Assembly: GCA_964016885.1 (NCBI GenBank)
Contig: OZ024740.1
Span: 439,022,001 to 439,086,000 of the forward strand
From: Eledone cirrhosa
Lineage: Eukaryota
Reading direction: 5' to 3'
Length of the DNA stretch: 64,000 nucleotides
The notes under the pieces: model-generated
What the model was told of the DNA's origin: nothing
The model's input: only the letters and a program-made list of their open reading frames with translations
Databases searched by the model: none
Position numbers and translations under genes: made by a program
Shown: one piece after another, positions 1 to 64,000 of the stretch
Numbering within the stretch: the first letter of the stretch is position 1
How the letters are laid out: each line of letters starts with the position of its first letter

Positions 1-60
1 TTGCATTTAAGAAAGTGCCGTACTAAGAGTGAGAAATGAAATTTCGTTTCATTCTATTCC

Positions 61-184
<124 letters not shown>

Positions 185-559
185 AGATATAAGGGAGAGA
201 TTGGGAAGGGGAGAGAAGATAAACGAGAGGGGGAGGGGAGAGAATAGAACGGTGAGATATAGAAAGCAAAAATTGGTACAAGTTTTGTTAGAATCCTCCC
301 GCTATCGTTATATATGTATGTACACGCACAAACACACACATACACACACACATATATACATACATACATATATACATACATACATGATGGCTGCCCCCTC
401 GTCATCGAGTATGGCGATTGTATGATATACCATTATTAATAATTAGTAATTAATTCTACCGTGCAATGCTTGTGCGTGAAGATTTTTTTTAAAGTGAGGA
501 AAGACTGTGCACTGAACCAATTCCACTCTCTGAGAGACAGTAGCTATAACCCGAAAAGA

Positions 560-1010
560 AGAAAAGATCAATATCATCGGTAACTACCGAGCCGCAGGTT
601 TTATATCGGAGTTATCCCAGTTTACTGAGTTGCCTTCTCCTAGAAGAATGCCCTGACAAAGGCTAGGGGTCCTTCACCCCCAGTGGTTTAACCGCGCGAT
701 CGGGTGTCCAGCCCGACTATTTCTATGTCCCCGCGCATATACATACACATGCACCCATGTATATACACATATATATATACATACATATGTACATGTGTAT
801 ATAAATATTTACACACTTTCGGATGGCCATTGACACTTATGAGTTCTTCCGCCCTTTGTCAGGTTTTGTTTTTTCCTGCAGGGTGTCCAAAATCACCTTC
901 CTCACCAAGTAAACTTGGTGGGGTTGCCGGTTTAGTCGCCGATGACCCGACCATGCGACAGATTCTACTGGGTTACATGCTACCAGTAGCACTCAAGAGT
1001 GACTCGACAT
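560..1010. mobile_element. Probable interspersed-repeat fragments (RTE-like 5' UTR motif on the minus strand) between microsatellites
   Basis: GC-richer islands bounded by (TACA)n/(TA)n. The minus strand reads ctaggagaaggcaactc, resembling a motif I recall from RTE-type leaders. No ORF support. Confidence 0.3.
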
Positions 1011-1644
1011 AATATTACATACATACATACATGCATCCATATACTTACAAAGATATATTCACACACATAAAAATGCGGGTTCACTCTCCATTCTTGCATA
1101 TTCTATAAACACAATGTAGGTAAAAGAATACATGTTAAAATCAGTGATCTGTAGTTATCATAAGTTTCATATACAAAAATATTCATTCCATTATTATCAG
1201 ACTCTCATATAAACCTCTCACTTTATAGGTAAGTGTTTATATAAAGACTTGAAAATATTAAAACCTTACAACATAGATAACCTATTTCAGTTTATGCCTA
1301 TTAAAGTGTTCCTCAAGTTAACCCTTTACCATTTAAACCAGCCATATCCGGCCAGTCTCTCCCCTGTTTCTCTTCAAACCAGGTGTAATAGATTCGATAT
1401 TATGTAAGATAAGTATGTGAGATAAAGCCTTTACTGTGAAAATATAAATGCAAATATAGAAAAATGTAAATGCTAAAGATGTAACTACGGTGCCAGATTA
1501 AATGGATGGCAATTGTATGAATTTCGGGAGAAAATTGTAAACCAGGATAAGGAAATCACTGGATATCGATCTAAACCCTTATTATTAGTACATATATAAC
1601 AAATTAGAGTGACAGATAGAATGAGAAATTAGTGTCTGTAAGTG

Positions 1645-1657
<13 letters not shown>

Positions 1658-1679
<22 letters not shown>

Positions 1680-1932
1680 CGGGCGAGAGGAGAGAAGAGA
1701 GTCAGTGAGGAGAAGGGGCGAGAGGAGAGAAGAGAGTCAGAGAGAGAGAGAGGGGGGCGATGGAAGAGAGTCAGAGAGAGAGGGGGCGAGAGGAGAGAGT
1801 CAGAGAGAGAGAGAGAGGGGGCGAGAGAAGAGAAGAGAGTCAGAGACAGAGGGGGCAAGAAGAGAGAAGAGAGGCAGAGAGGGGGGCGAGAGGAGAGAAG
1901 ATAGTCAAACTGAGGGTACGAGAGGAGAGAAG
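1658..1932. repeat. Purine-rich (GA)n-derived degenerate repeat (ggggcgagaggagaagagagtcag-like units)
   Basis: Several imperfect recurrences visible on the + strand. Confidence 0.85.
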
Positions 1933-1935
1933 AGG

Positions 1936-3032
1936 TTGTCTCACCTTTCACCTGTTATCTCACCTCTCTCACCTGTTGTCTCACCTCTCTCACCTGTTGT
2001 CTCACCTCTCTCACCTGTTGTCTCACCTCTCTCACCTGTTGTCTCACCTCTCTCACCTGTTATCTCACCTCTCTCTATGTTATCTCACCTCTCTCACCTG
2101 TTATCTCACCTCTCTCTATGTTATCTCACCTGTCTCACCTGTTATCTCACCTGTCTCATCTGTTATCTCACCTCTCTCACCTGTTGTCTCACCTCTCTCA
2201 CCTGTTGTCTCACCTCTCTCACCTGTTATCTCACCTCTCTCTATGTTATCTCACCTCTCTCACCTGTTATCTCACCTCTCTCTATGTTATCTCACCTGTC
2301 TCACCTGTTATCTCACCTGTCTCATCTGTTATCTCACCTCTCTCACCTGTTATCTCACCTCTCCCTATGTTATCTCGCCTGTCTCACCTGTTATCTCACC
2401 TGTCTCACCTGTTGTCTCACCTCTCACCTGTTATCTCACCTGTCTCACCTGTTGTCTCACCTCTCACCTGTTATCTCACCTCTCTCTATGTTATATCACC
2501 TCTCTCACCTGTTATCTCACCTCTCACCTGTTATCTCACCTCTCTCACCTGGTATCACACCTCTCTCTATGTTATCTCACCTCTCTCTATGTTATCTCAC
2601 CTCACCCTATGTTATCTCACCTTTCTATGTTATCTCACCTCTCTCTATGTTATCTCACCTCTCTCACCTGTTATCTCACCTCTCACCTGTTATCTCATCT
2701 CACCCTATGTTATCTCACCTCTCTCTATGTTATCTCACCACTCTCACTTGTTATCTCACCTCTCTCTATGTTATCTCACACCTCACACCTGTTATTTCAC
2801 CTCTCTCACCCTATGTTATCTCACCTCTCTCTATGCTATCTCACCTCTCCCTATATTATCTCACCTCTCTCTATGTTATCTCACCTCTCCCTATATTATC
2901 TCTCCTCTTTCACCTGTTATCTCACCTTCACCTGTTATCTCACGTCTCTCACCTGTTATCTCACCTTTCAACTGTTATCTCACGTCTCTCACCTGTTATC
3001 TCACCTTTCACCTGTTATCTCACCTCTCTCTA
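1936..3032. repeat. Minisatellite, ~19-21 bp units (tcacctgttatctcacctctc / tatgttatctcacctctctc)
   Basis: About 1.1 kb tandem array. The three long ORFs across it (LSHLSHL / VISPLSP / CYLTSLT) are just the repeat read in three frames. Confidence 0.97.
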
Positions 3033-3193
3033 TAAGAGTGTGTTCTAAACTCTCATGAACCTTCACCAACCTCCATTGCTCAGGAGGTGGCAAATAAGTT
3101 GCTTCTTTTTTATTCGTGTCCAACTCTCTCTCTTCTCTCTCTCTCTCCCCCCTCTCTCTCTCTCTCTCTCTCTCCCTCTCTTTCTCTCTCTTT

Positions 3194-3292
<99 letters not shown>

Positions 3293-3528
3293 TTACTCCA
3301 TACGACAGCGGTTTGATTTGTGTCAGGCGCTATGACCCCGAGTGGACCAGCAATTCCGTTGGTTGGGGTCGGAACTTCTAAAGTGCATCTCAACGACCGA
3401 TGAAGCTGGAGTTCTGTGTCCTTCCTTTGTATTTTTAGTTTAAAAAAATATTTTAAGGTCTCCCTGTTTAAAAATTGCTTTTCCTTTTGCCTTCTTTTCG
3501 TTTATTGTCTTGTCTTCACTTTGTAGAT

Positions 3529-3567
<39 letters not shown>

Positions 3568-3571
<4 letters not shown>

Positions 3572-4478
3572 AACGAGTAGGACCCCGACGGCTAATTCTG
3601 GACTAAATGAAAATGTTTATCCTGGTATTTGAATAGAATAGCCGAGCTTCTCAAGGGGTAATTCCATATATGGTAAAAGAGATTGTCCCAAGGATTGGTC
3701 AAAAGTTTGTTGTTGAGACATAATAGTACGAAATAAAAAATACGAAATAAAAAATAAAGGTTTCTACCTGTGCCTGGAGTAGAAACCTTTATTTTTTATT
3801 TCGTGGTAGTTTCTTTAGTATTTTGGCCCATCACTTGTTGACCCGTCACCGTAAGATATACTCGGTTTTTTACTTATACCTCTTAAAAGGGTCTCATTAT
3901 AATTCCGTCCCACCTAGTAAACCTTTCTTTAGCCTAGCAGTACCAGTGAGAGACTTAGGTTATAGTAATCAGAAATTGTTTATTCTTTTAACATTTAATT
4001 GCTTTTTAACACTCTCGGTATTTTTCTATATATTTACCCCATATGGTTTTACTTATTGTTTCGACTTCCTCCCCCTCCCCCTCCCAAGTATCTTCTTTGA
4101 CCTCATGCCCAGCTGTAGCCGGCATTATCAACGCATGACTGGGTCTCCTCCACCCCCTCTCCCTCTTTCTCCTACTGGCAGGTTCAGCTACCCCCCCCCC
4201 CCCCACAAATTGCCATGATAGAATTATTATGTCTCAACAACAAACTTTTGACCAATCCTTGTGACAATCTCTTTTACCATATATGGAATTACCCCCTGAG
4301 AAGCTCGGCTATTCAAATACCAGGATAAAAATGTTCATTTAGTCCAGAATTAGCCGTCGAAACGGCTTGAGCTCAGCCGTCGGGGTCCTACTCGTTCCTA
4401 TTACCCACTCTACTACCCTAAGTATTGAGTACTTTGGTGCGTTATGGTCCACCTGGTTCCTTACCACATTTCTTCCGT
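3568..4478 (+). mobile_element. Non-coding Penelope-like/retrozyme-like element with an inverted terminal segment, inserted in (TA)n
   Basis: 3568-3724 is the reverse complement of ~4226-4400. Hammerhead at 4291-4386, (TA)n on both sides, and a diverged second copy at ~39128-39470 on the minus strand. Confidence 0.7.
4291..4386 (+). ncRNA. Type I hammerhead ribozyme motif with long stem II (family H1; this copy has a C3/A8 mismatch)
   Basis: acccc-CTGAGAA-g..cggcta(ttc)...(gaa)ttagccg.c-GAAA-cggc ttgagctca gccg-TC-ggggt. Stems I and III pair fully; predicted cleavage after GUC at 4381. Confidence 0.75.
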
Positions 4479-4479
4479 A

Positions 4480-4576
<97 letters not shown>

Positions 4577-5457
4577 CGTGTGTGGTGTGTGTGCGTGTGG
4601 TGTGTGTATATATATATATACAATGATTAGATTCGTGACACCGTCAACCACAGCTTCTCAATATTGGCAATGTGAAAGTTAGTTACATGACCAGGTTTGC
4701 CAATCATCACACGTTTGAATGTAAAGTTGTGATGTAAAGGGCAGATTTCTCATTAGTTCACCATAAATATTTTCACACATCTATTAACATAATACTGACG
4801 TCTCCTGGGCAACTGTCCTCCCCATCACAATGACAACTTATATTTCAATCTTGAGGGCTGTGATTGTATAATGTTTTGACCCGAGCATGATTAATGACTT
4901 ATAATATAGATGGTATCGTGATGACATTTTTAGTTATATACGATATAGGTAATATCTTCGATTTTAATTCAATAGACTCTGCATCTGTTGTCATGTTTAC
5001 ATCTCTATCTATCTTGTGCATCAATTATTTGTTATTTTCTCTTCTTCGATTGCAAAAACACACAATTAACTATGTTAGTTGAAGCTAGATTACCTTCGTT
5101 AGAAATGTTGTCAATTTGTAGTCCTTCGACAACTTGACAAGAGATTTTCTGTTGATAAGTAGAAAGCTTCTCCGATGTATCCTTGTGATAGAGCTCTACA
5201 GCTTCTCTCTATGTGTATCAATGGTTAAGAGGGAATACTTTACCGAAGCTTATCTTGATATTTCCCTCGTGTATTCAGATTTGCTCTATGGATGAACTGT
5301 GACGTTAGCTGGTTAGACAATGCCGACGAAAGTGTATGGAACAACCTTAGGACCAACGCCCCACCTCTGACGCTATGTTATCGATAAAAGTAGTCAAAAT
5401 ACTCTTAATGTAGATAGATCTGGTGGAAGTTAGTAATTTCTGCTTTTTTACATCGTA

Positions 5458-5729
5458 GAAGAAGAAGAAGAAGAAGAGAGAGTGAGAGAGAGAGAGAGAG
5501 GAAGAGTGAGAGGCATATATATCTCGAGAGAGTAAAGAGAGAGTGAGTAAGAGAGGAGGAAAGGGTTGCGTAAGTGATTGGGAGAAATAATGACTTAAAG
5601 GAAAAGAGAGAGAGATATATTAATAATAATAATAATAATAATTGTTTCTACTTTAGGCACAAGGCCAGCAATTAGCAAGTACCAGTAATGCACTGGGTTA
5701 TTGCTGGCCTTGTGCCTAAAGTAGAAACA

Positions 5730-5774
<45 letters not shown>

Positions 5775-5967
5775 ATCTCTCTCTCTTTTCCTTTCAGTCA
5801 TTATTTCTCCCAATCACTTACGCAACCCTTTCCTCCTCTCTTACTCACTCTCTCTTTACTCTCTCGAGATATATATGCCTCTCACTCTTCCCCTCTCTCT
5901 CTCTCTCTCACTTTTCTTCTTCTTCTTCTTCTTCTTCTTCTTCTTCTTCTTCTTCTTCTTCTTCTTC

Positions 5968-5968
<1 letters not shown>
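5458..5968. repeat. ~500 bp imperfect palindrome centred on a SINE 3' tail
   Basis: 5458-5672 is the reverse complement of ~5700-5968, including unique sequence (gggttgcgtaagtgattgggagaaataatgac / gtcattatttctcccaatcacttacgcaaccc). Confidence 0.92.
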
Positions 5969-6024
<56 letters not shown>

Positions 6025-6025
<1 letters not shown>

Positions 6026-6210
6026 TGTTTCTACTTTTCGCACAAGGCCAGCAATTACCCAGTGCATTACTGGTACTTTATTTTATCGACCCCGTAAGGA
6101 TGAAAGGCAAAGTCAACCTCGGCGGGATTTGAACTCAGATCGTAAAGGGACGTAACTATGCTGGAAAGCATGGCGTCCGACCCTCTACCGATACTGCCAA
6201 TCCACCGCCC
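6025..6210 (-). mobile_element. tRNA-derived SINE with (ATT)n tail, inserted in a (TAA)n tract
   Basis: Minus strand: A-box-like tggcagtatcggtagag, B-box-like gagttcaaatccc, core gcctttcatccttacggggtcgataaaataaagtaccagt, tail ggccttgtgcgaaaagtagaaaca(att)n. Matches 59971-60137. (AAT)n lies on both flanks. Confidence 0.85.
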
Positions 6211-6231
6211 TAATAATAATAATAATAATAA

Positions 6232-9200
6232 TCATCTGTGTACACTAAACACAACAGCATTTTCACCTTCACCGCCACCGCTCACTACGGCCATCATTAC
6301 CACCACTATCCCATCACCGCCGCCACCACCCCTTGACTCCTTCACTGCTGGTGCCACCGCTACAGCACCATCACTACAGTAATACGGCTCAAATATTCAA
6401 ATATTCAACTATGTATTGTACACTGTATATCCAAAAAAAAAAAAAAAAAAAAAAATGGCTATAAATGGAAGAAGAACCCCCCCCCTTCTCTCCTCTGGCT
6501 ACACTATATAGGACAGCTAAACTCACCAACACCAGAAACTAGATACACCACCCACCCCATCATCTGTGTACACTAAACACAACAGCATTTTCACCTTCAC
6601 CGCCACCGCTCACTACGGCCATCATTACCACCACTATCCCATCACCGCCGCCACCACCCCTTGACTCCTTCACTGCTGCTGCCACCGCTACAGCACCATC
6701 ACTACAGTAATACGGTCGCATCACCGCCACCACTGCCTCGGTATCGACATCACCACCACCACTGTCTCAGTATCGCCAACGCCGCCAGTCTCTGCTGGCT
6801 GCCACTTCCACATTATAGAATTCCTACTACTAAAAAAGAGGAAGGCATCAAAATATATAGATAGACTCAAAAGAAAAAAGAAAAAACAAACAACAAAACC
6901 AAAGCAGCACAGCAACAACAGCAAAAAACGAGAAAAACAAACAGAGAAAAACAAAAACAAAAAAAGAAACCCCAAAAACGTAAAGAAAATAAGAATGAAG
7001 AGAGAAGCAGGCGGACGGTCAGAGAAGAGGGGGGAAAAAGTAAAACTTAAAAAACAAAAACTAAGTCAGACATTCGAATACTACATTACAATGAAACTTA
7101 TGCTTATTCATTTTTGGGGCCCTTTCTGCCCGTGTGTTTGTTTGTTTATGTGTGTCCGTATACAGCGTGGTGATAATGCCACACAAGGGCCAAGTGGGAT
7201 GGCGGATCCACAGATGGCTATGTAAACATACATTCGCCAATCCTCGATAAGAGTGTTTAAATATCGAACATAAACAGTTCGAATAACGGTGAAATGGAGA
7301 CTAGAACGTCATGTGACAGACTCTCACCCAACAGGTGCCCCCTGGCTCAGCAGCAGGAACCTGACTGTCAACCAAATACTGCTGATGTTGGAGGAAGAAG
7401 AAGAAGGAAAGGGGCCAGAACCAACTGGACGAAAGAATTGAATAGAACTGTTATGCAATGCTACCTGAAAAGTAACCCCAAGGAGAGGGGCTACAGGAGA
7501 CGGATGCATAACATCTGGAACGAGATTGGTTTATTTAAATTAGATGAACAAAAATTGGCCGGGCAGGCTCGGGTAATGAGAACTAATGGGTGGATAAGCT
7601 AGCTGGAACTGGAGGAACTGAGCAGAGAGAATGGCTTGGAGATGGCGGGTGTAGTATGCCAGACAAGCGAGCCGGCGGGGAATGAAGGTGAGGAGGTCCT
7701 GAGAACGGAGGAACTACCCGAAGCAGACAATGATCTGAATACTGAGATAAATAATACCTGGAACAGAGATACGGCCACTGAGGAGATGAATGCTGACGGG
7801 CTAGGACAAGATTCGGTTGACATCCTAAATTTAGTGGTAGATGAGTTGAACAATGATAGTGGGAGACCTATGAACCTAAGATTTGTAGACAGGAAAAAGT
7901 TAAAAGAAACAACAGCTAAGGTAAACAAAGTCATCCCATACCTTGAGGCGAGGAGTCTTCACCAGTGCAACAATATCCTCAAAGCAACAGCAAATACGGT
8001 GAGGAAACTACTTGGTATAAAAGCGAGAGGAAACAACAGACAAGAAAGAGCAGAGCCGTGGTGGAAGAAGCGACTGAGTGGGCAAATCGGGGAAATGAGA
8101 AATGACATAGGAAAGCTTGAGTCACTACTGAATGGGACACTAAAAAACATAGGCACTAAAAATAGACTGGAAATAAAATACAAAACTAGGAGTAAAAAGC
8201 TAAATATTATCATAGAGGAATTGAAGCAACGCATTGTAGCAAAGAGTGCCAAAATCAGGCGATACGAGAACAGAGTCAGTCAGTATAAACAGAACCGCAT
8301 GTTCGACAACAACCAGAAGATGCTGTTTGGACAGCTTGAGGGGAAAGAAAGAGGCAACGATTTGATCCCTGGGGCGGAACAAGCTAAAACATTCTGGAGA
8401 GGAATATGGGAGCAGGATGTTAGACACAATGCCCAGGCAGGGTGGATTGAGACAGTACAGAGAGAGATCGGTGAGCAGGCACAACAACAGACTGATTTGA
8501 GTATCACAGTTGAAACTCTTAAGGGGCAAGCCAAAAAACTAACCAACTGGAAATCACCAGGCCCAGATGGTGTGCAGGGGTATTGGATTAAACATTTAAC
8601 ATCCCTCCACCCGAAGCTGACGGCCATGTTCAATGACTGCTTGGTGTCGGGTGAGGTGCCAGAGTGGTTGACAAAAGGTACCACAGTTATGATAATGAAA
8701 GACCGAATCAAGGGTAATGATGTTACCAACTATAGACCTATCACATGTCTGCCCGTAATGTGGAAACTGTTGACGAGCATTGTGTCTGAGGAAATCTACC
8801 ATCACCTCCACACAAACAACTTGTTACCGGACGAACAGAAAGGATGCCGAAAGAAGTCACGTGGTACAAAGGACCAGTTGCTTATTGATAAGATGGTAAT
8901 GGGGAATTGCAGGAGGAGACACACTGATCTTGCCATGGGATGGATAGACTACAGAAAGGCATTTGACATGGTGCCTCATTCCTGGATCACCAAAAGCCTG
9001 GAGATCTTCAGGGTGGCAGATAACATCAGACAGTTGCTGGGCAGGAGTATGGGGTCCTGGGAGACAGAGTTGACATCAACTGGAGTATCCTTGGGAAGCG
9101 TGAAGATCAAGAGAGGTATCTTCCAGGGAGATAGCCTGTCCCCTCTGTTGTTTGTCCTTGCCCTGATGCCCTTGACCATTATGCTGCGAAAAGTGAGAGC

Positions 9201-10799
9201 AGGATACAAGTTGGGAAGGGGAGAGCTTACCATCAATCACCTCCTCTTCATGGACGATCTTAAGCTCTTCGGGAAAAGTGAGAAGGAGTTGGATGTGCTT
9301 GTTGACACTGTCCGTATTTTCAGCAGTGATATATGTATGCAGTTTGGTATTGGTAAATGTGGAGTCATTGTGATGAGGAGGGGTAGGTTGAGCAGAAGTA
9401 ACGGGATCCAGATACCAACAGGTGAGATGATAAAGGAAATTGACTCTGAGGAAGGATACAAGTATTTGGGCGTTCTGGAGGCTGATGGCATAAAGAACAA
9501 AAAAATGAAGGAATTGTTAAGAACTGAATACATTCGGAGAGTAAGGAGCGTATTGAAGTCACATCTGAACAGCAGAAATGCCATAAGCGCAGTAAATTCC
9601 CGAGCTGTGTCTATTATTAGGTACAGTGCGGGAATTCTGAGATGGAATGTTGCTGAACAAAAAGAAATGGATAGGAAGACTAGGAAGCTATTGACTATCT
9701 ACAATATGTTCCACAAGAGGAGTGATGTCGATAGACTCTACCTAAGGAGATCTGAGGGTGGAAGAGGTCTTATCAGCATAGAGGACTGTGTTCAGATGGA
9801 GAAAAACAACCTATACAAATACGTGACCTATAGTAAGGAGCCAATGCTCAGAGCTGTACTGAAGGAGGGGACAGTAGGCCAGGGGATATCCAAGGAGGAA
9901 ATAACATCAAGGAGGAAGAGCAGCCTTAAGGGAAAATCCCTTCATAGTACCTTCTTTGAGAAAACTGAATTTAGAGATCCACAGACATGGAACTGGTTGA
10001 GAAGAGGAGACCTCAAAAAGGCTACAGAAGGAATGCTAATGGCTGCGCAGGAGCAGGCCCTCAAAACGAAGTGGTTGAAGCACCATATCTACAAGGAGGA
10101 GGCTAGCCCACTGTGCAGGATCTGTGGAGAGAGAGAGGAGACTGTGGCTCACATTGTGTCCGAGTGTAAACACCTAGCCCAGACCCACTATAAGGGCTGG
10201 AGACACGATGTGATGGGCAGGGTGATCCACTGGCACCTGTGCAAAGTAAACAATCTACCACATTCTGAGAAATGGTATGAGCATAGGCCAGAGGCGGTGA
10301 TGGAGAACAGTCAGGTGAAGGTGCTGTCGGATTTTAGGATACAGACGGACAAAAAACTGGAACACAATAGACCTGACCTGGTGGTTGTGGACAAAGAAAA
10401 AAGATCGTGCCTGATTGTGGATGTGGCCTGCCCGTTCGACACGAGAGTGCAAGAGAAGGAGAGGGAGAAAATTAACCGATACCAGGACCTAAAGTGGGAG
10501 GTGAAAAGGATTTGGAACTGCCATGAAGTCAAAGTGATCCCGATTGTCATAGGCGCACTGGGGACTATCTCCAAAGGTTTCCAGGGATGGTTAAAGAAAA
10601 TCGGCCCCTTCACGCTTTTTGGAACGCTTCAAATGGCATGCTTGCTTGGAACGGCAAGAACCCTCCGATACGTCCTGAATATCTGAGGCTGCAGGTAGTG
10701 GCTTGATATTCAATCCAACGGACTTTCCAGTTAACCAACATCAATGACTGAGATTCAAGGAATAACAATAACAATAATAATAATAATAATAATAATAAT
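6232..10799 (+). mobile_element. R4/Dong-like RLE non-LTR retrotransposon, family A copy A1 (near full length, rearranged 5' end)
   Basis: Leader homologous to 11605-12522, single long ORF, ~75 bp 3' UTR ending gagattcaagg-aataacaat(aat)n; (AAT)n at both ends. Confidence 0.93.
7294..10686 (+). pseudogene. Family A polyprotein (RT + CCHC zinc knuckle + restriction-like endonuclease), ~1130 codons, one in-frame stop at 7600-7602
   Basis: RT motifs YRPITCL, WIDYRKAFDMVPH, GIFQGDSLSPLLF, HLLFMDD, YKYLG; CRIC..HIVSEC; RHD; RPDLVVV..VDVACP..KE.EK..Y. ORFs 7294-7602 and 7636-10686 share a frame; the TAG corresponds to GAG in copy A3. Confidence 0.93.
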
Positions 10800-10800
10800 T

Positions 10801-11405
10801 AGTAAACACCTAGCCCAGACCCACTATAACGGCTGGAGACACGATGTGATGGGCAGAGTGATCCACTGGCACCTGTGCAAAGTAAACAATTTACCACATT
10901 CTGAGAAATGGTATGAGCATAGGCCAGAGGCGGTGATGGAGAACAATCAGGTGAAGGTGCTCTGGGATTTTAGGATACAGACGGACAAAAAACTGGAACA
11001 CAATAGACCTGACCTGGTGGTTGTGGCCAAAGAAAAAAGATCGTGTCTGATTGTGGATGTGGCCTGCCCTTTCGACACGAGAGTGCAAGAGAAGGAGAGG
11101 GAGAAAATTAACCGATACCAGGACCTAAAGTGGGAGGTGAAAAGGATTTGGAACTGCCATGAAGTCAAAGTGATCCCGATTGTCATAGGCGCACTGGGGA
11201 CTATCTCCAAAAGTTTCCAGGGATGGTTAAAGAAAATCGGCCCCTTCACGCTTTTTGGAACGCTTCAAAAGGCATGCTTGCTGGGAACAGCAAGAACCCT
11301 CCGATACGTCCTGAATATCTGAGGCTGCAGGTAGTGGCTTGATATTCATTCCAACGGACTTTCCAGTTAACCAACATCAATGACTGAGATTCAAGGAATA
11401 ACAAC

Positions 11406-11457
<52 letters not shown>
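10801..11457 (+). mobile_element. Family A copy A2, severely 5'-truncated (RLE end + 3' UTR + (TAA)n)
   Basis: Near-identical to 10166-10790; begins immediately after the (AAT)n tail of A1. Confidence 0.95.
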
Positions 11458-11458
<1 letters not shown>

Positions 11459-14400
11459 GGGAAGAAGACGCACGAGGTGGCGGAGGTCATGAAATCGCTC
11501 CCGTAAGTTTTGAATTTTGTGAAATAACAACTCTTAGTACAAATGCTACGTAAAGCACCCGGCTGGAGCCCCAAAAAATTCGGACCCAAAATGTATTGTT
11601 ATAAGGCTCAAATATTCAAATATTCAACTTTGTATTGTACACTGTATATCCAAAAAAGAAAATGGCTATAAATGGAAGAATAACCCCCCCCCTCCTCTCC
11701 TCTGTCTACACTATATAGAACAGCCAAACTCACCAACACCAGAAACTAGATACACCACCCACCCCATCACCTGTATACACTAAACACAACAGCCAGATAA
11801 CGGCATTTTCACCACCACCGCTCACTACGGCCACCATTACCACCATTATCCCATCACCGCCGCCACCACCCCTTCACTCCTTCACTGCTACCACCGCTAC
11901 AACACCATCACTACAGTAATACGGTCACATCCCCGCCACCACTGCCTCGGTATCGACATCACCACCACCACTGTCTCAGTATCGCTACCGCCGCCAGTCT
12001 CCCACTTCTTCCAGATGGCTGCTGCCACCACATTATAGAATCCCTAGTGCTAAAAAAGAGGAAGGCATCAAAATATATAGATAGACTCAAAATAAAAAAG
12101 AAAAAACAAACAACAAAACCAAAGCAGCACAGCAACAACAGCAAAAAACGAGAAAAACAAACAGAGAAAAACCAAAAAAAAACCAAAAAAAAAAAAACCC
12201 CCAAAACGTAAAGAAAATAAGAATGAAGAGAGAAGCAGGCGGACGGACAGAGAAGAGGGGGGGGGGAACTAAAACTTAAAAAACAAAAACTAAGTCAGAC
12301 ATTCGAACACTACATTACAATGAAACTTATGCTTATTCATTTTTGGGGCCCTTTCTGCCTGTGTGTTTGTTTGTTTATGTGTGTTCGTATACAGCGTGGT
12401 GATAATGCCACACAAGGGCCAAGTGGAATGGCGGATCCACAGATGGATATGTAACCATACATTCGCCAATCCTCGATAAGAGTGTTTAAATATCGAACAT
12501 AAACAGTTCGAATAACGGTGAAATGGAGACTAGAACGTCATGTGACAGACTCTCACCCAACAGGTGCCCCCTGGCTCAGCAGCAGGAACCTGACTGTCAA
12601 CCAAATACTGCTGATGTTGGAGGAAGGAGAAGAAGGAAAGGGGCCAGAACCAACTGGACGAAAGAATTGAATAGAACTGTTATGCAATGTTACCTGAAAA
12701 GTAACCCCAAGGAGAGGGGCTACAGGAGACGGATGCATAACATCTGGAACGAGATTGGTTTATTTAAATTAGATGAACAAAAATTGGCCGGGCAGGCTCG
12801 GGTAATAAGAACTAATGGGTGGATAAGCGAGCTGGAACTGGAGGAACTGAACAGAGAGAATGGCTTGGAGATGGCGGGTGTAGTATGCCAGACAAGCGAG
12901 CCAGTGGGAAATGAAGGTGAAGAGGTCCTAAGAACGGAGGAACCACCCGAAGCAGACAATGATCTGAATACTGAGACAAATAATACCTGGAACAGAGATA
13001 CGGCCACTGAGGAGATGAATGCTGACGGGCTAGGACAAGATTCGGTTGACATCCTAAATTTAGTGGTAGATGAATTGAACAATGATAGTGGGAGACCTAT
13101 GAACCTAAGATTTGTAGACAGGAAAAAGTTAAAAGAAACAACAGCTAAGGTAAACAAAGTCATCCCATACCTTGAGGCGAGGAGCCTTCACCAGTGCAAC
13201 AATATCCTCAAAGCAACAGCAAATACGGTGAGGAAACTACTTGGTATAAAAGCGAGAGGAAACAACAGACAAGAAAGAGCAGAGCCGTGGTGGAAGACGC
13301 GACTGAGTGGGCAAATCGGGGAAATGAGAAATGACATAGGAAAGCTTGAGTCACTACTGAATGGGACACTAAAAAACATAGGCACTAAAAATAGACTGGA
13401 AATAAAATACAAAACTAGGAGTAAAAAGCTAAATATTATCATAGAGGAAATGAAGCAACTCATTGTAGCAAAGAGTGCAAAAATCAGGCGATACGAGAAC
13501 AGAGTCAGTCAGTATAAACAGAACCGCATGTTCGACAACAACCAGAAGATGCTGTTTGGACAGCTTGAGGGGAAAGAAAGAGGCAACGACTTGATCCCTG
13601 GGGCGGAGCAAACTAAAACTTTCTGGAGAGGAATATGGGAGCAGGATGTTAGACATAATGTCCAGGCAGGGTGGATTGAGACAGTACAGAGGGAGATCGG
13701 TGAGCAGGCACAACAACAAACTGATTTGAGTATCACAGTTGAAACTCTTAAGGGGCAGGCCAAAAAACTAACCAACTGGAAATCACCAGGCCCAGATGGT
13801 GTGCAGGGGTATTGGATTAAACATTTAACATCCCTCCACCCGAAGCTGACGGCCATGTTCAATGACTGCTTGGTGTCGGGTGAGGTGCCAGAGTGGTTGA
13901 CAAAAGGTACCACAGTTCTGATAATGAAAGACCGAATCAAGGGTAATGATGTTACCAACTATAGACCTATCACATGTCTGTCCGTAATGTGGAAACTGTT
14001 GACGAGCATTGTGTCTGAGGAAATCTACCATCACCTCCACACAAACAACTTGTTACCGGACGAACAGAAAGGATGCCGAAAGAAGTCACGTGGTACAAAG
14101 GACCAGTTACTTATTGATAAGATGGTAATGGGGAATTGCAGGAGGAGACACACTGACCTTGCCATGGGATGGATAGACTACAGAAAGGCATTTGACATGG
14201 TGCCTCATTCTTGGATCACCAAAAGCCTGGAGATCTTCAGGGTGGCAGATAACATCAGACAGTTGCTAGGCAGGAGTATGGGGTCCTGGGAGACAGAGTT
14301 GACATCAACTGGAGTCTCCTTGGGAAGCGTGAAGATCAAGAGAGGTATCTTCCAGGGAGATAGCCTGTCCCCTCTGTTGTTTGTCCTTGCCCTGATGCCC

Positions 14401-15878
14401 TTGACCATTATGCTGCGAAAAGTGAGAGCAGGATACAAGTTGGGAAGGGGAGAGCTTACCATCAATCACCTCCTCTTCATGGACGATCTTAAGCTCTTCG
14501 GGAAAAGTGAGAAGGAGTTGGATGTGCTTGTTGACACTGTCCGTATTTTCAGCAGTGATATATGTATGCAGTTTGGTATTGGTAAATGTGGAGTCATTGT
14601 GATGAGGAGAGGTAGGTTGAGCAGAAGTAACGGGATCCAGATACCAACAGGTGAGATGATAAAGGAAATTGACTCTGAGGAAGGATACAAGTATTTGGGC
14701 GTTCTGGAGGCTGATGGCATAAAGAACAAAAAAATGAAGGAATTGTTAAGAACTGAATACATTCGGAGAGTAAGGAGCGTATTGAAGTCACATCTGAACA
14801 GCAGAAATGCCATAAGCGCAGTAAATTCCCGAGCTGTGTCTATTATTAGGTGCAGTGCGGGAATTCTGAGATGGAATGTTGCTGAACAAAAAGAAATGGA
14901 TAGGAAGACTAGGAAGCTATTGACTATCTACAACATGTTCCACAAGAGGAGTGATGTCGATAGACTCTACCTAAGGAGATCTGAGGGTGGAAGGGGTCTT
15001 ATCAGCATAGAGGACTGTGTTCAGATGGAGAAAAGCAACCTTCATGAAAAATCCCTTCATAGTACCTTCTTTGAGAAAATTGAATTTAGTGATCCACAGA
15101 CATGGAACTGATTAAAAAGAGGAGACCTTAAAAAGACTACAGAAGGAATGATAATGGCTGCGCAAGAGCAGGCACTCAAAACGAAGTGGGTGAAACACCA
15201 TATTTACAAGGAGCAGGCTAGCCCACTGTGTAGGATCTGTGGAGAGAGAGGAGACTGTGGCTCATATTGTATCCGAGTGTAAAAGCCTAGCCCAGGCTCA
15301 CTATAAAGGCTTGAGACATGATGTGATGGGCAGGGTGATCCACTGGCACCTATGCAAAGTAAACAATTTACCACATTCTGAGAAGTGGTGTGAGCATAAG
15401 CCAGAGGCGGTGATAGAAAACGATAAGGTGAAGGTGCTATGGGATTTTAGGATACAGACGGATAAGAAACTGGAACACAATAGGCCTGACCTGGTGGTTT
15501 TGGACAACAAGGAAAAAAGATCGTGCCTGATTGTAGATGTAGCCTGCCCATTTGACACGAGAGTGCAAGAAAAGGAGAGGGAGAAAATTAACTCATACCA
15601 GGACTTAAAGTGGGAGGTACAAAGGATTTGGAACTGCTATGAAGTCAAGTGGTCCCGATTGTCATAGGCGCACTAGGTACTATTTCAAAGAGTCTCTAAG
15701 GATGGTTAAAGAAAATTAGTCCAGCCCCTCTTTTTGGAACACTTCGAAAGGCATGCTTGCTGGGAACAGCAAGAACCCTCCGATATGTCCTGAATATCTG
15801 AGGCTGCAGGTAGCGGCTTGATATTCATTTCAACAAACTTTCCAGTTAAATAACATCAATGACTGAGACTCCAAGAAC

Positions 15879-15905
<27 letters not shown>
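11459..15905 (+). mobile_element. Family A copy A3, full-length leader; ORF 12523-15800 disrupted (in-frame ~114 bp deletion near 15030, stop at 15109-15111, later frameshifts)
   Basis: The 862 aa ORF is almost identical to A1 up to ~15030; a more diverged C-terminus, 3' UTR and (AAT)n follow. Confidence 0.93.
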
Positions 15906-15909
<4 letters not shown>

Positions 15910-16155
15910 TCTTTATTAACCACAAGGGTTTACATAAAGTAGACATTAAGGACAGTGCAGGACAATGCAGGACGGTACAAATGGGAATTTCTGCGTGTAA
16001 AAAACAAAAACAGAGGATATAACAAAAAATAACAATGAAAAATTCCCTAATAGGGGGGAGACTTCGGAGGGACATTTGTGGAGAAAGCCCAGTAAAAAGC
16101 CACAATGACCCTGACCACCAAGGCAAGTGCCCTCTCCCAGTTTTCCACCTTTAAT

Positions 16156-19100
16156 TTACAGATATATGCTCAGAGTAGGCCCATTCACTCGGGCCATTCT
16201 TGCTTCTCTCACCCATCTTTCAACAAAATGCTGGGAAGAGAGCACTTCCCTCTCTACTCTGATTTTCCTTTTCAAATGAAATTTGAAAAAGTCAATCAGA
16301 GCATCACCGAAGAGGTAAGTGCTCGTCTTCAGCCCTTTCAAACGTGTCCACCATACTATCTCTTTCGCCATGGCCACCAGACAGATAAAAACTGCCTGCC
16401 CTTCCAGGCTAAAGGAGGAGGGCGGGGCAATCCTCACGATGGAGTCAGATGATAGCCGGATCCGTCCTAAACGCGACAGCAGGTGTTCGACATAAACCCA
16501 CAAGTCAGCAATTTTCGGACACTGGACGAGTGCGTGCAGGACGGTTTCGTCGCCCTGCGCGCATCTCGGACATGCCCGGCTAACGGCACCTCCATGCCTG
16601 TAGAGTTTATCCCGAACTGGCAAGGCTCCTCGGTAGCACTGCCAGGCCAGAGATTTCTGGAAGTTGTCCATAGGCCCTGGCCCGAAAGTTCTTCCGAAGA
16701 GATTGGCTAGTTGATTTTCGTCGAGTAGAACGCCGAGGTGGAGTTTCCACCGATCACATTGCCCGATTGGTCGAGGTCTGTGAGCGCCTGAAGACATTCC
16801 AGTCTCCAGGCGCTCCCTCTCGGTCTTCGCTTGACCCAGGACTGCAGCTCCGTCAAGGAAACGAGCTGGGGAAATACGTGTCGAGCAAACTGCGACCACA
16901 CCTGAACACCGTCGAGGAAGAGGTGGAGATGTCGTAGCCTGAGCGCGTGCCTGCGCATCATCAGCCACGGCATGCCCAGCCCTCCACGTAGCGGGTGTTG
17001 ACAACAGATGGACCGCCTGACCATCGGAGCACGTCCCTTCCACAAAAAGCGAAAGATCAAACGCTCCAGCGCAGTCAGGCGAGGCTTAGGACAAGGTACG
17101 ACGGTCAGGCGGTAGCAGATGACAGACGCGATGTACGCGTTAGCCACCTCCGCTCGACCTTTCAGGGATAGCTTCCTCTCCGCCCATTTCTGGGTGAGAG
17201 AAGCCACCCTGCTCGTCACCTCGTCCCAGTTTTTCTCCGTCTGGAGGTCCGGACCGAACCAGACCCCTAGCAATTTAACCGGTCCGTCCGTCCAGCGTCC
17301 GACGACGCTGTTGGACGGCATGGACCTGCCTCTCCAGGTGCCGAGCTGCAGGCCCACTGACTTTTCCTGGTTGATCATTGCTCCTGTCACCGCTTCGTAT
17401 TCTCTTAGTGTAGTGCCGATCGCCTCGATGTGTTTGGCGTTCGACACCACTACGGTGACATCGTCCGCATATGCTCACACGGATCTTCCGCATTCTAGTT
17501 CGCGCGGGACTCCCCTCAACGTCTCCAGTTTGTGCAGTAATGGCTCGAGAGTCAATACGTACAGGAGGGACGAGAGGGGACATCCTTGGCGGACCGAGCG
17601 CATGATGTTGAACGGTTCCGACAGGTGACCGTTCACTCTCACCGCAGAGCAGATGTCGCTGTGCATGGCAGCGATCCAGCCTCTGAAGACGGGCCCAAAG
17701 CCAGCCTCCCTCAGGACTGCCGCTAGGTAACGATGGTCGACCCTATCGAAAGTTTTCGACTGATCTAAATTGATCAAGGACCCACCCGTGCCAGGTTCCT
17801 TAGCTACCCTCTCTATGATGTATCGCATGAGGTGGAGGTTGTCGTGGATGGATCTGTCGGGAATGGCGCATGTCTGCGCCTCTCCCACCAGACCACCAAC
17901 GACAAGCGCCAACCTCTTTGCTAGCACCTTGGCCAAAATCTTGAACTCTGTGTTTAGCAGAGTTATGGACCGGAAATTATCTATGTTATCCCCCTTGTTC
18001 GGATCCTTTCTCAGCAGTGCCACCGCTCCTCGGCTCACAGAACTGGGAATTCTACCGTTCTGTTGCCAGTTGCAGTAGACGTCCGCCAAGAGGCCTCCGA
18101 ACAAGTCTGGCATCTGTACGTAAAGTTCATAGGGCAGACCATCCAAACCAGGCGATTTACCCCTTGTGCAGCCAGTCATTGCCTCCCTTACTTCAGCGGT
18201 TGTTATCGGCTTTTCGCAACACCTCGCCTCAGTGGCCGAGAGCCGCGGCAGTCCGTCGAGGTAGACACTAAAGTCCATACCTCTACCCGGCCCACCGCTG
18301 CCCCCGAACAGCTGAGCGAAGTGTCGCTGAAAAGCTTCACACATTTGCCCGGGATCGAGTAGCATGCGCCCGTCGTGGTCCACCAAAGACCGGATCGTGG
18401 CTTTGTTGCCACGACGCGCCTCCGCCACTCGGCCCCATTGAACGGTTTTCGTCCCCTCGTGTCTGAGAGCACGCACCCTTTCTCTGACAACGCAGCCTTC
18501 GTGCTTTGCATTGAAGAATTGGTCAAGGGCCAATTTCGCCGCAAGCACGTCGGTCGCAATGCCTTTGCTAAGCGCCTCGTCTAATTTTCTAACTAGTTCT
18601 CCCTCTGCTCTATTTTTCTCTATTGCTAAAGCCTTACTAAACCTAATCGATTCTATTCTAATCGCTCTCTTCAGAGCAAACCACCACTTGTTGTTGACGA
18701 TGGCCCCCGTCAACGCCCGCTTAGCTAGTTCGCTAATCCGGTCTCTGTAGGCCTTGGCGCTGGTAAGGACGCGTTTAGCTTCCAGTAGCCGGGTCCTCGT
18801 CTATGAAGCCTATCTAAGTCAAGCACACAGATCACGAATTTGTGGTCCGTGTAGCTGACTATCTTGAATTGTGGACAGCCTATGCTAGACCTATCTATTT
18901 CCCTACAAAATACTCTATCGAGATATGATCTGGATGACCCTATGCGATTTGTCCAAGTCCACATTGGCACATTCGGGAAATCCAATCGGTACCTGTCAGA
19001 CAGTTCAAAACGCCTGAGCAGGTTGGTGAGGCTCTTGCACCCTCCACCCCTATCCGCTAATCCCACACAGTCCCAGCGTGCATCTAAGATCCCGTTCCAG

Positions 19101-19522
19101 TCGCCCACTAACACTAAAGAGCGGGACGTTCCAAGAAAGGTCTCCAGACGCCGGAAGAAATCAGGCCGCCCGGCTCCTGTCGGGGCATAGACGGCCACTA
19201 GCCTGAAAGCTTGCCCTTCTCCGCTGGTCACGTCCAGCACCACCAGCTTACCCTCTGGGTCCAGGAAGATGGCCCGTATGGCGAGATCCAAACCTCTCCG
19301 AAAAAGCACAGCAGCTCCTCCACCCGATCCAGGACGGCTGGGAGATGCGTACACATCGTAGCCGCCGAAGATCGGTGCGAAGGCCCGTGCTTCGGAGATT
19401 CTGGTCTCGCTGATGGCCACTACATCTATGTTTAGTGACCTGAGGTCGTTGAGCAGGTGACCCTGCTTCCATGACGACCCCAAGCCACGCGCATTTATGC
19501 TGCCTATTCTGAGTGAGGTCAT
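16156..19522 (-). pseudogene. T1 ORF2: AP-endonuclease + RT + C-terminal Cys/His motif, frameshifted, with a ~55 bp deletion near 16725
   Basis: SINARGL, ISET, VYAP, GDWN, SYLDRVF, YTDH, YWKLN (APE); KSPGLDGLP, ITLLNTEFKILAK, LDQSK.FDRV, VRQGCPLS, LLGV (RT); CPRC..ETVLHALVQC. Confidence 0.92.
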
Positions 19523-19557
19523 GTTTAAAATAGAGTGGAAAAGATGGGAAAGACCAC

Positions 19558-21645
19558 TTACCGTACTTTTGGTAGAGGAGGGATGGTTTTTACATCCCTT
19601 TTCACTTGATCGTCTGGTGAAGGGACCGTTGAATCGTCCCTTCGGCTGGTCGTCGGCTCTTCTAACAGAATGCCTGAATATACTCTTCGATTGATGGTTC
19701 CTCCTAGGTCCCTGAAATCACCAACTGCGTTGGGGAATTTCGTTTTAATGTTTGTGTATTGTTTCTGTGCTATTTTTAGCAGTCTTATGTTAGTTGGCGT
19801 TTTGATTGGTGCTGGTATTATGTAGTCCTGTTGTGAAATGTCTGTGTGTTCAATTATGTAAGTCATTAGTTTCTTGTTGTTTGTATTTATTGCCGTGCAT
19901 TTGTTTTTCTGGGGGTGAGGTGTGGTTCTGCTATTTTCTTGTCGTTGTTGCTGGGTGTGTGTGTTTTGTTGTTGTGTTTGCGATGTTGGTGCTTGTAGTG
20001 GTGGTGTTGAAGGTGTTGTTGGCGGTGGGGTTGTCGCCGGTTGTGATGGTGGTGCTAGTGTGGGTGGTGATGGTGTTGGTGGTGTTGCTGCTGTGGGTCT
20101 CTTTGCAGTAGACTTTACCCTTTTCTCATTTCTTTCCTCCCTTTTCAAAGGCGACGATGCGCTGCTTCTGCGTTTGTGCCTTCTTACGACCTTTTGCCAT
20201 CCCTCTCCCACCTCACACTCCATGTCTGATTCTGTGAGGTCGGGGAGGGGTACCAGCTCCACTCTTTCACGTGTTGTTGTTGGTGATGTTTGCACTGGAG
20301 TCTCTGTTGCAGCTGCATTTGGTATTGCTGTTGTTGTTGTTAATATTTCCACTGCTGCTGCTGTTTTTGATTTCCGTGGCGTGGGTATGGGTGCCACGGA
20401 CCTATCGTTCCTGGTTGCCGCTTGTCCTGTTGCTGGTAGCCGTGGAGCCGGATTCGGAAGGAGGGGGGTTTTCTCCTTTCTCGGAGTCTTCTCGTTGCAG
20501 AAGGCCCTGAGGTGTGTCTTCGATCCACAGCGAAAGCATTTCGGGCGTTTGCCCTCAACACTTATGGGCAGTTGAGTGCCGTTATCGAAGTCTATCACAT
20601 CCGGAAGAGCTTCGATACACTCCTGGTTGGTTTGGATTAGCATCTCAATGGAGGTGCCGACCCAATCTTCTCTTACTTTTTTCTGTACTTGCAGTACAGT
20701 TGTTTTGTCCTCGATTCCGACGAGGACAGACGCGGCCAGCCAAGAAGGGGCCATTCCGGGGGGGACGTGGGTCAGTTTGACCCTCACAATTTTTTGCCCG
20801 CAGTAGGAGGGCACCAACACCATTTCCTCGCTCCTTAGGGTCACTACGGATTGGGCCTTTGCCTCCTGGGGTGTGGCAAAAAGTACGTCTACGGTGGCAT
20901 ATGTTTTGCCTCGGGTGATGTGCGTTTTCCGCTACCACACAGACCCCAAGGCTTTTTGTATTTGGGCCTCTGTGGCTCTTTCCACCCTACTGGATTTTGT
21001 ACTTACTGTACGGTACGTGACCGTACAGTGCTCTTGGGTTTCGAAAAATTTTTCCGCTGCCTTGCAGATTGCTCGGTGTCCATTCTTTGTCACCATCTTC
21101 TTCGCTTCCTCTAACTCCTCATTTGTTATGAGGATTGTTTCCAAGTTTTTCGCAATACCTGCAAATGAGATTGGTTTTTCTTTGCTGCTGTTGTTGTCGT
21201 CAGAGCTTTTGTTGTTGCTGCAGGTACTACGACTACTGCCTTCGCCGCTGTTGCTGTGGTTGTTGTTGGTGTTGCTGCTGCTAATGCTGTTGTTGTTTAT
21301 GCTCCTGGTGATGCTGTTGCGGCTGCTACTGTTGTTTTCATTGTCACTGTTGCTGTTGTTATTACGGCTGCTACTGCTATTATTCCTGACGTCAGACGAA
21401 TGAACTGGGTTTTCGTATTTCCCGCACACCTGTTTTGTCGCTGTCGTCGTCGTCGTGGAGAAACCTTGCACGCTTTGCACGAGACTTTTCTTTTCTTTCG
21501 TCGCTTGCGAAAGAGAAGGGAGGGAGAGGGACACATTTAAAGAAGGGAGGGAGAGAGACAATCTTCTCTCTGCTGTAGTGATGATTGAGGAAGAAGAAGA
21601 CGGAATGAATGGGAGTGACCTATGCAAATTCTTTTTCGTAGCCAT
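19558..21645 (-). pseudogene. T1 ORF1: gag-like nucleic-acid-binding protein with CCHC knuckle, frameshift near 20935
   Basis: CFRCGSKTHLRAFC; SFAGIAK motif; Pro/Thr-rich linker; lies directly upstream of ORF2. Confidence 0.85.
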
Positions 21646-22125
21646 GTTGACTTTTTTGTTAAAATAAATATTGGGTACAAAACCCCAATAAGCAGTTATT
21701 TAACCCCGAAGGGCCAAATAACGGGCAGAAAGAGCCCTCTCACGAGGAAGAGGGTGTTTGTGTCTACAAGTTAGTCTAAGTTTTAAACAATTTACAATTG
21801 TTAAAGCGTTCAAAATTTACAGTACCTTACAGAGCCGAGCCTCCGTCAACCATAGCATTCAATAATAATAATAATAATAATGTTTTCTTTATTAACCACA
21901 AGGGTTTACATAAAGTAGACATTAAGGACAGTACAGGACAATACAGGACGGTACAAATGGGCATTTCTGCGTGTAAAAAAAACAGAGGGTGAAATAAAAT
22001 AACAAAGAAAAATTCCCCAATAGGGGGGAGACTTCCGAGGGACATTTGTGGAGAAAGCCCATTAAAAGACCACAGTGGCCCTGACCACCAGGGCAAGTGC
22101 CCTCTCCCAGTTTTCCACCTTTAAT

Positions 22126-25100
22126 TTACAGACACATACTCAGAGAAGGCCCATTCATTCGGGCCATACTTGCTTCTCTCACCCATCTTTCAACAAAATG
22201 TTGGGAAGAGAGCACTTCCCTCTCTACCCTGATTTTCCTTTTCAGATGAAATTTGAAAAAGTTAATCAGGGCATCACCGAAGAGGTAAGTGCTCGTCTTC
22301 AGCCCTTTCAAACGTGTCCACCATACTATCTCTTTCGCCATGGCCACCAGACAGATAAAAACTGCCTGCCCTTCCGGGCTAAAGGAGGAGGGCGGGGCAA
22401 TCCTCACGATGGACTCAGCTGATAGCTGGATCCGTCCTACACGTGACAGCAGGTGTTCGACATAAACCCACAAGTCAGCAATGCTCGGACACTGGACGAG
22501 TGCGTGCAGGACGGTTTCGTCGCCCTGTGCGCATTTCGGACATGCCCGGCTGACGGCACCTCCATGCCTGTAAAGTTTATCCCGAATTGGCAAAGCACCC
22601 CGATAGCACTGCCAGGCCAGGGATTTCTGGAAGTTGTCCATAGGCCCCGGCCCGAAAGTCCTTCCGAAGAGATTGGCTAGTTGATTTTCGTCGACGCCTA
22701 GAGTTTCTCTAAGTACGTCGTCGCTCTTCCCCTCCACTAATCCCCTATAGAACGCCAAGGTGGAGTTTCCACCGATCACATTGCCCGATTGGTCGAGGGC
22801 TGTGAGCGCCTGAAGACATTCCAGTCTCCAAGCGCTCCCTCTCGGTCTTCGCTTGACCCAGGACTGCAGCTCCGTCAAGGAGACGAGCTGGGGAAAAACG
22901 TGTCCAGCAAACGGCGACCACACCTGATCACCGTCGAGGAAGAGGTGGAGATGTCGTAGCCTGAGCGCGTGTCTGCGCATCATTAGCCACGGCATGCCCA
23001 GCCCTCCACGTAGCGGGTGTTGACAGCAGATGGACCGCCTGACCATCGGAGCGCGTCCCTTCCACAAGAAGCGAAAGAGCAAACGCTCCAGCGCAGACAG
23101 GCGGGGCTTAGGACAAGGTACGACGGTCAGGCGGTAGTAGATGACGGACGCGATGTACGCGTTAGCCACCTCCGCTCGACCTTTCAGGGATAGCTTCCTC
23201 TCGGCCCATTTCTGGGTGAGAGAAGGCACCCTGCTCGTCACCTCGTCCCAGTTTTTCTCCGTCTGGAGGTCTGGACCGAACCAGACCCCTAGCAATTTAA
23301 CCGGTCCGTCCGTCCAGCGCCCGACGACGCTGTTGGACGCCATGGACCTGCCTCTCCAGGTGCCGAGCTGCAGGCCCACTGACTTTTCCTGGTTGATCAT
23401 TGCTCCTGTCACCGCTTCGTATTCTCTTAGTGTAGTGCCGATCGCCTCGATGTGTTTGGCGTTCGACACCACTACGGTGACATCGTCGGCATATGCTGAC
23501 ACGGATCTTCCGCATCCTAGTTCGCGCGGGATCCCCCTCAACGTTTCCAGTTTGTGCAGTAATGGCTCGAGAGTCAATACGTACAATAGGGACAAGAGGG
23601 GACATCCTTGGCGGACCGAGCGCATGATGTTGAACGGTTCCGAAAGGTGACCGTTCACTCTCACTAAAGAGCAGATGTTTCTGTGCATGGCAGCGATCCA
23701 GCCTCTGAAGAAGGGCCCAAAGCCAGCCGCCCCCAGGACTGCCTCTAGGTAACGATGGTCGACCCTATCGAAGGCTTTCGACTGATCTAAATTGATCAAA
23801 GACCCACCCGTGCCAGGTTCCCTAGCTACCCTCTCTACGATGTATCGCATGAGGTGGAGGTTGTCGTGGATGGATCTGTCGGGAATGGCGCATGTCTGTG
23901 CCTCTCCCACCAGACCACCAACGACAAGCGCCAACCTCTTTGCTAGCACCTTGGCCAAAATCTTGAACTCTGTGTTTAGCAGAGTTATGGGCCTAAAATT
24001 ATCTATGTTATCCCCCTTGTTCGGATCCTTTCTCAGCAGCGCCACCGCTCCTCGGCTCACAGAGCTGGGAATTCTCCCGTTCTGTTGCCAGTTGCAGTAG
24101 ACGTCCGCCAAGAGGCCTCCGAACAAGTTTGGCATTTGTACGTAAAGTTCATAGGGCAGACCATCCAAACCAGGCGATTTACCCCTTGTGCAACTAGTCA
24201 TTGCATCCCGTACTTCAGCGGTTGTTATCGGCTTTTCGCAACACCTCGCCTCAGTGGCCGAAAGCCGCGGCAGTCCGTCGAGGTAGACACTAAAGTTCAT
24301 CCCTCGATCCGGCCCGCCACTGCCCCCGAACAGTTGAGCGAAGTGTCGCTGAAAAGCTTCACACATTTGCCCGGGATCGAGTAGCATGCGCCCGTCGTGG
24401 TCCACCTAAGACCGGATCGTGGCTTTGTTGCCACGACGCGCCTCCGCCACTCGGGCCCATTGAATGGCTTTCGTCCCCTCGTGTCTGAGAGCACGCACCC
24501 TAGCTCTGACAACGCAGCCTTCGTGCTTTGCATTGAAGAATTGGTCAAGGGCCAATTTCGCCGCAAGTACGTCGGTCGCGAAGCCTTTGCTAAGCGCCTC
24601 ACCTAATTTTCTAACTAGTTCTCCCTCTGCTCTATTTTTCTCTATTGCTAAAGTCTTACTAAACCTAATGGACTCTATTCTAATTGCTCTTTTCAGAGCA
24701 AACCACCACTTGTTATTGACGATGGCAACCGTCAACGCCCGCTTAACTAGTTCGCTAATCCGGTCTCTGTAGGCCTTGCGCGCTGGTAAGGACGCGTTTA
24801 GCTTCCAGTAGCCGGGTCCTCGCCTATGAAGCCTATCTAAGTCAAGCACACAGATCACGAATTTGTGGTCCGTGTAGCTGACTATCTTGAATTGTAGACA
24901 GCCTATGCTAGACCTATCTATTTCCCTACAAAATACTCTATCTAGATATGATCTGGATGACCTATGCGATTTGTCCAAGTCCACATTGGTACATTCGGGA
25001 AATCCATTCGGTACCTGTCAGACAGTTCAAAACGTCTGAGAAGGTTGGTGAGACTCTTGCACCCTCCTTCCCTATCCACTAATCCCACACAATCCCAGCG

Positions 25101-25544
25101 TGCATCTAAGTTCCCGTTCCAGTCGCCCACTAACACTAAAGAGTGGGACGTTCCAAGAAAGGTCTCCAGACGCCGGAAGAAATCAGGCCGCCCTGCTCCT
25201 GTCGGGGCATAGACGGCCACTAACCTGAAAGCTTGCCCGTCTCCGCTGGTCACGTCCAGCACCACCAACTTACCTTCTGGGTCCAGGAAGATGGCCCGTA
25301 TGGCGAGATCCAAACCTCTCCGAAAAAGCACAGCAACTCCTCCCCCCGATCCCTGACGGCTGGGAGATGCGTACACATCGTAGCCGCCGAAGATCGGTGC
25401 GAAAGCCTATGCTTCGGAGATTCTGGTCTCGCTGATGGCCACTACATCTATGTTTAGTGACCTGAGGTCGTTGAGCAGGTGGCCCTGCTTCCATGACGAC
25501 CCCAAGCCACGCGCATTTATGCTGCCTATTCTGAGTGAGGTCAT
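22126..25544 (-). pseudogene. T2 ORF2: APE + RT, frameshift near 24960 and stop at 24406-24408
   Basis: 759 aa segment with FRPITLLN, LDQSKAFDRV, VRQGCPL, AYADDV, CPKC..HALVQC; upstream APE pieces match T1. Confidence 0.92.
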
Positions 25545-25578
25545 GTTGAAAAGAAGTGGAAAAGATGGGAAAGACCAC

Positions 25579-27572
25579 TTACCTTACTTCTCGTAGGGGA
25601 AGGACGGTTTTTCCATCCTTTTCACTGCTTGTGGCCTCCTCAGGAAGGATGTCCTTATAAATCCTCCTGGAGAGTGCTTGTCGGAAGTCTCCGATGTCTT
25701 TGGGGAACTTTTGTTTTAGTGTCATGTACGTTTTCTGTGTGATGCGAGTGATTTGTATGTGTGGAGGTGGTGTGAATTTTGGGGTTGTTGTGTAGTCTTT
25801 TTCTGTGATGCTGGTGTTGTGTTGGATGTAGAGTAATAATTGCTTGTTGTTCAAATTTAGTGCTGTGTAGTGTGTATCGTTTTGGTTGTTTTGTTTTGTT
25901 TGCGTTTGTTGTGGGTTTGATTCTGTTTCGCATTTTGGTGACTTTTGTGGTGTAGGTGATGGTGGTGTTGGAGTTAATGATGGTGATGGTGTTGGTGTTT
26001 GGGTTGATGGGGTTGGTGATGCTGGTGTGGATGGTGGCATATCTGTCCTAACTTTTTTGTTTCTTAGTTTATTTGTTTCCCTCTGTATTTTGTTTTTGGA
26101 GGGGGAAGGAAGAGAATTTTTTCTTTTTTGGTTTCTTTTTTTTTTCCGGATATCGTTTCCCACTCCTCGTCATCACAATCTGTCTCCAGTTGTGATAGGC
26201 CGGGGAGTGGAAAATCCTCCACAGGCGTTAGTTTTGGTTGTGGCGTGGTGTATCGTGTAGGCGCTGGTGCTACTTCTGAAGCGTTGGGTGGTGGTGGTGT
26301 TGGTTTTGCTGGTGGTGGTGGTGGTTTTGGTTTTGCTACTGTTGCTGGGGTTGTTGCTGTTATAGTTGCTTCTGTTGTTGCTGCTACAGTTGTTGCTGCC
26401 ATCTCTGCTACTGGTGGTGTTGATGGTTGTGTCACTGGGGTGGGTAGGAGAGGTGGCCTCAACCTTTTAGCCTGAGGGCAGAAAGCCCTTAGGTGGGTTC
26501 CTTCACCACAAACGACACACCTAGGTCTTCTGCCCTCGACAATTACCGTGAGGTGGCTGCCGTCAGTGAGGTCTATTACCTCTGGGATCTCCTCAATGCT
26601 TTTTTGGTCCGCTTGGATCAGGAGCTCCATCCCAGATCCGGACCAGTTCTCCTGCTTTTCTTTTGCTATTGCTATTATTTTTGTGTTGGCTTCGATGCCG
26701 GCGAGGACGGCCGCTATTAGCCAGGGAATTTCGATGGCCGGTGGAACGTGGGTCACCCTGATCTTTACGAGTCTCTGGCCACAATAGCTTGGGACGAGTG
26801 TGAAGTCGTCACTTCTTAATGGGGCCATGGAGTGTTCTCTAGCCTCCTCTGGTGTTTCAAAGAACACGTCCACGGTTCCATACTTCTGCCCACTTCTGAT
26901 GTGGGTTTTTCTTGCCCACAAATGTCCCAAAGCTTTTTGGATTTGGGACTTGGATGCCCGTTCCACTCGGCGCGATTTTACATTTATTGTTCGATACGAC
27001 ACGGTGCATAGGCGCCGATGCTCCATTTTATTAGGTGGGGGGGGGGCTGACCCTGTACCCATCTTTCTTTACCATTTGTTTGGTATTTTCTAAATCCTCC
27101 TGAGTTACCGTAAATGCTTCGAACTGTTTTGCTACTCTGGCGAAACTGAGGGTGGTTTTTATAATGTCATTGTTGTTGTTGTTGTTGCTATCGTTATTTG
27201 TGTTAATATTAATTTTAGTTTCAGTTGTGGTGGTGGTGACGTCAGTCGTCTTTGGTGGGGAAGAGTCCATTTTGCTTGATTTCATTTCGACATCACGAGT
27301 TAATTTATTTTTTCTTCTTTTGTTTCTGTTGTCGCGGTGGTGGTGGGGGTGGTGGTTGTCGCGGTGGTGGTGGGGGTGGAGGCTTTAACACCTGCAGTCA
27401 TTGGTAATGGCGGGAAATGAATGTCTGCCTGAGACAAATTTAAAATATTGCTACTGCTTATATTTTTTGTCGTGTTGGCAAACGTAGTAACATTTACAAT
27501 GGTGGTGTCGGTGTGAGGTGGTAATTTGGGAGGAAGGCTTTCAGCTGCTTGGTGCAGAGGTGAATTAGCCAT
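25579..27572 (-). pseudogene. T2 ORF1: gag-like CCHC protein, fragmented
   Basis: CVVCGEGTHLRAFC; LVPSYCGQ and SFARVAK homologous to T1 ORF1 but clearly diverged. Pieces 27572-27300, 27285-27031, 27062-26064, 26163-25579. Confidence 0.82.
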
Positions 27573-27807
27573 TTTTTTTCAAAGAAATTTTTTGATAATA
27601 ATAAAGGTTTAAATTTTGGGCACAAGGCCCCAATCTTTTTGGGTGTCCTTTTCGGAAAACAATGTATGTGCGCTTATATATGGTTAACAATAACAACTTT
27701 CCATAAATGGCAATTTTTAACAAACGGAATTAACAAACCTTTGCGGAGCTCACGATGATACGATTTACTATGTAGGTCGCCAATAATAATAATAATAATA
27801 ATAATAA

Positions 27808-29510
<1,703 letters not shown>

Positions 29511-29527
29511 AAGAAGAAGAAGAAGAA

Positions 29528-34479
<4,952 letters not shown>

Positions 34480-34487
34480 AAGAAGAA

Positions 34488-38805
<4,318 letters not shown>

Positions 38806-39127
38806 AGAGATGGGGGAGAGCGTTTATCTATTTAAGTGGTGGTAGGACTAAAGAATAAATAATTTCTCCCCCCCCCACACACACACACACATTCCGTGAT
38901 GGTGTTCTTTCCATTTCTAAATATATCACAACCAACTAATGGATTACGCTACTGCATGTTACAACTTTTTTTATTTTAATTTCATAATTATAAAAGGTAA
39001 CCTATTTAATAGCAATTATGAACTATGTAAATTGTCACCGATCTACAAATAATTTTGATACACACACACATGCACATACAACCCCACGATATATGTGTGT
39101 GTATATATATATATACATATATATAAC

Positions 39128-39470
39128 GAAGGAATTGTGGTAAGGAACCAGATGGACTATAACGCACCAGAGTACTCAATACTTAAGGTAGTAAAGTGGG
39201 TAATAGGAAAAGTTATGACCCCGACGGCAGAGCTCAAGCCGTTTCGACGGCTATTTCTGGACTATATTAGAATTTTTATCCTGGTAAATAAATAGCCGAA
39301 CTTGTCAAGGGGTACTTCCTTATATGGCAAGATTGTTGTTGTCAAGAGGATTGGTCAATATGTGTTGTAAACACAAATAAATCTATCATGGCATTTCGTG
39401 GGAGGTAGGGGTGGCTGAACTTGCCTGTAGAACAATGAGGGAGTGAGTAAAGCCAGTCAGGCGTTGAAAG
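39128..39470 (-). mobile_element. Second copy of the H1 hammerhead-bearing element
   Basis: Reverse-complement similarity to ~4130-4478 (ggtaaggaaccag.tggac.ataacgcacca.agtactcaatactta); adjoins (TA)n. Confidence 0.8.
39218..39313 (-). ncRNA. Type I hammerhead ribozyme, U3:A8 core variant (family H1)
   Basis: Minus strand: acccc-TTGACAA-g.tcggctattt...aaatagccg.c-GAAA-cggc ttgagctct gccg-TC-ggggt. Confidence 0.8.
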
Positions 39471-39817
39471 TGAAATCTATACAGTAGATTCTAAGGTTAG
39501 TGTATGAAAAGTCGAAAAATTGTTCTGGAGAAAAAGGAGGAGTGAGTTTAAAGAATAGGTAAGTCAAATGAGAGTAGCAGACAATGAAAATAAAAATAAA
39601 ATAAAATATATAAAAAATTAGATAGTGAGAAATGAATAAAAAACAAAACAGTAGAGTCTAGAAACAGCTGCTATAATTAGTAGGTGTTGCTTGTACGGCA
39701 AAGCTATAGAAAAGTTTAATAAATTGACAATGGAAAATACTAAATAAGAAATTGTAGAAGTGGGTAGTGAAAAATATAATGCAAACTTTTCAGGTGTCTA
39801 ACACAGCTGCTATAAAG

Positions 39818-39854
<37 letters not shown>

Positions 39855-39871
39855 TATTTATTTTATAGAAG

Positions 39872-39924
39872 GAACTTCTACAGGACTAGTACTGTTTCAT
39901 TCAGATGAAATCTTCAGGAAGCTC
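39872..39924 (-). ncRNA. Type I hammerhead ribozyme motif (family H2)
   Basis: Minus strand: gagcttc-CTGAAGA-tttcatctgaat-GAAA-cag tactagtc ctg-TA-gaagttc, followed by AATAAA and (TA)n. The first pair of stem II is a T/T mismatch. Confidence 0.7.
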
Positions 39925-40001
39925 ATTTTAAAAAATTTTACTCTGCCATGTATTGAGTACCTTACTTACTGTGGTTATCCCCGACTCAACCCGGGACCTA
40001 C

Positions 40002-40094
<93 letters not shown>

Positions 40095-40185
40095 GAGTAT
40101 ATGTTGGTTGTATACCAACACCTCAGTATGCAGTCTGGAGCACTGGAAGAAGTGCGCAGGTTGGTTTGGTTACTCCGGAGTAATG

Positions 40186-40580
<395 letters not shown>

Positions 40581-40649
40581 AAAAATAGATGAAATCGAAA
40601 ATGCAACGGAAGTCTTATTTTTTTTTAAAATATATATATTTATTTGGTT

Positions 40650-40687
40650 CCTTTACCGGTTTCGCAGTTCTTCTGCTTTTCAAAAGG
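40650..40687 (-). ncRNA. Minimal type I hammerhead, U3:A8 variant (family H4)
   Basis: Minus strand: cctt-TTGAAAA-gcag aagaa ctgc-GAAA-ccgg-TA-aagg, then AATAAA. Confidence 0.75.
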
Positions 40688-40759
40688 TGAGTTGAGATGG
40701 AGGGTCTGTGGTTTTTCTCACAGATGTGAGAAAAACCACAGACCCTCCATCTCAACTCA

Positions 40760-40797
40760 CCTTTTGAAAAGCAGAAGAACTGTGAAACCGGTAAAGG
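40760..40797 (+). ncRNA. Minimal type I hammerhead, U3:A8 variant (family H4)
   Basis: cctt-TTGAAAA-gcag aagaa ctgt-GAAA-ccgg-TA-aagg aacca AATAAA. Confidence 0.75.
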
Positions 40798-40929
40798 AAC
40801 CAAATAAATATATATATTTTAAAAAAAAAATAAGACTTCAGTTGCATTTTCGATTTCATCTCTTTTTCTTTATACTTTCACTCGTGTAGGACACCTCGGT
40901 TATTATTCATTTTGTAAAAAAAAACTCAC

Positions 40930-40969
<40 letters not shown>

Positions 40970-41789
40970 TACTAGAGTATTCTTCGCGGATTTTGTAATA
41001 AAAACATTTAATTATAGTCGTTAGATGTTCATTTCTAATTTTTTCAAAAGACATTTTTAAATTATATTTTTTAAACAGGAAATTTCTTTTTCAAGATCTC
41101 GTTTTTTATGTATTTAGGTCCTCACTCCGCTAAGAAGGACCCTGTATGTGACCCTTCATTCTACAAGAAGTAGCGGCCTACATTTCTTTCAAACTTCCAT
41201 CTTAAAATAAGAGCAATGTCTTAGATCCCCCATAAAAGACTGGATGGTCATAACTGGAATATCTTTGATGACAGATCTTACTTAGGGTTGATCACGGAGA
41301 GGAGTATACAGAAAAGCCGATAACACGTATACTCTATGTGGTAACTCGACATATTAGAAATAACAGCCATACTGAATATTGTAGAACTAGATATCTTTAA
41401 AATGACTTGATGGTACCTCACTTTAACAAGTAATCTTTCAAATCATTACCCGTCTCATCTTTTCTTTAAAATTTCAAGCCATATTTAGCCATATGAAATA
41501 TAAGTATTAATAAATGGCCTTATCCACATCCTACTACTTCATATCACTGTTTGATCCGCTTAGATATATTATTTGTACAAAGACCAGTCACAGTGTTGTC
41601 TGTATAATTATGAGAATGTTACGCCATGAATACAGACTAGTATAGATAGATCTTTGTAACTAGACTACTGGTCAGTAAATATGGTAGTTCCAGGACTATA
41701 GGTTATCTCAAATGGCAGATGTCACTGTCACTACACATCTACCTGCTATGTGTCTTAGAGTTTCCTTTCTCACCACAATGTCGCAAAAT

Positions 41790-42220
41790 CTTCCTCCTCC
41801 TCATCCTCCTCATCCTCCTCATCCTCCTCATCCTCCTCATCCTTCTTCTTCTTCTTCTTCTTCTTCTTCTTCTTCTTCTTCTTCTTCTTCTTCTTCTTCT
41901 TCTTCTTCTTCTTCTTCCCCCACATATTCCTGAGAGGGTTGTAGGGTCAGAGTTCTCAAACACTTCTTCCAGCGGGTCCTGTAAGAAGCAACCGTCTCCA
42001 ACTGATCCGGTTCGATTCACAAGCGGAACCAGCCTCGGTTGGAGACGGTTCTTACATCCAACCTCCTGGATGTTATCCAACCATCTTGCTCGGAGTCTAC
42101 CCCAGAGTCTACCTCAGGGTCCCCAGCCGTGAAATCCAATCAACAAAATTACTGGAATTAGTCTTGGGTTTCGATATTAATAGAGCCATAAAAGCACACG
42201 TGACCGATTATAGAGGAATG
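41790..42220 (-). mobile_element. Degenerate 3' end of an RTE-like LINE with (GAA)n tail and (GAGGAGGAT)n extension
   Basis: Minus strand gives GHV...GRLRARWLDNI, like RTE C-termini, followed by (GAA)n. Confidence 0.55.
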
Positions 42221-42310
42221 TTTAGTCAGATATTTCTGCCATGAAATATTCTCTTTATATATTTAGTTTACATAATATAAAGCTACACATGTTTATTGAA
42301 CACTTTTGTA

Positions 42311-42388
42311 GTCTCCTCACTCGGATCTCATTTATATACTTTTATAACTAGTAGAAAGTTACACGCACATACGCACGTACACAAACAA

Positions 42389-42456
<68 letters not shown>

Positions 42457-42474
42457 GTGTGTGTGTCTGTGCGC

Positions 42475-42545
<71 letters not shown>

Positions 42546-42638
42546 TGTGTGTGTGTGTACATTTGTTTGTGTACGTGCGTATGTGCGTGTAACTTTCTAA
42601 TAGTTATAAAAGTATATAAATGAGATCCGAGTGAGGAG

Positions 42639-42640
<2 letters not shown>
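42311..42640. repeat. Inverted repeat (~85 bp unique arms) enclosing (CA)n(TA)n(GC)n(TG)n
   Basis: gtctcctcactcggatctcatttatatacttttataacta... / ...tagttataaaagtatataaatgagatccgagtgaggagac. Confidence 0.92.
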
Positions 42641-42670
<30 letters not shown>

Positions 42671-43039
42671 GTGTGTGTGTGTGTCTGTGCGCGTGTGTGT
42701 GTGTCTGTGTGTGTGTGTGTAAGCGCATATTGGAAAATGACTTATCTCGAATTACTAATTTCTAATTAATTATGAATTATGAATAAGTTGTATTAATTGC
42801 AGTCTGTGAATTTATCAACACTAGAATAACTGACGAGAATAATTCTGTTATCTTTGTGCTAGACTAATTCTTATTGAGAACCAACAAGGTGGTCACTTAG
42901 TGTGCTGGAAATAACAGTCAGATCTCACTGAAATCATAACCTTGTTATCCTAACAGGAAACAAGAAATGTATTAGATAATACAACTCCAGGTACAACGAC
43001 TCTTCTAAGACTTCTAAAGTATGTTTCGAGTGTGGAGAC

Positions 43040-43300
43040 TCTTCAGGCAGTGCTTATCCTGGTTTCTGTGGTGTGAAGCGACAGAGTACAAGACACTCCC
43101 CTGGACAGGACGCCAGCCCATCACAATGTTAAACTCCCAACTATTGCTAGAACTCAGTCGAGTATACTGAGTATACTGGAACAACGTGAAATGAAGTGTT
43201 TTGCTCAAGAACACAACACACAACCCAGTCTAGGAATCAAACCCACGACATTATGATCGTAAGTCTAACACCCTTATCACTAGGTCACACCCCTCCACAA
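43040..43300 (-). mobile_element. Old tRNA-derived SINE (second family)
   Basis: Minus strand: tagtgataagggtgttagac...gtgggtttgattcc (A/B boxes), tgtgttgtgttcttgagcaaaacacttca core, gatgggctggcgtcctgtccagggg. Confidence 0.6.
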
Positions 43301-43409
43301 TAGAGTACTGGCTAGCCATGAATAGAACACTTTTGATCTTAGGTCTACTTCATCTGGACTAAACTGGATCAAAATGACTAGGTGTTAAGATATAGTATTG
43401 GGTGGATGG

Positions 43410-43625
43410 GTGGTGGATCAGCAGAATGGGTAGAGCATCAGATAAAATGTCATTGTGATATATGTTATGGCTATTTACATTCTAAGTTCAAATTCTGCTG
43501 TGGTCAATTTTGCCTTTCATCCTTCCTGGGTCAGAAAAATAAAGTACGAATCAAGTACTAGTGTTTATTTAATCAACTTGTCCCTTCCTCTAAATTTACT
43601 GGTGTTGAATCTAAGTTAGAAATCA
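43410..43625 (+). mobile_element. Diverged SINE of the main family
   Basis: gcagaatgggtagagc, aagttcaaattc, tttgcctttcatcctt, aaaataaagtac. Confidence 0.7.
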
Positions 43626-44009
43626 GTAAGTAGTAATGACCCTAACCACTGATTGGTAGAAACAATAGAGAGAGAAGGAAGTTTCGGTATTTCCTTTTAC
43701 TTGAAATACTGTCAAAGTTACATTTGAATTTCTACTTTACTCATCCGATGACATATTTTGTGGGTGACACACTTGATTTGTTGAACAGTTTAACACAACC
43801 ACTTAGCCCTTGGGTGTGTTTCGTGACGTTCATTTTGTTGCAAACATTCGGGTCTGTTTAGGGGTCAGAGGATAACATCCTTCTGCCGATAAGTCTAGAA
43901 GAGGAATATGAAAATCCCAGAGGCGATTTCATTCTTCCACTCATCAGGAAAAATAAAGTATCATCAATACACTAGAGTTGATTATATATTTTAATATTTT
44001 AATTTATAA

Positions 44010-44180
44010 TATTGATTTCTAATTTAGGGTCAGGACCTGCAATATGTTTGTGTGGGGAAGGGGAAAGTCGATTAAATCGACCCAGTACTTTACTGGTACT
44101 TTATTTTATCTACCTCGGGAATGATGACAGGAAAAGCTGACCCCTGCCAGATTTCAACTCACAATGTAAAATATCGTAAC
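44010..44180 (-). mobile_element. Diverged SINE of the main family
   Basis: ccagtactttactggtactttattttatc...gatttcaactcacaatgtaaa, similar to 6058-6145. Confidence 0.6.
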
Positions 44181-46653
44181 AAACACCTTAAAGCTGTCCA
44201 ATGTTTTAGTAATGTTACCAACCCAATATATTGTAATTTTGGACATCGTGCCAATTGTTTAGTGGAAGATCGAACTTTATAGAGTATTCGTAAATTCATT
44301 ATTAGTTAACTCCTCTTTTTCTGGTTGAAATCCCACCACTTCAGTTATATAATAACCCAGAAAGGGAACTCATATGAATCAAAATTAACCCCACCCCTAT
44401 AAATTTTAGGGGAGATTAGTTGGCCATTAGTTTATACTAGATTCTAGCAGTCAAATGACCAACCATATCCCAACTGTTAGAAATTAATTCTTAATGATCA
44501 TGTCTACATAACTTTTAGTAGGAATTTCGATATGGCAAACAGCTGTAGCCGAGAAATTATGAGTAATTCAGAATTTCCTGTGACAATTGTAGTTCGTTCA
44601 TGAAGTTAGGTATTTCAAAACAGATATCATATCCAGGAAGGGGTCCATGTCCCTGGTACTTAAATTGATGGACTTCAGCGACATGCCACAGTAAGGAATG
44701 CGGATCAAACCAACGAGTTTCATTCTTACTTAACAGATCACCAAGATTAGCTTATCTCTTCCTTTTACAGATGAACAAATTAATACATATTACAATATAT
44801 AGTCGCATGTGCCGCATCTCAACCTATTTATATAATGCTACAACTTTATATAACATTTTCATATTGTTTTAGCTATATGATATTGATGTAAATTCTTTTG
44901 CATTAATATATATCTTCCTTTATTTATGCTGCGACTTAAGACTATTTTTTAGAAGAACCTCACATATTCTCGACCCTGGTAATTTCTGTTAATGCCAGGT
45001 CCTATTAATCGTAACTCTCAGTAGACTCAAATAATCTCTTTTTTGTCTATTCTTGTCCATTAATTTTTGTTTTATTACGGATTGAAACTCAGTATTTTCA
45101 AGGTGTAATTTTCTCGTTTCACAGAATTCTTTTATTGTCTATCAAAAGGGAATTGAAGAGGGCGATATAACCTGGATCTGCTATTTTATATATATATGAT
45201 CATATCACTATTTGTAAGCCTTCAACAAATACTATGACATTTTTAGATGTCCATTTTTCTTATATTTTTACAACGTGGCTTTTCAATTCCCTTGATTACG
45301 TAAGAAAGATACAGTGTTAAACGCTCAACGTTTTCATTTCAATCTGGTTTGTTCCCCATAACCTCTCTTCAATATAGATTATTCTTTCTAGTTTACTAAG
45401 ATTGAAAATAATTATAAATATATCCTTATCTTTTAGTTGATGTTATATAAGGCAAAGAAATACTTTTTATTTCTATCTTGTAACATTTCCACATTTAGTT
45501 TTCATTCATATTTTCAGAAATGATCTTTTATAACGTGTTGTTTCCAATGTTTTGACGAAATATATACACTGATTCTCACCACCTTTCAATTTATATAAAC
45601 CATTTCTACATTACTCTATCGATTTACGATTATTTCTCTTTCTCTCTGACTTCTATAAACTCCTTTCAGTCTCATATTTTCATTTTATTTCTGTTTGCAT
45701 TTGTACATTTTAAGAAAAATCCTTTTTATCATCTACCGATGTGCTACTTGTTATGATGAACCATATTTTATAAGACATATATATCAACAAGCATTATTTT
45801 CTTTATAACTATTTCTTCAGTAAAATGTCTTTCTTCCGTTCACGCTATTATTGTAAATAGTAATGGTCTTATTTTTTAACGATTGCGCAGCCTGTGGTTT
45901 ATGATAAAATATTTTTGTGTGGTTGTCAGTTTTTACAAATCTATTTTCTCCTCTTTTTAAAGCATACACATCGGCATCATTGTTCAGACAAACAGTCTAA
46001 CAGAAGACATTTTAATAAAGTTTGAACTGTTAAAAGTATTTTGGTACACTGCATTTTTCAAATTCAACAAATAAAGGAAACCGACCTTAATTTAGAATTA
46101 TTAAACAATATTAAACAGAAAAATATTTCAAATATATTTAATGAATGGACAAAAATCAATAAACTAAACCATATTATGCAAAGGTTTACAAGGGTTAACA
46201 GTTATCGGAAATCCTTCATAGAATGTGATATCAAATTTAAAGTTAGAAGAACGTTGAGACAATGAACTAAATTATATTAGACTTATATTCAATGGCAGCC
46301 CTCCTCCATAGCTACAGCCCGTTGCCTGAAACTAATAGCAGATTAATGTAAAAGAATATTGAAATAAATTTCAAACGTTTAATCTTTCATTTCCTATCTT
46401 TTACCCATCATTCTTTCAAGATAGTTTCACATTCACTTCATTTATTGCAAGGAGCCATGTTAGACATATATTGCGTATGAATCAAGAATTATATATAAAT
46501 ATATATATATATATATATTTATTAAAATAACAGATTAAAGTTTAAGCAAAGAATCGCTGCTTTCACCCTTAGATTTTCACTCTTTGGATTTTAGTCTTCA
46601 AATTTATTATTATTACTAAAAATATATATATATATATATATATATTTATTTAT

Positions 46654-46717
<64 letters not shown>

Positions 46718-46718
<1 letters not shown>

Positions 46719-46900
46719 CAAAAAAGATGAAATCGAAAGTGCAACTGGCCTCTTTTTTTTTAAATATATATTTATTTGGTTCCTTTACCGGTTTCGCAGT
46801 TCTTCTGCTTTTCAAAAGTGGAATTGAGATGGAGGGTCTGTGGTTTTTCTCACATCTCAATAATTGCTGCTCTTGTGTCAAAAGTAGAAACAATTATTAC
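46718..46900 (-). mobile_element. Single-arm copy of the H4 element (hammerhead 46782-46818) abutting a SINE tail fragment
   Basis: Matches 40580-40722; followed by taattgctgctcttgtgtcaaaagtagaaacaattatta. Confidence 0.8.
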
Positions 46901-46924
46901 AGGCTATATATGTATATATATATT

Positions 46925-47401
<477 letters not shown>

Positions 47402-49861
47402 AACAACCAGAAGATGCTGTTTGGACAGCTTGAGGGGAAAGAAAGAGGCAACGACTTGATCCCTGGGGCGGAACAAACTAAAACATTCTGGAGAGGAATA
47501 TGGGAGCAGGATGTTAGACATAGTGACCAGGCAGGGTGGATTGAGACAGTACAAAGGGAAATCGGTGAGCAGGCACACCAACAAACTGATTTGAGTATCA
47601 CAGTTGAAACTCTTAGGGGGCAGGCCAAAAAACTAACCAACTGGAAATCACCAGGCCCAGATGGTGTGCAGGGGTATTGGATTAAACATTTAACATCCCT
47701 CCACCCGAAGCCGACTACCATGTTCAATGACTGCTTGATCTCAGGTGAGGTACCAGAGTGGTTGACAAAAGGTACCACAGTTCTGATAATGAAAGACCGA
47801 ATCAAGGGTAATGATGTTACCAACTATAGACCTATCACATGTCTCTCCGTAATGTGGAAACTGTTGACGAGCATTGTGTCTGAGGAAATCTACCATCACC
47901 TCTACACAAACAACTTGTTACCGGACGAACAGAAAGGATGCCGAAAGAAGTCACGTGGTACAAAGGACCAGTTACTTATTGATAAGATGGTAATGGAGAA
48001 TTGCAGGAGGAGACACACTGATCTTGCCATGGGATGGATAGACTACAGAAAGGCATTTGACATGGTGCCTCATTCTTGGATCACCAAAAGCCTGGAGATC
48101 TTCAAGGTGGCAGATAACATCAGACAGTTGCTGGGCAGGAGTATGGGGTCCTGGGAGACAGAGTTGACATCAACTGGAGAATCCTTGGGAAGCGTGAAGA
48201 TCGAGAGAGGTATCTTCCAGGGAGATAGCCTGTCCCCTCTGTTGTTTGTCCTTGCTCTGATGCCCTTGACCATTATGCTGCGAAAAGTGAGAGCAGGATA
48301 CAAGTTGGGAAAGGGAGAGCTTACCATCAATCACCTCTTCTTCATGGACGATCTTAAGCTCTTCGGGAAGAGTGAGAAGGAGTTGGATGTGCTTGTTGAC
48401 ACTGTCCGTATTTTCAGCATTGATATATGTATGCAGTTTGGTATTAGTAAATGTGGAGTCATTGTGATGAGGAGGGGTAGGTTGAGCAGAAGTAACGGAA
48501 TCCAGATACCAACAGGTGAGATGATAAAGGAAATTGACTCTGAGGAAGGATACAAGTATTTGGGCGTTCTGGAGGCTGATGGCATAAAGAACAAAAAAAT
48601 GAAGGAATTGTTAAGAACTGAATACATTCGGAGAGTAAGGAGCGTATTGAAGTCACATCTGAACAGCAGAAATGCCATAAGCGCAGTAAATTCCCGAGCT
48701 GTGTCTATTATTAGGTACAGTGCGGGAATTCTGATATGGAATGTTGCTGAACAAAAAGAAATGGATAGGAAGTCTAGGAAGCTATTGACTATCTACAACA
48801 AGTTCCACAAGAGGAGTGATGTCGATAAACTCTACCTAAGGAGATCTGAGGGTGGAAGATGTCTTATCAGCATAGAGGACTGTGTTCAGATGGAGAAAAA
48901 CAACCTATACAAATACGTGACTGATAGTAAGGAGCCAATGCTCAGAACTGTACTGAAGGAGGGGACAGTAGGCCAGGGGATGTCCAAGGAAGAAATAACA
49001 TCTAGGAGAAAGAGCAGCCTTCAGGGAAAATCCCTTCATAGTACCTTCTTTGAGAAAATGGAATTTAGAGATCCACAGACATGGAACTGGTTGAGAAGAG
49101 GAGACCTCAAAAAGGCTACAGAAGGAATGCTAATGGCTGCGCAGGAGCAGGCCCTAAAACGAAGTGGTTGAAGCACCATATTTACAAGGAGGAGGCTAGC
49201 CCACTGTGCAGGATCTGTGGAGAGAGAGAGGAGACTGTGGCTCACATTGTATCCGAGTGTAAACACCTAGCCCAGACCACTATAAGGGCTGAAGACATGA
49301 TGTGATGGGCAGGGTGATCCACTGGCACATGTGCAAAGTAAACAATTTACCACATTCTGAGAAATGGTATGAGCATAGGCCAGAGGCGGTGATGGAGAAC
49401 GATCAGGTGAAGGTGCTGTGGGATTTTAGGATACAGACGGACAAGAAACTGGAACACAATAGACCTGACCTGGTGGTTGTGGACAAAGAAAAAAGATCGT
49501 GTCTGATTGTGGATGTGGCCTGCCCATTCGACACGAGAGTGCAAGAGAAGGAGAGGGAGAAAATTAACCGATACCAGGACCTAAAGTGGGAGGTGAAAAG
49601 GATTTGGAATTGCCATGAAGTCAAAGTGATCCCGATTGTCATAGGCGCACTGGGGACTATCTCCAAAAGTTTCCAGGGATGGTTAAAGAAAATCGGCCCC
49701 TTCACGCTTTTTGGAACGCTTCAAAAAGCATGCTTGCTGGACACAGCAAGAACCCTCTGATACGTCCTGAATATCTGAGGCTGCAGGTAGTGGCTTGATA
49801 TTCATTCCAACGGACTTTCCAGTTAACTAACATCAATGACTGAGATTCAAGGAATAACAAC

Positions 49862-49918
<57 letters not shown>
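47402..49918 (+). mobile_element. Family A copy A5, 5'-truncated, frameshifts near 49155 and 49280
   Basis: ORFs 47414-49171 and 49302-49760 match A1; 3' UTR and (AAT)n. Confidence 0.94.
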
Positions 49919-49921
<3 letters not shown>

Positions 49922-52900
49922 TGATCAGATCAAGCTGTTGGCACAAAGTCAGCGAAGGGAAAATGAAACATGTGTCAGTGAAAACGAGGTAAACTGTAAC
50001 ACTTCGAATCCCAGGGTTGGGGCGGAATCACTGGCAACAGAACAAATTAAAGAAAGGATCGAAAAAGTGGAGGGAGTGCATGCTCAGGATGAAACTCCAA
50101 ATGAAAATAATGAGATCGTAAATGATAAAGAAATGAATGAGAATGAACTTGCCAACTTGAGGGATGAAATTATGATCGAATGGATGAAAATGAAAGAATC
50201 TGACATGGGGGAACGAGACACCCTCCCTAAGATCCAGAACTCCAAACAGAACCAAAAGATAATACACAAGACTAACATAATTCTCAAAAACATTATCATC
50301 ACAAACAAAATAAACATTACTGACTTAAATCATCTCTATTATGCATCGGCTAAAGTCACCACTCACTTATGTGGAGTGAAGATGAAAAAACAAAGGAATT
50401 CCCACAAGAAATCTACTTGGCAAGATAACATCAATCGCCAAATAAACCTTCTCCGATCTGACATAGAAATTTTAACAAACTATAAAGTAGGTGAACATGT
50501 TAAACAAACTAAACTTAGAAAATTGAAAAAAAAGTACAGTATAAGATCAACATGTGACATAGACATGCTGATAGAAACAATCAAGCAAAAAGTGTCGGCC
50601 AAAGCTGCTCGTATAAGGCGCTTTGAAAAACGATCTAGATTCTATAAGGACAATAATATGTTCAAAAACAACCAAAGAAACTTCTACAGAAAAATTGGTA
50701 AGTCAACAATAACTGCTAAATCAATACCACCCAAGGAGGAAGTGCAAGAATTCTGGGAAAAGATCTGGGCCGAAGAAAAAGTTCATAACATACATGCCCC
50801 ATGGATAGACAGACAAATGAAAGAAACAGCTCACCTTGAAGAACAAACATGGGAAAATATAACAGTTGAACAGCTGCGCTTGGCTCTAAGAAAAACCAGC
50901 AAATGGAAATCCCCAGGAAAAGACAAAATACAAAACTTTTGGATAAATGCCTTCACAGAGTCTCATGAGCTGTTAGCCCAACTTTACAATGAAATAGTTA
51001 AGGAGCCAGAAAAGATACCATCATAGCTAGTTAACGGCATTACATTCCTGCTACCGAAGAATGATGAGACAAACAATCCCAAAAATTACAGACCGATAAC
51101 CTGCTTGACCACAATGTATAAAAATTTAACATCAGTCCTAACTGAATACACATATGACCACCTGATAACAAATGACCTATTTCCCATTGAGCAGAAAGGG
51201 TGTAAACGAGGCTCATATGGCTGTAAGGATCAGCTTCTGGTTAACAAAATGATACTGGAAGATTGTCATAAGAGACACAAAAATCTATCGATTGCTTGGA
51301 TAGATTATAAAAAAGCATTTGATAGTTTGCCACACAGTTGGATTGAAAAATGTTTAGAGATTTTCAAAATATCCCCCGTTGTCAGGAGGTTTTTGTCATT
51401 CAGTATGAGGACATGGAGAACGACACTACTTTTGAATAGTGAAACAAAATCACTGGAAGCTGGAGAAGTTAACATTAATTGTGGAATTTTTCAGGGTGAC
51501 TCTTTATCACCGCTTTTATTCTGCATCGCACTTATACCATTAAGTAAAATGCTCAATGAAACAAAACATGGATATAGAGTCTATGACAAAACCATTAATC
51601 ACCTGTTCTACATGGATGACCTGAAACTATTCGCAAAAAATGATGAACAATTGCAAGGGCTATTATCCACTGTGAAGCAGTTCAGTGATGACATTAAAAT
51701 GGAGTTTGGACTGGATAAATGCGCCAAAGCAACGTTCACCAGAGGAAAGCTGCTGAAGAGTTCAGACAGTAATCTTGATTGGGGGAACGTGATAAGAGAG
51801 CTTGATCAAGAACAAACTTACAAATATCTAGGTGTTTGTGAAGGAGACGGAATCAAGCACTCGACAATGAGGGAAAGGATAAGGAAGGAATGTTACCGCA
51901 GAGTCAGAGCAATCTTAAGAACGGAATTGAATGCAAGGAATAGGATCGATGCCATAAACACGCTTGCCATACCAGTAGTAACCTACAGTTACAATGTCAT
52001 CAACTGGTCAAGCACAGAGATCCGTAGGCTCGATACAAAAATCCGAAAATTCTTAACCATGCACAGAATGCATCACCCTAAGGCAGACATAGATAGAATA
52101 TATCTCCCTAGGAAAGAAGGAGGACGTGGGTTAATCCAGTTAGACATTGCGTTGAAAACTGCAACAATTGGATTATCCACATATCTAAGGGAATCACATG
52201 ATTGGATGATCAAACTCGTTTTGAAACACGAAAGCACCAAAAGATCATATTCCATTACAAAAGATGCACAAAGATACAGTAATGGACTACAAATTTCAGA
52301 AGTCCCATTTACTGCTGAAATGGAAAACACAGAAAAAGCAAAGCAGGTAAAAGTAACTGCAAAGAAAGAACTGCTACAGAAACTGGCTAAGAAATGGCAA
52401 GAAAAGCCTCTGTATGGAAAATACCTAGAGCGAGCTAACAATCCTGATGTTGACAAAACTTTAACCCATCAGTGGTTGGCATCCTCTGGACTGAAATCCG
52501 AGACTGAAGGACTGATTATATCCGCACAAGATCAGTGTCTGCCAACAAAAAATTACCAAGCCAACATAATAAAAAATGGGTGCAGCCCATTATGCCGTGT
52601 ATGCAAAAAACAACCAGAGACCATTGACCATATAATTTCAATGTGCAGTCCTATAGCTCCAACCGAATACCTAAACAGGCATGACAGAGCTGCACAATAC
52701 ATACATTGGATAATGTGTAAGCATTTTGACCTGCCCCATCAAAAGAATTGGTGGGAGCATCAACCACCTCCCATACTTGAAAAAGATCACATCTCAATCT
52801 TGTGGAACTTTAGCATCCAAACAGACCGAAAAATAGATGCAAATAGACCTGATATAATATTGAAGGACTTTCAAAGGAGGGTATGCCTGCTAATTGATAT

Positions 52901-53326
52901 GTCTGTTCCAATAGACAAGAATGTATCTATAAAAACATTTGAAAAATTGAGCAAGTATAAGGACCTGGAGATAGAAATTGGAAAAATGTGGAAATTGAGA
53001 ACTAAAACAATACCAGTGATTGTAGGCGCTCTGGGAATGATACCTAAGGGGTCTAACGACTACTTATCGCAAATCCCAGGAAACCCGCGTATAGGAGAAA
53101 TACAAAAAATAGTACTAATGGGAACTGCCCATATACTAAGGAAGATCCTGTCAATATAATTACATCACAAGTCTAAACACTAAGGATGCATGTGTGAATA
53201 TGTGTGTTCTTTCTTGAACATGGCGGACCTTGTTGTCTCTTGAGGTCACTGGTTGTGACTTGGTGATAACTCGTATAAACATAAAGCAAGATAAATGCAA
53301 ATAATAATAATAATAATAATAATAAT
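49919..53326 (+). mobile_element. Family B copy B5, 5'-truncated; one stop (51024-51026) in an otherwise continuous frame to 53159
   Basis: RT YMDD, CCHC and RLE motifs intact; 3' UTR and (AAT)n tail running into (TA)n. Confidence 0.94.
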
Positions 53327-53349
53327 ATATATATATATAATACCCCCCC

Positions 53350-53383
<34 letters not shown>

Positions 53384-53635
53384 AAATAAAATAAAATAAA
53401 TAAGTCAAATGTTTAAAATTTAGCTTCCTTGAAAAACTTGAAAGAGAAGAAATTTCCTGTTTAAAAAATATAATTTAAAAATGTCTTTTGAAAAAATTAG
53501 AAATCAACATCTAACGACTATAATTAAATGTTTTTATTACAAAATCCGCGAAGAATACTCTAGTAGCATATATATATATATATAGAATAAAGTAAAATAA
53601 ATAAGTCAAATGTTTAAAATTTACCTTCGTTTATT

Positions 53636-53690
53636 ACTGCTATATATATTTCAGTGACAGTCATCTTTGGCTGTGACCTCTTCAGGCAGT
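53636..53690 (-). ncRNA. Type I hammerhead ribozyme (family H3)
   Basis: Reverse complement of 40378-40432 with two stem II changes. Confidence 0.85.
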
Positions 53691-54989
53691 CCGTATTAGT
53701 GTGGTATAGACAAGTACATATGTTGTTGAGATGTATAACTTTGTCAATATTCTGATATGCCCAGCTCCTGGGTGGGTTGTTATTTCACTGAGGAACTGGA
53801 ATCATATGAATTCAAACAAACGAATTTCAGTGTCAAAGGGCCTCTTCTCCTCTCATTGGTCAGTTGTTAGAACATTCCTCATTCAAAAGTCTACAGAAAT
53901 TCGTTCTGAGGCAATTCAATCTGTAGTTGTTGTTCTTGTTATTGTTAGGTACATCTGACCTGTATTCTTGTGTTGGTAGTGTTGTTATTGTTGGAGTTAG
54001 CTAAAATAAATTGATAAAGTGGTAGAAGGAATAAGATGGTAAAGGAACAAATTTAAAAAAATGTCAAACTTCCCATTGGTCAGTTTTGAGAGCATTCCTC
54101 AGTCCAAAGTCTATAGAAATTCTTTCTGGGGTGAGGCTCCCTCTAGTGTTTGTGTTTGCTATTGTTAAGTACATCTGACCTCTACACTTATTTTGGTAGT
54201 GTTGATGGTGTTGTGGTCAGCTTATGTCTTGCTGCTGCTGACAATTTAGAAGTATCTGTATGTGTGTTTCTTCATCCCACCTGCCTCCATCTCCCGTGGT
54301 GGTGGTGTTGGCGGGGGGGGGGGGGTTCCATGTATATGAAGAAATATAAGGCAATAAAATGAAGAAAACAGAAAATAAATAATAAATAGAGAATAAAGAA
54401 TAAATTAAAAATTAATGAAAAAGTAATGAAAATGAATATGGAGAAGTGAAAAATAAAATGAAGATTCAAATAAAGAAAGATAAAGTGTGTGTGTGCTATA
54501 ACCAATCTCACGGTCAGAAATATGTTGGATAGATTGGTATGAAGAACAAGATGGTAAAAGAATAAGATAATCAAATAAAATGTGTTTGTGTTATAACCAA
54601 TCTCAACTTAAAAATAAATATAAGGTGTTAAAGTGAAGAGAACAGAAAACAAATAACAAATTAATAACGAGAAATCAAAATTGAAAAATTGAAAAATTGA
54701 AAAATCAAAAATCAAGTAAATTAAAATGTGTGTGTGTTATAAAGATGTTGGCCAAATTATAATGGTTGTGTCAGAATCAATCTCTATGCTATCATGGTGT
54801 CTGCTCAGCCTGGGTTGGGCCCTATGGCTTGAGGGGAGTTCTAAACCTAGGGTGTTGTTATTGCCCATATAGCTTGAGGGAGGTCTGGCCGAGAGGTGTC
54901 TACATGTTCTGGAGAAGTCCCTATAGCTTGAGGGGAGTTCACATCTTCTTGTGTTGCTACTGTCCATATATCTTGAGGAAGGTCCCGGC

Positions 54990-55400
54990 CCTGAGGTGTC
55001 TGCATGTCCCGAAGAAGTCGGTTCTGAGGTTTATCAGGCCGCTTCCACCTCTTAGTATCTCGATGGTCTCGTTCAGGTATAGTTTGCATATGCAAGATCC
55101 CCCTTTATCGGGTGGTACTTTCCTGATTATGTACCAGGCCAGAGAGTACGGGGTCCTGTCCAGCTTAAGCTTCCAGATCAGGTCGGAGAGAGCCGTGCTT
55201 TTCTTTTTGGCCTCCTTATTGAAGGAATGGCGATGGTTGTACCAGCGGGCCTTAAAGCTCGTTGATGTGGCTCCTATGTAGAGGTGTTCGGAGTTGGGGT
55301 TTTAACCCTACAACCGTATACTAGGTTCTTCTTAAGGCATTCATTACCAAGGGGGCATGATTCGGGGTTTCTGCAGTTGCAGAGGGTGGTCGATCTCGAT
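54990..55400 (-). pseudogene. GIY-YIG endonuclease domain of a Penelope-like element, frameshifted
   Basis: CNCRNPESCPLGNECLKKNLVY; then, in a shifted frame translated by hand, LYIGATSTSFKARWYNHRHSF..STALSDLIWKLK..W.II..CKLYLNE..LINLRTDFFGTCRH. Confidence 0.85.
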
Positions 55401-55977
55401 GTCACGTGATTGATTCTTTTGAATTTGCCACCGAACAAGAAGGCAGTGATATTTTCAGTGTCTTGGAATTTAGTCCCCGCTTGCTCTTTTCCATCCACTG
55501 AATTATTTTTGTATAAGTTCCCTGTGTCCGCGCATCACCAGGTATCTTAGCTGAGAATGACACTCTGATGAAGAAAAGATTTCTCCATATCTCCATTTGG
55601 AGACTATGTATATTCCCTTTCAGAAACTAATTAGATGAAGTGAAATTTAAGTAAGTAAGCTAATTACTATAATTTTCTTATTTTACGTTTTTCATATAAT
55701 TGTTCTGCATCCCCTTGCATTGAACCACAAAGTTACTAAGACAAAACCTATATATTTGCTTGCATAGGTATACATCTGTATATATATGTTGGTAGATATA
55801 CTAATTCTTTATATATATATATATATATATATATAGGTAGAAGGGGTATTTAATTTGTTGGAAATCCGACAAATATAAATATAAAGGTTTATAACTGATT
55901 TAGAGCACTCAACACTTTCCTGGAGTAAATATTCAATGATATTAAATAAATGGAAACTATATTTATAAAACCATATT

Positions 55978-56040
55978 TATTTTATTATATATATTTCAAG
56001 GGTACCAAAACACTTTGGTACGCTTTCTTCAGATAAAATA
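55978..56040 (-). ncRNA. Type I hammerhead ribozyme (family H5)
   Basis: Reverse complement of 57991-58053. Confidence 0.85.
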
Positions 56041-57990
56041 CAAAGTTTGTTTTATAAATAGAGACATACCCAGGAAAATCATACCTTATCAGTTGGATAT
56101 TCTCTGGATAGTGGAAATATATTAGGGATTTTTCAAACTTATGGGTGAATATGCAAAGGAATATGTAAATAATAGAAAAACAACCGTTTATTTAAACGAC
56201 TATGGAGAGAGAGAAGAGAAGAAGGACACAATATTGAGAAAGAAAGAGAGAGAAGAAGGAAAAAAGGGAAGATGAATAGAAAAAAATCATATAACGTTAA
56301 TTTGAGGGAAATATATTCGAACAATTATCTATGTATATATGTAAGTATATATCTTAATAGTATGTGTATTTATATTAAAGGGATATTTTACGATTATTAG
56401 TTGTTTAAAATTTGTTTATAATATAATATTTTTCTTCTGTTATAAGTAGATAAATAAATAAATAAATAAATAAATAAATAGGTATATCATGTTATAGATA
56501 GTTGTTATAATGAGTTAAGAGGGATATTGGTTTTGTATTTTATGTAAATAAATATGTATTTGAAATTGAGAATGATTTAAAATTAAATTAAATTAAATTA
56601 AATTAACTGTGTTAAGTAAGAATATTTATATTTATATGATTGAAAAGGGAAGATAAGGAAAAAAACTCCGGTTTTATTTATTTATTCGTTAGTGTGAGAC
56701 TATTTAACAAAGTAAGTATGGATGTTTAAGATATTTAGCCAGAATCAGTTAGTGGTTATTAATCTATTGAAAAAATATTGACAAAATATTGAAAACAATT
56801 TTTTAAACTTTGAAAAAAAAAAAAAACTTTGAAAAATTTTTTTGAGAAAACAAAAAAAAGAAATTTTATGAGGTAAGTAAATTTTAAAGAAATAAAAATT
56901 ATTAAAATTAAAATTTTAAAAATTAGAATTATATACGTATATATTATATGAACATTTTTAAGAAGTGGAAGTACAGCAAATGTTAGAGATATTATGATTT
57001 AGAGATATCAATATATTAAAACCAAATAGATGAGATTGTTATGGAAATTAATAGGAATATTATAAGTATAATATTATAATTATATATAGCTCTGAATGTT
57101 GAATTCTGGTGATGTCTACATAAAAAAAATTTTTTCTCAAAAATATTGAATTCTGGCGATGTCTACAAAAATTAAATTTTTTTTTTTAATTTTCTCAAAA
57201 ACGTTTTTCATTTTTTTTCTTCAAAATTTTAAAAAATGTTTTCAATATTTTTTCAATATTTTTTCAATAGATTAATAACCACTAACTGATTCTGGCTAAA
57301 TGTATCTTAAACATCCATACTTACTTTGACTAAATAGTGTCACACTAACGAATAAATAAATAAAAACGGAATTCTTTCCTTATCTTCCCTTTTCAATCAT
57401 ATAAATATAAATATTCTTACTTAACACAGTTAATTTAATTTAATTTAATTTAATTGTAAATCATTCTCAATTTTAAATACATATTTATTTACATAAAATA
57501 TAAAACCAATATCCCTCATAACTCATTAGAACAACAATCTATAACACGATATACCCATTTATTTATTTATTTATCTACTTATAATAGAAGAAACATATTA
57601 TATTATAAACAAATTTTAAACAACTAATAATCGTAAAATATCCCTTTAATATAAATACACACACTATTAAGATATATACTTACATATATACATAGATAAT
57701 TGTTCGAATATATTTCCCTCAAATTAACGTTATATGAGTTTTTTTTATTCATCTTCCCTTTTTTCCTTCTTCTCTCTCTTTCTCTCTCACTATTTTGTCA
57801 TTCTTCTCTTCTCTCTTCCCTCTCTCCATAGTCGTTTAAATAAACGGTTGTTTTTCAATTATTTACATATTCCTTTGCATATTCACCCATAAGTTTGAAA
57901 AATCCCTAATACATTTCCACTATCCAGAGAATATCCAACTGATAAGGTATGATTTTCCTGGGTATGTCTCTATTTATAAAACAAACTTTG

Positions 57991-58053
57991 TATTTTATCT
58001 GAAGAAAGCGTACCAAAGTGTTTTGGTACCCTTGAAATATATATAATAAAATA
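57991..58053 (+). ncRNA. Type I hammerhead ribozyme (family H5)
   Basis: tattttat-CTGAAGA-aagcgtaccaaa gtgt tttggtaccctt-GAAA-tatata-TA-ataaaata; 8 bp stem I, ~12 bp stem II, AATAAA overlapping the 3' strand. Confidence 0.88.
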
Positions 58054-58093
58054 AATATGGTTTTATAAATATAGTTTCCATTTATTTAATATC

Positions 58094-58237
<144 letters not shown>

Positions 58238-58689
58238 TATTCATGTATATATATAGTATCAACATAAAATGCATGCAGTTATATTAGACGAACGAACAGC
58301 TTCATCTTTACCTCGTCAACCACCTAGCTGACATGCAGTTTCGTGATTTAAAATGTCATTTTAATTATGACGTCACCTTGCGTAACAGATTCTATGAAAA
58401 GATTCGTGAACAAAAAAGTTATGCCGGGATATCAAGAAAAAATGATTATGAAAGCAAAGTTTCCTCGATCGGAAGAAGCTGTAAATTATGGATTCACAAT
58501 CAAGGAATTTTGTGGTTTACAGTGAGCAATAAAGATGATAATTTGTGGAATAAGATAGATTGAGAAAAAAAGTTAAATATATCAGTAGAAGAGTTGGCTG
58601 GATTATGATTTTGGTGTTTCCGTTTCATGAAAAAACACAACTTAAACATGTGAAAACTAAAACACGGCTGCTGTGAAGTTACTTGAAAA

Positions 58690-59090
58690 GCATAAAATAA
58701 AGTACCAATAATGCACTGGAATAATTGCTGGCCTTGTGCCAAAAGTAGAAACAATTATTACAGGCTAAAGTAGAAGTATCTGGAACATGTAAGATGTTTT
58801 ATGTGTTAAACTATGGAAAGGATATATATAGACTTAGATGCACGAAATCAAAATATAAAGGGGTGAGCAAAACCAGAAGGTTCTCTAAACAATTGGTGAG
58901 TTCTCACCTGTGTATCGGTGAATAATCCGAAATGTTTTTATCTGTATTTTCCCCTTGTAACATGTATTACATTTTCTTCGTTGTTATTTATTTGCTATGT
59001 ATTATTCGCCGAGGTTAAAATAATGTACCAGTAGTACACTGGGATAATTGCTGGACTTGTGCCAAAGTAGAAGTAGAAACAATTATTAAT
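58690..59090 (+). mobile_element. Two 3' fragments of the main SINE (58694-58760, ~59010-59088)
   Basis: aaaataaagtacca..atgcactgg.ataattgctggccttgtgccaaaagtagaaacaattatta, and a variant of it. Confidence 0.8.
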
Positions 59091-59195
59091 TTTACGGACA
59101 TTTTAAAATGTCTTCCCCAAATAACATCCTTCATCCTCTCCTTCGTTTATATATAACTTTGTCTTGTTTATTCGCACACAATTTATATGCATAGA

Positions 59196-59735
59196 TGAGG
59201 TGGCGAATTGGCAGTCGTTAGAACGTCGGATAGAATGGCAGAGTCGTTAGAACGGCAGATAGAATGGCAGAGTCGTTAGAACGTCGGATAGAATGGCAGA
59301 GTCGTTAGAACGTCGGATAGAATGGCAGAGTCGTTAGAACGGCAGATAGAATGGCAGAGTCGTTAGAACGTCGGATAGAATGGCAGAGTCGTTAGAACGG
59401 CAGATAGAATGGCAGAGTCGTTAGAACGTCGGATAGAATGGCAGAGTCGTTAGAACGTCGGATAGAATGGCAGAGTCGTTAGAACGGCAGATAGAATGGC
59501 AGAGTCGTTAGAACGTCGGATAGAATGGCAGAGTCGTTAGAACGGCAGATAGAATGGCAGAGTCGTTAGAACGGCAGATAGAATGGCAGAGTCGTTAGAA
59601 CGGCAGATAGAATATTTTGCAGCATTCGTTTCAACTCTCTGCTATCTGAGTTCAAATCCCGCGAAGATCAACTTTGCCTTTCATCCTTTCGAGGTCGTTA
59701 AAATAAATGAACCAGTCAAGTACTAGGGTGGATGT
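59196..59735 (+). mobile_element. SINE whose tRNA-like head is amplified into a tandem array
   Basis: ggtggcgaattggcag..., array, then gagttcaaatccc (B box) and tttgcctttcatcctttcgaggtcg core. Confidence 0.8.
59209..59612 (+). repeat. 14 x 29 bp tandem repeat tggcagagtcgttagaacg(tcg/gca)gatagaa
   Basis: Counted directly; two unit variants; first unit 2 nt shorter. Confidence 0.97.
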
Positions 59736-59970
59736 TTTCCTCTATATCTTTCTCATTTCCATTCTCTCATTCTTTATCCTTCTCTGGAAGAAATCTGTTG
59801 TATTCAGACTTGGAGATGAGATTGGCTCCACCGGGTTTTAAAAATGCCCTAGAAACGCTGTATGTCAATATGGCGCCCCTTGGACTCCTCGGCAGTAATG
59901 GAACCATGTATGTATATGCATAGACGAAACTGAATATAAATGCTCTCAGTGTCTAAATAATGAACAGTTA

Positions 59971-60137
59971 TTGGCAGAATCGGTAGAGCGTCGGACAATA
60001 CGCTTTGTAGCATGTAGTTACGGCCCATTACATTCTGAGTTCAAATCCCAGCTGCCTTTCATCCTTACGGTGTCGATAAAATAAAGTACCAGTGATGCAC
60101 TGGAATAATTGCTGGCCTTGTGCCAAAAGTTGAAACA
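59971..60137 (+). mobile_element. SINE of the main family; its (ATT)n tail is shared with the 3' end of A6
   Basis: ttggcagaatcggtagagc, gagttcaaatccc, core and tail as in 6025-6210. Confidence 0.85.
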
Positions 60138-60176
<39 letters not shown>

Positions 60177-63100
60177 TGAGTCACAGTCATTGATGTTAGT
60201 TAACTGGAAAGTTTGTTGAAATGTATATCAAGCCACTACCTGCAGCCTGAGATATTCAGGACGTAACGGAGAGTTCTTGCTGTTCCCAGCAAGCATGCCT
60301 TTTGAAGTGTTTCAAAAAGCGGGGCGGGGCCAATTTTATTTAACCATCCCTGGAAACTTTTTGAGATAGTACCTAGTGCGCCTATGACAATCGGGACCAC
60401 TTTGAATTCATGGCAGTTCCAAATCCTTTTTACCTCCCACTTTAAGTCCTGGTATCGGTTAATTTTCTCCCTCTCCTTCTCTTGCACTCTCGTGTCGAAT
60501 GGGAAGGCCACATCCACAATCAGGCACGATCTATTTTCCTTGTCCAAAACCACTAGGTCAGGTCTATTGTGTTCCAGTTTCTTGTCCGTCTGTATCCTAA
60601 AATCCCATAGCACCTTCACCTGATCGTTTTCTATCACAGACTCTGGCTTATGCTCATACCACTTCTCAGAATGTGGTAAATTGTTTACTTTGCACAGGTG
60701 CCAGTGGATCACCATGCCCATCACATCATATCTCCAGCCTTTATAGTGAGTCTGGGCTAGGTGTTTACACTCGGATACAATGTGAGCCACAGTCTCCCCT
60801 CTCTCTCCACAGATCCTGCACAGTGGGCTAGCCTCCTCCTTGTAAATATGGTGTTTCAGCCACTTCGTTTTGAGAGCCTGCTCTTGCGCAGCCATTAGCA
60901 TTCCCTTTGTAGCCTTTTAAAGGTCTCCTCTTCTCAACCAGTTCCATGTCTGTGGATCTCTGAATTCCGTTTTCTCAAAGAAGGTACTATGAAGGGATTT
61001 TTCATGAAGGTTACTCTTTCTCCTCGTTGTTATTTCCTCCTTAGACATCCCCTGGCCTATGTCCGCTCCTTCAGTACAGTTCTGAGCATTGGCGCCTTAC
61101 TATCGGTCACGTATTTGTGTAGGTTGTTTTTCTCCATCTGAACACAGTCCTCTATGCTGATAAGACCTCTTCCACCTTCAGATCTACTTAAGTAGAGTCT
61201 ATCGACATCACTCCTCTTGTGGAACATGTTGTAGATAGTCAATAGCTTCCTAGTCTTCCTATCCATTTCTTTTTGTTCAGCAACATTCCATTTCAGAATT
61301 CCAGCACTGTACCTAATAATAGACACAGTTCGGGAATTTACTGCACTTATGGCATTCCTACTGTTCAGATGTAACTTTAATACGCTCCTTATTCTCCGAA
61401 TGTAATCAGATCTTATCAATTCCTTCATTTTTTTGTTCTTGATGTCATCAGCCTCCAGAATACCCAAATAATTGTATCCTTCTTCAGTGTCAATTTCCTT
61501 TATCATCTCACCTGTTGGTACCTGGATTCCGCTGCTTCTGCTCAATTTACCCCCTCTTCATCACAAGGATTCCACACTTACTAATACCAAATTGCATACA
61601 TATATCATTGCTGAAAATACGGACAATGTCAACAAGCACAGCCAACTCCTTCTCACTCTCCCCGAAGAGCTTAAGATCGTCCATGAATAGGAGGTGATTG
61701 ATGGTAAGCTCTCCCTTTCCCAACTTGTATCCTGTTCTCACTTTTCGCAGTATAATGGTCAGGGGCATCAGGGCAAGGACAAACAACAGAGGGGACAGAC
61801 TATCTCCCTGGAAGATACCTGTCTTGATCTTCACGCCTCCCAAGGATTCTCCAGCTGATGTTAACTCTGTTTTCCAGGACTTCATACTTTTGCTCAATAA
61901 CTGTCTGATGTTATCTGCCACCTTGAAGATCTCTAGGCTTTTGGTGATCCAAGAATGAGGCACCATGTCAAATGCCTTTTTGTAGTCTATCCATCCCATG
62001 GCAAGACCAGTGTGTCTTTTCTTGCAATTCCTCATTACCATCTTATCAATAAGTAACTGGTCCTTTGTACCACGTGACTTCTTTCGGCATTCTTTCTGTT
62101 CGTCCTGTAACAAGTTGTTTGTGTGGAGGTGATGGTAGATTTCTCCAGACACAATGCTTGTCAACAGTTTCCACATTACGAACAGACATGTGATAGGTCT
62201 ATAGTTGGTAACATCATTACCCTTGATTCGTTCTTTCATTACCAGAACTGTGTTACCTTTTGTCAACCACTCTGGTACCTTACCTGACATCAAGCAGTCA
62301 TTGAACATGGTTGTCAGTTTCGGGTGGAGGGATGTTACATTTTTAATCCAATACCACTGGGCCTGGTGATTTCCAGTTGGTTAGTTTTTTGGCTTGCCCC
62401 TTGAGAGTTTCAACTGTGATACTCAAATCATATTGTTGGTGTGCCTGTTCACTAATCTCCTTTTATACTGTCTCAATCCACACTGCCTGGTCATTATGTT
62501 TAACATCCTGCTCCCATATTCCTCTCCAGAATGTCTTAGCCTCTTCCGCTCAAGGATCAAGTCGTTGCCTCTTTTTTTCCCTTCAAGCTGTCCAAACAAC
62601 ATCTTCTGGTTGTTGTCAAACATGCAGTTCTGTCTATACTGACTCTGCTCTCGTATCGCCTAATTGTTGCACTCTTTGCTACAATGAGTTGCTTCAGTTC
62701 CTCTATGATAATATTTAGCTTTTTCCTCCTAGTTTTGTACTTTATTTCCAGTCTATTTTTAGTGTCTATGCTTTTTAGTGTCCCATTCTGTAGGGACTCA
62801 AGCTTTCCAATGTCATTTCTCATTTCCCTGATTTGTCCATTCAGTCGTTTCTTCCACCAAGGTTCTGATCTTTCTTGTTTGTTGTTTCCTCTCACTTTTA
62901 TGCCAAGTAATTTCCTCACCGCATTTGCTGTTGCTTTTAGGATATTGTTGCACTGGTAAAGGCTCCTCGCCTCAAGGTATGGGATGACTTTGTTTACCTT
63001 AGCTGTTGTTTCTTTTAACTTTTTCCTGTCTACAAATCTCAGGTTCATAGGTTTCCCACTATCATTGTTCATTTCATCTACCACTAAGTTTAGGATATCA

Positions 63101-64000
63101 ACCAAATCTTGTCCTAGCCTGTCAGCATTCATCTCCTCAATGGCCGTATCTTTGTTCCAGGTATTATTTATTTCAGCATTCAGATCATTGTCTGCTTCGG
63201 ATGATTCCTCCGTTCTCTCAACCTCTTCACCTTCATTTCCCACTGGCTCATTTGCCTGGCATACTCCACTCTCCATTTCCAACCTAATCTCTCTGCTCAG
63301 TTCCTCCAGTTCCAGCTCGCTTATCCACCCATTAGTTCTTATTACCCGAGCCTGCCCGGCCAAGTTTTGTTCATCTAATGTAAATAGACCAATCTCGTTT
63401 CAGATGTTATGCATCCGTTTCCTATAGCCTTTTTCCTTGGGGTTACTCTTCAGGTAACATTGCATAACAATTCTATTCAATTCTTTCGTCCAGTTGGTTG
63501 TGGTCCCTTTCCTTCTTCTTCCTCCGACACCAGCAGTATTTGGTTGACAGCCAGGTCCCTGCTGCTGAGCCAGGGAGCACCTGCTGGGTGAGAGTCTGTC
63601 ACATGACATTCCAATCTCCACTTCACCGTTATTCGAACTGTTTAGGTTCGACATTGAAACACTCTTATAAAGGATTGGTGAATGTATGGTTACATAACCA
63701 CCGGTGATTTCATCACCTCCGGTGATTTGATCACCCTCGGTGATTTTAGCGTGGTACTATAACGCTGTAGACGAACATAAATAAACAAACAAACAAATAG
63801 GTAAAAAAAAACCAAAATAAGCATAAGTTTCATTGTAATGTAATTTTTGAATGTCTGACTTAGTTTTTTTTGCTTGTCTGTCTGTCTGTTTGTTTTTCTT
63901 TTCTTTTTTCTTTTCTTTACGTTTTTCGTTGCTGCTGTGCTGTTTCGATTTTTATTTTTGATTTTTTGATTTTTTGACAGGGTCATCAAATCAGTCTATT
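60138..64000 (-). mobile_element. Family A copy A6 (older subfamily, many frameshifts, ORF ~63654-60250); leader runs off the window edge
   Basis: Minus-strand ORF pieces align to the A1 protein from the N-terminus to LRYVLNI; 3' UTR then (TAA)n. Confidence 0.93.

Follow-up and report, generated by a model that had tools for sequence, protein, structure and literature searches.

A SINE of Eledone cirrhosa and L1/Tx1-like LINEs, its likely partners, share a CTTGT-loop hairpin, an A-rich spacer and an (ATT)n tail

The window (the whole stretch of DNA that was analysed, 64,000 nt) contains two full-length LINEs of one type, T1 and T2, several complete or truncated copies of a SINE, and the 3' ends of two Dong-like elements, A and B (Table 1). 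Exo_endo_phos, RVT_1 and zf-RVT domains were located in the reading frames of both T1 and T2 by Pfam. The 5' end of T1 was GAATGCTATGGTTGACGG, and (ATT)n was present on either flank of the element, with (ATT)9 at 15879-15905 after the 3' module. The 5' UTR of T2 was unlike that of T1 and began with GGCGACCTAC immediately after (ATT)n. Read on the minus strand, the 3' module of T2 consisted of AACC-CTTGT-GGTT (21906-21894) and the spacer AATAAAGAAAAC (21893-21882), followed by (ATT)7. The SINE tails with hairpins at 58729 and 60113 carried spacers of 12 nt each, AAAGTAGAAACA and AAAGTTGAAACA, respectively. The hairpin, spacer and (ATT)n strings listed in the initial annotation for T1, T2 and these two tails were all four recovered, as was a SINE near 6 kb described there as lying in (TAA)n with Tx1 polarity.

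Table 1. Positions of the LINE and SINE features in the window
Feature	Position	Strand	Details
Two truncated SINE tails, inverted	5634..5738	5643-5674 -; 5677-5729 +	ATT repeats after each
SINE copy	6026..6201	-	Tail continues into (TAA)19 at 5968-6025; polarity as T1 and T2
Dong-like A element, 3' end (RVT_1 only)	15700..15878	+	Ends ...CATCAATGACTGAGACTCCAAGAAC, then (AAT)n
T1, full-length T-type LINE	15906..21860	-	3' end type I; Pfam domains; ends read from sequence
T1 3' module	15906..15930	-	AACC-CTTGT-GGTT hairpin 15918-15930; 12-nt spacer AATAAAGAACTC 15906-15917
T2, full-length T-type LINE	21882..27781	-	3' module as in T1; hairpin 21894-21906
SINE-tail-like motif in T2 5' UTR	27597..27633	-	~150-187 nt from T2 5' end; GGGC-CTTGT-GCCC + AAAATTTAAACC + TTTATTATTAT
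B element, 3' end	29294..29383	+	Ends ...AAGATAAATGCAATTG, then (TAA)33; no CTTGT hairpin in register
5'-truncated SINE, last 62 nt	58692..58759	+	Hairpin TGGC-CTTGT-GCCA 58729-58741, then ATTATT
SINE copy	59962..60137	+	TGGC-CTTGT-GCCA 60113-60125; spacer 60126-60137; covariance model 19.7 bits

LINEs of the R4 clade such as Dong target (TAA)n. The A element has (TAA)n on its sense strand and T1, T2 and the SINE have (ATT)n on theirs, so that A lies in the opposite polarity on the microsatellite common to them. One tract, (ATT)13 at 60138-60176, adjoins both the SINE tail and a Dong-like A element on the minus strand, whose 3' end it shares, and could be the tail of either. The proposal in the initial annotation that the SINE seeds pads which Dong then exploits is thus neither favoured nor disfavoured by this tract.

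The host genome of 3.0 Gb was searched with the zinc knuckle (zf-RVT, PF13966), which returned 44,775 first-look candidates. Of these, 150 were scored and 70 of the loci were taken for inspection, a sample of LINE lineages that is skewed to high-scoring, intact copies. All 70 loci matched T2 ORF2 by tblastn, with 52-92% identity over the longest match. T1 and T2 are therefore part of a LINE group of great size and diversity. The T1 3' end gave at least 574 first-look genome matches, of which 40 were scored, at 93-100% identity. Among named proteins, those closest to T2 ORF2 were from cephalopods, namely Argonauta hians (68%) and Acanthosepion pharaonis.

T1 and T2 have two ORFs with an APE, an RT and a C-terminal zinc knuckle, which is the architecture of the Tx1 clade and equally that of the L1 clade. 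One automatic cluster name was 'Transposon TX1 uncharacterized 149 kDa protein family' (score 0.97). The nearest solved structure was human L1 ORF2p (E 3.8e-42), with R2 proteins far behind (9e-21). On this domain and protein similarity the group is best called L1/Tx1-like. Placement in the Tx1 clade, to which the initial annotation had assigned the partner, is only a lead.

An end of the LINE type (CTTGT-loop hairpin, AATAAA..., (ATT)n, at the expected distance from the ORF) was detected with a regular expression in at least 49 of the 70 zf-RVT loci. The DNA examined yielded 85 such ends, 43 of them distinct. The stem was AACC/GGTT in 35 copies (type I, the type of T1 and T2), GGCC/GGCT in 15 (type II), GGCC/GGCC in eight (type III) and AGCC/GGCC in 11 (type IV, with an A.C mismatch at the outer position); GGCC/GGTT was present in two copies and was given no type number, and the remaining 14 copies had singleton stems. 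Every T-type lineage sampled possessed a 3-4-bp stem, a CTTGT loop, a 12-13-nt A-rich spacer and (ATT)n, and the loop was invariant across LINE lineages at 52-92% protein identity.

Pairing was assessed across the 43 distinct ends. The inner two stem pairs were always C-G, and the outer two changed on both sides between lineages. The second pair was GC in 23 ends, AU in 13, GU in four and other in three; the outermost was AU in 14, GC in 13, GU in nine and other in seven. Overall 90.7% of stem cells were paired, against 84.9% in shuffles, a value reached by 0/500, and pairing fell to 46-47% when the partner was slid by +/-1 column. The paired changes support, within limits, the interpretation of the predicted LINE 3' hairpin as a real small helix. 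Independent covariation events are few because the lineages are related and single copies decay neutrally, and the outer position is unpaired in type IV and in 26 of 73 SINE tails. Fold z-scores for LINE and SINE ends of 54-64 nt ranged from +0.48 to -2.14, not clearly better than shuffles, and the hairpin was present in the minimum-energy fold of five of seven sequences and missing in two. An extended outer helix (TTTA/TAAA, or the tail paired with an upstream UAAU) was considered and rejected; it was present in some folds, of types I and IV and one SINE, and was lacking in types II and III. The LINE spacer contains AATAAA, which resembles a polyadenylation signal, and the SINE spacer is without it.

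The SINE is ~176-190 nt long, non-coding and abundant, with at least 3,683 first-look genome matches that are ~83-86% identical to the window copy. A tRNA-derived head was not confirmed: ARAGORN reported no tRNA in the window or in six SINE-bearing loci, and Rfam gave no tRNA match in two SINE regions at E up to 1. Box-like motifs noticed by eye resemble a general consensus and no more. The SINE tail is very uniform. Among 73 tails the stem was TGGC/GCCA in 33 and TGGC/GCCT (outer T.T) in 26, with 14 singletons, and the spacer AAAGTAGAAACA was present in 36. The conserved SINE stem is therefore the 3-bp GGC/GCC, since the outermost T-A pair is formed in only 33/73 tails, and the fourth pair is limited to one subfamily. 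The initial annotation had stated that the LINE and SINE stems differ in sequence and still pair. Paired changes were found across the LINE lineages, and in the SINE the outer pair is formed in part of the copies.

A longer form of the SINE has an insert of ~30 nt ahead of the tail and often ends in ...GCCTATATAAGAAACC or ...GAAATC. Two independent SINE families with only the tail in common were considered and rejected, the second form being the first plus the insert. A subfamily with the tail GCCAATAAAAGAAACC was also sought; one exact match was obtained together with 80 one-mismatch matches of two kinds, GCCTATAAAAG and GCCAATATAAG, so the form (copy L141) is a chance variant and no subfamily. 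For the 58.7-kb tail, a LINE hidden upstream was rejected, because the upstream 201 nt match the genome once, at the site itself, and the copy is accordingly a 5'-truncated SINE. A single SINE copy (L140) carries the LINE-like spacer AATAAATGAAATC after the SINE body.

Insertion sites were compared between the two element kinds. Full-length T-type 5' ends with either leader lay directly after (ATT)n in 18/19 cases, including 10/10 copies of the T1 type, and the 3' ends were likewise followed by (ATT)n. T-type LINEs are in this respect target-specific, a property that is typical of the Tx1 clade and not universal in it. The SINE ends were followed by the same terminal repeat in the same polarity, with a median tail of two repeats (n=98) against six for the LINEs (n=35). 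Direct repeats of >=9 nt starting at the first tail base flanked 39 of 70 full-length SINE copies, as expected of a short, non-coding, high-copy, TSD-flanked element; 37 of the 39 began with ATTAT, and 21 extended past pure (ATT)n (mismatched-flank control: mean 2.2, maximum 8). Because these repeats start at the first tail base, the first ATT units after the SINE are duplicated target. ATTATT was found <=20 nt from the 5' junction in 53/70 copies. SINE and T-type LINE thus both insert at ATTATT/(ATT)n, in one orientation. Median pairwise identity was 0.874 for the SINE, 0.84 for LINE type III and 0.95-0.96 for types I, II and IV, values that allow overlapping SINE and LINE activity, the LINE sample being skewed to intact copies.

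SINE tails were compared with LINE ends in several ways. The 43 distinct LINE ends were used to build a position matrix with its anchor at the tail. The scores of four window SINE tails on this matrix were reached by 3, 25, 76 and 101 of 200,000 shuffles; two Dong-like A ends were at chance (97,570 and 175,896 of 200,000). A covariance model made from LINE ends only was used to scan the window without filters. T2 and T1 scored 67.2 and 65.1 bits, and the next matches in the window were SINE tails, the inverted pair at 22.6 and 21.1 bits and the 60-kb copy at 19.7 bits. The E-values of these top three tails were 0.08-0.33 (rough), and those of SINE tails overall 0.08-5 in 128 kb; they are modest because only ~20 bits are common to the tails, part of this being the ATT repeat.

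When three SINE copies were aligned locally over their last 60 nt, the scores against types III and IV were reached by 4-105/2000 shuffles and those against type II by 47-159/2000, while two of the three copies were at chance against type I (T1/T2). In global alignments, the tail of L051, a copy of the longer SINE subfamily, gave scores reached by 0/5000 shuffles against each of types II, III and IV and by 57/5000 against type I. From loop to tail, L051 and the type IV copy L082 were identical in 20/23 columns. The SINE aligns as CCTTGT-GCC.A.. against CCTTGTGGCCAATA... of the LINE, and from this alignment the SINE stem looks like a GGCC-type LINE stem from which one C-G pair has been removed symmetrically. 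The module common to both is ~26-30 nt long and 70-85% identical at best. Identity to T1 and T2 lies mostly in the 7-mer CCTTGTG and in AGAAA, a short shared stretch. The similarity of SINE and LINE 3' ends expected of a stringent pair is present, and is weakest for type I. No SINE-type stem was detected in the sampled LINEs. The pattern GGCCTTGTGCCAATAAA gave 14 matches, all of them SINE copies, and a LINE lineage combining the SINE-type stem with a LINE-type spacer was rejected on this count.

The likeness of SINE and LINE ends is real and more than chance. The initial annotation had proposed a 3' module common to SINE and T-type LINE, and this is confirmed, with a CTTGT-loop hairpin, an A-rich spacer of 12-13 nt and (ATT)n. 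The annotation had paired the SINE with T1 and T2; types II-IV proved the better match, and judging from the alignments they are probably the partner lineages, rather than T1/T2. Chance or convergence between A/T-rich ends that lie beside the same microsatellite, with the 7-mer and the small stem being functionless, is a very unlikely explanation. It would be compatible with stems of 3-4 bp, weak fold z-scores and covariance E-values near 0.1-5, but not readily with scores reached by 3-101/200,000 and 0/5000 shuffles, with three other LINE ends beside the same repeat that are at chance, or with stems that vary by paired changes around a loop kept unchanged in LINE lineages at 52-92% protein identity.

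Mobilisation of the SINE by the Dong-like A/B elements can practically be dismissed, although the window holds many of them and they share its microsatellite target. Their sense strand, (TAA)n, is the complement of the SINE (ATT)n, and their 3' ends scored at chance on the LINE matrix and likewise when compared with the SINE tail; for B, the global alignment score with the SINE tail was reached by 1001/5000 shuffles. A and B were also found, as had been annotated, to be without a CTTGT hairpin in register.

A further LINE group, R, absent from the initial annotation, has Exo_endo_phos/Exo_endo_phos_2 and RVT_1 domains but lacks a zinc knuckle, and its ORF2 measures 945 or 957 aa; that R is CR1-like is a lead. 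Its 3' end comprises a GTGC-ACCTGA-GCAC hairpin, 16 nt and (ATT)5-6 in sense polarity. The SINE could be mobilised by this group if only the (AUU)n tail were needed, the likeness to T-type ends then being a leftover or chance. The terminal hairpin and (ATT)5-6 in sense polarity agree with such a role, as do the short tails and unique flanks that R copies share with many SINE copies, the many copies with intact ORFs and 98% DNA identity, and one SINE copy (L045) located directly after an R 3' end. Against the SINE tail, however, the R 3' end was at chance (local 1168-1272/2000, global 2647/5000 shuffles). The SINE tail module is moreover kept across SINE subfamilies and in a LINE 5' UTR motif described below, and recognition of the tail alone needs no such module. 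Mobilisation by R is therefore considered improbable. Neither R nor the Dong-like A/B ends, then, offered a closer LINE 3' match than the T group. Two further CR1-like families were noted, with (AAATG)n or (CAT)n repeats shortly downstream of the ORF.

The DNA examined contained 181 reading frames of >=180 aa, none of which belonged to another LINE clade, and no RTE element was among the top 150 RVT_1 or Exo_endo_phos_2 matches. RTE elements have been reported to be active in octopus (PMC9115989, PMC13282606, in the sections available), and their 3' UTR is mostly microsatellite, of a repeat unit that the available section does not state (PMC9115989). A census of the sequences upstream of (ATT)n (n>=3) was made in 435 kb, most of it DNA chosen because it contains these elements. 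It comprised 87 T-type LINE ends, 56 SINE tails and 90 others; of the latter, ~20 were mutated LINE or SINE tails by eye and the remainder mostly single. No third recurrent (ATT)n-adjacent family was seen in this census, in DNA mostly chosen for its LINE and SINE content.

The true partner might be an unsampled LINE, for instance one of the RTE clade or one that is now extinct. It might also be a T-type lineage whose tail is exactly of the SINE type, and the partner would then remain within the T group. An unsampled partner is judged unlikely. Octopus RTE activity with a microsatellite-rich 3' UTR (PMC9115989, as far as the available section goes) speaks for it, as does the T-type inspection having covered 70 of 44,775 candidate sites. 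It is countered by the in-register likeness to T-type ends, which is significant against shuffles, by the target and polarity common to SINE and T-type LINEs, and by the census, with its stated choice of DNA.

A motif resembling the SINE tail is present in the 5' UTR of T2 (27633-27597). Together with the ATTG that precedes it, it reads ATTG-GGGC-CTTGT-GCCC-AAAATTTAAACC-TTTATTATTAT and is identical to the SINE tail in 34/41 columns. Without the ATT part, 23/29 columns match, a score reached by 0/20,000 shuffles. The outer stem pair is G-C in the motif and T-A in the SINE. The T2-type leader was colinear with ORF1 in 8/8 other copies and ran into ORF1 in 40/40 scored genome matches (the best 40 of 1,858 candidates). 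No stand-alone 186-nt leader of this type was among the 40 scored matches, a ranking that favours long matches. Most likely, a short element bearing a SINE-type tail came to lie upstream of a LINE within an ATT array, and the LINE captured it as its new leader. The motif is a physical link between the SINE-type tail and the T group; alone it is no proof of mobilisation.

Taken together, the favoured explanation, with a probability of roughly 0.65, is that the SINE is mobilised by T-type (L1/Tx1-like) LINEs as a non-autonomous passenger. Parasitism of this sort would be ordinary in itself, the LINE group being the unusual part. That the hairpin itself is the recognised feature is conceivable, at somewhat less than even odds. 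Under mobilisation by T-type LINEs, the T-type ORF2p would bind the CUUGU hairpin or its loop, and the (AUU)n 3' end of the RNA would pair with the nicked AAT target strand, from which target-primed reverse transcription could proceed. The SINE RNA would compete for the T-type LINE machinery by the same route.

A broader model is offered tentatively and is considered less likely than not. In it, the T group would be an animal superfamily of the L1/Tx1 group that numbers tens of thousands of copies and acts as a microsatellite LINE, stringent and strand-specific. Its loading signal, the CUUGU hairpin plus (AUU)n, would have been copied by a SINE, with one LINE lineage carrying the SINE-type signal in its 5' leader. 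The TAA/ATT niche would be shared with the Dong-like elements of the opposite strand, and the three kinds of element would create and re-use each other's landing pads.

With a likely partner named and a 3' signal by which to recognise them, these SINEs could be classified by annotators. In an octopus genome, SINEs reportedly account for ~12% of the sequence; most are left 'unclassified', and the available part of that report names no partner (PMC13282606). An animal case would be added to the few stringent pairs of the L1 group, and the RNA signal is compact and testable, with a 5-nt loop, a 3-4-bp stem and a triplet tail. Sharing between SINE and LINE would help to explain how TAA/ATT repeats grow into nested LINE/SINE arrays, in which two LINE clades and a SINE use one microsatellite on opposite strands.

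The eel elements UnaL2 and UnaSINE1 reportedly form a stringent pair in which both 3' ends carry the stem-loop and the terminal repeats, a system associated with the names of Kajikawa and Okada and the year 2002. Pairs of this type resemble the present one in the LINE-like SINE tail, the small hairpin with a conserved loop and the terminal tandem repeats able to pair with the target. They differ from it in that the common stretch here is short, the LINE belongs to the L1/Tx1 group rather than to L2, CR1 or RTE, and sequence data are the sole material.

Stem-loop SINE/LINE pairs, stringent L1-clade pairs, a Tx1-dependent SINE and microsatellite-specific Tx1 and R4 LINEs were already known. In the literature searched, which lay outside Repbase Reports and subscription journals, no partner LINE was named for octopus SINEs and no (ATT)n-specific L1/Tx1-like LINE was described. 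The pairing was called uncommon in the initial annotation; uncommon it is, although precedents exist for both an L1-clade and a Tx1 partner.

Stringent L1-clade pairs are formed by maize LINE1-1_ZM with maize and sorghum SINEs and by Chlamydomonas L1-1_CR with SINEX-3_CR (Ohshima 2012, PMC3472496, in the sections available), and L1 tails were counted in 3/58 SINE/LINE pairs in the same 2012 survey. Their LINEs, of the L1 superfamily, have a 3' hairpin with a conserved loop and compensatory changes in the stem, and the SINE carries the same end (PMC3472496). Our pair is similar, its stem changes being compensatory in appearance. The published pairs come from plants and algae and have poly(A) ends (PMC3472496); the present pair is from an animal, with (ATT)n ends and ATT-repeat targets.

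The crocodilian SINEU was assigned to Tx1-Mar on a common target preference and similar activity times (Kojima 2015, PMC4494074), and the available part of that report gives SINEU-1 no significant likeness to any Repbase LINE. There, as here, a common target argues for the partner. The present pair differs in sharing a 3' module as well as the target, and in that the target is a microsatellite and not a Mariner transposon (PMC4494074, in the same part). Microsatellite-specific LINEs of the Tx1 clade include Kibi at (TC)n, Koshi at (TTC)n and crocodilian families at (TTCC)n, next to Dong of the R4 clade (PMC4494074, likewise). The T-type LINEs resemble such elements in that they enter a simple repeat in one orientation, which builds head-to-tail and nested arrays. 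Compared with the Dong-like A and B elements of the window, they occupy the opposite strand of the TAA/ATT repeat and are found also at short ATTATT sites outside long repeats.

The two full-length, (ATT)n-tailed L1/Tx1-like LINEs T1 (15906-21860) and T2 (21882-27781) matched at 92% over 252 nt at their 3' ends; their 5' leaders (GAATGCTATGG... versus GGCGACCTAC...) were unrelated, and both leader types were found again behind (ATT)n at other sites in the genome. Inside the T2-type 5' UTR, a module at 27597-27633 (minus strand) shares 34 of 41 identical alignment columns with the SINE tail, TTATTATTAT included, with the ORF1 ATG immediately downstream. This SINE-tail-like module is possibly a captured leader.

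Two truncated SINE tails lying head to head form a long palindrome at 5634-5738, to which several Rfam miRNA precursor models matched weakly, all below threshold (best 27.6 bits, cut-off 52.5). At L140, a locus elsewhere in the genome, a single SINE copy carries a SINE-type stem followed by a LINE-type spacer, AATAAATGAAATC (∼508-550). Near this copy is a tandem repeat (∼798-1316) with a unit of ∼259 nt, each unit ending in GCAGGCCTTGTGCCTATATA + poly(A).

At four places in the window, an (AAT)n/(TAA)n tail of a Dong-like A or B element is followed without a break by an (AAG)n tract 10-19 units long. No element boundary accounts for the AAG part of these four tracts. Their positions are tabulated with those of the satellite-like arrays.

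Features located in the window and in the same genome
Feature	Location	Strand	Description
T2-type 5' UTR	window 27596-27781	minus	
A/B tail to (AAG)n junction regions	window 27782-27839, 29384-29537, 34363-34492, 38700-38806		
Satellite-like array	window 1935-3030		21-nt unit GTTATCTCACCTCTCTCACCT, ∼54 copies
Satellite-like array	window 59213-59613		29-nt unit, ∼14 copies, 95% match
R-group LINE copies	L146-L150, L182, L183, L187 (own genome)		

The R group, a second set of (ATT)n-tailed LINEs, encodes an ORF2 of 945 or 957 aa with APE and RT, lacking a zinc knuckle, and ends in GTGC-ACCTGA-GCAC + 16 nt + (ATT)5-6. In the 957-aa form this 3' module occurs a second time, internally, ∼130 nt before the true end.

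Every T-type LINE 3' spacer opens with AATAAA (for example window 15906-15917 and loci L062-L131), 6-7 nt upstream of the ATT tail, unlike the SINE spacer, which has no AATAAA. The motif resembles a polyadenylation signal.
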